Shown one piece after another: positions 1 to 38,253 of a stretch of DNA of 38,253 bases. How positions within the stretch are numbered: position 1 is the first letter of the stretch; every line of letters starts with the position of its first letter. The DNA lies in IMG/VR virus record IMGVR_UViG_3300002821_000002, positions 1-38,253 of that record; one strand, written 5' to 3'. The notes beneath the pieces were generated by a model. That model was given only the letters and a program-made list of their open reading frames with translations. It was not told where the DNA came from and did not search any database. Made by a program: the position numbers and the translations under genes. This DNA is from a virus.

Positions 1-1413
1 GTCAACAAGTTCGGCAACATCGCCGACGGTATCAACGATCTCGCATACTCGACCGGCCTGAGCACCCGGAAGGTCCAGGAGCTCCAGTATGCCGCCGCGA
101 TCTCAAACACCCAGTTCTCCACGGTCACCGGCGGCATCAAACTGTTCACCATGGCGATCGTCGAGGCCAAAGACGAATCATCGGAAGCTGCCAAGGCATT
201 TGCGGCCCTGGGTGTCACGACCATCGGCAGGAGCTACGACCAGATCTGGGAAGACACCGCACGGGCGATCGCGAGCGTTGAAGACGAGACCACACGGGCC
301 GCCCTCGCCAATACCCTCTACGGCCGGGGCTGGCAGGAGATGGTGCCCTACATCCATGACTATGTCCAGAACGCAGACAAGATCAAGGGCATCGACTACC
401 TCACGGACGAGCAGCTGGACGACCTGGAAGAGGCCAAAGCCCAGCTGGACGCGCTCGGGTACAAGCTCACTCTTGTAGAGGGCGGTGTTGTGGCGTTCTT
501 TGCCAACCTCAACTCGGAAGGCAACAAGTTCGAGGTGGAGGACACGGTCCTCGACCGGCTGCTGGCGGGGAAAGGGTTCCAGGAGAGTTTCATGCCATGG
601 CAGACCCCGCAGGAGGAGCCCGGCAAAACCCCGGCAAAACCCCCGATACCGACCAACGCTGCGGACGTGGCATCCGCGATCGTTGAAGGGATGTCCGCTA
701 CTGATGCAAAGGCTGCGTATCTTGAGAGGTATACCATCCCGGGCCTGCAGAAAGCCTATGATGCTCTCAAAGCAAGCGGCGTCGCATCTGCCGAAGATAT
801 CTCTGCAGCGTATATCCAGCTCCAGGAAGCAAAGGAGCAGCTGATCCGGCTGACTGAAGACCAGACAAATTCGGAAAAGACGCTTGCAAAAACCGTGGGG
901 GGTGTGGAGTCAGAATACCAGCGGCTCGAAGATATCAACCGCGACTTCCAGCGGGAGATGAGCATCACCAACCCCCGGGACGTTGCGAGGATCCGTGACC
1001 TCAACATAAGGCACCAGTGGGCGGTCGAGGACCAGCAGAACAAGGTGGGGGTGGCCGAGATGGACAGTGCATCGGTTGTCGCCGCAGCCGCTGCAGCTGC
1101 TGTTGCCGCCGTCCGGAACCCTGCACCGATCCCCGAATCTCCGCCCACAACAGGTGTTCCCGGGGGATATAACAATGTCCTGGAGTTCCACCAGGAGAAC
1201 AGCTTGATGCCCCCTGCCCAGATACAGGGGCCGGTCCAGGAATTCCCATCTCCGATACCCACGCCGGCGACTACCCCGGCGGGGAACATGAACCTGCCGA
1301 ACATCACGTACGGTGACCTGATCGTCAACATCGACGGTAAGCAGCTGATGAAAGTTGGCGGAATCGTTGCAGCTCCCAAAGGAGAGAGATCGCTTATGCA
1401 GGCGGGATACTGA
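1..1413 (+). CDS. Tape measure protein, 5'-truncated
   Basis: Frame open from base 1 (VNKFGNIADGINDLAYSTGLSTRKVQELQYAA...); Ala-rich helical sequence; precedes tail-tip genes, and the chaperone lies at the other end of the window. Confidence 0.85.
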   Translation, partial: VNKFGNIADGINDLAYSTGLSTRKVQELQYAAAISNTQFSTVTGGIKLFTMAIVEAKDESSEAAKAFAALGVTTIGRSYDQIWEDTARAIASVEDETTRAALANTLYGRGWQEMVPYIHDYVQNADKIKGIDYLTDEQLDDLEEAKAQLDALGYKLTLVEGGVVAFFANLNSEGNKFEVEDTVLDRLLAGKGFQESFMPWQTPQEEPGKTPAKPPIPTNAADVASAIVEGMSATDAKAAYLERYTIPGLQKAYDALKASGVASAEDISAAYIQLQEAKEQLIRLTEDQTNSEKTLAKTVGGVESEYQRLEDINRDFQREMSITNPRDVARIRDLNIRHQWAVEDQQNKVGVAEMDSASVVAAAAAAAVAAVRNPAPIPESPPTTGVPGGYNNVLEFHQENSLMPPAQIQGPVQEFPSPIPTPATTPAGNMNLPNITYGDLIVNIDGKQLMKVGGIVAAPKGERSLMQAGY

Positions 1414-1754
1414 TGACCGCCCCCTGCACCTTCGGCACCACAACCGTCCCGTCACGGGCGGTCCGGTACATGAAGATCATCGGCTCGTACGAGTTTGAAG
1501 CCGAGCTGGAGTGTGCGACCAAGACCTTCAGTGAATACACGGCCCTTGCTGCTCTTGCCGGGCCCTGCACCCCCACCCAACTGTTATCGGGAAAGGTCAA
1601 GGTCCAGACCACCGGGGGCACGAAGGCATCCCTTGTACTCAATGGCGCGACTTATACGAATTGTTACATCACGGAGATCAGCACTGCCGAAGCAGATGGG
1701 ATGCAGCTGAAACTGTGGATCTTCACCATCAAGTTCGTCAAGGAGACTGTATGA
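1413..1754 (+). CDS. Putative distal tail (Dit-like) protein
   Basis: 113 aa, TGATG-coupled to tape measure; beta-rich; call based on position. Confidence 0.55.
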   Translation: MTAPCTFGTTTVPSRAVRYMKIIGSYEFEAELECATKTFSEYTALAALAGPCTPTQLLSGKVKVQTTGGTKASLVLNGATYTNCYITEISTAEADGMQLKLWIFTIKFVKETV

Positions 1755-2305
1755 GACCAGACAGAGATCTATTATTCAACCGCCCCCCTCTCCCCGTTCC
1801 GGGCACGTCCCGGTTCGAGACCGTCCATGAAGACGGCGAGGGCAATGTACTGAGCTATGACTGCGTGTACGGCCCCGGCGTGGCTATCAGGGCCGGGATC
1901 GGGCGACATGTCGATATGCCGCTGGTGCCGTTCCTCGGACCTGCCGGCGGCATCCTGATCACCATCCCGACCGTGGGGCATAACAAGTTTGCCGCCATTA
2001 TCGGAGCCCTGACCGGCTGGACGATGAAGATCGGGATCGGCACCGGAGCAGAATCCGCAGGGGATTCCGATCTGTCGAGCGCGATCACCACCTACGGCGG
2101 GGATACCGCGAGCGTTACCCCGTCAGTGACTGACAACGTGATCACGATGGCGCACCAGTGGACGTTCACCACAGGGGCCTCATTCGCTGTGGATGAATCC
2201 GGCGTGTTCAAGGATACTGTGCTGATGATGCGGCACAAGTATTCCAGCGTGAAAAACGTCGTGGTGAGTGACAAACTGACCTGCACGCTGACGGACACGG
2301 TATAA
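1751..2305 (+). CDS. Virion structural (tail/baseplate-region) protein
   Basis: ATG 1751 overlaps the upstream stop; IGIGTG...DSDL...VDESGVF...KLTCTLT pattern typical of tail proteins. Confidence 0.65.
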   Translation: MRPDRDLLFNRPPLPVPGTSRFETVHEDGEGNVLSYDCVYGPGVAIRAGIGRHVDMPLVPFLGPAGGILITIPTVGHNKFAAIIGALTGWTMKIGIGTGAESAGDSDLSSAITTYGGDTASVTPSVTDNVITMAHQWTFTTGASFAVDESGVFKDTVLMMRHKYSSVKNVVVSDKLTCTLTDTV

Positions 2306-2320
2306 CGGGGGTAAAAGAAA

Positions 2321-2695
2321 ATGGGACTTTCGATAACAGTAGGCGCGATCCTTGAAAACAAAACCGTTGCGGAATCGGCAAGCTCGGTTCTTGCAGAATG
2401 CACTGCGGTAGATGCCAGCACCGCAATCGCGCTCGGTATTGAGGTATTGCTGACCTTCCACGGCAGCGCAACCCTCGGGGCAACGGTCAAGGTGTTCACC
2501 TCTTCGGACGGTACGAACTACACGACCAACCAGACGCAGGAATATGATATTCCGGTATCGGCTGGGGCAACGGTCCGTCACTCATTCACGGTCCTCACGG
2601 GGCACAAGTACTATAAGGTGCAGGTCACGAACCTCGACACCGCGCAGGATATCACCGCCCTGTACATCTACTCCGAGCCGCAGTTGGCCTCGTAA
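2321..2695 (+). CDS. Putative virion structural protein
   Basis: 124 aa, Thr/Val-rich, beta-sandwich-like, in tail operon. Confidence 0.6.
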   Translation: MGLSITVGAILENKTVAESASSVLAECTAVDASTAIALGIEVLLTFHGSATLGATVKVFTSSDGTNYTTNQTQEYDIPVSAGATVRHSFTVLTGHKYYKVQVTNLDTAQDITALYIYSEPQLAS

Positions 2696-2704
2696 GGTGC
2701 CCCA

Positions 2705-5700
2705 ATGACGGCACCTACACCCCCCGATTATTCTCAGTGGAAATACCGGGCGCGGATCCGGATCACCAACCCGGCAGCAGTTGCCAACTATCAGCATCTT
2801 CTCACGCTGACATGGAAACCCGGGATGCGGTCGGATTTCCGGGACGTTCGGTTTACGGAGCAGGACGGCACCAACTGCCCGTATTGGATAGAGTCTAAGA
2901 CTGACCGCAGCTCGGCAAAAGTCTGGATCAAGGTGCCGTCCGCCAGCCAGGGGCTCATATTCCTGTATTACGGGAACGGTGCTGCGGTCAGCGAGAGTAA
3001 CGGGGACGACACCTTCGATTTCTTCGATGACTTTCCCGGCTCTGCGATTGATACGGATAAATGGGAGGGAGATACCGCCTCGGCAGCGGTAAGCTCTGGG
3101 GTAATGACCTTTAAGTGTGATTCCGGATCCTACAAGGTCTTAAGGTCTAAAACATCATACGGCCCGGGCGCAGTCCTCGAAGCGTACATGAAACCATACC
3201 ACACCAGCGGGGCCGATTTTTATGGTTTTTCAAACGCAGGAGTAACGGAGGCTATTTTCTGGTATCTTAACTCCACGAACAACCTGCTTTATTCGATAGA
3301 GGGCAGTTCTGCGGGGTCCGCGGCAACCAATTTCACCACCGCAACAACATACCGCACGATAAAAATAGCGTTTGAAAGCGCCACGCAAGCGAGATTCTTT
3401 GAGGGCGGTGTGGAAAGAACCAACTCGCCCCTCACCACGAAGATCCCTGATGGCGCAATACCAATCATGATGCGGTCGTTATCGACAACAACCGGATGGG
3501 TTACAGATTGGATATTTATCAGGAAATATGTAGCCACGGCCCCGACCCTCGCAGCTTACTTTACCGGTGTGAGCCCGCGTCTCCCCCATCAGGGTGTCCA
3601 CGGGCTCACCCTATCAGCCGGCACAGAATACGCATTCGATCCGGTGAACGTCGATCACGGAATGGTTGCCGGATATGGCGGGCAGGAGATCATCCAGACT
3701 ACCAACGTCAACCACAGCATGACGCCCGGAGCAGGGGCGCAGGACGTGGAGTGTGGCGCCGTCAATATCTATCACCCGATCTACCCGACGGCATCATGGG
3801 CCCAGATAATCGATCCGGTTGTTGACAGCGGGTATCTTATCGGAGTCACGGTATCGCAGAGTATGGACGACGCGATGGCGGAGGCCGTCTTTGAATACGA
3901 CGGCAACGAGATCGGCAACTACTTTTCTGGCGACTATATGACACAGGTCCACGTCACCATACCCGATTACCTCGGCGTCAGCAACTGTGTTTTTGTCGGT
4001 ATCATCCCCTCATCTCATGCGGTCTATGACGTGGCACGGGATAAGATGACAATGCGGGCGGTTGATTATGGGCTGTTCCTGTCAAAGCAGACACTGGATA
4101 TCAAAGACCTCTCCATTCTCCCGCCGGGCGACCAGACCAGCGAAGGCGCTAATATCGCCAAAACCTTATCCTGCGATAACATTACCCGCCCGTTCCAGCT
4201 TGGTCAGACCATTAAAGGGGCCACCTCCGGAGCGTCCGGGACTATTGTCGATATCGCCGCCGCCCATATCCTTTGGCTCTACCCGGCAACAGGGAACTTT
4301 GTTGATGATGAGATAATACAGGTGGGGGGTGTTGATGTTGCATATGCTGATGGGCGCTCCGTAAACACCTCATATACCCCGTATTATGCCACCACGAGCC
4401 CGGAGGACTGGGTCCGGTCGATCCTTGGTGGGAATAACTGGATGCGGGTTGCCGGGATTGAGCCGACCGAGATCGAGTCTTCTGCCGGGTACTGGGATAC
4501 CGCAGACTGCCCGGCGGTTGCGTTCATGTTCAGTTCCCTTGAGAAGAAGCGGGACGCCCTCAAACGGGTCGCGGCGTATATGAGTTACATGTGGCACGTC
4601 AAGCCGCGAAGTATCGGCACGGGAATCTACACACAAGCCGGGTATTTCATCAAGCAAACCTCTATTGATTCCCTCCTTGCCCTGCCGGCTGCGGCAACTA
4701 TTGCCGGGCCGGACGACTTCGCCGGGCCGATCACGCTGGATCAGGATGGAGAACTCCAAGTGGATGTGGTTAAGGTCAGGTGCCAGGATCTGAAAGGGAC
4801 GTGGTTGCCCGAGGAGATCAGATCGAATAGTTTCTATGATGCAGGAGAAGGGCCATACCGGGAGTTCCGTGATGAACCGAAAGATATCTGCACTCAGACG
4901 GACCTCGCCGCATACGCCACCGATATGTATAATCTGTATTCCGCCCGCACCTGTTCATGGTCCGGCACGCTTGTTGCACGGGCAGACCTGCAACTCTACC
5001 AGCTTCTCACCATATCCGGGATGGGAACAGAAGTACCGGACGGCACATACCGGATCACCAAAATCACCCACGAATACGGGTGCGCCAAGAACCTGACACA
5101 TATCACGTTCATGCTGAGCACATCCTTCTCAATCCTTCGGAAATACGGGATGACCTATAAGGATTCAATCTCAAAAGTCCAGCAGATCGCCGAAGGTTTG
5201 GAAAACCGGAAACCGCAGACAGAACTCGCAACGGTGACAGCGACCGACGGGTGGACTATCACCTATAGAACCGAAGCGGGCAATACGGGGATGGGGAGGG
5301 ATAGTACATCTACCCCGCTCGTGGCCGGAACGGTGCCGGTTGGTGCCAAGGTATCCGTGCAGACCATGCGGGGCGGGGTTGTCTGTATCCCCCTTACGAG
5401 CGGTCCGGCGGCAGGGACAGATGTATCGGTGGTCGATGTGCCTACCTATGCGCAGGCGATAACTTATGAAGTCGATCCCGCGTGGTATATCCTCTTGTGG
5501 AAACCCGGCGCGAATAACGACAACGTGCGGATTGATATCAGTACAAGCGGGTATTCAGCCACACCGGGCGACGGGGCGATGACTCATCTTTTCCCGATAT
5601 CCACAACAGACGCACGTGTGGCGTTCATCGAGAGAAACACCGTGCATTATATATCGTTGTGGGGGGTCAAGGGCGGGAGGTTCAGCACCACCGCCAAACA

Positions 5701-6109
5701 GATCACGATCACGTCCGCAGAGGATCTTTACGTTGACCCGGACATCATCCCAATAGAGCCCCCATTATCTTATGGAGAGATCTGGTACGGCGAAAGTATC
5801 ACCGGCGGCGAACACCACGGCACCGGGGAGGATTCGTATATTTTCCTTCGTAACCTTGGGGATACTGGGACTGTTACGACGACAAAGAATTTCTCGGCAA
5901 TCGCCATCTCCACGTATCAATCAGACGCGAATGACGGGACGATAGATATCCTGGTGGGCGGGGCTAAATACCTCACGGTGGACACCCACGAAATGGGAAC
6001 GGATACGATCAGCATTGATTTCGGGACGACGTGGGCCGCCGGGACCGTAATCACAATCCGCACGCCAACAAGCGCAGACGCCCACATCTGGTACATCAAA
6101 ACGTGGTGA
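2705..6109 (+). CDS. Multidomain tail tip/adhesin: N-terminal DUF2341 plus lectin-like region, central hub-like region, C-terminal FN3-like region
   Basis: WKYR..I.ITN...DFRDVRF..QDG...YWIE...VWIKVP...YYGN...NGDDTFDFFDDF matches DUF2341; 1134 aa; last tail gene. Confidence 0.8.
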   Translation: MTAPTPPDYSQWKYRARIRITNPAAVANYQHLLTLTWKPGMRSDFRDVRFTEQDGTNCPYWIESKTDRSSAKVWIKVPSASQGLIFLYYGNGAAVSESNGDDTFDFFDDFPGSAIDTDKWEGDTASAAVSSGVMTFKCDSGSYKVLRSKTSYGPGAVLEAYMKPYHTSGADFYGFSNAGVTEAIFWYLNSTNNLLYSIEGSSAGSAATNFTTATTYRTIKIAFESATQARFFEGGVERTNSPLTTKIPDGAIPIMMRSLSTTTGWVTDWIFIRKYVATAPTLAAYFTGVSPRLPHQGVHGLTLSAGTEYAFDPVNVDHGMVAGYGGQEIIQTTNVNHSMTPGAGAQDVECGAVNIYHPIYPTASWAQIIDPVVDSGYLIGVTVSQSMDDAMAEAVFEYDGNEIGNYFSGDYMTQVHVTIPDYLGVSNCVFVGIIPSSHAVYDVARDKMTMRAVDYGLFLSKQTLDIKDLSILPPGDQTSEGANIAKTLSCDNITRPFQLGQTIKGATSGASGTIVDIAAAHILWLYPATGNFVDDEIIQVGGVDVAYADGRSVNTSYTPYYATTSPEDWVRSILGGNNWMRVAGIEPTEIESSAGYWDTADCPAVAFMFSSLEKKRDALKRVAAYMSYMWHVKPRSIGTGIYTQAGYFIKQTSIDSLLALPAAATIAGPDDFAGPITLDQDGELQVDVVKVRCQDLKGTWLPEEIRSNSFYDAGEGPYREFRDEPKDICTQTDLAAYATDMYNLYSARTCSWSGTLVARADLQLYQLLTISGMGTEVPDGTYRITKITHEYGCAKNLTHITFMLSTSFSILRKYGMTYKDSISKVQQIAEGLENRKPQTELATVTATDGWTITYRTEAGNTGMGRDSTSTPLVAGTVPVGAKVSVQTMRGGVVCIPLTSGPAAGTDVSVVDVPTYAQAITYEVDPAWYILLWKPGANNDNVRIDISTSGYSATPGDGAMTHLFPISTTDARVAFIERNTVHYISLWGVKGGRFSTTAKQITITSAEDLYVDPDIIPIEPPLSYGEIWYGESITGGEHHGTGEDSYIFLRNLGDTGTVTTTKNFSAIAISTYQSDANDGTIDILVGGAKYLTVDTHEMGTDTISIDFGTTWAAGTVITIRTPTSADAHIWYIKTW

Positions 6110-6950
6110 TCAGCCCCCTGCTATCTTTTAAGATCCGTTGAATCTCTCGGTCTCCAAGCATCACCAACCACGAAACCAACCCGACCGCGATAAAATACAC
6201 TGGCAACGACTGCCGAGCGATGACCAGCATACTCCCGGGGTAATGTATCAGGAACACGTAAAACGAGATTTCGGCAAGGAATGGGATCGTGGTGCCCTCA
6301 CTCGTCCATTTCGGATAAAACCCCTGCTGAACCACCCAGATACCGAGGCCGAACTCTAGGAAATTGCAGAACGGCAGCCATCGGTCGGGCGTTCCGCCAA
6401 TAGAATAAACGTTAACAAAATATCTTGTGAATATTTCAACAAATGCAATTATGCAGAGCATCTGATAGGGATACTTCTTAATTGACGACGAAAGGAACGG
6501 GTATAAAAAATAGAGTGCAACGATCAACCCGATAAACCACCCGACCTGGTTGATATGCCCCCCCATAGTACCGCTCCAGGTATTGAACCCGGTGAACTCC
6601 AGGAAGATATTGAATACCGGAAGATTCACAAGATAAGGGGAGCAGATAAGCCCGAAGATCATGCTCATCCAGAACGCCGGATAAATCCGAAATAACCGCT
6701 TGACATAGAACTCGGCAATCTCATCCAGGGACTCAAGACGCGGGCGGGAATATTCAAGGACAGCCCCGCTGACGAAGATCATGAGGGTGACACCGATCAG
6801 GCCCGGGTTGAGATAAATGATATTGAATGCAAGAAGGGGCTTGTCGAACGGTGCCAACCGATAGACTATGGAGAGGTGATAGAATACTATCAGGGCCACG
6901 CTCAGTATCCGCAGCAGGTCAAAGAACAGTAACCGTTTCCCGTTTGCCAT
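6096..6950 (-). CDS. Acyltransferase family 3 (OafA/Oac-like) membrane O-acyltransferase
   Basis: FFDLLRILSVALIVFYH, GVTLMIFVSG, FYVKRLFRIYPAFW, WFIGLIVALYFLYP, LAEISFYVFLIH; multiple TM segments. Confidence 0.9.
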   Translation of the reverse strand: MANGKRLLFFDLLRILSVALIVFYHLSIVYRLAPFDKPLLAFNIIYLNPGLIGVTLMIFVSGAVLEYSRPRLESLDEIAEFYVKRLFRIYPAFWMSMIFGLICSPYLVNLPVFNIFLEFTGFNTWSGTMGGHINQVGWFIGLIVALYFLYPFLSSSIKKYPYQMLCIIAFVEIFTRYFVNVYSIGGTPDRWLPFCNFLEFGLGIWVVQQGFYPKWTSEGTTIPFLAEISFYVFLIHYPGSMLVIARQSLPVYFIAVGLVSWLVMLGDREIQRILKDSRGLITTF

Positions 6951-6978
6951 GTGATAGCATCAGAATAATAGTGCTGAG

Positions 6979-6986
6979 ATATTAAA
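6979..6986 (-). promoter_or_regulatory. TATA box of acyltransferase gene
   Basis: TTTAATAT on the minus strand about 30 nt upstream of ATG 6950. Confidence 0.6.
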
Positions 6987-7006
6987 GATTCCTGAAAAAC
7001 GGCAAG

Positions 7007-7091
7007 TGCGAGGGATGGGATTCGAACCCAAGAACCCCTGCGGGACTAGCCCCTGAAGCTAGCGTCGTTGACCTGGCTTGACTACCCTCGC
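7007..7091 (-). tRNA. trnL: tRNA-Leu(CAG), full length, probable attP
   Basis: GCGAGGG/CCCTCGC acceptor stem, CTAGC-TTCAGGG-GCTAG anticodon arm, long variable arm, TTCGAAT T-loop, A73, no encoded CCA; T5 run just downstream. Confidence 0.95.
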
Positions 7092-7166
7092 TCTTTTGAA
7101 TGATTTTGCACGATCCTGATGCCATGTTCCGTCATGCGGCCCTGAACCTTACGCAGCGTCATGGCG

Positions 7167-7174
7167 TTTATTTA
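7167..7174 (+). promoter_or_regulatory. TATA box for a probably leaderless integrase transcript
   Basis: TTTATTTA 25-32 nt upstream of ATG 7199. Confidence 0.5.
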
Positions 7175-7198
7175 CAGGAAAAACTATATAGAAAAACC

Positions 7199-8326
7199 AT
7201 GTCTGAGGAGTACCTGAAACATCTGCCGCAGCTCGACCCGGCCAACCGGAAAATAATCACGGCTTATATCCGCCGGCAGGAGCTCAAGCAGCTGCAACCG
7301 TCCAGCATCCAGGACAAGACCTGGCGGGTCTACTACCTGCTGAAGTTCCTGCGGTTCAAGGACGCGAAGGCAGTCACCAAGGCGGACCTGGAGGACTATA
7401 TCATCCACCGCAGGAAAACTGTGGCTCCCCGGACCCTGCAGGGCGATATGATCGAACTGCGGATCTTCTTCCGGTACCTCGACCCCGGAAAGGAAAAGGA
7501 GTTCTTCCCCGCTGATGAGAAGATGCAGAAGCCGAAGACCGAGTTCCCGGACCCACTGACCCGGGAGGAGATTGAGCGCTTGGTCAATGCATGCGACACG
7601 GTTCGCGACAAGGCTCTGGTCAAGTTCCTTTGGGATACCGGCTGCCGGCTCGATGAAGCCCTGTCCCTGAACGTGGGGGCCGTCAAATTCGACCAGTACG
7701 GCGGGTCCGTGAAGGTTGGCGGTAAGACCGGGGAGCGGGAACTCTGGCTGATTGACTGCGTGCCGGAGCTCCAGGCATGGGTCAACGCTCACCCCATGAA
7801 AGCGGATCCCGCGGCCCCGCTGTTCATCACCTACTCCCGGTACGGGTTCGGGGCCCGCAGGCTGAACGAGCGGACCGTGCAGAACCTGTGCAAGACCCTG
7901 CAGCGCAATGCCGGTGTCACCACGCGGGTCCATCCCCATGCATTCCGTCATGCCAGGGCCACGGACCGCGCCCGGGAGGGATTCACCGAGATGGAACTCC
8001 GGATCATGTTCGGGTGGAGCAAATCCAGCAACATGCCTGCAACCTACATCCACCTCTCCGGGGCCGATGTCAAGAAAAAGATCCTGCAGAAGGCGGGCCT
8101 GCAGGAAGCCGAGGTCCCCGCGGGAGAGCGGCCCCTGGACCCGGTCAAGTGCCCCCGCTGCGGTCTGCTGAACCAGAAGGGGTTCTATACCTGTGCCCGG
8201 TGCAATACGCCATTATCATCGGAGGCGATGCGGTATATCAAGCTGGGCCGTGAGCTCCTGGAGGATCCCGACATGATGATAGAGTATGCGCGGAAGAAGA
8301 AGCGGGAAGTAAAAGAGGGGGGATGA
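7199..8326 (+). CDS. int: Tyrosine integrase with C-terminal Zn ribbon
   Basis: TGCRLDE (R), GKTGER (K), HAFRH (HxxR), FGWS...PATYIHL (W, Y); CPRCG...CARC; adjacent to tRNA; start 7199 preferred to 7100. Confidence 0.95.
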   Translation: MSEEYLKHLPQLDPANRKIITAYIRRQELKQLQPSSIQDKTWRVYYLLKFLRFKDAKAVTKADLEDYIIHRRKTVAPRTLQGDMIELRIFFRYLDPGKEKEFFPADEKMQKPKTEFPDPLTREEIERLVNACDTVRDKALVKFLWDTGCRLDEALSLNVGAVKFDQYGGSVKVGGKTGERELWLIDCVPELQAWVNAHPMKADPAAPLFITYSRYGFGARRLNERTVQNLCKTLQRNAGVTTRVHPHAFRHARATDRAREGFTEMELRIMFGWSKSSNMPATYIHLSGADVKKKILQKAGLQEAEVPAGERPLDPVKCPRCGLLNQKGFYTCARCNTPLSSEAMRYIKLGRELLEDPDMMIEYARKKKREVKEGG

Positions 8327-8344
8327 TAGCAGAACCCCCTTTTT
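8317..8344 (+). terminator. Hairpin plus T-run after integrase
   Basis: GGGGG...CCCCC stem followed by TTTTT. Confidence 0.55.
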
Positions 8345-8568
8345 ATAATTCATCTCTGCGATGAACATTCACCGCAGGAATGAACATTCCGGCACACTTT
8401 CGCACACCAAATACAAAACCATTATACAGATTGGTAAGATACGTAATGATATATACTCGGGGGGGGGGTTGAACCATCCTTTCCCGTGAGGCGCAGCGTT
8501 GGACATTGAACGGGACTTCAAAACGGTTTTAAAAGAGGTTTTGTCAGAGGAAGAAATGATAAATATTG

Positions 8569-8851
8569 TTATCGCTGAGCTGTCCTCTGTGAAGAAATTC
8601 TCAGAACGATATGTTCAAGTGATCCATCCAGTATCGTCGGGTCATCCCGGAGTGCCTGTCTGATCATATCTTTCACCACTTCGGAACTGATCCCTTTTTT
8701 CTTACTCGGATCTATCTTCTCCAGGATCGCGTCACGGACCAGATCCGCCACGTTATCATAGTTCAGGTCATCCGCCAGTGTTCTCAGCTTCTCCTTTCAT
8801 ATCAGGGTCCACCCGGATTGAGAGATATTCGTCCTTGTTTTTCGTCACCAT
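8569..8851 (-). pseudogene. Ribbon-helix-helix repressor (CI-like) split by a +1 frameshift
   Basis: MVTKNKDEYLSIRVDPDMK continues in the +1 frame as EKLRTLADDLNYDNVADLVRDAILEKI; span 283 nt = 94 codons + 1. Confidence 0.8.
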
Positions 8852-8885
8852 CTTTGCACACTTCCACTCCTTTTGTGTGGTTATT

Positions 8886-8996
8886 TTGTAACACATAATT
8901 ACGACACGATATACTTTATCTTTTTTGTATGACAAAACCACGTTGTCTAAATAATGTATGACAATCTTTATAATGTCGGAGGTTGTCATACATTAT
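8886..8996. promoter_or_regulatory. Divergent promoter/operator switch
   Basis: Perfect 14-bp inverted repeat ATAATGTATGACAA (8951-8964 and 8983-8996) flanking TTTATAAT (8967-8974); two 11/14 copies at 8886-8899 and 8922-8935. Confidence 0.8.
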
Positions 8997-9021
8997 ATCC
9001 ACAATGTTGGAGTGAATGAAA

Positions 9022-9180
9022 ATGAAAACAGGAAGGAGATCATTAAGGACGGACGCAGCCACCGAGGCCGGGCTTGTTGCCCTTAAGCGGGCACACGTCG
9101 GGAAGAACGACGCCGACCGGTTCCGGCTCGGTATCAAGTGTTGTTGTCTGCACCACGGGATAAAGGTGGCTGAGGCATGA
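9022..9180 (+). CDS. Small putative RHH regulator (Cro-like position)
   Basis: MKTGRRSLRTDAATEAGLVALKRAHVGKNDADRFRLGIKCCCLHHGIKVAEA; GGAGTGA RBS; first rightward gene. Confidence 0.6.
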   Translation: MKTGRRSLRTDAATEAGLVALKRAHVGKNDADRFRLGIKCCCLHHGIKVAEA

Positions 9181-9281
9181 CCGGCGCGGAAGTGTTCATG
9201 GCGTTCTGTGCCGGTGTTGTCGGAGGCTGCGCTATCGTTGCGCTGCGCCACTTCTGGCACGGGCTCTGGAGGACTGCATGA
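9177..9281 (+). CDS. 34-aa single-TM peptide
   Basis: MTGAEVFMAFCAGVVGGCAIVALRHFWHGLWRTA; ATGA-coupled at both ends. Confidence 0.55.
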   Translation: MTGAEVFMAFCAGVVGGCAIVALRHFWHGLWRTA

Positions 9282-9412
9282 GCGAACTTCGGGAAGAGGA
9301 CAAACCCGCCTGCTTCGGGTGTTATGGGTATCGGGTCTGTGTAGGACGGACAAAACCCCCGTCTGACTGCAAGTGGGAAGAGCGGTGCTACAACAGCCAG
9401 AGGGATACCTGA
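9278..9412 (+). CDS. 44-aa Cys-rich microprotein
   Basis: MSELREEDKPACFGCYGYRVCVGRTKPPSDCKWEERCYNSQRDT; coupled at both ends; GGAGG RBS. Confidence 0.6.
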   Translation: MSELREEDKPACFGCYGYRVCVGRTKPPSDCKWEERCYNSQRDT

Positions 9413-9567
9413 TGACCGAGGCCGTGGCCCTGCCCCGGCAGATCGTGGACCAGCTCCGTGCCGAACGCGGGGGCATCGTGGACTTCGCGGTTGAAGCGGG
9501 GAGGATCGTAATCGTAGAACAAAAAGGTGTGAGCAAACATGAAAGCAATACCAAAAACCGGAATTAA
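9412..9567 (+). CDS. AbrB/MazE/SpoVT-like DNA-binding protein
   Basis: VALPRQIVDQLRAERGGIVDFAVEAGRIVIVE fits the swapped-hairpin pattern. Confidence 0.65.
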   Translation: MTEAVALPRQIVDQLRAERGGIVDFAVEAGRIVIVEQKGVSKHESNTKNRN

Positions 9568-9961
9568 TGGCAGCCCGTCAGCCGTGGTAAGCGCGGGAAC
9601 TGCCGATCAGGTATCGGAACAAGAACAAATCAAGGTATGCCCCCATCAGAACGCTGGGTGCATCTCGCAGAACGGGTACCTGTGCCTGCACAACGGACCG
9701 TGCGAGCCGATAGACAACCGTGGCCGGTGGTTCGCGGTGATGTATTCCACGGACGAGAACGGGCAGATGTTCATGCACCGGGAATACCGGCAGCAGCCCG
9801 TTGCCGTGAAGGGCAACAAGGCGGTGTGCGGAGATCGCTGCATGTGCCAGCCGGAAGACCATGCTGGCAAGGGGGCCTGCGGGAAGATCATTGACGCGGA
9901 CGCTGCCAATGCAGCCCTCGCGTTGGTGGCAGAGCTCAGGGCCCGCCCGGGGGTGCAGTAA
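9539..9961 (+). CDS. Cys-rich hypothetical protein
   Basis: 140 aa; stop overlaps next ATG. Confidence 0.55.
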   Translation: MKAIPKTGINGSPSAVVSAGTADQVSEQEQIKVCPHQNAGCISQNGYLCLHNGPCEPIDNRGRWFAVMYSTDENGQMFMHREYRQQPVAVKGNKAVCGDRCMCQPEDHAGKGACGKIIDADAANAALALVAELRARPGVQ

Positions 9962-10416
9962 TGGACGCCCGTGCAGAACAGGCAAGCCTCGCGGCGGAAC
10001 CCCTGCCGCAGATTGTGATCGTGGACCCGCTCACCCGCGTGTGGGAGATGGACAACATCATCGCGAAGATGGAGTCTGCCCTCCAACGGGCAAGGGATGA
10101 GCGTAACGAGGCACTGCAATACGCTATCACCAACAACGTGGAGGAAGATTCGGCCTGCAAGCTCAATGTTGAGCGCTCCGTCCGGAAGTCCCGCACGCTG
10201 AACGTGGACAGGTTCCGCGAGGTCTTCCCGGAAGAGTTCGAGATGGCCTGCGATATCGAGCGGAAGGATATTGCCGGGCGGCTTGCGCACGTCGGGGAAA
10301 AGATCAACCTGACGTTGATTGACAAGCTGGTTAAGAAGCCCGCCCTGGAAGCAGCGCAGGGCGTCATATCCGTGAAGGAATCAGAAACCCTGTCGTATTC
10401 GGTGGTGCGGAAATGA
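9961..10416 (+). CDS. Hypothetical helical/coiled-coil protein
   Basis: 151 aa, coupled in early operon. Confidence 0.65.
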   Translation: MDARAEQASLAAEPLPQIVIVDPLTRVWEMDNIIAKMESALQRARDERNEALQYAITNNVEEDSACKLNVERSVRKSRTLNVDRFREVFPEEFEMACDIERKDIAGRLAHVGEKINLTLIDKLVKKPALEAAQGVISVKESETLSYSVVRK

Positions 10417-10604
10417 ACCCGCCCGCCATCAGCGTATCAATGCACGATGCCGCGAATACCCGGGAAGATGAGAAACCGGATATCTGCGAAGAGTGCGACA
10501 ACTGCCCGGAAGAGTGCAGGATGAATGCGGAGGATTGCGAGGAAACAATGGCACAAGCCGCCGCAGAAGAGCGGTTCGAGGCGATGAGGGATGCCTATGA
10601 GTAA
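10413..10604 (+). CDS. Acidic Cys-rich small protein
   Basis: CEECDNCPEECRMNAEDC; ATGA overlap. Confidence 0.6.
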   Translation: MNPPAISVSMHDAANTREDEKPDICEECDNCPEECRMNAEDCEETMAQAAAEERFEAMRDAYE

Positions 10605-11298
10605 ATGCAAGAAGTGCGGGGCAGACGTGATCTGGGAGAAGAAACCAACTGGCGGATTCTTCCCCCCGAAAAACCCGGACGGTTCCCGGCACGATTGCGA
10701 AGGTAAACAGCAGGCCGTGCCGGGCGGCACGGTTGGCAAGCTGACCGGGTACACGTCCGGCTCGGCAACGTTCACTGTGAAAGGCGGCGGCACCAAGACC
10801 TATGCGATCCTCGGGTCCATTGCCAATGAGTTCACCAGCAAAGGGTTCCTGTTACCCCCGGAGAATCACCCGGATGTCTGGTTATCGTTTCACCTGGATG
10901 ATAAGAAGTTCATCCTGCCGGGGTATCAGGTCATCCAGCGTCCGGAATGGGCGTCTGAAATATCCGATCCGACTAACGGCGAGATCAAGACGCCGGACGG
11001 GAAAACGGTGCCCCCATTTACGAGGGCGTCGGAGCTGCCAAAGGAAACTTGCACGTCCCCCGAGACAGCCCCCGCACTTACGCAAATGCGTACCCCCGAT
11101 CCCCAGAAGTTTACCGAGCGCGATCTGTTCTCCCCAAGAGACCGCCTTATTGTCCTTCAATCCACCCTCAAAGCCTGTGCGGATGTGTTCGCTATCACCA
11201 CGACACCGGACAGCATGGACTTCGATACCGCAATGGATCTCATCATTGCCCGGGCGATCAAGGATACCGACACCCTGATGAAAGCGGGGGTGCCGTGA
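10597..11298 (+). CDS. Zn-finger protein, possibly ssDNA-binding or recombination related
   Basis: CKKCG...HDC N-terminus; beta-rich middle; function inferred from position only. Confidence 0.55.
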   Translation: MSKCKKCGADVIWEKKPTGGFFPPKNPDGSRHDCEGKQQAVPGGTVGKLTGYTSGSATFTVKGGGTKTYAILGSIANEFTSKGFLLPPENHPDVWLSFHLDDKKFILPGYQVIQRPEWASEISDPTNGEIKTPDGKTVPPFTRASELPKETCTSPETAPALTQMRTPDPQKFTERDLFSPRDRLIVLQSTLKACADVFAITTTPDSMDFDTAMDLIIARAIKDTDTLMKAGVP

Positions 11299-11299
11299 G

Positions 11300-11548
11300 A
11301 TGCCTGCCGATATCATTTTTGACGGCGAGAACGTTGACGGCTCCGGCATCGGCACCATCAAGATCACCTGCATGCACGACCCCTACGATCTCCGGTGCCC
11401 GGTCTGCGGGCATTCCGTTTTCTCGCACCTGACCAACCCGTGCCTGGAGACCGGCCTCACGTTTGCCTGTGAGGGGTGCGGGGTGCAGCTCTCCCTTTTC
11501 CCGGATAAAGCGGGCTGCCGGTTCCTGATGGAGGTGCAGGGAGCATGA
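11300..11548 (+). CDS. Zn-ribbon protein
   Basis: CPVCG...CEGCG. Confidence 0.65.
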   Translation: MPADIIFDGENVDGSGIGTIKITCMHDPYDLRCPVCGHSVFSHLTNPCLETGLTFACEGCGVQLSLFPDKAGCRFLMEVQGA

Positions 11549-11718
11549 CGGACATGACCCCCTCTATAAAAATAAACGTTCAGCCCGGGTATGCCGATAT
11601 CGATTTTTCAAACCCGAAAAATGGGGTTGTTGGAACGACCCTGCGGATGAACCCCCGCGAACTGATCGCGCTTCGGGATCTACTACTCAAGCATTTTCCG
11701 ATTGGGAGCGAGCCATGA
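11545..11718 (+). CDS. 57-aa hypothetical protein
   Basis: MTDMTPLYKINVQPGYADIDFSNPK...KHFPIGSEP; ATGA overlaps at both ends. Confidence 0.55.
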   Translation: MTDMTPSIKINVQPGYADIDFSNPKNGVVGTTLRMNPRELIALRDLLLKHFPIGSEP

Positions 11719-12578
11719 AGATCGATATCCACATCACCGACGCAACACCGGAAGAAGCGGCGCTCGTATTCACAGGCGTAACCGTTGGGCAGGCCGTTGG
11801 CAGGGTTGCTGCCAGCGTTGCCGAAAAGCACGTGAGGAAGGGGATCGCCCGGGCAACTCCAGCACAGAAGCAGGTACCGGACCCGCTGCCCGGACACACC
11901 GGCTGCGAGGATTGCGACCACGATCTCCGGGATGTTGCCGGGTGTGAGCGGTGCAGCCCCCCGCCGACACCGGAGCCGGCCAAGAGGCCGAAAGCCACCG
12001 TGAAAGGCAAGCCCGGCCCGGCACCCGGCAGCGGAAAGGGGAACTCGTTCGGCATCCCTGCCCTGCTCTATACCACTGACAAAAATCAGTATCAGCGGTT
12101 GTGGGCCCGGTGCAAGACCAAGGGCATCAAATACGAGCAGGCGCTTGCGATGGAGGGAAAAACAAAGCTGGTGGGGAGGCACGCAAAGAAGATGGGCCGG
12201 CCACCGCTGGCAACCACTCCCCCAAAAGTGGTGGAGAAGAGCAGCGAGCCTTTGTTCGATGAGGTTATAAAAAAGACCGCCAATCCCCCGCATGAGCCGA
12301 TTACCCGCGAGGGCGAGCCGGCACGCTGCAAAGACGGATCACTGCCGGCAAGTGCAGCCCGCGGCAAGATCCGCGAGCTCGTGGCCGTGAAGAACGGCGA
12401 GCTCCGAGCCGGTCAGCGCATCAAGCACAACGGCCCGAAGGCGTCCCCGTTCTTTGGCAAGGAAGGGAAGATCGTCAAGGTCAGCCCGAACTCCGGTGAG
12501 GTGTTCGTTGACTTCGGGGCATCCTCTACCTGGCTGGCTCCGCATATCGTGATGGTGGTTCCGGAGGTGCCAGCGTGA
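11715..12578 (+). CDS. Hypothetical protein with C-terminal SH3/KOW-like barrel
   Basis: LRAGQRIKH...FFGKEGKIVKV...VFVDFG. Confidence 0.6.
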   Translation: MKIDIHITDATPEEAALVFTGVTVGQAVGRVAASVAEKHVRKGIARATPAQKQVPDPLPGHTGCEDCDHDLRDVAGCERCSPPPTPEPAKRPKATVKGKPGPAPGSGKGNSFGIPALLYTTDKNQYQRLWARCKTKGIKYEQALAMEGKTKLVGRHAKKMGRPPLATTPPKVVEKSSEPLFDEVIKKTANPPHEPITREGEPARCKDGSLPASAARGKIRELVAVKNGELRAGQRIKHNGPKASPFFGKEGKIVKVSPNSGEVFVDFGASSTWLAPHIVMVVPEVPA

Positions 12579-13369
12579 GCCAGGCGCTCGCAACCCTGTT
12601 TGAAGGGAAAGAGATCCGTGTGATCGAAGATGGGGGCGAACCCTGGTTCCCGATCAAGGATCTCGCAGACGCATGGGGCGTAAAAGTCAACACCCTCTAT
12701 CAGATCCTTACCAGGCAATCGGGGAAATTCACCGGCCACGTTTCCGACGTTCACGTAACGTCAACACCGACGGAGGATGAATCCTGGCACAAGTCGGTGA
12801 ACGAGCGGGGGATGTACTTGATCCTTGGAGCTATCAACACCGACCGCCTCAAAGATCGGGAAGTGGCGATGGCAATCCTTCGCTTCCAGCGTTGGGTCCC
12901 CGAGCTCATCCAGCGGTACAGGAAAAAAGAGATCGTCCAGGTCCAGCCAGCGGTCAACACGCTTGATACCGAACTCGACCGGGCCCGGACCATTGCCGAG
13001 CTGACCGGCACGGACCTCCGGACCATGCAGGCTGCAGCACTGCGGAAATGCGGGCTCAAGGAATACGCCGATGCCCTCACCCCTTCATTGATGCACGGAG
13101 AGGCGGGCACCTGGCTCAATCCTACGCAGATCGGCACCCGGTGCGGCCACACTGCCCGGGAGGTCAACAACTTCCTGGAGTGGCACCGGTTCCAGTACCG
13201 CGGCCCGGACGGGCTCTGGCGGCTGACAGATAAGGGCGAGCTGCACGGCGAGGAGTACGATTACCCGACCGTGAACAAGCACATCGAGATCCGGATCCGC
13301 TGGCGGGAATCAATCCTCACGGCATCCGGGCTGGTCCGCGAACCGTGCGAGACCCTGGCGAGGGCGTGA
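12575..13369 (+). CDS. BRO-N domain antirepressor-like protein
   Basis: FEGKEIRVIEDGGEPWFPIKDLADAWG (BRO-N); C-terminal LNPTQIG...AREVNNFL...WRLTDKG (KilAC-like). Confidence 0.85.
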   Translation: MSQALATLFEGKEIRVIEDGGEPWFPIKDLADAWGVKVNTLYQILTRQSGKFTGHVSDVHVTSTPTEDESWHKSVNERGMYLILGAINTDRLKDREVAMAILRFQRWVPELIQRYRKKEIVQVQPAVNTLDTELDRARTIAELTGTDLRTMQAAALRKCGLKEYADALTPSLMHGEAGTWLNPTQIGTRCGHTAREVNNFLEWHRFQYRGPDGLWRLTDKGELHGEEYDYPTVNKHIEIRIRWRESILTASGLVREPCETLARA

Positions 13370-13602
13370 TGGTGATGGGTCGGAGATCATGGAAGGCACG
13401 GCAGCGCAGGCTCTGCACACCGGCACCGAGGCCGGCAGTCTCGGAGCTGCTGAACACGCTGCTGGAAGAATCGAAGATTGAACGGAAAACGCAGGCTGCC
13501 ATCATGCAGGAGCTCATCCGGAAGCATCACGGCGATGTACCGGCCCGGGTGTGCTGGAACCTGCTGGCAGACCGCAGGGAAGCGGCGAGAGGTGCGGTAT
13601 GA
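13369..13602 (+). CDS. Hypothetical protein
   Basis: 77 aa, TGATG/ATGA coupled. Confidence 0.55.
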   Translation: MVMGRRSWKARQRRLCTPAPRPAVSELLNTLLEESKIERKTQAAIMQELIRKHHGDVPARVCWNLLADRREAARGAV

Positions 13603-13799
13603 CGAAACGGCAGGACGAAACGGGTGAAGAGTACTATGCACGGCGTGCGGAATATTTCAGGAAATACTATCAGCAGAACCGGGAAGCGCGGCTGAAGTAT
13701 CAAGAGGGATACGAACAGCGGCCCGGGGTCCGGGAGCTCAGGCTGCAATATTTCCGGAACCGACACCAGGCAATGAAAAAGCAGGAGGTGACCGCGTGA
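13599..13799 (+). CDS. Basic Tyr/Arg-rich helical protein
   Basis: EYFRKYYQQNREARLKYQ; coupled. Confidence 0.55.
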   Translation: MTKRQDETGEEYYARRAEYFRKYYQQNREARLKYQEGYEQRPGVRELRLQYFRNRHQAMKKQEVTA

Positions 13800-14137
13800 T
13801 GAGAAAAAAGATAACGATCTCGAAAAAAACGTGCTCAAAATGCGGGAGGGTGTGTGCCCCCCACTCATTAGAGATCCATCATATCGACGGAAACCACCAG
13901 AACGACGATCTGAACAACCTAGAGGTTCTTTGTACACTCTGTCATAGGGAGTTCCATTATAAGAGGCGCGAATCGCCGATTACAAACACAGACCCTGCGC
14001 ATGAACCCTTTCCGGTAACCCGCCATGAAATCGCAGCGTATGAGGAATTTATGGGTTTGCCCGGGCTCGGTCGGAAGTTCATCGATGCAGGGCTTTGGAT
14101 AATCAAGGATGCCGATGGGCCAAAGGTGAGTGCATGA
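13796..14137 (+). CDS. HNH endonuclease
   Basis: CSKCG...LEIHHIDGNHQNDDLNNLEVLCTLCHREFH. Confidence 0.9.
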   Translation: MMRKKITISKKTCSKCGRVCAPHSLEIHHIDGNHQNDDLNNLEVLCTLCHREFHYKRRESPITNTDPAHEPFPVTRHEIAAYEEFMGLPGLGRKFIDAGLWIIKDADGPKVSA

Positions 14138-15060
14138 GCAGATGCGTATCTTTTTGGCACAAGTTCGAGCAGGAGGGCAACTTCTGCGGGATGGACCCGA
14201 CCGAGATCTCCCGCGTGAAAGCATACCTGGAGTTTGTAGGGAAGATCGAAAAGACCGGAATTGAAAAAGATTTCATCTTCGCCCACTTCACGGTGGGGGC
14301 AGCTCGCCCGCTCATCGCAACCAAGGACGATGGAACCCGCACCGAAGCCCTGAACTATGTCGCATTGTGCCTGAAACGCAAGGAAAAGATCACAGAAGGC
14401 GACCTCCGGCAGCACATCAAGAACCTGTTGGAATCGGCGGGAAAATCCTGTTCTATGAACGCGCGTTCGGAAAAGTTGGAAATTTCCAAGATTCCAGCCC
14501 AACCCGCGCCCGAAATCGCAAAAGAACCACAATCTGAAAACCCGATCCAGTCGCTCGGTGATCGTGTCCGGGCGGCAGAGGTGCGGGAAGCTGCAGCGAA
14601 CCAGCCGGCACCCCCGGCACCCGTCGCGGCGGAGCTGAAGGAGAAATACAATCCTGCAGCAACGACCGCACAACCCCCGTGCCTCGCGGGGAAACCCTGC
14701 CCGAAGTGCAAGGCCGATGGCATCCGCGGGCGGGTCTGCGATGTGCTCGGTGTGCCTATCAACCAGCTCCCGGGCAACCGCTGCCCCTTTCCAGCTGACA
14801 AAGCAGGAGCGTTCCACCCTGCGAGCGAGATCGACCCGGCTACAGGAGGACGCCTGATCAAGAGTGCGCCATACAAGGTGATGCCCGTCCAGCTCAGCAG
14901 AGAGCAGGCGGAAGCGGCGATCACGTCCGTGGTCCGCGGGTACCTCACCAAGGCACAGCAGGGGATATGGGAGAGCATCCGGAAGTCAGGCGAGCTCGGG
15001 GACACGGACCTGGAGATATTCGAGGGTCTCGTAGACGATGCCGGGGGGCGGGTGCCATGA
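14134..15060 (+). CDS. Hypothetical protein with Cys-rich module
   Basis: ATG 14134 overlaps HNH stop; CPKC...C...CPFP. Confidence 0.65.
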   Translation: MSRCVSFWHKFEQEGNFCGMDPTEISRVKAYLEFVGKIEKTGIEKDFIFAHFTVGAARPLIATKDDGTRTEALNYVALCLKRKEKITEGDLRQHIKNLLESAGKSCSMNARSEKLEISKIPAQPAPEIAKEPQSENPIQSLGDRVRAAEVREAAANQPAPPAPVAAELKEKYNPAATTAQPPCLAGKPCPKCKADGIRGRVCDVLGVPINQLPGNRCPFPADKAGAFHPASEIDPATGGRLIKSAPYKVMPVQLSREQAEAAITSVVRGYLTKAQQGIWESIRKSGELGDTDLEIFEGLVDDAGGRVP

Positions 15061-15296
15061 CCGTCACCATGGAAGAGCTCTCCGCCGGGGTGCAAAAGAT
15101 ATTTGCTGATGCTGCCGGGGGCACCCCATCATATCCTGTGGAAACGGAAAATATCCAAAACTGCCCCTCAAACCCGAACTCTCCTCCAAGTTATGTTATG
15201 TTATGTTATGCTACCGGTACGGTACGCTTAGAAGAAGAAGAAGAAGAAGAAGAAGAGAACCGGCTCCATGAGAAATCAGGGGCGGGGGGTTCTTAA
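15057..15296 (+). CDS. Small protein carrying simple repeats (poly-Glu)
   Basis: 79 aa; ATGA overlap; stop directly abuts next ATG. Confidence 0.5.
   Translation: MTVTMEELSAGVQKIFADAAGGTPSYPVETENIQNCPSNPNSPPSYVMLCYATGTVRLEEEEEEEEENRLHEKSGAGGS
15191..15257. repeat. (TTATG)4, (GGTAC)2 and (GAA)8 cluster
   Basis: Read directly at 15191-15210 and 15231-15254. Confidence 0.9.
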
Positions 15297-15782
15297 ATGT
15301 CGGAACTTCTCAAGCGTACCAGCGTCTACCTTGACCGCAAGATCCATGGCTATTTTGTAGAGGAGATCGGGGAGCAGCACGTCTCCGAGTTCTTCCGTCT
15401 CGTAGAAGAAGAAGTCCTGGCACAACCCGGGGAAGATAGGGAGATCTCCCTCCGCAAGCGTGCCGCTCACGCAACCGAGATGGCAAAGCAGCGGTTCTTC
15501 CAACAGCGCCGGCTTATCCAGGAAGAAGAGGACCTGAAGACCACCATGGCACGGCAGGCAGAGGAACGGAAGGCACTCATCGAACTGGAAACCCGGGACG
15601 CTGTTGTCCGGCTGGGATTCAAACCCGAATGGCTCCGCGATACCCGCGGCCTGAACTTCTCCCACCACCGCAAGGAGATCACCGATGAAGTGTCCTTTGC
15701 GTGCCGGCTAGATCTGCAATGGAAAGACATATTCCCGATAGTATCGGCCATCGTGCTCCCGGGCGAAGAGGTGCCGGCATGA
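15297..15782 (+). CDS. Hypothetical protein, possible RHH-like N-terminus
   Basis: KRTSVYLDRKIH...HVSEFFR; 161 aa. Confidence 0.6.
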   Translation: MSELLKRTSVYLDRKIHGYFVEEIGEQHVSEFFRLVEEEVLAQPGEDREISLRKRAAHATEMAKQRFFQQRRLIQEEEDLKTTMARQAEERKALIELETRDAVVRLGFKPEWLRDTRGLNFSHHRKEITDEVSFACRLDLQWKDIFPIVSAIVLPGEEVPA

Positions 15783-15880
15783 TCCCGGACATCTACATCA
15801 AAGCGGCCATGGTCGCGCTCGGTGGCAGTGTCCTGATCACGTACCTGATATGGCTCGGCATCGGCGGGTGGGACGCATGA
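15779..15880 (+). CDS. 33-aa single-TM peptide
   Basis: MIPDIYIKAAMVALGGSVLITYLIWLGIGGWDA; ATGA overlaps at both ends. Confidence 0.55.
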   Translation: MIPDIYIKAAMVALGGSVLITYLIWLGIGGWDA

Positions 15881-16119
15881 TCCCGCTGGACGTAACCCGC
15901 GGGGCCCGGCACCGGAACAGCAAGAACCAGAAGGTCCAGGAAGAGCTCCTGAAAGTCCAGCAAGGAGGCCACCAGTACTTCAAAGCGCAGGACCTGGCGA
16001 AACGCACGAACCACGTCACCAACGGGATCGGCAACGTCCTCCGGTTCACCTCAGGGGTGGTGTGCGAGGGCAAAGGGCTCTGGCGGTTCACGGGCGAAAA
16101 GGTCGAGGTGCTGGCATGA
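15877..16119 (+). CDS. Putative winged-HTH protein
   Basis: YFKAQDLAKRT...GIGNVLR...GKGLWRF. Confidence 0.55.
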   Translation: MIPLDVTRGARHRNSKNQKVQEELLKVQQGGHQYFKAQDLAKRTNHVTNGIGNVLRFTSGVVCEGKGLWRFTGEKVEVLA

Positions 16120-16631
16120 GTGAAGCAGCAACGCATCACTGCACCTGCCCGGCAACCATCGCCGCGGAGAACCACAAGTGCAAGACCGAGAAATGGTGGC
16201 AGGACTCGGAATACCGCGAACGCTCGGAGATGTTCCTGAAACAGAACCGGACCTGCGCCTACTGCGGCAAAAAGGCAACGCTCGTCCACCACGACAAGAA
16301 AAGCAGCTACTACAGCCGCGAGGAATACTTCGACCCCGCGAACTTCACGGCCTGCTGTATGCGGTGCCACCAGGAGTACCGGAAAGGCGACCGCGTGATC
16401 TGCCCGGTCTGCCGGCAGCACTACATGAAACGCGATGCGGAGAAGTGCCGGTGGTGCGTGGGCATCAAGGACCCGGGCCGGAAAACCCGCCTGAAACCCC
16501 GCCACCCGTGCGCCCACAGCATCGGCCAGCAGCGATGCCAGCGGGACGGCAGGCTCTACGTCTGCTCCAGGTCACCGAAGACCGCGGAAGGGTGCGACCA
16601 TTTCCTGAAACGGGAGGCCGTGCCATCATGA
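16116..16631 (+). CDS. HNH endonuclease with extra Zn fingers
   Basis: CAYCG...LVHH...NFTACCMRCHQEY followed by CPVC and CRWC. Confidence 0.8.
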   Translation: MSEAATHHCTCPATIAAENHKCKTEKWWQDSEYRERSEMFLKQNRTCAYCGKKATLVHHDKKSSYYSREEYFDPANFTACCMRCHQEYRKGDRVICPVCRQHYMKRDAEKCRWCVGIKDPGRKTRLKPRHPCAHSIGQQRCQRDGRLYVCSRSPKTAEGCDHFLKREAVPS

Positions 16632-17044
16632 CCGCCTCGAAATTCCACAACAAGAAGACAGTGATCGACGGCATCACGTTCGATTCGCACACAGAGGCCC
16701 GGTACTATCTCCAGCTTCAGACCTTGATGAGGGCGGGCGAAGTCACGAAGATCGAGCCCCATCCGAAGTTTGAGCTCACACCATCTTATCGGAGGTGCTG
16801 CGGGCGGCTCTATACCGGCTACGAGTGCGAGAAGATCAAGGTCTGCCGGGCGTGCGGCCAGAAGATGCCCGTGGTCAAGGCGATCACCTACTCCGCAGAC
16901 TTCCGCGTGACCTACGCAGACGGGCGGGTCGAGGTTGTGGACGTGAAAGGACACCCTAACGACACCTTCCCGCTGAAGAAGAAGCTGCTGGAGTACCGAT
17001 ACCCGGACCTCACGCTCAAGGTAGTAAAGGGGGTACGGCGATGA
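16628..17044 (+). CDS. DUF1064-family PD-(D/E)xK nuclease with Zn-ribbon insertion
   Basis: KFHNKKTVIDGITFDSHTEARYY...YSADF.V.Y.DG..EVVDVKG; insert RCCG...CRACG. Confidence 0.85.
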   Translation: MTASKFHNKKTVIDGITFDSHTEARYYLQLQTLMRAGEVTKIEPHPKFELTPSYRRCCGRLYTGYECEKIKVCRACGQKMPVVKAITYSADFRVTYADGRVEVVDVKGHPNDTFPLKKKLLEYRYPDLTLKVVKGVRR

Positions 17045-17565
17045 GCGAGCCGCAAAAGTTCGGTGTGAAGGTCTGCAGGGAACGGAAATGCATAGAACTG
17101 CAAAAAGATCCGAAACACCCGGACTCTCCAGAGTTCTGCCAGGTCATCGGAGGGATGCCTGGTGCGATGCCGCAATGTATCAAGGAGGCCCCGCCGGACA
17201 AGTTCATCAGGAGGATGAGCGGGCAATTGAATGTCAAGTATCCCTCCCCTCGCCCGGGTGTGCGAAACTGCCCGAAGGAATGCCCGTACAAGATCGAGAA
17301 AGGGGCGATCTGTGCCTTCACCGGGGAAACATACAACGCATGGGGCGTATGCCCGTGCAACGTGCTCGGAAACGATGATCAGGAGAACTACCTCAAGCGG
17401 GTCCTTGAGCCCACGGTCCGCACATTCCAGAAGACAGAAGCGAGCGAGATCCTGCGGACCTGCCACCTGCGGCAATGCCCGGACGGTATCGGCAGATGCA
17501 AAGGCGGCACCGACTGCCCGGTGATCCTGTTGCCGTTCAAGGACCTCAAGGAGTGCCCTCTCTGA
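17041..17565 (+). CDS. Cys-rich repeat protein, in frame with the downstream methyltransferase
   Basis: CPKECPYK...CAFTG...CP and CPDG..RC...DCP...PFKDLKECP. Confidence 0.7.
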   Translation: MSEPQKFGVKVCRERKCIELQKDPKHPDSPEFCQVIGGMPGAMPQCIKEAPPDKFIRRMSGQLNVKYPSPRPGVRNCPKECPYKIEKGAICAFTGETYNAWGVCPCNVLGNDDQENYLKRVLEPTVRTFQKTEASEILRTCHLRQCPDGIGRCKGGTDCPVILLPFKDLKECPL

Positions 17566-17592
17566 AGGATCCCCGCGAAGCTGCTGCCGGCT

Positions 17593-19608
17593 ATGGACAC
17601 CCCCGCGATCGAGCCCCCGCAAAAACCCACGACGGAGCCGGCAAAGAATACCGAAAAGAAGGCGAAGGCCCCCGCCGAAAAGCGGAAGAAGAAGGAGCCC
17701 GAGGACCCTATCTGCGAAGCCTGCCGGACCCGCAACAAAACCCCCGTCCCCGAGCACGCCTGCGCGTGGTGCAAGGAGGAGCAGGCCACAAAAGGCAGGC
17801 GGGCCTGGGTAACATCGCTGCAGCTCGGGCAGGTTCACCAGGGAGATATGAAAATTATCGGCAAGGAGATCCCGGCCGATTCGATAGACCTCATCTTCAC
17901 AGATCCTGCCTACGTTAAGGACCAGTACCAAGAGGCTTACGCGAACCTTGCGGAGCTGGCCCTGCGGGTGCTCAAGCCGAACGGGTTCCTGATCACGTAT
18001 GCCCCGCAGACGCACCTGGACGAGATCATGGACATGCTCAGGTACACCGGCACCTGGAGACACGGGGGCAAGCTCCAATACTTCTGGATTATCGAATCGC
18101 TGAACGAAGGGCAATCAACCGCGAAAAACCACCAGCGGAACGCGATCTGTCTGCACAAACCGATTCTCGTATTCCAGAAGGCCCATGAAGACGAGCCGCT
18201 GAAAGGTTCCCGCCGATGCTTTGCTGATGTTGTCCGGGGCCGCAGGCAGAAGAAATTCCACCCATGGCAGCAGAGCATCCACGATGTTATCGGCATCATC
18301 AGCCGGTTTATGGACCCGGGCGAGATACTGCTTGACCCCTATGCGGGCACCGGCACGACGCTCAAGGCCGCCAACCTGCTCGGCATGGAGTGGATCGGCA
18401 CTGAGATCGACCCGAAGACCCACGCGATCGCGGTCCGCGAGCTCCAGCAGCAGCCGGTAGACCTGCGGGCATTCGGCATCGAGGCCACGGCTGCAGAGTG
18501 CCAGCGGGAGACGGTACCGGAGCAGAAGGACACGAGCAAGCAGGCATCGATCGAGATCTGCAAAGTGGTGAAAACCCGGAAGGCATCGAAGGAAGCCAGC
18601 GAGGCCCTGGAGAAGTTCTCGGCCTGCCTTGACTGCGAAGCCACTGACGACTGCAGCACCCACGACCCGCGTGCCGGCTGCCTGGATACCGTGAAGGCCA
18701 TCCAGGAAGCGCAGAAAGAGAGGGACCACGGCACCGGAGGCGGCCCGCAGGATTACGTCCAGCACCGATGCAGGTCCTGCGGGCATCACAAGGGGCGCAA
18801 GACCTTTCACGAGAGCTGCCCCCGGCTCGGAGAGCTGCTGTTCAAGGGTGGCACCAAGAGCGCCAAGGTCCTGATGGACGAGACGGCGGCCACCCAGTGC
18901 GAGCACTGGACCGACATCCCGGGGGACTTGTATGCCGGCAAGAAGCCGGAGGAACAGGTCACGACTGTCTATTGTGACGGCAAGGGCCTGTCGCCATCGC
19001 TCGGGACCTGCCCGGACAAGTGCCCCTACAAGGTTAAGGAGAAATCATCCTGCGGATTCACCGATCAGGGGTACCTTCGGATGGAGAGCTGCCCCACCGG
19101 AATCCTGCAGGGAGGCCCAGAGGCCCAGAAAAGCCAGATTGAGAACGCAGCACGGGCCCTGGCACGCCTCTCGGCACACATCCCCTCGGAAGGAGAGTGC
19201 CAGTGCAACCCATGCCCCGACGGAGTGATCCGCTGCGGTATCGGGGACAAGGACTGCCCGTTCAGTAAAAACCCATTCGACGATCTGGCCCTGTGCCCGA
19301 TGCAGAACCCGCGCCGGGTCCGTCAAATCCTGCGGGAACGGCCACTGAAATTCGTGAAGATTGAGAAACAGGAAAGCCAGCCCGAGAAACCGAACTGCGG
19401 AGGGAGATGCCCCTCCCTGAACCGATGCCCGGACAACTGCCCGGAAAGGAAGATCGTACCGGAGGACCACGGGAAGGAGAAGAACTACCCTCAGGGCCGC
19501 TGCGGTGTGACCGGTCAGAAACTTCGAGAGATGCAGGCATGCCCGAATGACCCCCCGAAGAAGAAAAGCGCGAGCAAGAAGTCGAAAAAGGAGAGTGAAA
19601 CCGCATGA
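17593..19608 (+). CDS. Beta-class N4/N6 DNA methyltransferase fused to Cys-rich repeats
   Basis: IDLIFTDPAY (motif IV) precedes LLDPYAGTGTT (motif I); HPWQQ; GTEID; long Cys-rich C-terminal tail. Confidence 0.88.
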   Translation: MDTPAIEPPQKPTTEPAKNTEKKAKAPAEKRKKKEPEDPICEACRTRNKTPVPEHACAWCKEEQATKGRRAWVTSLQLGQVHQGDMKIIGKEIPADSIDLIFTDPAYVKDQYQEAYANLAELALRVLKPNGFLITYAPQTHLDEIMDMLRYTGTWRHGGKLQYFWIIESLNEGQSTAKNHQRNAICLHKPILVFQKAHEDEPLKGSRRCFADVVRGRRQKKFHPWQQSIHDVIGIISRFMDPGEILLDPYAGTGTTLKAANLLGMEWIGTEIDPKTHAIAVRELQQQPVDLRAFGIEATAAECQRETVPEQKDTSKQASIEICKVVKTRKASKEASEALEKFSACLDCEATDDCSTHDPRAGCLDTVKAIQEAQKERDHGTGGGPQDYVQHRCRSCGHHKGRKTFHESCPRLGELLFKGGTKSAKVLMDETAATQCEHWTDIPGDLYAGKKPEEQVTTVYCDGKGLSPSLGTCPDKCPYKVKEKSSCGFTDQGYLRMESCPTGILQGGPEAQKSQIENAARALARLSAHIPSEGECQCNPCPDGVIRCGIGDKDCPFSKNPFDDLALCPMQNPRRVRQILRERPLKFVKIEKQESQPEKPNCGGRCPSLNRCPDNCPERKIVPEDHGKEKNYPQGRCGVTGQKLREMQACPNDPPKKKSASKKSKKESETA

Positions 19609-20345
19609 AAATCGAACAGAAACGGATCGCGACGTTCTGCAACATCTGCAGGGCCCTGGTCCCGGAATGCAGGCTGATCGTCACGCCGGAAGGTATCAGC
19701 ACGCTCGCGGTCGACACCGCCAATGTTGCCATGGTCCAGGTCAACCTGCCGAAAGAATCGTTTGAGGAATTCCGTGAGGAGAAGACCGAGATCGGCATGG
19801 ACGTCACCAAGTGGAAAACCGCGATCGACCTCCTCCAGGATGGCCCGATAACGATCGACCTGGTGAAGACCAGCGGGAAGATCGTCTTCGCAGATGGCCG
19901 GTACACGTATACCCACGTCCCGCTCGACCCGAGGGTCGTAAGGAAACGGCCGAACCCGCCGAATATCACCCTGCCCGCCACGGTCGTCATCGATTCAAAA
20001 GAATTCCATGAATCCATCAAGGCCATGAGCGTGATTGGCGACAAGGTCCGGTTCACCGCCAAGGGAGTCGGCCTCCTGACGCTCGACAGCGAAGGCGATA
20101 CGGACCGCCTCGTGAAAGAGATCCAGGGTAAAGACGGCAGCAAGAACTCCGCGGAAGGCGGCACCGGTACCGTAGCCTCCCTGTTCTCCCTGGATTACAT
20201 GCGGGACATCGCCAAGGTCATGAAAGAGGCCGGCACCATCAACGTCTATGTCGGTCACGAGCACCCGATCCGGTTCGACTTCGACCTCGACGGAATGGAA
20301 TGCTCGTATATGCTCGCGCCCAGGATCGAGCAGGAGGCGGCATGA
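19605..20345 (+). CDS. pcn: PCNA-like DNA sliding clamp (archaeal type)
   Basis: GIS..AVDTANVAMVQVNLPKESF, FSLDYM, PIRFDF, YMLAPRIE; 246 aa. Confidence 0.93.
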   Translation: MKIEQKRIATFCNICRALVPECRLIVTPEGISTLAVDTANVAMVQVNLPKESFEEFREEKTEIGMDVTKWKTAIDLLQDGPITIDLVKTSGKIVFADGRYTYTHVPLDPRVVRKRPNPPNITLPATVVIDSKEFHESIKAMSVIGDKVRFTAKGVGLLTLDSEGDTDRLVKEIQGKDGSKNSAEGGTGTVASLFSLDYMRDIAKVMKEAGTINVYVGHEHPIRFDFDLDGMECSYMLAPRIEQEAA

Positions 20346-20875
20346 AGGTCACAGACGAAATCCAATTTTACCGGGCATCAGGAGAATACGGCTATCTCTC
20401 AAATCTTTACAAATGTCCGATCGAGTTCGAGGGCAGGACATTCCGATGTGCTGAAGAAGCCTATCAGTATGGCAAACCCAAGGACCCGGCCGTCGCCGAG
20501 TGGATCGTGTCCGCCCCAAAACCTCACCTCTGTGCGGCAGCTGCACACGCCCTATTTGTCTTTGATATCACTCCAGGATGGAGCGACAAGAAAGTCCCGA
20601 GAATGGCCCGGATTATTGACAAGAAATTTATGGATTACGAGCTCGGACAGAAACTCCTGAAAACGTGGCCTGCGATGTTGACCGAGGCATCAAACACGGA
20701 CGCCTTCTGGGGAATCGGCAAGAAAGGCAACGGCCGCAATATGCTCGGGATCCTTCTGATGGCTACCCGCGAGCGGCTCCACCGCCAACAGGAAACCATC
20801 GACGCGATCGCCCGCGACGTGAATGCAGAGATCGGATCCGGAATGACAAGGGAAGAGCGAGGGGGCCTTCCATGA
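20342..20875 (+). CDS. NADAR (YbiA/DUF1768) family protein
   Basis: GYLSNLY...AEEAYQYGK...W...KKF...LL.T...LTEAS.TDAFWG.G..G.GRNMLG..LM..RE.L. Confidence 0.92.
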   Translation: MKVTDEIQFYRASGEYGYLSNLYKCPIEFEGRTFRCAEEAYQYGKPKDPAVAEWIVSAPKPHLCAAAAHALFVFDITPGWSDKKVPRMARIIDKKFMDYELGQKLLKTWPAMLTEASNTDAFWGIGKKGNGRNMLGILLMATRERLHRQQETIDAIARDVNAEIGSGMTREERGGLP

Positions 20876-21645
20876 ACAAGACCGCGATCGAATGGTGCGA
20901 TTACACCTGGAACCCGGTCACCGGCTGCAAGCACGGCTGCCCGTATTGTTACGCCAGGAAGATCGCAGAGCGGTTCAAAGGCAGCAAGGCATGGCCGCAG
21001 GGATTCGAGCCGATGTTCCACCCGGAACGGCTGAAGGATCCCCGCAAGCTCGGTACTAGGTGGACCTGCCCGGAATCTATGGCAAAAGGATACACCATCT
21101 TTGTCTGCTCAATGTCGGACCTGTTCGGCGATTGGGTACCGTTCGAATGGCAGCATCAGGTTTTCGATGCCTGCCTTGCAGCTCCCAGGCATACCTACAT
21201 TTTCCTGACGAAAAATCCCATGGGAATGAAGAAGGCGCTGGAGCAGTGGTTCGACCAACACCCCGGAGTTATCCACGATATCGACAACTGGTGGTTCGGA
21301 GTATCCGCTGGAGATCGCGATTACGCCAGGATGGGCCAATGGGATCCAGTTGCCGCACTCCGGAAAATCCCATCGGTGAATCTCTTCGTCTCGATGGAGC
21401 CACTCCTTCTAAATTTTGAAGCGGTCAACTTCGACGATATCAAGCAGGTCATTGTCGGGGCACAGACCAACCCGACGGTCGTCCCCTCACCGGGATCGAT
21501 CCGGGCCGTTGTCCTTGCAGCCCATGAGGCGGGCGCTGATGTCTTCTTCAAGGACTCGATGACCGGCATCAGCTGGCCAGGGCAGAGCACCTTCGTCAAT
21601 GTCCGAGATCTCGCGTGGCCGCTGCGCAAGGAGGTGAGTGCTTGA
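20872..21645 (+). CDS. DUF5131 (phage Gp37/Gp68) radical-SAM-like protein
   Basis: TAIEWCDYTWNPVTGCKHGCPYCYA, IFVCSMSDLF, IFLTKNP, FVSMEPLL. Confidence 0.92.
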   Translation: MNKTAIEWCDYTWNPVTGCKHGCPYCYARKIAERFKGSKAWPQGFEPMFHPERLKDPRKLGTRWTCPESMAKGYTIFVCSMSDLFGDWVPFEWQHQVFDACLAAPRHTYIFLTKNPMGMKKALEQWFDQHPGVIHDIDNWWFGVSAGDRDYARMGQWDPVAALRKIPSVNLFVSMEPLLLNFEAVNFDDIKQVIVGAQTNPTVVPSPGSIRAVVLAAHEAGADVFFKDSMTGISWPGQSTFVNVRDLAWPLRKEVSA

Positions 21646-21845
21646 GCCATGAACTCCAGCCCCGCTGCGTCGTCTGCGGCTGCCAGCTCCCGCACCTTCC
21701 CAGGGCCGAGGCCCTCCAGAAAGGAGCCGCTGTCGAGATCAACGGTCTCACGTACTACAAGTGCATCGGCCGGCATACCACGGAAGAATGCATGCACGCC
21801 ATCGGCATGATTCCGAAGTTCGTCCGGGCCGGGAGCTGCAAATGA
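21642..21845 (+). CDS. Small Cys-containing protein (TTG start)
   Basis: GGAGGTGA RBS, TTGA overlap; CVVCG. Confidence 0.55.
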   Translation: MSHELQPRCVVCGCQLPHLPRAEALQKGAAVEINGLTYYKCIGRHTTEECMHAIGMIPKFVRAGSCK

Positions 21846-22039
21846 AGGACGACATCCCGAAAGAGGCACAACTCTATATCGCCGCTGACGAGGACGAAAA
21901 CGTTGATGATTTCCTCGAGTATTGTGCAGAATGCCGCAACGTCGAGATCGAAAATCAGAGCGTCGTCTGTCTTGGATCCGAAGAGTACCGCCGGAGGAAA
22001 AACTGCCTCGATATCAAGATCACATGGAGAAAACCATGA
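21842..22039 (+). CDS. Small acidic Zn-finger-like protein
   Basis: YCAECRNV...VCLG; ATGA coupled. Confidence 0.55.
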   Translation: MKDDIPKEAQLYIAADEDENVDDFLEYCAECRNVEIENQSVVCLGSEEYRRRKNCLDIKITWRKP

Positions 22040-22188
22040 CCCGCCACATCTGCAAGGAATGCCGGAAACCCTACGAGCGGGATCCCGCGGTCCAGGAGAA
22101 GTGGAACCGCACCCGGCCCGAGACGGACGGCCTGTGCCTGGAATGCATCGGACGGCTGGCAACGGACAAGGCCATGGAGGACCCATGA
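22036..22188 (+). CDS. 50-aa Zn-finger protein
   Basis: HICKECRK...LCLECI. Confidence 0.6.
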   Translation: MTRHICKECRKPYERDPAVQEKWNRTRPETDGLCLECIGRLATDKAMEDP

Positions 22189-22397
22189 AGACCCTCTTCG
22201 ATTTCTCCAGGCCGGACCCCGCAAGGGAGGAGAGCGTCCCGCTCGGCCCGGTCCCGATCCGGAACTTCCCGCTGGTCGTGATCACCGTGGAGGAAGCCTT
22301 CGCGAAAGACCCGGAGCGGACGGCCCTGCTGTTGGACAGCAACGGGACGGAGGACAAGCCGGCAACGGAATGGCAGCTCCGGAGGGTGGTGAATTGA
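22185..22397 (+). CDS. 70-aa hypothetical protein
   Basis: MKTLFDFSRP...; GGAGG RBS, ATGA overlap. Confidence 0.55.
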   Translation: MKTLFDFSRPDPAREESVPLGPVPIRNFPLVVITVEEAFAKDPERTALLLDSNGTEDKPATEWQLRRVVN

Positions 22398-22645
22398 GCG
22401 AAGAAGCGATACGAAGCGAAGTCTCCCCGGGCCGTTGGGGTACCAACCGGCGCGGAGATCGCGTCCACTTCTTCGTCAGGCGTACCGATACCGGCAAGTG
22501 CGAGAGTCTCTGTGGTAGGATGAAACAGTTCGATGAGGGCCTCAATGCCCGGCTGGATATGGAGCATTGGAACCCGGACGATAGCCGGACCTGTAAGACC
22601 TGCCTGTTAATGCAGAAGTGGTTTAAAAACGAGAAGATATCTTAA
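22394..22645 (+). CDS. 83-aa hypothetical protein (TTG start)
   Basis: GGTGA RBS, TTGA overlap; HFF...SLCG...CKTC. Confidence 0.55.
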   Translation: MSEEAIRSEVSPGRWGTNRRGDRVHFFVRRTDTGKCESLCGRMKQFDEGLNARLDMEHWNPDDSRTCKTCLLMQKWFKNEKIS

Positions 22646-22671
22646 TTTAAATAAAGGTGATATTGAAATGC

Positions 22672-23529
22672 ATGGATAAAGACTCGGAAGGGAAACCCCC
22701 TCAAACCAATTACAATAAATATGCACGTCATTGTTTTATAATCGCCATTCTTCTTCTCGGTATTGCTTTAGTTTTTACGGTTTATTTAGCCGTAATTAAT
22801 CAGATCTCAGTTGAAATGATTCTCGGTTCGGATCTTGCTCTCGCAGCCATTTTTGTCGCATTCGGGTTCTATTTCAGGGGCGATTTTAAAAACATGGATA
22901 CCCTGAATCAATCAGAACAGAAAGATGAGATTTTTTCCTGTTTAAAAAAAGTTTTTGATCAACTAGATCACCTCCATCCAACAACTCACGGAATATACCA
23001 AACTCAAAACGACACTCTTGAAAATACCAGGGTTGCATACGAATTCCGAAATCAGAGATCTCTTGAATTGGCAGGTTATATCCGGTTGCTCGATGCAGGC
23101 GTATGGGGATTCTTAGGGTTTGCTGCCGTCGAACTATTTAGGGACAAATGGACGTCTGATACAATCATCTTTTTTTGCATTATTGTAATAATTGCGATGA
23201 TTCTGTGGCGTTGTATGGCACTAAAATATAACGAAGACATCATCGGAGAGTATATCAAAATTTTATATTGTGAATGTGCTCTTAACCTCGATGATGCAAT
23301 ATCCCTTAAAGACAGTTTGATACCCAAAATGGATAACAAAACGGAATATTGTTGTTTAACCAATAAGGAACAATATCACAAGCTTATTCGAGATCTAAAG
23401 AGGGGAAAACAACCAGAAACGGATCATAAAAATTGGGATAAAATCGCTTTGGTTGCCATCATCGTTGCAGTATTCATTCTCCTAATTCTTGGGTTACCAA
23501 AAATAATATCCTTCTTTTCATTGGTTTAA
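22672..23529 (+). CDS. AT-rich multi-pass membrane protein (moron)
   Basis: About 5 hydrophobic segments; own TATA box TTTAAATA at 22646-22653; alternative GTG start at 22657. Confidence 0.75.
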   Translation: MDKDSEGKPPQTNYNKYARHCFIIAILLLGIALVFTVYLAVINQISVEMILGSDLALAAIFVAFGFYFRGDFKNMDTLNQSEQKDEIFSCLKKVFDQLDHLHPTTHGIYQTQNDTLENTRVAYEFRNQRSLELAGYIRLLDAGVWGFLGFAAVELFRDKWTSDTIIFFCIIVIIAMILWRCMALKYNEDIIGEYIKILYCECALNLDDAISLKDSLIPKMDNKTEYCCLTNKEQYHKLIRDLKRGKQPETDHKNWDKIALVAIIVAVFILLILGLPKIISFFSLV

Positions 23530-23560
23530 GCAGTTCATGCAGTTCTAGCAGTTCATGCAG
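23530..23560. repeat. 9-bp tandem repeat GCAGTTCAT/GCAGTTCTA, about 3.4 copies
   Basis: GCAGTTCAT-GCAGTTCTA-GCAGTTCAT-GCAG. Confidence 0.8.
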
Positions 23561-23601
23561 GTTCGCCCTGCTTATCCCCGCTCGCCAGCGATTCTCTTTT
23601 G

Positions 23602-23609
23602 CATATAAT
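23602..23609 (+). promoter_or_regulatory. Putative late promoter TATA box
   Basis: CATATAAT upstream of GGAGG RBS and ATG 23640. Confidence 0.45.
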
Positions 23610-23639
23610 CCCGGCAGGTCCGGGAGGATGTAATTTGTC

Positions 23640-24341
23640 ATGACACAACCTCAAGTAGCAATTCCAGTCGGACTGTTCAAAGCAGGACTGTCCGGCGCCG
23701 GGGGAGACATCACCCCTCTGATCAAGATTCGGCGGGATATCTTCCAGCTGACGAACATGCTCTATGGTCTCCAGATGACCGGGGCATATGCGGGACAGAA
23801 CCCCGCGAAGACCGTTATCATCGACCTCGACTTCGATGGGTACACGATGCAGGACCCGCACTCATCGCGCCCGATGTCCTTCGTGACCAACGACACCGGA
23901 AAGACGGGGTTCTGGCTCGGGACGTTCAAGGCGCCGAACGCGAACATCTACGGTGAAAAGGAGTATGCCGCTCTCGGCAAGCACAAGGTCAAGATCAGCG
24001 TCGCTCCTCGTGTAGCCCCGCTCACGCAGATGAACATGACCATTGTCGTCCCGGTCGATGGTGCTACAAAGAAAGTGCAGACCACGACCACAACAAAGGT
24101 TCCGGTCTATGGAACGAACCCATGTACCGGTATACCCTTCATCACCGGGTACAAGGACGAGGTCACTGTGTCGGAGATGACCGTGCCGATGGAGACCGAA
24201 ATCACCTATGAAGGGTACTCGGTCACGCAGATCATCCCGCCCAGGGACTTCTCGCCCGAAGCCGGTGGAATCACCAAGGAGTTCGAGTTCGAGATCTTCT
24301 CATCGAGCCTCCCGCCCTACGACCTCCCGACCGAGGACTGA
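23640..24341 (+). CDS. Hypothetical beta-rich protein
   Basis: 233 aa, GGAGG RBS, viral codon usage. Confidence 0.7.
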   Translation: MTQPQVAIPVGLFKAGLSGAGGDITPLIKIRRDIFQLTNMLYGLQMTGAYAGQNPAKTVIIDLDFDGYTMQDPHSSRPMSFVTNDTGKTGFWLGTFKAPNANIYGEKEYAALGKHKVKISVAPRVAPLTQMNMTIVVPVDGATKKVQTTTTTKVPVYGTNPCTGIPFITGYKDEVTVSEMTVPMETEITYEGYSVTQIIPPRDFSPEAGGITKEFEFEIFSSSLPPYDLPTED

Positions 24342-24347
24342 CCGCCC

Positions 24348-24506
24348 ATGCCCCAGTTCAGGATCAAGGTCCCGGAACCCTTCGAGGCGCTGGTCTCTCC
24401 CGACGGCTCATCGTACGCCTTCTACGCATTCGGCAAATTGACCACCATGTCCAAGGGGGAGTTCGAGGCGACGTATGAAAAACTCCCTTTTGTGAAGGGG
24501 GCGTGA
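24348..24506 (+). CDS. 52-aa hypothetical protein
   Basis: MPQFRIKVPEPFEALVSPDGSSYAFYAFGKLTTMSKGEFEATYEKLPFVKGA; GTGA overlap. Confidence 0.6.
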   Translation: MPQFRIKVPEPFEALVSPDGSSYAFYAFGKLTTMSKGEFEATYEKLPFVKGA

Positions 24507-25129
24507 CGGCATGCTCGCCCCCGATCCCCTCGGCAGCCCAGGAGCCCGCAGCATCATCGACCGGGCCCGTGAACTATATCGCCGGGTCTGCTACTTCATC
24601 CGGGGCTGGCTCCGTGGTTAACCCCGGCGAGATCAAGACCATCGGCGGCGTGGAATACTGGATAGAGCCGGACGGGTACACGGTCGAGATGAAGTTCGTC
24701 CGGAAATACCCCGCCCTGTTCGGCCCGCTGGCTGTCGATCCTGACAAAGGCCAGGGAGATGTGGAATGCGACGACCCACTCTCGAAGATCACCGCGAAAC
24801 TCACCGGATACGGCGGCACCTACTCCACCTGGGCAGAACGGCACTGTTCCCTCAGTGCGCTGGCAATCGGCATCAACGATGTCGAATCCTCTGCCGATGT
24901 GCCCCCCTGCCCGAAGTTCTGGCTCCATGAAAACCAGTATTGGGTGGACCATATCGCCATAGGCCGGCTGACCAAGAAGACCAACGTCGCGGAAGCTGCC
25001 AGCACGACCTTCACGGGCATCCTGAGCAACCCGCGGGTGCTGGCGACCATCGCAGCGGCACTCACTGCCGGCGGGGTCTTCCTTCCGACCGCCGCAAAGA
25101 CCATCCTTGCGATGGTAGGTATCTCCTGA
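24503..25129 (+). CDS. Hypothetical protein with hydrophobic C-terminus
   Basis: 208 aa; ends VLATIAAALTAGGVFLPTAAKTILAMVGIS. Confidence 0.7.
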   Translation: MTACSPPIPSAAQEPAASSTGPVNYIAGSATSSGAGSVVNPGEIKTIGGVEYWIEPDGYTVEMKFVRKYPALFGPLAVDPDKGQGDVECDDPLSKITAKLTGYGGTYSTWAERHCSLSALAIGINDVESSADVPPCPKFWLHENQYWVDHIAIGRLTKKTNVAEAASTTFTGILSNPRVLATIAAALTAGGVFLPTAAKTILAMVGIS

Positions 25130-25139
25130 TGAACACTAC

Positions 25140-25305
25140 GGGCCGGGCTCTGATGAGGCAAAAATGACGCGGTTCAAACCATCCGCCCCGGCCCATCTCC
25201 CTGCGTGTAGCGGGCACGCTCCATCTCCCGCTGCATCCGGGGATCATCACTCCAACGAAGGCGGCTATGCTACCCTTACCGGTTCGTCGTTCCGGATGGC
25301 CGCCG
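25140..25305 (+). ncRNA. Candidate structured RNA: two acceptor-stem plus T-arm-like units flanking a long hairpin
   Basis: Stems 25140-47/25187-94, 25206-14/25227-35 and 25260-68/25296-304; substitutions form G-U pairs only on the + strand; loops begin TTC. Confidence 0.55.
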
Positions 25306-25485
25306 TCACCCTGTCAGATGAGAGAGGAGCAATAAAGTCCTGTAATGAGCCATAATGCAAACCGCACCAGGTACAGACGATCTTCCATCATGCTCCAAGT
25401 GAGATAATTGACCGATAAAACCTCTCCTCTTGAGGCAGGGACCCCGCAAGGGGACCCCCAGAAACGTAGAAAAACGTAGATTCCA

Positions 25486-25576
25486 GCCGCTGAAGCATTC
25501 GGGGAATGCCTGCACCCACACACACTCTGTCACATATGGGGTGCAGTAAATGCCGGTTCAACTCCGGCCCGTGGCT
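25486..25576 (+). ncRNA. tRNA-like element resembling tRNA-Cys, with the anticodon arm replaced by a long hairpin
   Basis: GCCGCTG/CCGTGGC acceptor (1 mismatch), GCATT/AATGC hairpin, CTGCACCC/GGGTGCAG stem, perfect T-arm GCCGG-TTCAACT-CCGGC, U discriminator. Confidence 0.7.
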
Positions 25577-25580
25577 CTCA

Positions 25581-25742
25581 ATGAAACACGAAATCGCAGA
25601 AGAACCCGCAACGGTCCGGCTCCGGCACATCCTCCGGCCCGACACCTGGAGCGGGCTCTCGCTGCTGGAGAAGATAGCGGTCGTGCAGCTGGCGCTCGGG
25701 GCCTGCACGTTCGTCCTGCTGGTCGTTCTGGTGACCGGATGA
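25581..25742 (+). CDS. 53-aa protein with C-terminal TM helix
   Basis: MKHEIAEEP...IAVVQLALGACTFVLLVVLVTG; stop overlaps next ATG. Confidence 0.55.
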   Translation: MKHEIAEEPATVRLRHILRPDTWSGLSLLEKIAVVQLALGACTFVLLVVLVTG

Positions 25743-25861
25743 TCTCCCGGCGCGACAAGACTCTCATCATCCTGACCTGTGCAGCAGCGGTAGCAATAGC
25801 GGCGTTCCTGATAGTGCTCCGGCAGTGGGCTGAACACCTGGCAGCAGCGGGGGTGCCGTGA
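25739..25861 (+). CDS. 40-aa single-TM protein
   Basis: MISRRDKTLIILTCAAAVAIAAFLIVLRQWAEHLAAAGVP; GTGA overlap with terS. Confidence 0.6.
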   Translation: MISRRDKTLIILTCAAAVAIAAFLIVLRQWAEHLAAAGVP

Positions 25862-26409
25862 GGATGGCCGTCGCGAAAAAGAGACCGGCGAAAGGCAAGA
25901 AGGCAAAAAAGAAGGCCGGACCGGCAAAGGCCGCTGCGGAGATGGGCCGCCCCACCAAGTATGACCCGGACGTGCACCCGCTCATGGGATGGATGCTGGC
26001 AATCCGGGGCAAGACCAACAAGGAGATCGCCGCCGGGCTTAGAATCTCAACCGGTACGCTATTCAGCTGGACAAAACTCCATGAGGACTTCCTGAGCGCC
26101 ATAAAAAGCGGCAAGGATGTCGCTGATGCAGGTGTCGAGCAGGCCCTGTACAAACGGGCGCTCGGGTATGACTACGACTTCACCGAGACCACTCACGACC
26201 CGGAGAAAGGCGACACCATCAAGAACGGCAAGAAGCATGTGGCCGGCGATGTCACTGCCCAGATCTTCTGGCTCTGCAACCGCAGGAAAGAGGACTGGAG
26301 GAACGTGAACAAGCTGGAACACAGCGGCCCGAACGGCGGCCCGATCCGGGTCGTGAAAGCCGAGGATCTGACTGATGACGAACTTGCAAGGATAGTCGCC
26401 CAGAAATGA
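25858..26409 (+). CDS. terS: Terminase small subunit
   Basis: GRPTKY...HTH...ADAGVEQALYKRALGY...DVTAQIFWL.NR...EHSGPNGGPI; precedes TerL. Confidence 0.9.
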   Translation: MRMAVAKKRPAKGKKAKKKAGPAKAAAEMGRPTKYDPDVHPLMGWMLAIRGKTNKEIAAGLRISTGTLFSWTKLHEDFLSAIKSGKDVADAGVEQALYKRALGYDYDFTETTHDPEKGDTIKNGKKHVAGDVTAQIFWLCNRRKEDWRNVNKLEHSGPNGGPIRVVKAEDLTDDELARIVAQK

Positions 26410-27917
26410 CCGAAGCCGCCGCCGCAACACCTACTCCCATCCTGCCTTATGAAGCTGCCGAGGAGATGCTGCGAAGGAGGAGTGCCCGAGCGGGGTTGCT
26501 CGAGTTCACCCGGTACACGAAACCCGATTACCAGACCAACTGGCACCACGATGCCCTGTGCAGGTACCTCGACCGGTTCGTATCAGGAGAGATCAAGCGG
26601 CTGATGGTCTTCATGCCGCCCAGGCACGGGAAATCCGAGCTTGTCAGTCGCCGGCTGCCTGCATACATCTTCGGGAGGGATCCAGACACCAGCATCATCT
26701 CCTGCTCTTATGGTGCTGACCTTGCATCACGCATGAATCGCGATGTCCAGCGAATCATCGAGTCACCCACGTACCGAAAACTGTTCCCGGACACTACCCT
26801 GTTCGGGACCAATGTGCGTACGGTCGCGGACGGCTCGTACCTGCGAAACTCCGATATTTTCGAGATTGTCGGGCACACGGGAGTATATCGTTCTGCAGGT
26901 GTCGGTGGCGGGATTACCGGCATGGGCTGTGTGTATGGGATCATCGACGACCCGCTCAAAAACCGGGAAGAGGCCTCCAGTCGGACGATCCGGGAGACCA
27001 TCTGGGAGTGGTATACCTCCACCTTCTACACCCGGCTCGAGAAGGATGCCCAGATCCTCATCACCATGACGCGGTGGCATGAGGGAGATCTCGCGGGCAA
27101 GGTCCTCGAGCTTGCCGAGAGTGAAGGTGGGGAGAAGTGGACCATCGTGAACTTTCCAGCGGTCGCTGAAACCCCGTCAGAAGACGACCCTCGGCATGTC
27201 GGCGACCCGCTCTGGCCGGAGAAGTACGATACCCGGAGACTCGAAGCTATTCGGACTACACTTGGTTCTTATCAGTGGTCCGCCCTTTACCAGCAACGCC
27301 CAACCCCGCAGGAAGGCGGGATGTTCAAGCGGCAGTGGTTCACGATCATCGACCAGGCACCCCGCGACCTCATTAAGGTCCGCAGGTGGGACCTGGCAGC
27401 GTCACTGAACAAGGGGGACTGGACAGCCGGGCTGCACTATGGCCGGAAAGACGGCCGGTTCTATATCCTTGATCTCCAGCACGTCAGGGAGAGCCCTGCA
27501 GGTGTCGAGGCCCTTGTTCGGCAGACCGCTCAGACGGACGGGTACGAGACTATGATCCGGATGGAGCGGGAGCCCGGTTCTTCTGGTGTCAACACCGTTG
27601 ACCACTACGCCAGGCACGTGCTCGTCGGGTACTCTTTCCTTGGCGTCCCCTCTACCGGATCGAAAGAGGTCCGGGCACAGCCTGTCAGTGCGGCGGCAGA
27701 GGCCGGCAACGTCTTCCTAGTCAAAGGACCATGGAACCTCGTGTTCCTGGATGAAGTCACCACGTTCCCGAACGGAGATAACGATGATATTGTCGATGTC
27801 CTGTCCGGAGCTCACCATGACCTTACCCAGAACGACGGTGCAACCGAACTGACACTTGAACACGCCGGCGGGTTCGGCCCGCAGAACAAGATGAAAATCC
27901 GAGGTGGATTAATGTGA
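26406..27917 (+). CDS. terL: Terminase large subunit
   Basis: LMVFMPPRHGKSE (Walker A), GIIDDP (Walker B), WDLA and NDDIVD nuclease motifs. Confidence 0.97.
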   Translation: MTEAAAATPTPILPYEAAEEMLRRRSARAGLLEFTRYTKPDYQTNWHHDALCRYLDRFVSGEIKRLMVFMPPRHGKSELVSRRLPAYIFGRDPDTSIISCSYGADLASRMNRDVQRIIESPTYRKLFPDTTLFGTNVRTVADGSYLRNSDIFEIVGHTGVYRSAGVGGGITGMGCVYGIIDDPLKNREEASSRTIRETIWEWYTSTFYTRLEKDAQILITMTRWHEGDLAGKVLELAESEGGEKWTIVNFPAVAETPSEDDPRHVGDPLWPEKYDTRRLEAIRTTLGSYQWSALYQQRPTPQEGGMFKRQWFTIIDQAPRDLIKVRRWDLAASLNKGDWTAGLHYGRKDGRFYILDLQHVRESPAGVEALVRQTAQTDGYETMIRMEREPGSSGVNTVDHYARHVLVGYSFLGVPSTGSKEVRAQPVSAAAEAGNVFLVKGPWNLVFLDEVTTFPNGDNDDIVDVLSGAHHDLTQNDGATELTLEHAGGFGPQNKMKIRGGLM

Positions 27918-29341
27918 CCCTACTAGACAGTATCCGGAACCTTCGGAGGCCCCGCAACCCTGACCGGGAAGACGGTGTCCTCTACCAGCACAGCGTGACG
28001 AACAGGTATAAGGCGCCGGAGGTGACGGCCGCCAAGATCCGATCGCTTGAAGACAACGCCTATTTCGTCAAGCTGGAACAGAACCAGCGGAACCTGATCT
28101 TCTGCGAGAAAGTCGAGATCGTGGTCAAGAACCCGCAGGGAGAGATTGACGAGGACCTCACCGAGAAGATGACGGCCATGACCAACGAGGACGACAACCG
28201 CCTCAACCAGAAACTCCCGATCATCTGGTCGTCCGTCTGGAGATACGGGGCATCGTTCGTCAACGATGTCTGGGGCTGGAGGGGCTCGGAATACCGGCTC
28301 CTGGCGCTCCGCGTCCTGCCGGCCTACACGTTCGCAACCGTGCCAACGACCGGGAACTACGTCTCGTACGGGGATATCCTCCGTGGCGTTGTCCTGAACG
28401 AGGACTATGAGGTCGAATACTGGCAGAAACAGGACGAGACGGGCGACCCGGTCCTGGTCAAGAACATCACCATGATCAAGGACCCGACCGAACCCGCGAT
28501 CGCAGGGGTACCTGCGTGCCTGCCGGCAGTGCACATCATCCACATGCTCGCGTACTGCCACAAGGCCCAGATGCAGAAGGTCAACCGCGTCGGCGCCCCG
28601 GCACTCTTCCCGAAAGTCACCAGCTCGGTCCAGCGGGCAAAGGGGATTGTCAGCGATGCCACGTATCTCAAGACCCTGCTCCAGAACTGGGGGATCAATG
28701 TCGGGTTCCCGCTGCGGGAGAACATGGAGTTTGCCGACCCGCACATCGAGGACAACCCCACGGCCCTGGACACCATCAAGCACTACGAAGGGATCCTCGA
28801 CCGTATCTACTCCCCGACCAGCCTGATCACGAAAGACGGCACCCTGATCGGCGGGTCGAACCTTGGCGAGCTGGAACTCATGAAAATGTATATCTCCAGC
28901 GTGCACCGGTGGCTTGAAGAAGCGGCGGAGTCCCTGCTGCAGCACTACCTGGACGTGAACGGGTATACAGAGAAGGGCTATTCCGTTGAGGTCACGCTGC
29001 CGGCGTTTGAGGTCGATGAGACCCCGCTCAATGTTCAGCTCGTGACCGCCATGCGGGAGACGCCCACCAGCCCGGCGCTTGCCACCCTTGACGAGATGCG
29101 GGACCTGCTCGGCCTGCCTCCTGCAGATGACAAGGTCCGGGCGGAGCTCGAGAAGACCAGGCCGCAACCGCAGGCCCTCTCCGTCCCGGCCGTCCCGTTC
29201 GGCCTGAAACAGGAACCGCACCCGAAAGGCGTGCAGACCCCTGAAGAGGTCGAGAAAGACGAGGCGGACGACCTGGAGCGGGCATACGGCGATGCGTTCG
29301 AGGCAGTGATCGCGGAGCTGAAGGCGATGGAGACCGGATAA
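27914..29341 (+). CDS. Portal protein
   Basis: 475 aa directly after TerL; C-terminal TLDEMRDLLGLPP motif. Confidence 0.85.
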   Translation: MTLLDSIRNLRRPRNPDREDGVLYQHSVTNRYKAPEVTAAKIRSLEDNAYFVKLEQNQRNLIFCEKVEIVVKNPQGEIDEDLTEKMTAMTNEDDNRLNQKLPIIWSSVWRYGASFVNDVWGWRGSEYRLLALRVLPAYTFATVPTTGNYVSYGDILRGVVLNEDYEVEYWQKQDETGDPVLVKNITMIKDPTEPAIAGVPACLPAVHIIHMLAYCHKAQMQKVNRVGAPALFPKVTSSVQRAKGIVSDATYLKTLLQNWGINVGFPLRENMEFADPHIEDNPTALDTIKHYEGILDRIYSPTSLITKDGTLIGGSNLGELELMKMYISSVHRWLEEAAESLLQHYLDVNGYTEKGYSVEVTLPAFEVDETPLNVQLVTAMRETPTSPALATLDEMRDLLGLPPADDKVRAELEKTRPQPQALSVPAVPFGLKQEPHPKGVQTPEEVEKDEADDLERAYGDAFEAVIAELKAMETG

Positions 29342-29342
29342 G

Positions 29343-29996
29343 ATGGCCATCTCCCCCGACCGCATGAAAAGTATCTTCGACCACCTCGACCAGCGGCAAC
29401 GGAAGATCCTGATCAACTCCGCCACGCAGGCCCATATCGCAGGGGACGCCAACGCCATCCGGCTTGCCAAACTCCTGTTCTCGAAAGAGATGGTGCAGCA
29501 GGAGGCCCTGGAGTATATGAAAGGGTATCGGCAGATGCTCATCGAAAAGGGCGGGACCATGGTGGTCAACATCAACAAGGAGACCGGTGTCCCTGAACGG
29601 CTCTTCAAACCATGGTTCACGGACGCCAGCAAAGAGCAGCGGGAGACGGTCTCGGACATCATCCGGAAAGGTATCGAGAACGGGAAACCGACAGGGGCGA
29701 GGGAGTTCAAGGCCGGGGGGTATCCGGAGGGCAGCATCGCGAAGGACCTCCAGGACTACTTCAGCGAACGGAAATCCCATGCCGCAACAGTGGCCCGCAC
29801 CGAGACCGCGAGGATCCAGAGCGAAGCCTCGCTCACCCGGTACAGGAAAGCCGGGGTGAAGGTGGAGTATCGCACGGCCCGGGACGACAGGGTCCGGCCG
29901 GAACACCGGGCGCTTGAGGGGATTTACGATGCCGACAAGGTGCCGCCGATTGGCGAGCCGAACTGCAGGTGTGCACACATCCCGGTCGTGGCGTAA
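29343..29996 (+). CDS. Minor head protein (Mu gpF/SPP1 gp7-like)
   Basis: VARTETAR...TARDDRVRPEH...PP...PNCRC. Confidence 0.9.
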   Translation: MAISPDRMKSIFDHLDQRQRKILINSATQAHIAGDANAIRLAKLLFSKEMVQQEALEYMKGYRQMLIEKGGTMVVNINKETGVPERLFKPWFTDASKEQRETVSDIIRKGIENGKPTGAREFKAGGYPEGSIAKDLQDYFSERKSHAATVARTETARIQSEASLTRYRKAGVKVEYRTARDDRVRPEHRALEGIYDADKVPPIGEPNCRCAHIPVVA

Positions 29997-30005
29997 GGAG
30001 AGCAC

Positions 30006-30497
30006 ATGGAAATGAAACTGAACATGGACGAAAGACAGGTTATCACGAGGAACGGAACGCGGATCGACTTCTCTGCTGATGAAATCGCATACATGCGCGA
30101 GCAGACCGTGGTCCAGAACGGCGACCGGCTGAGCTATGCCAGCATCGCCCGCGAGCTGAACATCCGGTTTAAGGACCACAACGAAGGCAGGCGGACCCGG
30201 CAGAGCGTCTATGAGTTCATGACCGCGGACCCGAGCGCCCCCGTGCTCATGCGGGTAGCCATCCCCCGCGACCTGCTCCAGCAGTTCCGGGCAACCGGCA
30301 AAGGACTCGAACAGATCGTCATCAATGCCATCCAGGAGGCCCTGTCATGCAAGACTTCAACACAGCCTGCGCAGCCCGAAAGTGCACCGAATGCTGCGGG
30401 ATCATCTCCTTCCCCGCAGACCTCGTCACCAGATACCGTGACCGGTTCCAGCAGCAACCAGTCAAGGAAATCTGGAAAGCCGGACAGGCGGCACTGA
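30006..30497 (+). CDS. Putative DNA-binding protein (HTH/RHH-like)
   Basis: LSYASIARELN and LMRVAIPRDLL...IVINAIQEAL; last about 50 codons overlap the next gene. Confidence 0.6.
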   Translation: MEMKLNMDERQVITRNGTRIDFSADEIAYMREQTVVQNGDRLSYASIARELNIRFKDHNEGRRTRQSVYEFMTADPSAPVLMRVAIPRDLLQQFRATGKGLEQIVINAIQEALSCKTSTQPAQPESAPNAAGSSPSPQTSSPDTVTGSSSNQSRKSGKPDRRH

Positions 30498-30703
30498 TCA
30501 CCGCTGACCGGAAGTGCATTTTTCTTTCAGCAGCGGGACGGTGCGCCATCTACGAGGACCGCCCGGGCGTCTGCATCATGTATGGGATATCCCGGCTCCA
30601 GCCCTGCCCGTACCTGACCGACGAGGGGAAACGCAGGACCCGCGAGGACACCCGGAAAGTCCACAACCTGATCCGGCAGGAGATCAAAGAGGCAGGAGTG
30701 TAA
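30347..30703 (+). CDS. YkgJ-like CxxCxxCC Fe-S/Zn cluster protein
   Basis: CAARKCTECC...CIFL...CAIYEDRP.VC..YG...CPY; GGAGG RBS. Confidence 0.85.
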   Translation: MQDFNTACAARKCTECCGIISFPADLVTRYRDRFQQQPVKEIWKAGQAALITADRKCIFLSAAGRCAIYEDRPGVCIMYGISRLQPCPYLTDEGKRRTREDTRKVHNLIRQEIKEAGV

Positions 30704-30707
30704 TGTT

Positions 30708-31448
30708 GTGAGCGAATTTCTTGAAATAACCACAAAAATAGGGTGCTCTGTGAACTGCCTGAAATACTGCCCGCAGGAAGTCCTGTTAAGCAAGTATGAC
30801 GGTCCCCGCGCAATGAGCCTTGATGCATTCAAGGAGATAATACGGACTGTGCCGAAAACCGTGGAAATAACGTTCAGCGGGTTCTGTGAGCCGTTCCTGA
30901 ACCCGGATACCGCTGAGATGATAGTGCACGCCTACGAAGAGGGCCACGGTGTCCAGTTGTTTACTACGCTGGTCGGATGCACCTATGATGATTACGAGAG
31001 GATAAAGAACGTGGAGTTCTCCCGCATCCTTTTACACCTGCCGGACGCCAATGGGGTAGCAAAGATCCCAATAACCCGGGAGTATTGTGAGTTATTACCG
31101 ATATTCCTGAAACGGTGGCAATGCCAGACTGTAGCAATGAACGAGCGGTTTCCAACTAATCGCCGCGAGGATCACGCACGGACCGGCCTCCCATTCAAGC
31201 CATACCCGATCTCGTGCGATAAACTCTGTGAAAGGCAGCACGTCGTCCTCCCGAACGGCAACGTCTACCAGTGCTGCTACGACTTCGGCCTCAACGATCC
31301 GGTGGGGAACCTCCTTGAGGACAGTTACCAGCACCTTAAACCCTTGAAGAAGACCCGGACCTGCCGGCACTGCGACCTCGCAATGTTCACCCCGTTCTAT
31401 CTCTTGCGGGGCGTTGTGGTAAAATACCTGTTTGCGGGCGGGCGGTAA
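30708..31448 (+). CDS. Radical SAM enzyme with SPASM/twitch domain
   Basis: GCSVNCLKYCPQ, FSGFCEPFLNPD, LFTTLVG; C-terminal VLPNGNVYQCCYDF...VGNL...CRHC. Confidence 0.85.
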   Translation: MSEFLEITTKIGCSVNCLKYCPQEVLLSKYDGPRAMSLDAFKEIIRTVPKTVEITFSGFCEPFLNPDTAEMIVHAYEEGHGVQLFTTLVGCTYDDYERIKNVEFSRILLHLPDANGVAKIPITREYCELLPIFLKRWQCQTVAMNERFPTNRREDHARTGLPFKPYPISCDKLCERQHVVLPNGNVYQCCYDFGLNDPVGNLLEDSYQHLKPLKKTRTCRHCDLAMFTPFYLLRGVVVKYLFAGGR

Positions 31449-31490
31449 CGCAGCCACAATCCGTCCTAACCTGTCGTAATCCTACCCTCC

Positions 31491-31496
31491 TTATAA
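31491..31496 (+). promoter_or_regulatory. TATA box for capsid operon
   Basis: TTATAA about 30 nt upstream of ATG 31525. Confidence 0.5.
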
Positions 31497-31524
31497 CCTT
31501 TTCCTGATAACACCTCTATGATGT

Positions 31525-32751
31525 ATGCCGTACTCCTCCGTAGAGGATTTGCCCGAAGAGGTCCGTTCAGCACTCCCGGACGGCGGGCAGCGCATTTTTC
31601 TTGCGGCATTCAATGCAGCCTTTGAGGGCACATGCAAGAACGATCCCGATCTGGAGGAGTGCGCGAATCGGGTCGCATGGGCCGCCGTCAAGGAGAAATA
31701 CGAGAAATCCGAGGATGGGAAGTGGACCGAACGCACCCGGAAACGGCAATGCCCGCCCGGCGTGTTCAACTGCACAGCCCCCCTGGCCGAAAGCCCGGGG
31801 CCGCTTGCCACCCTGAACGTCCTCGACACCTTCCAGCGTTTTCCGAACCCGCGTTTTCCCGAGGGCCTGAACCTCTGGTATGGGGCTGAAGCATTCGCCG
31901 GCACCGAACCCGCATGGCGGTCCGTGCCGCTGATCTATGCGCAGACCCATCCGGACGGCAGACAGCTCCTCACCGACCAGCCCGCCGCCCTTTCCTCCGT
32001 CAAGACAGTTGACGGCAGGCCGGGCCGGGTGGTCGGCTCGGTTGAAAACGCCAGGATTGTCAGGGAAGGCCAGCCCCGGATCGAAGTGAGCATGAAGTTC
32101 ACCGACCCCGAGGTCAAGCGGTTGTGGCACGAGAGTAAACTATCGCTCTCGTCCTCGATCATCGCCTATGACGATCCTTACCCCGGTATGCCGGAAAACC
32201 ACCGGAAGGTCCGGCCGGGCGTCAAGCCCAACCACGTCCTCGTATTTGTCCGGTCGCCCCGCGACCTCCCCGGAGATCCGGGTGCAATGTTCCTGAACAA
32301 CAAGCAGGAAATTAAGGAGCCTACCAAAATGCCTGAAGACACCAAGACTCCGCCCTCCTCACCCATCGAGCAGAAACTTGCAGAGATGGACCTGGAGCTG
32401 CGGAACATGAAGGCCGCCTGGAACCAGGCGCAGTCCGACATCAAGATGAAAGACGAACAGATTAAGGTCGCCGAACTCGACCAGAAGGAACGGCAGTGGA
32501 GCCGGCTGGCCGAGACCCTGCCGCGGGCGTGGGTCCACGGTGACGAAGAGGCCAAGAGCCGAAAACTCTTCGAGGACAACCCCGCCGAGTTCGTCCTCAA
32601 GCTGGTGTCCACCCTCAACGACACCCATACCAAAGCGATGGAGAAAGCCGGTGAGGAATACCAGCGGAAGACCGCCGCACCCCCGAAGAAACTGGCGGAC
32701 GTCTGCACGGGCCTTCGCGTGAACGGCAAGGCCGTCGGAGATGAATCATGA
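31525..32751 (+). CDS. ChaB-domain prohead protease/scaffold fusion
   Basis: MPYSSVEDLPEEVRSALP...IFLAAFNAAF...VAWAAVKEKY...GKW (ChaB); DUF2213-like core (HPD, LSLSS, NHV); coiled-coil C-terminus; precedes MCP. Confidence 0.8.
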   Translation: MPYSSVEDLPEEVRSALPDGGQRIFLAAFNAAFEGTCKNDPDLEECANRVAWAAVKEKYEKSEDGKWTERTRKRQCPPGVFNCTAPLAESPGPLATLNVLDTFQRFPNPRFPEGLNLWYGAEAFAGTEPAWRSVPLIYAQTHPDGRQLLTDQPAALSSVKTVDGRPGRVVGSVENARIVREGQPRIEVSMKFTDPEVKRLWHESKLSLSSSIIAYDDPYPGMPENHRKVRPGVKPNHVLVFVRSPRDLPGDPGAMFLNNKQEIKEPTKMPEDTKTPPSSPIEQKLAEMDLELRNMKAAWNQAQSDIKMKDEQIKVAELDQKERQWSRLAETLPRAWVHGDEEAKSRKLFEDNPAEFVLKLVSTLNDTHTKAMEKAGEEYQRKTAAPPKKLADVCTGLRVNGKAVGDES

Positions 32752-33134
32752 CCGCGGGAGATCTCAAGGGAGCCTGCACGGTCATTGAAGTCGATGCTGG
32801 CGGCGTAGTCGCAAAGGGCGATGTCGTGCACATCGAGTCCGACGGGTACTGGGACGCTGTCACTGATACCGACGTCGGGAAGTTCGGCGTTGCCATCGAC
32901 ACCGCTGCTGCAGAAGGCGACGATATCCGCGTTGTCATCTGGGGCCCGGTCGAAGTTACCGCAGCCGCTGCAATCCCGAAGGGGGCTGTCGTCATGGCAC
33001 CCACTGCAGGAGACACTGCAGGCCAGGTCATCGCAACCGACCACGGGGCGATCGGCGAGAACATCGGAACCGCCATGGAAGCCGCGGCTGCTGCAGCTGC
33101 AACACTGACCATCTGGGTCGGGCTGGTGGAATAA
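32748..33134 (+). CDS. Capsid decoration/cement protein
   Basis: VAKGDVV...FGVAIDTAAAEGDDIRVV..GPVEV; between scaffold and MCP. Confidence 0.8.
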   Translation: MTAGDLKGACTVIEVDAGGVVAKGDVVHIESDGYWDAVTDTDVGKFGVAIDTAAAEGDDIRVVIWGPVEVTAAAAIPKGAVVMAPTAGDTAGQVIATDHGAIGENIGTAMEAAAAAAATLTIWVGLVE

Positions 33135-33135
33135 C

Positions 33136-33990
33136 ATGCCGGGCATTGTAGATACAGACGCGATCTCCGGCTCGCTGGATTCAGGGACGCTTGTCTCGGA
33201 GGTCCTGCACACCATGATCGGGGTGTCCGATCTCTACCAGCTCTGTCGGCCGGTGCCTGTGCCGTTCCTTACCGGCACGGTCCCGATCAGCAAGGGGTCC
33301 TTGACCGTTGCCGAGGACCTCGAAGAGTTCGAGCGGTCCGATGTCGAGACTGCACAGTTCACCTATGCATCATTCTCTCTGAAGAAAGATCGTGTGGTTC
33401 TCGGAGTCTCTGACGAGTCGAAGCGCAAGTCCCGGGCAGGCGACCCGATGGTCATCCAGAAGGAAGATGCTGCCACCAACCTTGCCGCAGTCCTCGACAA
33501 GAAGGTCATCGCCGCTCTCCAGACCTCCCCGCAGACCGGTGCAACCGCCGGGGCATGGTCTACCGTGACCAATAACCCAATGGCAGATTTCGCCACGGCT
33601 GTTGCTGCCGTCAAGCCGTATAAGGCGGACTTCGTCATCATGCCGAGCGCGGTCTGGGCAAAATGGATCGCAAACGACCTGTACAAAGCTATCGTCGCAT
33701 ACGGCGATACTCCCAAGATGGAGGGTGCTGTCGGCCGCGTGCCGGGTCTCGGTCTCGACATTTTCGTTGACACTATGGGGTATACGACCGCCAAGTCCGT
33801 CCTGGTCGGCGCCAGCAAAGCCTGTGCATGTTACGGGTATGGCGACGTAGAGATCAACACCGAGCGCGACAACAACATGGGCGCCGAGATCTACTACATG
33901 GACGTGTTCCGCCAGGTGCTCGGTCCCATCTACAAGACCAGCGCAAACCTGAACAAGGCCGTCTACCAGGTCACCGCAGTCATTGCCTGA
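33136..33990 (+). CDS. Major capsid protein (HK97 fold)
   Basis: 284 aa; LAAVLDKKVIAAL, ADFVIMPSAVW, GRVPGLG; position. Confidence 0.85.
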   Translation: MPGIVDTDAISGSLDSGTLVSEVLHTMIGVSDLYQLCRPVPVPFLTGTVPISKGSLTVAEDLEEFERSDVETAQFTYASFSLKKDRVVLGVSDESKRKSRAGDPMVIQKEDAATNLAAVLDKKVIAALQTSPQTGATAGAWSTVTNNPMADFATAVAAVKPYKADFVIMPSAVWAKWIANDLYKAIVAYGDTPKMEGAVGRVPGLGLDIFVDTMGYTTAKSVLVGASKACACYGYGDVEINTERDNNMGAEIYYMDVFRQVLGPIYKTSANLNKAVYQVTAVIA

Positions 33991-34011
33991 TGGGATCTCC
34001 CCATCTTTTTT
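33989..34011 (+). terminator. Hairpin plus T6 after MCP
   Basis: GATGGG-ATCTC-CCCATC-TTTTTT. Confidence 0.6.
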
Positions 34012-34796
34012 CAACGGTCACGGGGTGCGGTTTGTTTCGGGAACTCAAGGGCAGGTTCTGGCGTTGGGTGGCATCGGGTACCGAACGGTACCGGCAGCCC
34101 CGCGAGAACTATGTCCGCGGCATGAAACCGCTCAACTCACCCGAAGACTACGAGGCAGCCGGCTGGAAAGAGTACCGGTTCCACATTATTGAGAAGACGC
34201 TCCTGAACCAGGTCCTCATCAGGATCCCGGTCCCGTCTCCCGAAGAGTGGCCGAAACTCCTGACAGGTCCCCGGGCACAGTTTGCCGAGTTCCTGCTTGA
34301 AGAGTATTTCCGGTACGAGAAACAGGCCCGGCGTCGTCTCATCCTCACGCGGGTCTTCTGGTTCGTGCTCCGGCAGTGGGAAGCGGACGACAACTACACC
34401 GAGGTCTTCGACTTCCAGCTGTACCGGATGTTCACAAGGAAGGGCCTGAAGTTCGGATTCACCGACCCCTCCAAGCTCGACCCTGCCAACTGGTACATGG
34501 ACAGCAACCCGAAACTCGCAGGCGGGCCCGGCCGGTTCATCCCTGAACTGAACGCAGCACCGTTCCACATCAGGTGGGAACGGGACGGTCATGTCGCCCT
34601 GACCCGCGGCATCACCTCCGAGCTCATCTGCACCAAACCCCCTGGCGACATGCTGAACGAGGTCTGGTATGCGCTCGATATCCGGAAGGGAACCGTGCGG
34701 GACGGGCTGGTCGTCTACCCGGTGATCGCCAAGAACAAGGAGCTGATCGAAGTGTCAAAAGCACTGCAGGCTTTCCTGCAGAGGAGACCTGCTTGA
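33990..34796 (+). CDS. Hypothetical protein (start uncertain, 33990 or 34122)
   Basis: Long ORF between MCP and connector; viral codon usage; stop overlaps TTG of next gene. Confidence 0.65.
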   Translation: MGSPHLFSTVTGCGLFRELKGRFWRWVASGTERYRQPRENYVRGMKPLNSPEDYEAAGWKEYRFHIIEKTLLNQVLIRIPVPSPEEWPKLLTGPRAQFAEFLLEEYFRYEKQARRRLILTRVFWFVLRQWEADDNYTEVFDFQLYRMFTRKGLKFGFTDPSKLDPANWYMDSNPKLAGGPGRFIPELNAAPFHIRWERDGHVALTRGITSELICTKPPGDMLNEVWYALDIRKGTVRDGLVVYPVIAKNKELIEVSKALQAFLQRRPA

Positions 34797-35242
34797 CGGT
34801 AAGCGCAACAACGATCGCCCTGGTCAGCCCGTTCACCGCGGGTACCGGGGGAGATTTCACCGACGCCGACCTGACAAGCTACGCGGCCATCGCGGCAAAG
34901 CGGCTTGAGGGACTCTATCCCGGCCTGTCCTCGTCCATGGACTCGTCGCTCTACGACTACTGCCACGCCCTGATGATCTGCCACCTCTACAAGGCAAGCC
35001 GGGGCAACGTCGAGAAGAAGAGCGAGACCTACGGGGATGTCGGCTGGACCAAGGATCCAGGGGCCACCTCGTACCTCATCACTCTGCGGGAAACCGTGGA
35101 GGAGTGGAAGACCGGCCAGGCTGCAGCCGATACCGTGAACGAAGGTGTCGAGCGGGCAGACCACGATGTGCCTGACCTGAAGATGGACCAGTCCGATCTG
35201 CCGGAACCCTACGACGACAGCGAGGTAGACGCCTATGATTGA
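34793..35242 (+). CDS. Head-tail connector/adaptor (DUF4054-like)
   Basis: TTG start with GAGGAG RBS; YCHALMICHLY...KKSETYGDV...TSYL. Confidence 0.7.
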   Translation: MTVSATTIALVSPFTAGTGGDFTDADLTSYAAIAAKRLEGLYPGLSSSMDSSLYDYCHALMICHLYKASRGNVEKKSETYGDVGWTKDPGATSYLITLRETVEEWKTGQAAADTVNEGVERADHDVPDLKMDQSDLPEPYDDSEVDAYD

Positions 35243-35810
35243 GGCCATGCAGCACAGCTGCTCGATCGCCCGATCAACTGTCGATAAGCGGCTTAACTTC
35301 GATGCAGGATCCGCAGTCTTCACGGTGGCAAAAACCCTTACCGGGGCCACCTCCCATGCAACCGGCACGGTGAAAACCGTCACGAAAAGCACGGGGGAAT
35401 GGGCCGCCGGGACCGCTGCAGGGTATCTCATCCTGTCGAACGTGACCGGCGTATTTGCAGACAACGAGCCGATCGCGGACAACGGCACGGTTCCCGGGGC
35501 AGCCCTTGCAAACGGAGCATCGGCGGACAATGGCGACGACTATGGCATCCCGTCTGCGGTCACAGCCACCACGACCGTCAAGTGCCGGTTCGTCAACCCG
35601 AAAGGCGGCATGAAGAAACTCGAAAGCGGCGAGCACATCTACAACCTGCCAGCCGTGGTCCTGCCTTCGGGCACCTCGATCGCGGAAGGTGATATCCTCA
35701 CCGGGGTAACCGCCGGGTTCACCAGGGCGTTCCGGATCAAGCACGTCCGGACCGTCCAGGCAGATGAAGGGATATCGCACATCCGCTGCGACCTCGAGGC
35801 GGTGACCTGA
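35235..35810 (+). CDS. Head closure protein with inserted beta module
   Basis: MQHSCSI...[insert]...VKCRF...IAEGDIL...FRIKHV...SHIRCDLEAV. Confidence 0.7.
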   Translation: MIEAMQHSCSIARSTVDKRLNFDAGSAVFTVAKTLTGATSHATGTVKTVTKSTGEWAAGTAAGYLILSNVTGVFADNEPIADNGTVPGAALANGASADNGDDYGIPSAVTATTTVKCRFVNPKGGMKKLESGEHIYNLPAVVLPSGTSIAEGDILTGVTAGFTRAFRIKHVRTVQADEGISHIRCDLEAVT

Positions 35811-36050
35811 TTGAACGAAACTACTGACTGCGTAACTACCACAACATGTGCACTCCACCGCGAACTCTTTGAGACAAAACTCGCCGCGTGCAATGCCCGT
35901 GTAGACGGGATCCTGGAAGAGATCAAGGGGGTCCGTGACCTCCAGAGAACAATCCTCTACGCCCTGATTGTAATCGGATTTGGGGTAGCCTGCACCCTTG
36001 CCGGCGTGATTGTCGGCCGTGGCTTGGACTTCGGGTGGTTGATCCCCTGA
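35811..36050 (+). CDS. Coiled-coil plus TM protein (holin/XhlA-like candidate)
   Basis: TTG start; RVDGILEEIKGVRDLQRTILYALIVIGFGVACTLAGVIVG. Confidence 0.55.
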   Translation: MNETTDCVTTTTCALHRELFETKLAACNARVDGILEEIKGVRDLQRTILYALIVIGFGVACTLAGVIVGRGLDFGWLIP

Positions 36051-36514
36051 TGCAGGCCACGGTCCGTATCAAGGGTATGGCGGAACTCACCCGGAGACTA
36101 CGGGGAGTCAAAACAGCCATCGGTGACACGCTCGAAGAGGCCGGTACCAAAGGGATGCTGGTTGTTGAGGGCGGGGCCCGTAGCAACGTCTCAGTCGATA
36201 TCGGCGAACTCCGACGGGGCATCACCACGAAGACCCTCGAGAAGACCGAGAACTCCGTGAAGATCGGGACCGGCACCAATGTCGAGTACGCCCCGTACCT
36301 TGAATACGGGACCGGCATCTATGCCGAAAACGGCAAGGGTCGGACAACCCCGTGGGTCTACTACTACGCGGGAACAAAGGGGCCGGAAGGCTGGCGGTTC
36401 ACCCGCGGCAATAAGGCAAAACCGTTCCTCCGTCCTGCGTATGACGAGAACAAGGAGAAGGTCCAGGAGGTTGTCCGGGGCGAACTCGAGCGGGCGATCG
36501 AGGGGGCACTGTGA
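36050..36514 (+). CDS. HK97 gp10-like tail completion protein
   Basis: IKGMAEL...VDIGELRRGI...VEYAPYLEYGTG...AKPFLRPAYD. Confidence 0.9.
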   Translation: MQATVRIKGMAELTRRLRGVKTAIGDTLEEAGTKGMLVVEGGARSNVSVDIGELRRGITTKTLEKTENSVKIGTGTNVEYAPYLEYGTGIYAENGKGRTTPWVYYYAGTKGPEGWRFTRGNKAKPFLRPAYDENKEKVQEVVRGELERAIEGAL

Positions 36515-36927
36515 GCTCGATTGATGCTGCCCTTCGTGCGAAACTGGCTGCAGCCACGGCTGTCGTTGCGCTAGTCGGAACCCGGATCTACCCGGACGAG
36601 CTCCCGCAGGGGACCGCCCTGCCGGCTATCCGGTACTCCCTGGTCAGCGATGTTCCCGACCGCCGCGTCCCGGGTTTCCGGGAGGCGCGGGTCCAGGTAT
36701 CTGTCTATGACGATGCCGACAGCCCGACAGATGCGAATACCGTTGCGGAAGCGGTCATTTCTGCGATCTCCCGGACAGATTTCCAGATGGAACCGGCCTC
36801 ATGGACTGCGGGGTCCACCACCTTCACGGTAATCACGTGCAGGCACACCAACGGCCCCCGGCTCCGTGAACCGGACACCCGGTACTGGCACTATCCGGTA
36901 GATTTCCTCATCAAATACAGGATGTGA
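36511..36927 (+). CDS. Tail terminator (DUF3168/gp17-like)
   Basis: VALVGTRIYP..LPQ...PAIRYSLVSD...RVQVSVY. Confidence 0.85.
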   Translation: MSSIDAALRAKLAAATAVVALVGTRIYPDELPQGTALPAIRYSLVSDVPDRRVPGFREARVQVSVYDDADSPTDANTVAEAVISAISRTDFQMEPASWTAGSTTFTVITCRHTNGPRLREPDTRYWHYPVDFLIKYRM

Positions 36928-36936
36928 GACGAAACC

Positions 36937-37668
36937 ATGACAGATGTTGTCGGAAGTGACCTTACGCAGGGCCGCGAGGTCAAGTGGTATTTTGCCGGTA
37001 CAGAAGCCGGTAGCGAGACGAAGACTGCAACTGCAGGCGATGCAAGCGCGGGGTACTTCGCCCTTGCTGCGGATGCGGAGTATGGGTCCGTCGTTGTCTA
37101 CAACGAGACCGACTCGACCATCGTATCCACCGTCACCGAATGCAGTGACACTGCCGGGGCAACCCCCTGCACGGACGGCACCGCGGTCAAATCGGCCCTG
37201 TTCTCGATCACAGACGCGAAGGTCTACGTGATCAAGTATTGCGCCGTCACTGCAGCACTGGTCCACATCGGCACCAGCCGTGACGTGAAGTTCAGCGCTA
37301 AGGCAGACGAGAAGAAGGTCTCGATCCACGGGCAGGCTAACAAGGTCACGAGCGTCGGGGCAACGGAATATTCAGGCTCTCTTGAGGAGTTCCACTACAA
37401 CCAGAGCCTCATCAGCGTGGCCTATGGGCACCAGATGACGGCATCCCCGACCACCGGCAAGGAGAAACACACCACGGCCTTCAGGGGAATGCAGAAGATC
37501 GGCGCCCTGGTCGGCAAGCGGTACAACTCCGCCGGCACCGTGACCCGGAAATACTTCCTGATGGGAACACAGTTTTCCGGTATCGACGACACGTTCCCGA
37601 CTGACGACTTCTATTCACGGACCCTGGCGTTCTCGGCAGACTACAAGACAGAGACCGATCTCTCCTGA
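36937..37668 (+). CDS. Major tail (tube) protein
   Basis: 243 aa between terminator and chaperone; EYSGSLEEF and FYSRTLAFSA strands. Confidence 0.75.
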   Translation: MTDVVGSDLTQGREVKWYFAGTEAGSETKTATAGDASAGYFALAADAEYGSVVVYNETDSTIVSTVTECSDTAGATPCTDGTAVKSALFSITDAKVYVIKYCAVTAALVHIGTSRDVKFSAKADEKKVSIHGQANKVTSVGATEYSGSLEEFHYNQSLISVAYGHQMTASPTTGKEKHTTAFRGMQKIGALVGKRYNSAGTVTRKYFLMGTQFSGIDDTFPTDDFYSRTLAFSADYKTETDLS

Positions 37669-37690
37669 TCCTCCATTTTTTGGGTGACGC

Positions 37691-38200
37691 ATGACCAATC
37701 CGAAGAAAGTGAATTATGAGGACGACCCGGCCCTGACGGCACGGTTCCGGGCACGCATGACCGAGATACGGCACACCGATGCCGAGAGTCTCACCATCGC
37801 GGAACGGCTGATGAGGCGGGCGTTTGACCAGCGGATGACGATCCCGTTCCCCGTGGACGAAGGCGAGCCCATACCGGTAGAGGTAAGGATGCCCCTTGCC
37901 GCCGAGCTCGAGGAGCTTGCCAGCATATACGTAGCGAACCGGGCCGCCCGGACCGACAAGGGCCGGAGGGACCTGAACCAACGGACCTGCGAACTGCTCG
38001 CCAGCCTGTGCATTGACGAATCGCTGGACGAGGGATTCTTCGACAGCGGAGCGCTGACCGTCCCGGACCTGTACCAGATCATCTTCGAGATCCTGCTGGA
38101 GAACCGCAGGAGGATCACGAGCGCCGGATCCTTTCGGCCAGAGTCCAGCCGGGGTGGGCCTGTTCCAGCTGAGCCAGAGCCTGGGAAAGTTCCCCCATGA
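37691..38200 (+). CDS. Tail assembly chaperone (gpG-like)
   Basis: Follows tail tube; low-complexity tail after TCC-TTT-CGG. Confidence 0.75.
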   Translation: MTNPKKVNYEDDPALTARFRARMTEIRHTDAESLTIAERLMRRAFDQRMTIPFPVDEGEPIPVEVRMPLAAELEELASIYVANRAARTDKGRRDLNQRTCELLASLCIDESLDEGFFDSGALTVPDLYQIIFEILLENRRRITSAGSFRPESSRGGPVPAEPEPGKVPP

Positions 38201-38253
38201 GTTCAGCGAGTGCACGCAGGAAGAGATCGCATACATGACCGCCGCTTGGAACA
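38133..38253 (+). CDS. Frameshifted chaperone extension (gpT-like), 3'-truncated
   Basis: +1 frame FGQSPAGVGLFQLSQSLGKFPHEFSECTQEEIAYMTAAWN; bounded by TGA 38055-57 with no start codon before 38133. Confidence 0.7.

What the first reader, a model, noticed from the sequence alone, without database searches (positions are those of the whole stretch)
25140..25576. Array of three tRNA-like elements upstream of the terminase genes
Seen: three units in which a hairpin with a TTC-starting loop stacks directly on the 3' strand of a GC-rich closing stem. Unit 1: GGGCCGGG...GCGG-TTCAAACCAT-CCGC-CCCGGCCC-A (25140-195). Unit 2: GGCGGCTAT...CCGG-TTCGTCGTT-CCGG-ATGGCCGCC-G (25260-305). Unit 3: 25486-576. 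None has a normal anticodon arm. A long hairpin (25198-243) separates units 1 and 2, and TGATGA (25151-56) could pair with TCATCA (25244-49) as a pseudoknot. Stem substitutions are G-U-compatible on the + strand only. No credible protein is encoded here. Inference: a viral ncRNA locus of tRNA top-half mimics, acting as RNase P/Z processing signals, decoys for tRNA-targeting defences, or a packaging-associated RNA.
Basis: partly seen in the sequence, partly recalled or inferred. Interest (0 to 1): 0.88.

Follow-up and report, generated by a model that had tools for sequence, protein, structure and literature searches.

The report
Structured viral RNA with tRNA relic
The gap before the DNA-packaging genes of this methanogen virus encodes a conserved, elaborately folded RNA of an undescribed family that ends in a decayed threonine-tRNA look-alike four bases before the next gene's start codon, most likely a cutting signal for the host's tRNA-trimming enzymes.

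Summary
All three units and the long hairpin fold as described. The host is an archaeon (Methanoregula), not a bacterium.

Unit 3 (25486-25576) is a derivative of a virus-borne tRNA-Thr gene. At the same position, relatives carry intact tRNA-Thr, a tRNA-Thr with a canonical archaeal intron, tRNA-likes without an anticodon, or bare acceptor/T-arm minihelices. The next gene's ATG always lies 3-6 nt after the discriminator base and has no Shine-Dalgarno sequence.

Units 1 and 2 and the hairpin are domains of one ~340-nt structured RNA (25117-25455). It is closed by a long-range helix (25309-15 with 25434-40) and a GNRA hairpin. It is conserved in at least 13 contigs with abundant compensatory changes, matches no Rfam family and is not protein-coding.

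Unit 1 has a tRNA-minus-anticodon-arm layout in every lineage. Unit 2's "TTC" loop is peculiar to this window.

My best reading is inferred, not shown: the module is co-transcribed and RNase P and tRNase Z cut at the tRNA-like element(s). This would free the structured RNA and a late mRNA with almost no leader. No RNA data were available. The proposed pseudoknot is not conserved, and decoy and packaging roles have no support.

The parts
25117..25139 (+). Conserved 5' junction of the module. The stop codon of the upstream gene (25127-25129) overlaps a conserved ATG (25129-25131) that opens only a 12-codon frame here.
   Evidence: The nucleotide motif is kept even where a different gene lies upstream (L032, L035, L036). 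The frame opened by this ATG is not conserved.
25140..25194 (+). Closing stem 25140-47 with 25187-94. Hairpin A 25148-57. Hairpin B 25169-86, stacked on the 3' strand. The layout is that of a tRNA lacking its anticodon arm.
   Evidence: Fold. The same architecture with different helix sequences occurs in about 10 lineages. Helices are 96-100% paired, against 55-77% when the 3' strands are swapped among sequences. The hairpin-B loop starts N-U-C-purine in all lineages.
25198..25243 (+). P2: long hairpin with a conserved outer stem, a variable inner stem and a C/A-rich loop.
   Evidence: z -3.6 here; mean z -4.1 over 12 homologs on the + strand against -2.9 on the - strand. The inner stem differs in nearly every lineage yet always pairs. 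Two G-U pairs here are A-U and C-G in L002.
25260..25304 (+).
   Evidence: Covariance model R2, alignment of 13 homologs: 97% of cells paired against 81% in shuffles (0 of 500 as high); 7 of 12 pairs changed on both sides; slid controls 18-47%.
25309..25315 (+). P4, 5' strand of the long-range helix.
   Evidence: A perfectly complementary 7-mer lies 100-150 nt downstream in all 13 homologs. There are six different sequence versions, and the chance of a match is 2-9% per sequence. The helix is predicted in single-sequence folds of 11 of 12 homologs.
25434..25440 (+). P4, 3' strand of the long-range helix.
   Evidence: Three lineages have G-U pairs as read on the + strand; none has A-C.
25442..25453 (+). 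P5: 4-bp hairpin with a GNRA tetraloop, directly after P4.
   Evidence: Present as a GCAA or GAAA hairpin in the window, L002, L003, L030, L031, L004 and L045.
25460..25485 (+). A-rich linker with two ACGUAG repeats (25464-69 and 25474-79).
   Evidence: One or two copies are conserved before the tRNA slot in the window, L002, L003, L030, L031, L028 and L037. A mosaic breakpoint lies at 25452.
25486..25576 (+). Unit 3: tRNA-Thr-derived tRNA-like element. Acceptor stem 25486-92 with 25569-75 (6 of 7 pairs). D-like hairpin 25495-25509. An 8-bp stem (25510-17 with 25539-46) with a 21-nt loop replaces the anticodon arm. Canonical T arm 25552-68. Discriminator base 25576.
   Evidence: Model R1 links it to the tRNA-Thr genes of L028, L036 and L037. 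There is no bulge-helix-bulge intron motif. It is 89% identical to L030, while both flanks are 64% identical. One stem pair occurs as C-G, U-A and U-G.
25581..25742 (+). First gene after the module: a 53-aa single-pass membrane protein. Its ATG lies 4 nt after the discriminator and has no Shine-Dalgarno sequence. It is followed by a 40-aa ORF (25739-25861), terminase small subunit (25858-26409) and terminase large subunit (26406-27917).
   Evidence: The N-terminus is conserved in L002, L003 and L030. The upstream in-frame ATG at 25506 is not conserved. Terminase small subunit matches phrog_309 at 1e-41; terminase large subunit matches Pfam.

Best explanation
The stretch 25117-25576 is a non-coding RNA cassette of a tailed virus of the methanogen Methanoregula. 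It is read on the + strand as part of the transcript that runs from the upstream gene into the late (packaging) genes.

The cassette has two parts:
1. A ~340-nt structured RNA of an undescribed family. It comprises P1 (a tRNA-shaped three-way junction), P2 (a long hairpin), P3 (a stem with a stacked hairpin), a long-range helix P4 and a GNRA hairpin P5.
2. A 'tRNA slot'. Here it holds a tRNA-Thr derivative that has kept its acceptor stem and T arm and lost any anticodon loop.

Proposed mechanism (inferred):
- Host RNase P cuts at the 5' end of the tRNA-like element.
- tRNase Z cuts after its discriminator base, as they do on pre-tRNA.
- This separates the structured RNA from the downstream message.
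- The late mRNA then begins 3-6 nt before its AUG and must be translated without a Shine-Dalgarno sequence.
- P1, and less surely P3, may be older tRNA relics used in the same way. If so, P2 and the P4-P5 domain would be released as discrete small RNAs.

Shown: conservation, covariation, descent of unit 3 from tRNA, the spacing rule and the absence of coding. Inferred: transcription, cleavage and the effect on translation.
For: Host and setting:
- Relatives lie in Methanoregula genome bins.
- The window encodes PCNA, a terminase small subunit and a terminase large subunit.

Unit 3 descends from tRNA:
- Model R1 built on unit 3 hits the same position in L028, L036, L037/L038 and L039.
- At that position ARAGORN and Rfam call tRNA-Thr(UGU) and tRNA-Thr(CGU) at 53 bits, and an intron-bearing tRNA-Thr at 43 bits with a perfect bulge-helix-bulge motif.

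Selection on the top half of the tRNA:
- Unit 3 is 89% identical between the window and L030, while both flanks are 64% identical.
- L033 has a GAAA tetraloop where the anticodon should be.
- L044 and L004 keep only an acceptor (6 of 7 pairs) plus T-arm minihelix.

Spacing:
- The distance from the T stem to the ATG is 11-14 nt in 14 contigs, ahead of at least six unrelated genes, none with a Shine-Dalgarno sequence.

Structured RNA:
- P3 covariation, P4, P1 and P2.
- There is no canonical TATA box inside 25100-25600. P4 spans the putative internal AT-rich box, so both strands of P4 must lie on one transcript.

Enzymology:
- Methanomicrobial RNase Z cuts just after the discriminator. It accepts pre-tRNAs lacking the D, anticodon or T arm, but needs the acceptor stem (PMC7479834).
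- Haloferax tRNA-like elements are cut by RNase P and tRNase Z in vivo (PMC4946936).
- tRNase Z matures the 5' end of 5S rRNA (PMC7714728).
Against: - There are no expression or RNA-end data (see Tried and rejected).
- Methanogens are reported generally to use 5' UTRs, with leaderless mRNAs uncommon (PMC3600222). Efficient translation of a 4-nt-leader mRNA in this host is therefore uncertain.
- The acceptor stem of unit 3 has one mismatch and one G-U pair.
- L045 shows no acceptor pairing at all and L031 only 5 of 7 pairs, so cleavage cannot be universal in the family.
- The close ATG spacing could simply reflect compact viral gene packing.
- Processing at unit 3 does not explain why a 340-nt ornate RNA is conserved upstream. 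Its own function remains unassigned.
- The tRNA covariance model does not score units 1 to 3 at all.
Confidence: 0.5

Rival explanations
1. The ~340-nt structured RNA is a trans-acting viral RNA with a function of its own: a scaffold, a ribozyme, a protein sponge, or an assembly like the ornate phage RNAs GOLLD and ROOL. Its neighbour, the tRNA or tRNA-like element, is only a genomic companion or its 3' processing handle. The effect on the late mRNA is incidental.
For: - Five covarying helices, including a long-range helix and a GNRA hairpin.
- A conserved 11-nt loop in P3.
- The module persists when the tRNA slot is reduced (L044, L045, L004).
- ROOL and GOLLD are phage and prophage RNAs that often lie beside tRNAs (10.1101/2024.12.08.627333).
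Against: - No similarity to any Rfam family, GOLLD and ROOL included.
- Much smaller than those RNAs.
- Nothing here indicates multimerisation or catalysis.
- It does not explain the strict spacing between the T arm and the ATG.
Confidence: 0.25
2. The three units are decaying relics of a former viral tRNA gene cluster, with no present function.
For: - The tRNA slot shows every stage from intact tRNA to fragment among relatives.
- Unit 3 lacks an anticodon loop and has an acceptor mismatch.
- L044 has lost the 5' strand of the P3 closing stem.
Against: - Compensatory changes keep every helix paired across lineages whose sequences are only 26-50% identical.
- Unit 3 is an island of 89% identity between 64% flanks.
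- The long-range helix P4 is not a tRNA feature.
Confidence: 0.1
3. The tRNA-like elements are decoys or substrates that blunt host defences aimed at tRNA, or they bind a tRNA-binding protein such as ThrRS to regulate translation of the adjacent AUG.
For: - The acceptor and T-arm shape is retained.
- A UGU-containing motif, resembling the anticodon loop of the relatives' tRNA-Thr, persists inside the 21-nt loop of unit 3.
- The element abuts the start codon.
Against: - No anticodon stem-loop of normal geometry is available for anticodon nucleases.
- No defence or counter-defence gene is linked to the module in the 13 contigs.
- No CCA is encoded.
- The idea is purely by analogy.
Confidence: 0.07
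4. The structures act at the DNA level: an attachment or recombination site derived from a tRNA 3' half, a packaging (pac/cos) site, or a replication origin.
For: - A mosaic breakpoint lies at 25452, just before the tRNA slot.
- L044-type relatives keep mainly the 3' half of the tRNA.
- The site lies upstream of terminase in this virus.
Against: - No Methanoregula genome searched (45 genomes) carries a tRNA matching unit 3 or the L028 tRNA-Thr well enough for an attachment core.
- The integrase and its tRNA-Leu are 18 kb away.
- In relatives the module precedes non-terminase genes.
- G-U pairs occur only as read on the + strand, in P2 and P4.
- A helix whose strands lie 120 nt apart is an RNA feature.
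Confidence: 0.05
5. A small protein starting at the conserved ATG (25129) or at 25164 is encoded here.
For: - The ATG overlapping the upstream stop codon is conserved.
- Frames of 62-110 codons are open from it in several relatives.
Against: - The frame closes after 12 codons in this window.
- The conserved unit-2 motif is read in all three frames relative to that ATG among relatives. It differs even between the near-identical L028 and L036.
- Indels are not multiples of three.
- No Pfam or PHROG hit.
Confidence: 0.03

Closest known systems
Virus-encoded archaeal tRNA genes, e.g. the tRNA-Thr(CGU) of Haloferax tailed virus 1 (10.64898/2026.09.13.751334) and the tRNA-Thr genes of relatives L028, L036 and L037
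   Same: Unit 3 shares with the relatives' tRNA-Thr the acceptor 5' strand, positions 8-9, the start of the D stem, the T arm, the 3' strand, the trailer and the genomic position. HFTV1 also carries a single tRNA-Thr with an odd anticodon region.
   Different: Unit 3 has an 8-bp stem and a 21-nt loop instead of a 5-bp stem and 7-nt anticodon loop. It has no splice motif, scores below every tRNA detector threshold, and cannot decode.
tRNA-like elements ('t-elements') of Haloferax volcanii, and the tRNA-like structure upstream of 5S rRNA (Hölzle 2008, 2012, as cited in PMC7714728 and PMC4946936)
   Same: Archaeal RNAs that keep only tRNA-like acceptor and T-arm features and serve as RNase P/tRNase Z cleavage marks that define the ends of a neighbouring RNA.
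   Different: Those are chromosomal and haloarchaeal, and their cleavage is experimentally proven. Here the element is viral, in a methanogen, placed before a protein-coding start codon, and cleavage is untested.
Mitochondrial tRNA punctuation (established knowledge, recalled from memory)
   Same: tRNAs embedded in a polycistronic transcript are excised by RNase P and tRNase Z, leaving mRNAs whose AUG lies at or near the 5' end.
   Different: A different domain of life. There the tRNAs are functional decoders. Here the mark has lost decoding in some lineages, and only one junction per genome is known.
GOLLD and ROOL ornate RNAs of phages and prophages (10.1101/2024.12.08.627333; PMC5737381)
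   Same: Structured non-coding RNAs of unknown function, carried by viruses of prokaryotes and typically adjacent to tRNA genes.
   Different: No sequence or covariance-model similarity. About 340 nt against 580-800 nt or more. The host is archaeal. There is no evidence of multimeric cages.
tRNA-like structures at the 3' ends of plant RNA virus genomes (Rfam RF00233)
   Same: A viral RNA that imitates the acceptor/T-arm half of tRNA. This was the only weak Rfam hit: 17.7 bits, E 0.5, at 25491-25588.
   Different: Far below the 40-bit threshold. Those elements form the 3' terminus of an RNA genome, use a pseudoknotted acceptor and are aminoacylated. This one is internal to a DNA virus transcript and descends from a real tRNA gene.
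tRNA-miRNA-encoded RNAs of murine gammaherpesvirus 68, and the stable species 1 and 2 RNAs of the phage T4 tRNA cluster (both recalled from memory, not checked here)
   Same: A viral tRNA-like unit is followed directly by a hairpin RNA that tRNase Z releases, as unit 1 is followed by P2. These tRNA-cluster RNAs have tRNA-like ends and no decoding role.
   Different: Eukaryotic pol III or bacterial contexts. No homology. Release of P2 is only a conjecture here.

Membership tests
tRNA (Rfam RF00005; functional decoding tRNA) | Scores at or above the Rfam gathering score (29 bits), or is called by ARAGORN with default settings | tested here: not met
   No RF00005 hit even at E <= 10 on 24900-25900. 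ARAGORN default finds nothing here. Controls L028, L036, L037 and L032 score 43-53 bits.
tRNA (Rfam RF00005; functional decoding tRNA) | 7-bp acceptor stem and a 5-bp T stem with a 7-nt loop of the GTTCRANYC type | tested here: met
   Unit 3 has 6 of 7 acceptor pairs (one is G-U, one is a mismatch) and a perfect T arm at 25552-25568.
tRNA (Rfam RF00005; functional decoding tRNA) | 5-bp anticodon stem with a 7-nt loop presenting an anticodon, directly or after removal of a bulge-helix-bulge intron | tested here: not met
   Unit 3 has an 8-bp stem and a 21-nt loop. My bulge-helix-bulge scan finds the L037 control intron but no motif in this arm that would restore a tRNA. ARAGORN with introns allowed gives inconsistent isotypes among relatives.
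tRNA-derived element (homology to a tRNA gene) | Positional and sequence homology to bona fide tRNA genes in related genomes | tested here: met
   Model R1 hits the syntenic tRNA-Thr genes at E 5e-10 to 3e-8.
Archaeal tRNA-like processing element (RNase P/tRNase Z substrate) | Acceptor-type stem with an unpaired discriminator base; D, anticodon and T arms dispensable (PMC7479834) | tested here: met
   Unit 3 and unit 1 have such stems.
Archaeal tRNA-like processing element (RNase P/tRNase Z substrate) | Actual cleavage at the 5' end and after the discriminator, in vivo or in vitro | not testable with these tools
   This feature needs RNA-end data or an enzyme assay, and neither can be produced with these tools.
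GOLLD (RF01998) / ROOL (RF03087) | Match to the family covariance model | tested here: not met
   No hit at E <= 10 in the window region, or at E <= 1 in seven homologous loci.
Tymovirus-type tRNA-like structure (RF00233) | Score of at least 40 bits; a 3'-terminal element of an RNA genome | tested here: not met
   17.7 bits, E 0.5. The element is internal to a DNA virus.
Integrase attachment site derived from a host tRNA | Near-identity of the viral copy to the 3' part of a host tRNA gene; position next to the integrase | tested here: not met
   The best host match to the viral tRNA-Thr is 77% over 43 nt. Nothing matches unit 3 in 45 Methanoregula genomes searched. The integrase lies at 7100-8326.
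Protein-coding gene | A reading frame conserved among relatives | tested here: not met
   The conserved motif is read in three different frames; the frame closes after 12 codons here.

The most novel reading that the evidence does not exclude
This is a natural 'tRNA punctuation' cassette in an archaeal virus. Three tRNA-derived marks (P1, P3, unit 3) would be cut by RNase P and tRNase Z. Cutting would release two structured small RNAs (the P2 hairpin and the P4-P5 domain) and a late mRNA that needs no Shine-Dalgarno sequence. The module as a whole would be the first ornate, tRNA-linked structured RNA family described for viruses of Archaea. It would also record, stage by stage, how tRNA genes turn into pure processing signals.
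Probability: 0.25. Interest if true: 0.85.

Novelty: new variant of a known kind. Interest (0 to 1): 0.66.

Why it matters
Very little is known about RNA-level gene control in viruses of methanogens.

- **A new RNA family.** This is a covariation-supported RNA of ~340 nt with no Rfam counterpart. It sits at the switch between early and late genes.
- **A visible evolutionary series.** Related viruses show an intact tRNA-Thr, an intron-bearing tRNA, an anticodon-less tRNA-like element and a bare minihelix at the same position. The distance to the next start codon stays fixed throughout.
- **What it would show if cleavage is confirmed.** Archaeal viruses would use host tRNA-maturation enzymes to punctuate transcripts, as mitochondria do. 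The finding would also give a natural counterpart to the engineered t-element cassettes used in Haloferax.
- **A practical point for annotation.** Standard tRNA finders miss these elements. Gene callers will place spurious ORFs across the module.

Tried and rejected
- **RNA evidence.** No RNA holder is listed among public runs. One run guessed to be RNA gave a single contig over 24812-25069 only. All laid runs were contigs, so they carry no information on RNA ends.
- **Phage collection.** blastn found no match.
- **Earlier scan notes.** A lookup by sequence found nothing.
- **Hammerhead ribozyme.** The CUGAUGAG in unit 1 is only a hairpin. L045 has CUCAUGAG with the same stem.
- **RNase P RNA, SRP RNA or other known families.** No Rfam hits.
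- **Intron-bearing tRNA reading of unit 3.** No usable bulge-helix-bulge motif. The one conserved hit would delete 52 nt and leave no tRNA.
- **Internal promoter at the AT-rich box 25402-25420.** P4 pairs across it, and no canonical TATA box lies in the module. A weak promoter is not excluded.
- **Pairing of the conserved 5' junction with a downstream partner.** No consistent partner among 11 homologs.
Not conserved.
- **Loop-loop or loop-linker complementarities** (P3 loop with the AT-rich box, P3 spacer with ACGUAG). Inconsistent among lineages when checked by eye.
- **Strand choice from thermodynamics alone.** Indecisive for P1 and P3.
- **False hits.** The R2 hits in two host genomes (L060, L061) lie inside a coding region on the other strand. 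I dropped them before the final count.
- **Alignment quality.** The plain MAFFT/RNAalifold alignment of P2-P3 misaligned the shifting stems. It was replaced by a model-guided alignment and by hand segmentation. Both lean towards the structure, so swap and slide controls are reported with them.
Full report
**Setting**

The window is an IMG/VR viral record: 38,253 bases, linear, estimated 62% complete.

- It carries an integrase at 7100-8326, next to a tRNA-Leu(CAG) at 7006-7091 on the - strand.
- It encodes PCNA, a DNA methylase, NADAR and DUF5131.
- It encodes a terminase small subunit at 25858-26409 (phrog_309, 1e-41) and a terminase large subunit at 26406-27917.
- Relatives of the gene just upstream of the finding (24503-25129, no known family) lie in Methanoregula genome bins.

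The host is therefore a methanogenic archaeon. This changes how tRNA-like features should be read, because archaeal tRNA genes have bulge-helix-bulge introns and the host has archaeal RNase P and RNase Z.

**Observation**

Each unit folds on the + strand into the stated shape:

| Element | z-score |
|---|---|
| Unit 1 | -2.8 |
| Long hairpin | -3.6 |
| Unit 2 | -2.0 |
| Unit 3 | -2.6 |

The whole 461 nt scores z -2.6 on the + strand against -0.7 on the - strand.

- ARAGORN with default settings and Rfam at gathering score report nothing here.
- A permissive Rfam scan gives only Tymo_tRNA-like at 17.7 bits, E 0.5, over unit 3.
- With introns allowed, ARAGORN calls 25486-25577. It assigns His, Asp or Gly in near-identical relatives, so the call reflects shape, not a real anticodon.

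**Unit 3 is a tRNA-Thr derivative in a conserved tRNA slot**

I collected relatives through the terminase small subunit, the upstream gene and DNA patterns. A covariance model of unit 3 (R1) hits the same position in other contigs. The slot is occupied as follows:

| Contig | Occupant of the slot |
|---|---|
| L028 | tRNA-Thr(UGU), Rfam 53 bits |
| L036 | tRNA-Thr(CGU), Rfam 53 bits |
| L037/L038 | The same tRNA-Thr with a 40-nt intron; a textbook bulge-helix-bulge motif, recovered by my scan as a positive control; Rfam 43 bits |
| L032/L042 | A tRNA with an over-long anticodon stem |
| L039 | An irregular tRNA-like |
| L033 | A tRNA-like whose 'anticodon arm' ends in a GAAA tetraloop |
| L031 | An internally deleted form |
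| L044, L004 | Only an acceptor-like stem (6 of 7 pairs) plus a T-arm-like hairpin |
| L045 | Only the T-arm-like hairpin; no acceptor pairing |

The window, L002, L003 and L030 share unit 3.

- It has the tRNA-Thr acceptor 5' strand, the two following bases, the start of the D stem, a perfect T arm, the 3' strand and the trailer.
- The anticodon arm is replaced by an 8-bp stem with an 18-21-nt loop.
- One pair of that stem occurs as C-G, U-A and U-G in the three sequence versions.
- No splice motif would restore a tRNA.

Unit 3 is not drifting. Between the window and L030 it is 89% identical, while the 150 nt upstream and the downstream gene are both 64% identical.

It is also not a copy of a host tRNA, as an integrase attachment site would be. 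Nothing comparable was found in 45 Methanoregula genomes.

**A fixed distance to the next start codon**

In 14 contigs the ATG of the next gene lies 11-14 nt after the T stem, which is 3-6 nt after the discriminator base. This holds ahead of at least six unrelated genes: small membrane proteins, large secreted proteins and others. No Shine-Dalgarno sequence fits in the gap.

In this window the ATG at 25581 is the conserved start. The in-frame ATG at 25506 is not conserved.

**Units 1 and 2 and the hairpin belong to one larger RNA**

The same succession of elements follows the upstream gene in at least 13 distinct contigs.

- **P3 (unit 2).** Alignment of 13 homologs to model R2 gives 97% paired cells against 81% in shuffles (0 of 500 as high). 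Seven of 12 pairs changed on both sides, and slid controls give 18-47%.
The seven bases at 25309-25315 pair with 25434-25440.
  - In all 13 homologs exactly one perfectly complementary 7-mer lies 100-150 nt downstream.
  - Six different sequence versions occur, each with a 2-9% chance expectation.
  - Single-sequence folds find the helix in 11 of 12 homologs.
  - Three versions contain G-U as read on the + strand, and none contains A-C.
- **P5.** A GNRA-tetraloop hairpin follows P4 directly.
- **P2 (the long hairpin).** It has the strongest thermodynamic signal: mean z -4.1 on the + strand against -2.9 on the - strand over 12 homologs. Its inner stem is rewritten in nearly every lineage. Even the close pair L028 and L036 differ by two double compensations.
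- **P1 (unit 1).** It keeps one architecture with different helix sequences in about 10 lineages:
  - a 6-9-bp closing stem;
  - a small hairpin right after the 5' strand;
  - a spacer;
  - a 4-bp hairpin, usually with a 7-nt loop starting N-U-C-purine, abutting the 3' strand.

Hand-segmented helices of P1, P2 and P4 are 96-100% paired. When the 3' strands are exchanged among sequences, the figure falls to 55-86%. The segmentation was done by eye, so the swap control is the informative figure, not the percentage paired.

**Not a known family and not a protein**

- No Rfam family matches the module in the window or in seven homologs.
- A search of 151 genomes of the order with R2 found it only in a Methanoregula bin. 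It also gave two false hits inside genes.
- A conserved ATG overlaps the upstream stop codon. The frame it opens closes after 12 codons here.
- The conserved unit-2 motif is read in all three frames among relatives.

**How tRNA-like are units 1 and 2?**

Unit 1 has the layout of a tRNA without its anticodon arm. The U-C-purine start of its 'T loop' is conserved. The U54-A58 signature is present in only about four lineages, and no tRNA model scores it.

Unit 2 has no D-like hairpin. In most relatives it has an 11-nt loop with a conserved sequence, and the TTC of this window is a local variant.

I therefore regard unit 1 as a plausible old tRNA relic and unit 2 as doubtful. Either way, both are integrated into a larger fold.

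**Mechanism**

The structures, their conservation, the tRNA ancestry of unit 3 and the spacing rule are shown. The rest is inferred:

- There is no room and no canonical TATA box for a promoter inside the module. P4 requires both of its strands on one RNA. The module is therefore probably co-transcribed with the upstream gene.
- RNase Z enzymes of methanogens (Methanolobus and Methanococcus) cut right after the discriminator base. They tolerate loss of the D, anticodon or T arm, but need the acceptor stem and a mature 5' end (PMC7479834).
- Haloferax uses, and tolerates in engineered form, tRNA-like elements as RNase P/tRNase Z marks (PMC4946936; PMC7714728).

Unit 3 thus has what those enzymes need. 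Cleavage would leave a late mRNA with a 4-nt leader.

The main weakness, apart from the lack of RNA data, is that methanogens are reported mostly to use leadered mRNAs (PMC3600222). A second weakness is that L045 has no acceptor pairing at all.

The function of the 340-nt RNA itself is open. A trans-acting role, as suspected for the tRNA-associated phage RNAs GOLLD and ROOL, is the main rival.

**Verdict**

This is a real, conserved, structured non-coding RNA locus. One of the three units is demonstrably tRNA-derived. The pseudoknot and the unit-2 T-loop likeness are not supported.

The RNA family is new. The kind of thing it is, a viral tRNA-linked structured RNA with tRNA-like processing marks, has precedents.

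Noticed in passing
window 7006-7091 (-) and 7100-8326 (+): A tRNA-Leu(CAG) lies 8 nt from a tyrosine-integrase gene, with its 5' end facing the integrase. Genes at 1-6109, including a 1134-aa DUF2341 protein, may be the end of the structural module. The record may therefore be a circular permutation, or a provirus with its attachment site in the middle.
   Followed up: no
L037 3943-4056 (also L038): A viral contig carries a tRNA-Thr(UGU) with a 40-nt intron and a perfect bulge-helix-bulge motif: a 4-bp central helix flanked by two 3-nt bulges. Intron-bearing tRNAs in archaeal viruses are rarely documented.
   Followed up: partly
L032 3978-4059 and L042 1376-1457: The tRNA in the slot of this Methanoregula provirus scores 49 bits in Rfam. 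It has an over-long anticodon stem. ARAGORN reads a CUA anticodon ('Pyl') without an intron, or ACU with a 2-nt intron. This could be a suppressor or another non-decoding variant.
   Followed up: no
window 25239-25254; L002 117-130; L031 2176-2190; L032 about 3955-3967: Right after P2, several lineages carry a 10-nt motif that differs by one missing C from the 3' end of Methanoregula 16S rRNA, the anti-Shine-Dalgarno region read. L032 has an exact 11-nt copy of that rRNA end shortly before its tRNA. The inner stem of P2 in L036 resembles helix 45. The motif is present in about 5 of 11 lineages only. It could be chance, an anti-Shine-Dalgarno mimic, or a trace of rRNA-operon ancestry.
   Followed up: partly
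window 25452: This is a mosaic breakpoint. Contigs from two other metagenome runs, and loci L044, L045 and L004, match up to about 25452. They then continue with a different cassette: a T-arm-like hairpin followed by other genes.
   Followed up: partly
window 25283-25291 and 25525-25533; relatives' P3 loops: The conserved 11-nt P3 loop of relatives and the conserved core of the unit-3 loop share a CUGUC-type motif. It also resembles the anticodon loop of tRNA-Thr(UGU). The two loops may be a common protein-binding site.
   Followed up: no
window 25130-25134 and 25171-25175: The conserved bases just after the upstream stop codon are complementary to the start of the hairpin-B loop of unit 1, in the window, L002, L030 and L041 but not in L039. 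They could form a pseudoknot or a translation-sensitive switch.
   Followed up: partly
window 22622-22672: The only strong TATA-like boxes of the region lie in an AT-rich island. One lies about 20 nt before the ATG at 22668/22672, as another first-stage note remarked. Few canonical boxes occur elsewhere in the window.
   Followed up: partly
window 25581-25861: Two very small single-pass membrane proteins (53 and 40 aa) are chained by ATGA and GTGA overlaps to the terminase small subunit gene. They are conserved in L002, L003 and L030 and match no known family.
   Followed up: no

What the first reader, a model, noticed from the sequence alone, without database searches (positions are those of the whole stretch)
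25486..25576. tRNA-Cys look-alike with no anticodon loop, ending 4 nt before a start codon
Seen: a perfect T-arm, an acceptor starting G-C/C-G/C-G, a U discriminator, a D-like hairpin with GG, and an 8-bp stem with a roughly 21-nt CA-rich loop in place of the anticodon arm. From memory, the 3' end closely resembles archaeal tRNA-Cys (GCCGGTTCAAATCCGGCCCTTGGCT). Known: many methanogens charge tRNA-Cys through SepRS/SepCysS, with U73 among the identity elements. Inference: a SepRS/CysRS decoy or substrate, or a processing signal whose RNase Z cut yields a near-leaderless mRNA at ATG 25581. Many viral proteins here are Cys-rich.
Basis: partly seen in the sequence, partly recalled or inferred. Interest (0 to 1): 0.8.

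Follow-up and report, generated by a model that had tools for sequence, protein, structure and literature searches.

The report
tRNA-derived cutting signal before late genes
A worn-down viral threonine-tRNA gene that can no longer read codons ends four bases before the first late gene of a methanogen virus; relatives keep whole tRNAs or bare tRNA top-halves at the same spot, so it most likely marks where host tRNA-trimming enzymes cut the message, as in mitochondria.

Summary
Window 25486-25576 folds as a cloverleaf with an acceptor stem, a D hairpin and a perfect T arm. An 8-bp stem with a 21-nt loop replaces the anticodon arm. It ends in U, then CTCA, then ATG 25581. ARAGORN and Rfam do not call it a tRNA.

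It is not a tRNA-Cys mimic. Its leader, 5' half, loop core and trailer are homologous to a viral tRNA-Thr(UGU) gene at the same position in a related virus.

In 22 related viral loci, one of them a provirus in a Methanoregula genome, a conserved promoter-like region is followed by a tRNA (Thr or Met type), an anticodon-less cloverleaf or a 32-47-nt acceptor/T-arm minihelix. The first ATG of the late operon follows 3-5 nt later, with no Shine-Dalgarno. Elements and first genes are reshuffled among viruses, but the junction is kept.

The cloverleaf framework is 92-100% conserved where flanks are 53-68% identical.

Best reading (about 55%): a t-element. RNase P and RNase Z excise it, leaving a nearly leaderless late mRNA. 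No RNA data were available to test this.

The SepRS/CysRS decoy idea is not supported.

This scan has noted similar layouts in other archaeal viruses.

The parts
25400..25426 (+). A/T-rich boxes, a candidate archaeal TATA/BRE region of the late promoter
   Evidence: Two A/T-rich boxes (25402-25410 and 25414-25421) recur just upstream of the conserved motif in all related loci. The promoter role is inferred, not tested.
25427..25459 (+). Conserved promoter-proximal motif with a small G/C hairpin and a GNRA-type loop
   Evidence: An exact-pattern scan found it in 11 IMG/VR contigs and 4 true metagenome contigs. Two further metagenome hits were chance. It was found in none of 185,579 reference genomes. 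The hairpin stem varies between 3 and 4 bp and the loop letters vary. Fold.
25460..25485 (+). 5' leader of the element, with a direct 8-nt repeat at 25462-69 and 25472-79
   Evidence: The leader is shared with the viral tRNA-Thr loci L084, L082 and L166. It would be removed by RNase P under the proposed model (inferred).
25486..25492 (+). Acceptor stem, 5' strand
   Evidence: Pairs with 25569-75: 5 Watson-Crick pairs, 1 G.U and 1 U.C mismatch. Relatives L163 and L166 restore full pairing at positions 4:69 and 6:67.
25495..25509 (+). D-like hairpin with a run of four G in the loop
   Evidence: Identical in window, L092, L082 and L155.
25510..25546 (+). Long arm replacing the anticodon arm: 8-bp stem and 21-nt loop with a conserved 10-nt core at 25523-25532
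   Evidence: The eighth pair is C-G, U.G or U-A in different viruses. The core holds the TCTGT remnant of the Thr anticodon loop.
25547..25551 (+). Variable region
   Evidence: It differs between window and L092.
25552..25568 (+). T arm: 5 perfect pairs and a 7-nt T loop
   Evidence: Relative to L084, one T-stem pair is changed on both sides.
25569..25576 (+). Acceptor stem 3' strand and discriminator U (25576), the predicted RNase Z cut after 25576
   Evidence: The cut site is inferred from the known action of RNase Z (PMC1920247).
25577..25580 (+). 4-nt trailer (CTCA), the whole 5' leader of the predicted processed mRNA
   Evidence: In 21 of 22 loci the trailer is 3-5 nt and pyrimidine-rich, and 'TC' lies 1-2 nt before the ATG. 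There is no Shine-Dalgarno.
25581..25742 (+). First ORF of the late/packaging operon: a 53-aa protein with a C-terminal hydrophobic helix
   Evidence: 15 homologues, 13 invariant columns. No Pfam family. Its stop overlaps the next start.
25739..27917 (+). Rest of the operon head: a 40-aa ORF, a 183-aa ORF and the large terminase, each overlapping the previous gene by 4 nt
   Evidence: ORF list. Terminase_6N and Terminase_6C domains. SD-like motifs before internal starts.

Best explanation
The element is a non-decoding descendant of a viral tRNA-Thr(UGU) gene. It is retained as a tRNA-like processing module (a 't-element') at the head of the late (packaging and structural) operon of a tailed virus of Methanoregula-type methanogens.

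Proposed mechanism:
1. A conserved promoter about 60-90 nt upstream transcribes the leader, the element and the operon as one RNA.
2. Host RNase P cuts at the 5' end of the element (25486).
3. Host RNase Z cuts after the discriminator (25576).
4. This releases a roughly 91-nt tRNA-like RNA and an mRNA whose 5' end lies 4 nt before AUG 25581.
5. That mRNA has no Shine-Dalgarno and would be translated as a leaderless-type message. The downstream genes follow by their own SD sites and overlapping stop/start codons.

Shown here:
- tRNA ancestry.
- Loss of the anticodon loop.
- Purifying selection on the acceptor/D/T framework.
- The conserved junction across many viruses and element types.

Inferred:
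- Transcription through the element.
- The two cuts.
- Leaderless initiation.
For: (1) The fold has an intact acceptor stem, D hairpin and T arm but no anticodon loop. It is not recognised as a tRNA.

(2) It is homologous to the viral tRNA-Thr(UGU) of L084 in the leader, positions 1-12, the loop core, the T arm, the discriminator and the trailer. Sister loci L166 and L163 carry Thr(UGU) genes with long introns at 37/38.

(3) In 22 distinct related loci a tRNA or tRNA-like element heads the first late ORF. In every true hit to the upstream motif, the motif is followed by such an element. The classes are:
- Rfam-passing tRNAs of Thr, Met and another type;
- anticodon-less cloverleaves of three lineages;
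- 32-47-nt acceptor/T minihelices of three lineages.
The element ends 3-5 nt before an ATG in 21 of the 22. The exception, L099, has a 17-nt leader that carries a GGTGA Shine-Dalgarno.

(4) Elements and first ORFs are reassorted. One ORF family follows four element classes, and one minihelix class precedes three ORF families. The junction is kept throughout.

(5) The framework is 92-100% identical where flanks are 53-68% identical. Compensatory changes occur in the long arm, in the T and acceptor stems across the Thr lineage, and in 7 of 22 pairs of the Met lineage.

(6) There is no SD before ATG 25581, while many internal genes have one. All 22 first ORFs start with ATG.

(7) Host-type tRNA genes are mostly followed by T-rich terminators. 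Only 1 of 32 has an ATG-led ORF within 5 nt.

(8) Precedent:
- t-elements cut by RNase P and tRNase Z in Haloferax (PMC4326828);
- t-elements and acceptor-like stem-loops at mRNA 5' ends in plant mitochondria (PMC1920247).
Against: - No RNA data. No RNA run holds the stretch, and the only run that could be laid covers 24812-25069.
- Leaderless-type initiation is not documented for Methanoregula.
- The acceptor stem has a U.C mismatch and a G.U pair, which could weaken recognition.
- The 37-nt long arm, with its conserved stem and 10-nt loop core, is not needed for RNase P or RNase Z. It therefore hints at an additional or different function.
- The Met-type relatives look like working tRNAs, because their anticodon stems covary. 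In those viruses, close packing of a real tRNA gene against the next gene could be a by-product.
- The loci are related, so part of the junction conservation is shared ancestry.
Confidence: 0.55

Rival explanations
1. It is a decaying viral tRNA gene with no function of its own. The virus no longer needs its tRNA-Thr, the anticodon arm has mutated, and the tight spacing to the ATG is only viral genome compaction inherited from an ancestor.
For: - Sister viruses hold intact-looking tRNAs at the same place.
- The acceptor stem is imperfect.
- Viral genomes are compact, and other genes here overlap by 4 nt.
Against: - Decay would hit all arms equally. Here the acceptor, D and T parts are 92-100% identical between viruses whose flanks are 53-68% identical.
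- Three independent minihelix lineages keep exactly the acceptor/T half.
- The junction survives exchange of both the element and the downstream gene.
Confidence: 0.15
2. It still works as an adaptor-like RNA. Either it is spliced into a normal tRNA, or it is CCA-tailed and aminoacylated without an anticodon, for example by ThrRS through U73 and the first acceptor pairs, or by SepRS/CysRS. It would then act as a decoy, sensor or donor.
For: - G1-C72, C2-G71, C3-G70 and U73 are kept.
- U73 is a Thr identity determinant in Haloferax volcanii (PMC9976931).
- The elbow-forming G run and T loop are intact.
- The conserved long arm is unexplained by processing alone.
Against: - There is no bulge-helix-bulge at the long arm (fold, sequence).
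- ARAGORN with introns allowed gives a different anticodon in each close relative: His in window, Gly in L082, Asp in L155, each starting with A. There is therefore no conserved spliced product.
- There is no GCA anticodon, which is the main CysRS/SepRS determinant (PMC9976931).
- Minihelix relatives at the same site lack any anticodon arm.
Confidence: 0.08
3. It acts at the DNA level. It would be a leftover or secondary attachment site, a recombination hot spot at a module boundary, part of a pac/cos region upstream of the terminase genes, or a carrier of an internal promoter that starts a leaderless transcript at the ATG.
For: - It lies at the early/late module boundary, about 830 nt upstream of the large terminase.
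- L155 is a recombinant whose breakpoints fall inside the element.
- Several related contigs end 120-460 nt upstream of the motif.
- The A/T-rich variable region lies about 30 nt before the ATG.
Against: - The integrase and its own complete tRNA-Leu att site are 18 kb away.
- Changes on both sides of stems point to selection on an RNA fold.
- The A/T-rich variable region is replaced by a G/C-richer one in L092 and L165 and is absent from the Met-type and minihelix loci.
- The element has no close match in the likely host beyond general tRNA likeness.
Confidence: 0.12
4. It is an uncut 5' structure. The tRNA-like fold stays attached to the mRNA and protects its 5' end from exonucleases, or helps recruit the ribosome to the adjacent AUG.
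For: - It sits at the very 5' part of the predicted transcript.
- It is a stable fold.
- The nearest, sub-threshold Rfam match is a viral tRNA-like UTR element.
Against: - A stable helix ending 4 nt before an AUG without an SD would hinder, not help, small-subunit binding (inference).
- Real tRNAs at the same site in relatives are expected to be excised by RNase P and RNase Z, as any pre-tRNA is.
- The Rfam match scores 17.7 bits against a threshold of 40.
Confidence: 0.1

Closest known systems
t-elements of Haloferax volcanii: the tRNA-like structure directly upstream of 5S rRNA, cut by tRNase Z to make the 5S 5' end, and reused to release crRNAs
   Same: - An archaeal, non-decoding tRNA-like fold placed directly 5' of a functional RNA.
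[quoted passage not shown]
   Different: - Here it precedes a protein-coding operon of a virus, and the cut would define a 3-5-nt mRNA leader.
- It belongs to an exchangeable series running from full tRNAs to minihelices.
- Processing has not been shown here.
t-elements and acceptor-like stem-loops of plant mitochondria
   Same: - tRNA-like folds with a conserved T arm, and minimal acceptor-like stem-loops, coincide with mRNA 5' ends attributed to RNase Z (PMC1920247).
- One of these (rps4) lies at position +2 relative to the start.
   Different: - Organelle versus archaeal virus.
- The plant mRNAs mostly keep long leaders.
- Here the spacing to the AUG is fixed at 3-5 nt across 21 loci.
tRNA punctuation of animal mitochondrial transcripts
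   Same: Excision of tRNAs by RNase P and RNase Z liberates mRNAs that start at or next to the start codon (review PMC3790967, listed; details from general knowledge).
   Different: - There it applies at every gene border and uses working tRNAs.
- Here one site per genome heads the late operon and tolerates non-decoding substitutes.
Viral tRNA genes of archaeal tailed viruses (for example HGTV-1 and the HFTV1 vtRNA-Thr)
   Same: - Virus-encoded tRNAs, some with odd anticodon regions (bioRxiv 10.64898/2026.09.13.751334).
- In the HGTV-1 record, two tRNA-Arg genes end 2 nt before annotated CDS starts.
   Different: - Those are read as decoding tRNAs.
- In the papers I could search, no one links them to mRNA 5' end formation.
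- The window element cannot decode.

Membership tests
Canonical tRNA (Rfam RF00005) | Covariance-model score at or above the gathering cut-off (29 bits) | tested here: not met
   No RF00005 match even at E up to 10 on 25300-25750, and none at gathering. Seven relatives at the same site score 49-53 bits.
Canonical tRNA (Rfam RF00005) | 5-bp anticodon stem with a 7-nt loop, U33 and a purine at 37 | tested here: not met
   There is an 8-bp stem with a 21-nt loop. The remnant of the Thr loop has a pyrimidine where position 37 would be.
Canonical tRNA (Rfam RF00005) | 7-bp acceptor stem, T arm with a 7-nt T loop, D loop with GG | tested here: met
   Acceptor: 6 of 7 positions paired (one of them G.U) and one U.C mismatch. 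T arm perfect. Four G in the D loop.
tRNA-Cys / SepRS-CysRS substrate | GCA anticodon (with G37) and U73 | tested here: not met
   U73 is present but there is no GCA anticodon loop. Identity rules from PMC9976931.
tRNA-Cys / SepRS-CysRS substrate | Sequence descent from tRNA-Cys | tested here: not met
   The 3' half scores best against host tRNA-Cys. The 5' half, leader, loop core and trailer align to the viral tRNA-Thr(UGU) of L084.
Intron-containing archaeal tRNA | Bulge-helix-bulge at the exon-intron borders, giving the same mature anticodon in close relatives | tested here: not met
   No 3-nt bulges flank a 4-bp helix in the long arm. ARAGORN with introns gives His, Gly and Asp for window, L082 and L155. 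By contrast, L166 and L163 do show a BHB-like fold at 37/38.
t-element (tRNA-like RNA processing signal) | Non-decoding tRNA-like fold that keeps the acceptor stem and T arm | tested here: met
   Minihelix relatives keep only these parts.
t-element (tRNA-like RNA processing signal) | Placed directly next to the end of a functional RNA | tested here: met
   It ends 4 nt before the first ATG of the late operon. The distance is 3-5 nt in 21 of 22 loci.
t-element (tRNA-like RNA processing signal) | Cut by RNase P and RNase Z, with mature RNA ends coinciding with the ends of the element | not testable with these tools
   No RNA run holds the stretch. The laid run does not cover it.
tRNA-derived attachment site (attP) | Next to an integrase and identical to the 3' part of a host tRNA gene | tested here: not met
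   The integrase (7100-8326) sits beside a complete tRNA-Leu (7006-7091). That tRNA-Leu is identical to the one at a provirus/host junction in a Methanoregula genome. The element is 18 kb away and matches no host tRNA closely.
Tymovirus-type tRNA-like 3' UTR element (RF00233) | Score at or above the gathering cut-off (40 bits) | tested here: not met
   17.7 bits, E = 0.23. This is a chance likeness of stems and T loop.

The most novel reading that the evidence does not exclude
A clade of methanogen (Methanoregula-type) tailed viruses makes translation of its whole late operon depend on the host tRNA-processing machinery. Any RNase P/RNase Z substrate, from a working tRNA to a 32-nt acceptor/T minihelix, can be plugged in 3-5 nt before the first AUG, and excision creates a leaderless-type mRNA. 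This would be an archaeal-virus counterpart of mitochondrial tRNA punctuation. A further, less likely layer is that the excised anticodon-less RNA, with its conserved long arm and loop core, has a second job of its own, for example binding ThrRS or another factor.
Probability: 0.5. Interest if true: 0.75.

Novelty: new variant of a known kind. Interest (0 to 1): 0.62.

Why it matters
- **Biology.** If the cuts occur, archaeal viruses mature their late messages with the host's tRNA enzymes. That principle is known from mitochondria and from one Haloferax rRNA site. I found no paper describing it for archaeal viruses or for methanogens in the searches I could run.
- **Natural experiment.** The series runs from whole tRNA to anticodon-less cloverleaf to minihelix. 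It shows which parts of a tRNA must stay for the job.
- **Annotation.** It explains odd 'pseudo-tRNAs' in viral genomes. It also exposes an annotation error: gene callers extend the first ORF through the element. In the public protein collection, the 76-, 78- and 69-aa versions of the 53-aa protein are such read-throughs.
- **Tools.** It could supply compact processing modules for expression tools in methanogens, as t-elements already do in Haloferax.
- **Wider pattern.** The same scan has flagged similar layouts in other archaeal viruses, so the phenomenon may be widespread. It is testable in cultured systems such as HGTV-1.

Tried and rejected
- **Default detectors.** ARAGORN finds only the tRNA-Leu at 7006-7091. 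Rfam finds nothing at gathering. With relaxed thresholds it gives only sub-threshold chance matches.
- **Splicing to a normal tRNA.** Rejected: no bulge-helix-bulge, and the forced 'anticodons' are inconsistent among close relatives.
- **tRNA-Cys origin.** Rejected in favour of the viral tRNA-Thr lineage.
- **Large terminase as a route to relatives.** 80 loci were fetched, but only L011 and L012 share the arrangement. A BLAST of the element against them found nothing beyond L082.
- **Upstream motif in 185,579 reference genomes.** No exact match. The related provirus in the Methanoregula genome has a diverged motif.
- **Large terminase in that Methanoregula genome.** Not found with this query.
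- **Deposited phage genomes.** No DNA match to 25340-25760. The nearest terminases are bacterial phages at 44% identity or less.
- **RNA evidence.** No RNA holder is listed. The one run that could be laid gives a single contig at 24812-25069 and nothing on the element.
- **Reverse complement of the conserved loop core elsewhere in the window, as a possible antisense target.** No minus-strand match, and the number of matches is no more than chance.
  - 25140-25198 folds well (z = -2.7), but it is not conserved in L155 and is overlapped by an ORF.
  - 25262-25318 folds no better than shuffles (z = +1.1).
- **Hoelzle 2008 (PMC2327364).** It could not be read.
- **A fold script.** The fold was done by reference instead.

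Full report
**What is there**

- The 7-position acceptor stem (25486-92 with 25569-75) starts G-C, C-G, C-G. It then has G.U, C-G, a U.C mismatch and G-C.
- A hairpin at 25495-25509 carries four G in its loop.
- An 8-bp stem with a 21-nt CA-rich loop (25510-25546) stands where the anticodon arm should be.
- A perfect T arm lies at 25552-68.
- The discriminator is U at 25576.
- Four bases (CTCA) follow, then ATG 25581.
- The fold is more stable than 199 of 200 shuffles (z = -2.6).

ARAGORN in default mode and the Rfam tRNA model do not see it. The best relaxed Rfam match is a sub-threshold likeness to a plant-virus tRNA-like UTR.

**Context**

The window is an IMG/VR virus record, estimated 62% complete. 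Its gene content:
- a tyrosine integrase (7100-8326) beside a complete tRNA-Leu(CAG) (7006-7091, minus strand);
- a methylase, a radical-SAM-like protein and other early genes;
- from 25.6 kb on, a packaging and head module with the large terminase at 26406-27917.

The element lies in the roughly 450-nt gap before that module.

The first four genes after it are 25581-25742, 25739-25861, 25858-26409 and 26406-27917. Each overlaps its predecessor by 4 nt.

Many internal starts have a Shine-Dalgarno-like motif. ATG 25581 has none.

The likely host is Methanoregula.
- An exact scan with the 3' part of the viral tRNA-Leu hit one contig of a Methanoregula metagenome-assembled genome.
- That contig holds a tRNA-Leu identical to the window's over its whole length.
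- Archaeal chromosomal genes flank it on one side: TBP, an Lhr helicase and acyl-CoA synthetases.
- A related provirus flanks it on the other.

**Relatives**

I reached relatives in four ways:
- an exact scan with the T arm plus acceptor;
- homologues of the 53-aa first ORF and their contigs;
- a scan for a conserved upstream motif;
- a profile of the small ORF.

The result is 22 distinct loci: the 21 tabulated plus L166, which was read. Every true hit to the upstream motif is followed by a tRNA or a tRNA-derived fold, and then almost at once by an ATG.

| Class | Loci | Notes |
|---|---|---|
| Anticodon-less cloverleaf (the window type) | window, L092 (= L165), L082, L155 | U, then CTCA, then ATG |
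| tRNA-Thr(UGU) | L084 (= L085, L101); L166, L163 (= L164) | L084 passes Rfam at 53 bits. L166 and L163 have about 70-nt and 47-nt introns at 37/38 and a bulge-helix-bulge-like fold |
| tRNA-Met(CAU) type, initiator-like | L086, L090, L098, L157, L011 | Four of the five (L086, L090, L098, L011) score 50-53 bits; L157 was not scanned. 7 of 22 pairs covary |
| Other cloverleaves with spoiled anticodon loops | L087 (= L100), the Methanoregula provirus (L152), L099 | L087 has an all-A loop. L152 has a long stem. L099 has an 8-nt loop |
| Acceptor/T-arm minihelices, 32-47 nt, three lineages | L012, L095, L093, L094; L083, L089; L159 (also L161, L168) | Fold z = -2.6 to -4.2 |

**Where the element comes from**

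The window element shares the following with the tRNA-Thr of L084:
- the repeat-bearing leader;
- the first 12 positions, including an unusual A at position 8;
- the TCTGT core of the anticodon loop;
- the T arm, with one pair changed on both sides;
- the discriminator U;
- the trailer and the first two codons.

That likeness is no stronger than its likeness to the viral Thr gene, and the 5' half clearly sides with the latter. The element is a derivative of a viral tRNA-Thr lineage.

**It does not decode**

- The long arm has no bulge-helix-bulge.
- When ARAGORN is allowed introns, it invents a different anticodon for each close relative: His in window, Gly in L082, Asp in L155. Yet window and L155 are 96-97% identical just downstream.
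- The remnant Thr loop has lost the purine at position 37.

**It is under selection as an RNA**

- Between window and L082, the 5' 32 nt and 3' 38 nt of the element are 97% and 95% identical. The upstream 150 nt, the first ORF and the next 600 nt are 65%, 68% and 53% identical.
- The eighth pair of the long arm is C-G, U.G or U-A in different viruses.
- Across the Thr lineage, acceptor pairs 4:69 and 6:67 and one T-stem pair change while keeping or restoring pairing.

**The junction rule**

- In 21 of 22 loci the discriminator is followed by 3-5 pyrimidine-rich bases, always with TC 1-2 nt before the ATG, and then by ATG.
- In the one exception, L099, the leader is 17 nt long and carries a GGTGA Shine-Dalgarno at the proper distance.
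- The first ORF belongs to at least six unrelated families.
- The small membrane-protein family follows four different element classes. One minihelix class precedes three different ORFs. The junction therefore survives exchange of both partners.
- L155 is a recombinant with breakpoints inside the element.
- As a control, tRNA genes of the Methanoregula genome are mostly followed by T-rich terminators. Only 1 of 32 has an ATG-led ORF within 5 nt.

**Mechanism**

What all forms keep is the acceptor stem plus T arm. This is the part that RNase P, RNase Z and the CCA-adding enzyme recognise (established knowledge). Minimal stem-loops are discussed as RNase Z and RNase P signals in PMC1920247.

Precedents:
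- In Haloferax, a tRNA-like 't-element' directly upstream of 5S rRNA is cut by tRNase Z to make the 5S 5' end. t-elements flanking a crRNA are excised in vivo (PMC4326828).
- In plant mitochondria, t-elements sit at mRNA 5' ends (PMC1920247).
- Animal mitochondria release near-leaderless mRNAs by tRNA excision (PMC3790967, listed; details from general knowledge).

I therefore read the element as a t-element whose 3' cut leaves an mRNA with a 4-nt leader. The lack of an SD fits leaderless-type initiation. So does the invariable ATG, which several other candidate gene starts in the window (GTG, TTG) do not share.

Transcription through the element, the cuts and the mode of initiation are all inferred.

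**What does not fit neatly**

- The long arm and its 10-nt loop core are conserved, although processing does not need them.
- An acceptor mismatch at 4:69 recurs in four lineages.
- The Met-type relatives look like working tRNAs, so decoding and punctuation may coexist.

These points keep the rival readings alive: plain decay, a charged or decoy RNA, a DNA-level role, or an uncut 5' structure.

**Limits**

- No RNA run holds this sequence, and the one run that could be laid does not cover the element.
- No cultured relative exists in the phage collection.

**Novelty**

- In the full-text searches I could run, I found no paper describing tRNA-type punctuation of archaeal virus messages.
- Earlier AI notes of this scan report similar layouts in other archaeal viruses. 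They are not independent evidence.
- I checked one of their claims in part. In the HGTV-1 record, two tRNA-Arg genes end 2 nt before annotated CDS starts.
- I class the finding as a new variant of a known kind (t-elements and tRNA punctuation).

Noticed in passing
window 7006-7091 (-) and 7100-8326 (+): A complete tRNA-Leu(CAG) sits beside the integrase. It is identical over its full length to the tRNA-Leu at a provirus/host junction in a Methanoregula genome contig (L153, about 11556-11640). That junction is flanked by TBP, Lhr and acyl-CoA synthetase genes. This is the att site, and it gives the host assignment. ARAGORN finds this tRNA, but the Rfam gathering scan of the window listed nothing.
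   Followed up: partly
window 25427-25459; also L011, L012, L082-L084, L087, L089, L090, L092-L095, L098, L099: A strongly conserved promoter-proximal motif ends in a small G/C hairpin whose loop is usually GNRA-like and whose stem length varies. It was found in viral and metagenome contigs and in none of 185,579 reference genomes by exact pattern. It could be a late-promoter operator or the 5' hairpin of the transcript. Conservation extends about 100 nt further upstream.
   Followed up: partly
L166 181-324 and L163 432-555: These are viral tRNA-Thr(UGU) genes with long introns (about 70 and 47 nt) at the canonical 37/38 position and a bulge-helix-bulge-like fold. Both have C at position 33. 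ARAGORN misses them even with introns allowed.
   Followed up: partly
acceptor position 4:69 in L086, L090, L098, L099, L083, L012, L093-L095: A mismatch at the fourth acceptor pair (A opposite C, A or G) recurs in four separate element lineages. It is repaired in L011 and L157. This may be a shared feature that keeps these RNAs out of translation or marks them for a particular enzyme.
   Followed up: no
window 25140-25198, 25205-25236, 25262-25318: Another first-reader note calls this region an array of three tRNA-like elements. 25140-25198 folds as an acceptor-like 8-bp stem with a T-like hairpin (z = -2.7), but it overlaps ORF 25164-25355 and is not conserved in L155. 25262-25318 folds no better than shuffles. 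An 8-bp hairpin at about 25205-25236 is conserved in L155.
   Followed up: partly
L155 1108-1196 and flanks: This is a recombinant virus. Upstream and in the long arm it resembles L082; downstream it is 96-97% identical to the window. The exchange point therefore lies inside the element.
   Followed up: partly
proteins P0002, P0003 and P0009 of the public collection: Gene callers extended the 53-aa first ORF upstream through the tRNA-like element, giving 76-, 78- and 69-aa products. The extra N-terminal residues are a translation of the T arm and acceptor strand.
   Followed up: partly
L169 (HGTV-1, NC_021328) about 46352-46430 and 46698-46774, minus strand: In this cultured halovirus, two tRNA-Arg genes end 2 nt before the annotated start of the next CDS on the same strand. 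This is the same layout in a system that can be grown.
   Followed up: partly
window 31525-32751: This 408-aa protein in the head module carries an N-terminal ChaB domain (Pfam PF06150), which is unusual for a capsid-region gene.
   Followed up: no

What the first reader, a model, noticed from the sequence alone, without database searches (positions are those of the whole stretch)
38129..38253. +1 programmed frameshift candidate TCC-TTT-CGG in the tail chaperone
Seen: in-frame TCC TTT CGG (38129-37). The 0 frame continues as a Pro/Gly-rich tail and stops at 38200. The +1 frame is open to the window end, reads like a gpT domain and has no start codon after TGA 38055-57. Known: the G/GT chaperone pair before tape measure is usually made by a -1 shift; UCC-UUU-CGN is the influenza PA-X +1 motif, and I recall similar TTT-CGN sites proposed in haloarchaeal siphoviruses. 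Inference: +1 recoding on methanogen ribosomes.
Basis: partly seen in the sequence, partly recalled or inferred. Interest (0 to 1): 0.75.

Follow-up and report, generated by a model that had tools for sequence, protein, structure and literature searches.

The report
Forward frameshift in archaeal-virus tail chaperone
The gene just before the tail-length ruler of this archaeal virus very probably makes a short and a long helper protein, because a few ribosomes slip one base forward at a conserved TTT-C site; this trick has been predicted for salt-loving archaeal viruses but never shown by experiment in archaea.

Summary
TCC TTT CGG is in frame at 38129-38137 of a 169-aa gene (37691-38200) that sits between the tail-tube-position gene and the tape measure gene. 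The 0 frame stops at 38198-38200, and the +1 frame is open from 38058 to the window end.

An identical contig (L012) shows that the +1 ORF ends 11 codons past the window, 7 nt before the tape measure start. This gives G = 169 aa and G-T = 198 aa.

- **Site conservation:** TTT-C is invariant in 11 lineages, whose G proteins are 27-100% identical to the window's. The next codon is CGG or CGC in ten and CAG in one.
- **Where a shift is possible:** stop codons in the two frames confine any shared shift site to 5 codons before through 3 codons after TTT.
- **Selection:** purifying selection switches from frame 0 to frame +1 at the site. In the overlap, +1-frame differences are 60 synonymous and 24 not; 0-frame differences are 0 and 75.
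- **No own start:** the +1 ORF has no conserved start codon.
- **No assembly error:** contigs from four studies show no indel there.

Programmed +1 frameshifting is therefore strongly supported, though only by comparison of sequences. CGG is the commonest Arg codon in this virus, so the rare-codon pause invoked for PA-X does not obviously apply.

The same TTT-CGN idea is already published for HF1-group haloviruses, and this scan has noted it on other DNA. This is a new member of a known kind. The host is archaeal; a methanogen host is unproven.

The parts
36937..37668 (+). 243-aa gene in the major tail (tube) protein position, directly downstream of the tail terminator gene
   Evidence: Identified by synteny only. 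It follows the HK97-gp10-like gene (36035-36514) and the gp17-type tail terminator gene (36511-36927), both Pfam hits. It has no family hit of its own. The gene is conserved in all relatives.
37691..38200 (+). Gene G: the short, 0-frame tail assembly chaperone (169 aa)
   Evidence: It lies immediately upstream of the tape measure gene. In distant relatives that next gene carries PF10145 PhageMin_Tail. The AlphaFold model has pLDDT 89 and its last helix ends at residue 146. The best near-full-length structural matches include the HK97 tail assembly chaperone 2ob9 at Z 5.7, which is weak. Language-model look-alikes include Phage_TAC_1 and Phage_TAC_5 clusters.
38129..38137 (+). Shift site TCC TTT CGG. 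The proposed +1 slip of P-site tRNA-Phe runs from TTT (38132-38134) to TTC (38133-38135), so C38135 is read again or skipped and decoding resumes at GGC 38136
   Evidence: TTT-C is invariant in 11 lineages. The codon-level invariance is unusual for this gene. Stop codons confine any shared site to 5 codons before through 3 codons after TTT.
38136..38253 (+). T extension in the +1 frame: the first 39 of 50 codons. The last 11 codons and the stop lie beyond the window end (L012:5564-5598)
   Evidence: The peptide is conserved across all relatives (alignment A5). In the overlap the +1 frame has 60 synonymous and 24 non-synonymous codon differences, against 0 and 75 in the 0 frame. dN/dS in the +1 frame is 0.06 in the overlap and 0.20 beyond it. 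The model is a three-helix mini-domain with pLDDT 86.
1..1413 (+). 3' part of the tape measure gene, which is split by the permuted ends of the record
   Evidence: L012 runs from the window end through 288 further bases into window position 1. Its 552-aa gene L012:5606-7264 ends at window 1413.

Best explanation
Gene 37691-38200 is the tail assembly chaperone of a temperate archaeal siphovirus-type virus. Most ribosomes read it in frame and make G (169 aa).

A minority slip one base forward when tRNA-Phe (anticodon GAA) sits in the P site on UUU (38132-38134). The tRNA re-pairs with UUC (38133-38135), and decoding resumes at GGC (38136). This adds a 50-residue, three-helix T domain and yields G-T (148 + 50 = 198 aa). 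G-T ends 7 nt before the tape measure start.

By analogy with lambda gpG/gpGT, the G parts would coat the tape measure protein and the T domain would recruit the tail tube protein.

- **Shown by comparison of sequences:** the +1 ORF is a real coding region, it has no start of its own, and it can only be entered within a few codons of the invariant TTT-C.
- **Inferred:** the P-site slippage mechanism, a low efficiency, and the binding partners.
For: - **Position:** the gene order is neck protein, tail terminator, tube-position gene, G, T, tape measure. The downstream gene carries PF10145 in distant relatives.
- **Site conservation:** TTT-C is invariant in 11 lineages whose loci have 44-59% GC, although TTT is the minor Phe codon here at 21%.
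- **Family-wide Phe:** in an alignment of 32 family members (25-63% identity to the window protein), F148 is one of only three invariant columns, and R149 is over 90% conserved.
- **Confinement:** +1-frame stops 5 codons upstream in several relatives and 0-frame stops 3 codons downstream in two others bracket the site.
- **Frame switch in selection:** in the 30 codons upstream, frame 0 has 136 synonymous and 173 non-synonymous differences, against 59 and 274 in frame +1. In the overlap, frame +1 has 60 and 24, against 0 and 75 in frame 0. Beyond the stop, frame +1 has 77 and 99, against 23 and 154 in frame 0.
- **No own start:** start codons in the +1 frame sit at codons 5, 7, 9, 12 or 34, after the invariant Gly6 of T.
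- **T always abuts the next gene:** in every relative T ends a few bases before the tape measure start.
- **Domain boundary:** the site lies just after the last G helix, and T folds confidently on its own.
- **No indel** in contigs of four studies.
- **Precedent:** HF1-group haloviruses have TTT-CGC in the same place (PMC7230728; checked on HF2).
Against: There is no direct evidence: no peptide, reporter or ribosome-profiling data, and no RNA run was available.

No stimulator was found.
- CGG is the commonest Arg codon of the virus (49%).
- There is no conserved downstream RNA structure (consensus -7 kcal/mol; z-score -0.44).
- There is no Shine-Dalgarno-like element at the 3-nt spacing seen in prfB. 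An AGGAGG lies 18 nt upstream and encodes the conserved Arg-Arg.

The chaperone identity of G rests on position and on weak structural similarity. G matches no Pfam or PHROG family. An invariant Phe could in part reflect a protein-level need.
Confidence: 0.85

Rival explanations
1. T is a separate small gene of about 43-45 aa, translated from its own start inside the 3' end of G, as some gene callers annotate it.
For: Gene callers list 45-aa and 43-aa ORFs in L006-L008 and in L009/L010. The window has a GTG at 38154.
Against: The start positions differ between relatives (+1 codons 5, 7, 9, 12) and L011 has none before codon 34. GTG 38154 is AAG in a 96%-identical strain. The invariant Gly6, and the purifying selection measured from +1 codon 8 on, lie upstream of most of these starts. 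No Shine-Dalgarno sequence precedes them.
Confidence: 0.06
2. The frame change is real but happens elsewhere or by another route, for example a -2 slip at CCC CCA TGA at the end of the 0 frame, or transcriptional slippage.
For: In this virus the two frames overlap from 38058 to 38200. The run CCCCC before TGA would allow re-pairing of tRNA-Pro.
Against: CCC CCA is CCC TCA in L005 and L009. A shift there would leave the well-conserved +1-frame stretch encoded upstream of it untranslated, although that stretch is under strong purifying selection. In L018 and L019 the 0 frame stops 3 codons after TTT. A run of three T is too short for polymerase slippage (established knowledge).
Confidence: 0.05
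3. It is an assembly error or a pseudogene: a one-base indel in a gene that is really a single frame.
For: None beyond the frame break itself.
Against: The same two-frame layout appears in more than a dozen independent assemblies from ENA, JGI, NCBI and Logan. It also appears in contigs of four studies with no indel. The 0-frame stop is kept in every relative. No in-frame fused form was found, which is weak evidence.
Confidence: 0.01

Closest known systems
Tail assembly chaperone pair of HF1-group haloarchaeal myoviruses (HF1, HF2, Serpecor1, Hardycor2; Hafunaviridae), with a predicted +1 shift at TTT-CGC (PMC7230728)
   Same: [quoted passage not shown] TTT-CGN lies at the very end of the first protein, which ends in F-R. 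The +1 ORF runs up to the tape measure start. This was checked on HF2: AAG TTT CGC AGA TAG. In both cases the shift is predicted only.
   Different: No sequence homology is detectable (hhalign probability 0.1; no tblastn hit). HF1-group viruses are myoviruses of halophiles, whereas this is a siphovirus-type module from methanogenic habitats. Here the 0 frame runs 21 codons past the site rather than 2. Here the evidence includes a measured switch of selection between frames across a deep family.
Lambda gpG/gpGT and the conserved frameshift of long-tailed phages (Levin 1993 and Xu, Hendrix and Duda 2004, as cited in PMC5009743 and PMC8785237)
   Same: The genes sit in the same position. A short abundant product and a rare C-terminally extended product are made from one start. 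The T ORF has no start of its own and ends at the tape measure gene.
   Different: Lambda shifts -1 on a heptamer (G GGA AAG, from my own knowledge), whereas here the shift is +1 on UUU_C. The proteins have no sequence similarity. The T domain is only 50 aa.
UUU_CGN class of +1 sites in eukaryotic viruses: influenza A PA-X UCC_UUU_CGU (PMC3498833) and plant amalgaviruses (PMC5052127)
   Same: This virus has the same eight bases, UCC UUU CG. The proposed P-site re-pairing is the same, UUU to UUC by tRNA-Phe. Neither case needs a 3' RNA structure.
   Different: The ribosomes are archaeal rather than eukaryotic. The A-site codon CGG is the commonest Arg codon here, whereas CGU is rare in the hosts of influenza. 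The E-site UCC is kept only in the closer relatives and is GAA, GCC or CCC in distant ones.
Haloarchaeal myovirus HSTV-2 (+1 proposed) and siphoviruses HVTV-1 and HCTV-1, 2, 5 (-1 proposed) (PMC5009743, PMC8211752)
   Same: These are tailed archaeal viruses with predicted chaperone frameshifts.
   Different: The siphoviruses in that set use -1 shifts. None has been verified by experiment. No homology was tested here.

Membership tests
G/GT-type tail assembly chaperone with programmed frameshift | Two overlapping ORFs lie between the major tail protein gene and the tape measure gene | tested here: met
   Gene order in the window and in L012. The next gene carries PF10145 in L017 and L018.
G/GT-type tail assembly chaperone with programmed frameshift | The second ORF has no conserved start and is reachable only by a change of frame within the overlap | tested here: met
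   Start-codon survey, strain variant, and stop-codon bracketing of the site.
G/GT-type tail assembly chaperone with programmed frameshift | A conserved slippery site lies in the overlap | tested here: met
   TTT-C is invariant in 11 lineages. The direction is +1, not the usual -1.
G/GT-type tail assembly chaperone with programmed frameshift | Chaperone fold, or a match to a known chaperone sequence family | tested here: inconclusive
   No Pfam or PHROG hit for the window protein or for any of 32 relatives. Foldseek gave nothing at E <= 0.001. With VIA-align the best near-full-length matches are 5ir0 (Z 6.4), 3fgx (Z 6.3) and the HK97 chaperone 2ob9 (Z 5.7, 98 residues aligned), all within the noise range for helical proteins.
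G/GT-type tail assembly chaperone with programmed frameshift | Both products are made in a fixed ratio; G binds the tape measure protein and T binds the tube protein | not testable with these tools
UUU_CGN +1 frameshift motif class | An in-frame UUU is followed by CGN, so that tRNA-Phe can re-pair with UUC | tested here: met
   TTT CGG in the window. Across relatives the following codon is CGG or CGC in ten lineages and CAG in one.
UUU_CGN +1 frameshift motif class | A slowly decoded (rare) A-site codon | tested here: not met
   CGG makes up 49% of Arg codons (26.6 per 1000) in 17 genes of the virus. The host's tRNA pool could not be examined.
UUU_CGN +1 frameshift motif class | A stimulatory E-site codon UCC, as in PA-X | tested here: inconclusive
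   TCC never changes in the eight sequences of the closer clade examined and is also present in L017. It is GAA, GCC or CCC in L018-L020.
UUU_CGN +1 frameshift motif class | A trans-frame product with the junction at Phe | not testable with these tools
   This needs mass spectrometry or a reporter assay.
HF1-group (Hafunaviridae) chaperone pair | Sequence homology of the G protein | tested here: not met
   hhalign of alignment A3 against HF2 HrrHF2_550 gave probability 0.1. tblastn against 50,697 deposited phage and virus genomes found no relative.

The most novel reading that the evidence does not exclude
UUU_C followed by a CGN codon would be a +1 shift signal that works on archaeal as well as eukaryotic ribosomes, without a rare A-site codon or an RNA structure. 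It would have been fixed independently, or kept since before detectable homology was lost, in at least two unrelated-looking chaperone families of archaeal tailed viruses: this family of 73 representative clusters, and the HF1 group. That would point to a property of the tRNA-Phe / UUU_C / CGN combination itself. One possibility is the wyosine-modified archaeal and eukaryotic tRNA-Phe. It would also give archaea their first tractable +1 recoding model.
Probability: 0.3. Interest if true: 0.65.

Novelty: new member of a known kind. Interest (0 to 1): 0.45.

Why it matters
Only one programmed frameshift has been shown by experiment in Archaea: the -1 shift in the fucA gene (PMC8211752). Every case in an archaeal virus is still a prediction.

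This locus is a clean, well-bounded test case. The site is a single invariant tetranucleotide, confined to a window of 9 codons. The two products differ by 29 residues, and there is a diagnostic tryptic junction peptide.

It also shows that a whole family of tail chaperones is currently annotated as one hypothetical protein plus an unannotated gap or a spurious 45-aa ORF. The family has 73 representative clusters, no Pfam or PHROG model, and no relative among deposited virus genomes.

Because CGG is not a rare codon here, the case also bears on why CGN follows UUU in +1 sites across domains of life.

Tried and rejected
- **Searches for related loci.** Scans of viral contigs and genome contigs with the G protein, its alignment and the capsid protein found nothing. 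Alignment A3 was too diverse to scan with. So no provirus in a named host was found, and the host genus stays unknown.
- **Family and fold searches.** Pfam and PHROGs gave no hit for G, T or the tube-position protein. Foldseek against PDB gave nothing significant.
- **In-frame fusions.** A search for in-frame G-T fusions, using the T peptide and longer proteins, found none, which is weak evidence. An HMM of T found no T-like part inside any called G homologue.
- **Complex prediction.** Complex prediction for the T domain with the tube-position protein was not available.
- **Expression.** No RNA holder was listed among the sequencing runs. All runs laid were contigs, so rare read-level variants could not be seen.
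- **RNA stimulator.** No convincing conserved structure lies downstream of the site.
- **Alternative shift site.** CCC CCA TGA at the end of the 0 frame was rejected: it is not conserved, and a shift there would bypass the conserved +1-frame peptide.
- **Upstream AGGAGG.** It lies 18 nt before TTT, which is too far for the prfB-type effect, and it encodes the conserved Arg-Arg.
- **-1 frame.** It closes within 12-35 codons and is not conserved.

Full report
**What is in the sequence**

The ORF 37691-38200 (+, 169 aa) contains TCC TTT CGG at 38129-38137 as codons 147-149. Its 0 frame runs on for 21 Pro/Gly-rich residues to TGA 38198-38200. The +1 frame is open from 38058 to the last base of the window and has no ATG, GTG or TTG before the GTG at 38154. 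The -1 frame closes after 12 codons.

The window is a complete database record, classed as linear and 62% complete. An ENA contig that is identical over the last 5563 nt (L012) continues for 288 nt and then reaches window position 1. So the record is a circular permutation of a genome of about 38.5 kb, broken inside the tape measure gene.

On L012 the +1 ORF has 50 codons after the shift point. It stops 7 nt before the GTG start of a 552-aa gene, and a GGAGG lies within its last codons. The predicted products are G (169 aa) and G-T (148 + 50 = 198 aa).

**Context**

Upstream lie an HK97-gp10-like neck gene, a gp17-type tail terminator gene (both Pfam hits) and a 243-aa gene in the tube-protein position. 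Downstream is the tape-measure-position gene. In distant relatives that gene carries PF10145 PhageMin_Tail.

The virus also encodes a large terminase, an integrase and a PCNA sliding clamp. A tRNA-Leu lies next to the integrase. The PCNA's nearest Atlas clusters are archaeal. The sequence, or a 96%-identical strain, occurs in hydrocarbon, oil-sands and freshwater metagenomes. An archaeal host is therefore supported. A methanogen host is plausible but not shown.

**Conservation of the site**

Ten close homologues of G were found and the DNA of most was fetched. In seven distinct lineages whose G proteins are 63-100% identical to the window's, TCC TTT CG is invariant, while the flanking codons vary.

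A profile search of 1.8 billion representative proteins found 73 family members. In an alignment of 32 of them (25-63% identity to the window protein), F148 is one of only three invariant columns, and R149 is over 90% conserved. This holds even though the proteins diverge or end right after it.

DNA of four distant members (27-39% identical; loci of 44-57% GC) shows TTT CGC three times and TTT CAG once. The E-site codons there are TCC, GAA, GCC and CCC. In each, a +1 ORF of 46-64 codons encodes a recognisably homologous peptide and ends just before the tape measure start.

TTT is the minor Phe codon in this virus (21%). Every other invariant Phe column in G uses TTC, wholly or mostly. Only 2 of 22 invariant six-fold-degenerate columns never change codon, and S147 (TCC) is one of them.

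**Is the +1 frame translated, and from where?**

Codon differences among seven lineages show a switch of purifying selection at the site.

| Region | Frame 0 (synonymous / not) | Frame +1 (synonymous / not) |
|---|---|---|
| 30 codons upstream | 136 / 173 | 59 / 274 |
| Overlap (+1 codons 8-21) | 0 / 75 | 60 / 24 |
| Beyond the 0-frame stop | 23 / 154 | 77 / 99 |

By the Nei-Gojobori method, dN/dS in the +1 frame is 0.06 in the overlap and 0.20 beyond it.

- Start codons in the +1 frame are not conserved. They fall at codons 5, 7, 9 and 12, and L011 has none before codon 34.
- The window's GTG is AAG in the 96%-identical strain.
- In several relatives a +1-frame stop lies 5 codons upstream of TTT. 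In two others the 0 frame stops 3 codons after it. A positionally conserved shift must therefore lie in a window of about 9 codons, in which only TTT-C is invariant.

**Structure**

The AlphaFold model of G has pLDDT 89 and is helical with one beta hairpin. Its last helix ends at residue 146, so S147-F148 sit exactly at the domain boundary. The T extension alone models as a three-helix mini-domain with pLDDT 86.

Fold searches are only suggestive of a tail assembly chaperone. Foldseek found nothing significant. With VIA-align the three best near-full-length matches are two small phage-related or uncharacterised proteins (5ir0, 3fgx) and the HK97 tail assembly chaperone 2ob9, at Z 5.7-6.4. That is within the noise range for helical proteins. 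Language-model neighbours include clusters in which some members carry Phage_TAC_1 or Phage_TAC_5. No Pfam or PHROG model matches any family member.

**Mechanism**

The best reading is +1 slippage in the P site. tRNA-Phe (GAA) on UUU, with a G:U wobble pair, re-pairs with UUC. The next codon read is then GGC. This is the mechanism established for influenza PA-X at UCC_UUU_CGU (PMC3498833) and inferred for UUU_CGN in amalgaviruses (PMC5052127).

There are differences. CGG is the commonest Arg codon of this virus (49%), so a "hungry" A site is not evident. There is no conserved downstream RNA structure and no close upstream Shine-Dalgarno-like element. The efficiency is unknown. By analogy with lambda (PMC5009743), a few percent would suffice. 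The roles of G (binding the tape measure protein) and T (binding the tube protein) are inferred from lambda. The complex predictor was not available.

**Comparison with what is known**

Dyall-Smith and colleagues (PMC7230728) noted a TTT-CGC inside a perfectly conserved 15-bp stretch at the end of the first chaperone ORF of HF1-group haloarchaeal myoviruses, and proposed a +1 shift. I confirmed the layout on HF2: AAG TTT CGC AGA TAG, with the +1 ORF running to the tape measure start. I found no detectable homology to the present family.

Reviews list HSTV-2 as a probable +1 case and the haloarchaeal siphoviruses as -1 cases. Only one frameshift has been proven by experiment in Archaea (PMC5009743, PMC8211752). 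Forward shifts in chaperone genes are also annotated in bacteriophages (PMC10885494).

Earlier notes of this scan describe the same kind of TTT-CGN site on other DNA. The scan has therefore found this phenomenon before. I did not treat those notes as evidence.

**Verdict**

This is a new, well-documented member of a known but experimentally unproven kind. It also extends the kind to a large, unannotated chaperone family of siphovirus-type archaeal viruses.

Noticed in passing
window 1-1413 and 38136-38253; L012:5564-5851: The record is a circular permutation of a genome of about 38.5 kb. An ENA contig of 38,682 nt (38,253 + 288 + a 141-nt k-mer overlap) bridges the window end to its start. The tape measure gene is split over the two ends. 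The 62% completeness estimate is probably too low.
   Followed up: partly
window 7006-7091 (-) and 7100-8326 (+): A tRNA-Leu(CAG) gene directly abuts the integrase gene. This is probably the attP site and could be used to find the host.
   Followed up: no
window 19605-20345 (+): The virus encodes a PCNA sliding clamp. Its nearest Atlas clusters are archaeal (Methanobacteriota) or viral.
   Followed up: partly
window 38139-38197 (0-frame tail of G): The 21-residue Pro/Gly-rich tail of G shows no purifying selection of its own (0 synonymous against 75 non-synonymous differences). Its apparent conservation is a by-product of the overlapping T frame. Distant relatives end G 3-6 codons after the site.
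   Followed up: yes
window 37600-38253 in runs X1, X2, X6, X8: A 96%-identical strain (24 differences in 654 nt) is present in four studies. Its only indel is one extra C in the intergenic spacer at 37680/37681.
   Followed up: yes
L021 (HF2, AF222060) 21028-21811 (-): The HF2 chaperone pair has TTT CGC two codons before the stop, and its first protein also ends in F-R. Yet it has no detectable homology to this family. This is either convergence on the same site or very old shared ancestry.
   Followed up: partly
window 38099-38104: A perfect AGGAGG lies 18 nt (six codons) upstream of TTT. It encodes the conserved Arg-Arg of G. The spacing seems too long for a prfB-type stimulator, but this was not tested.
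   Followed up: no
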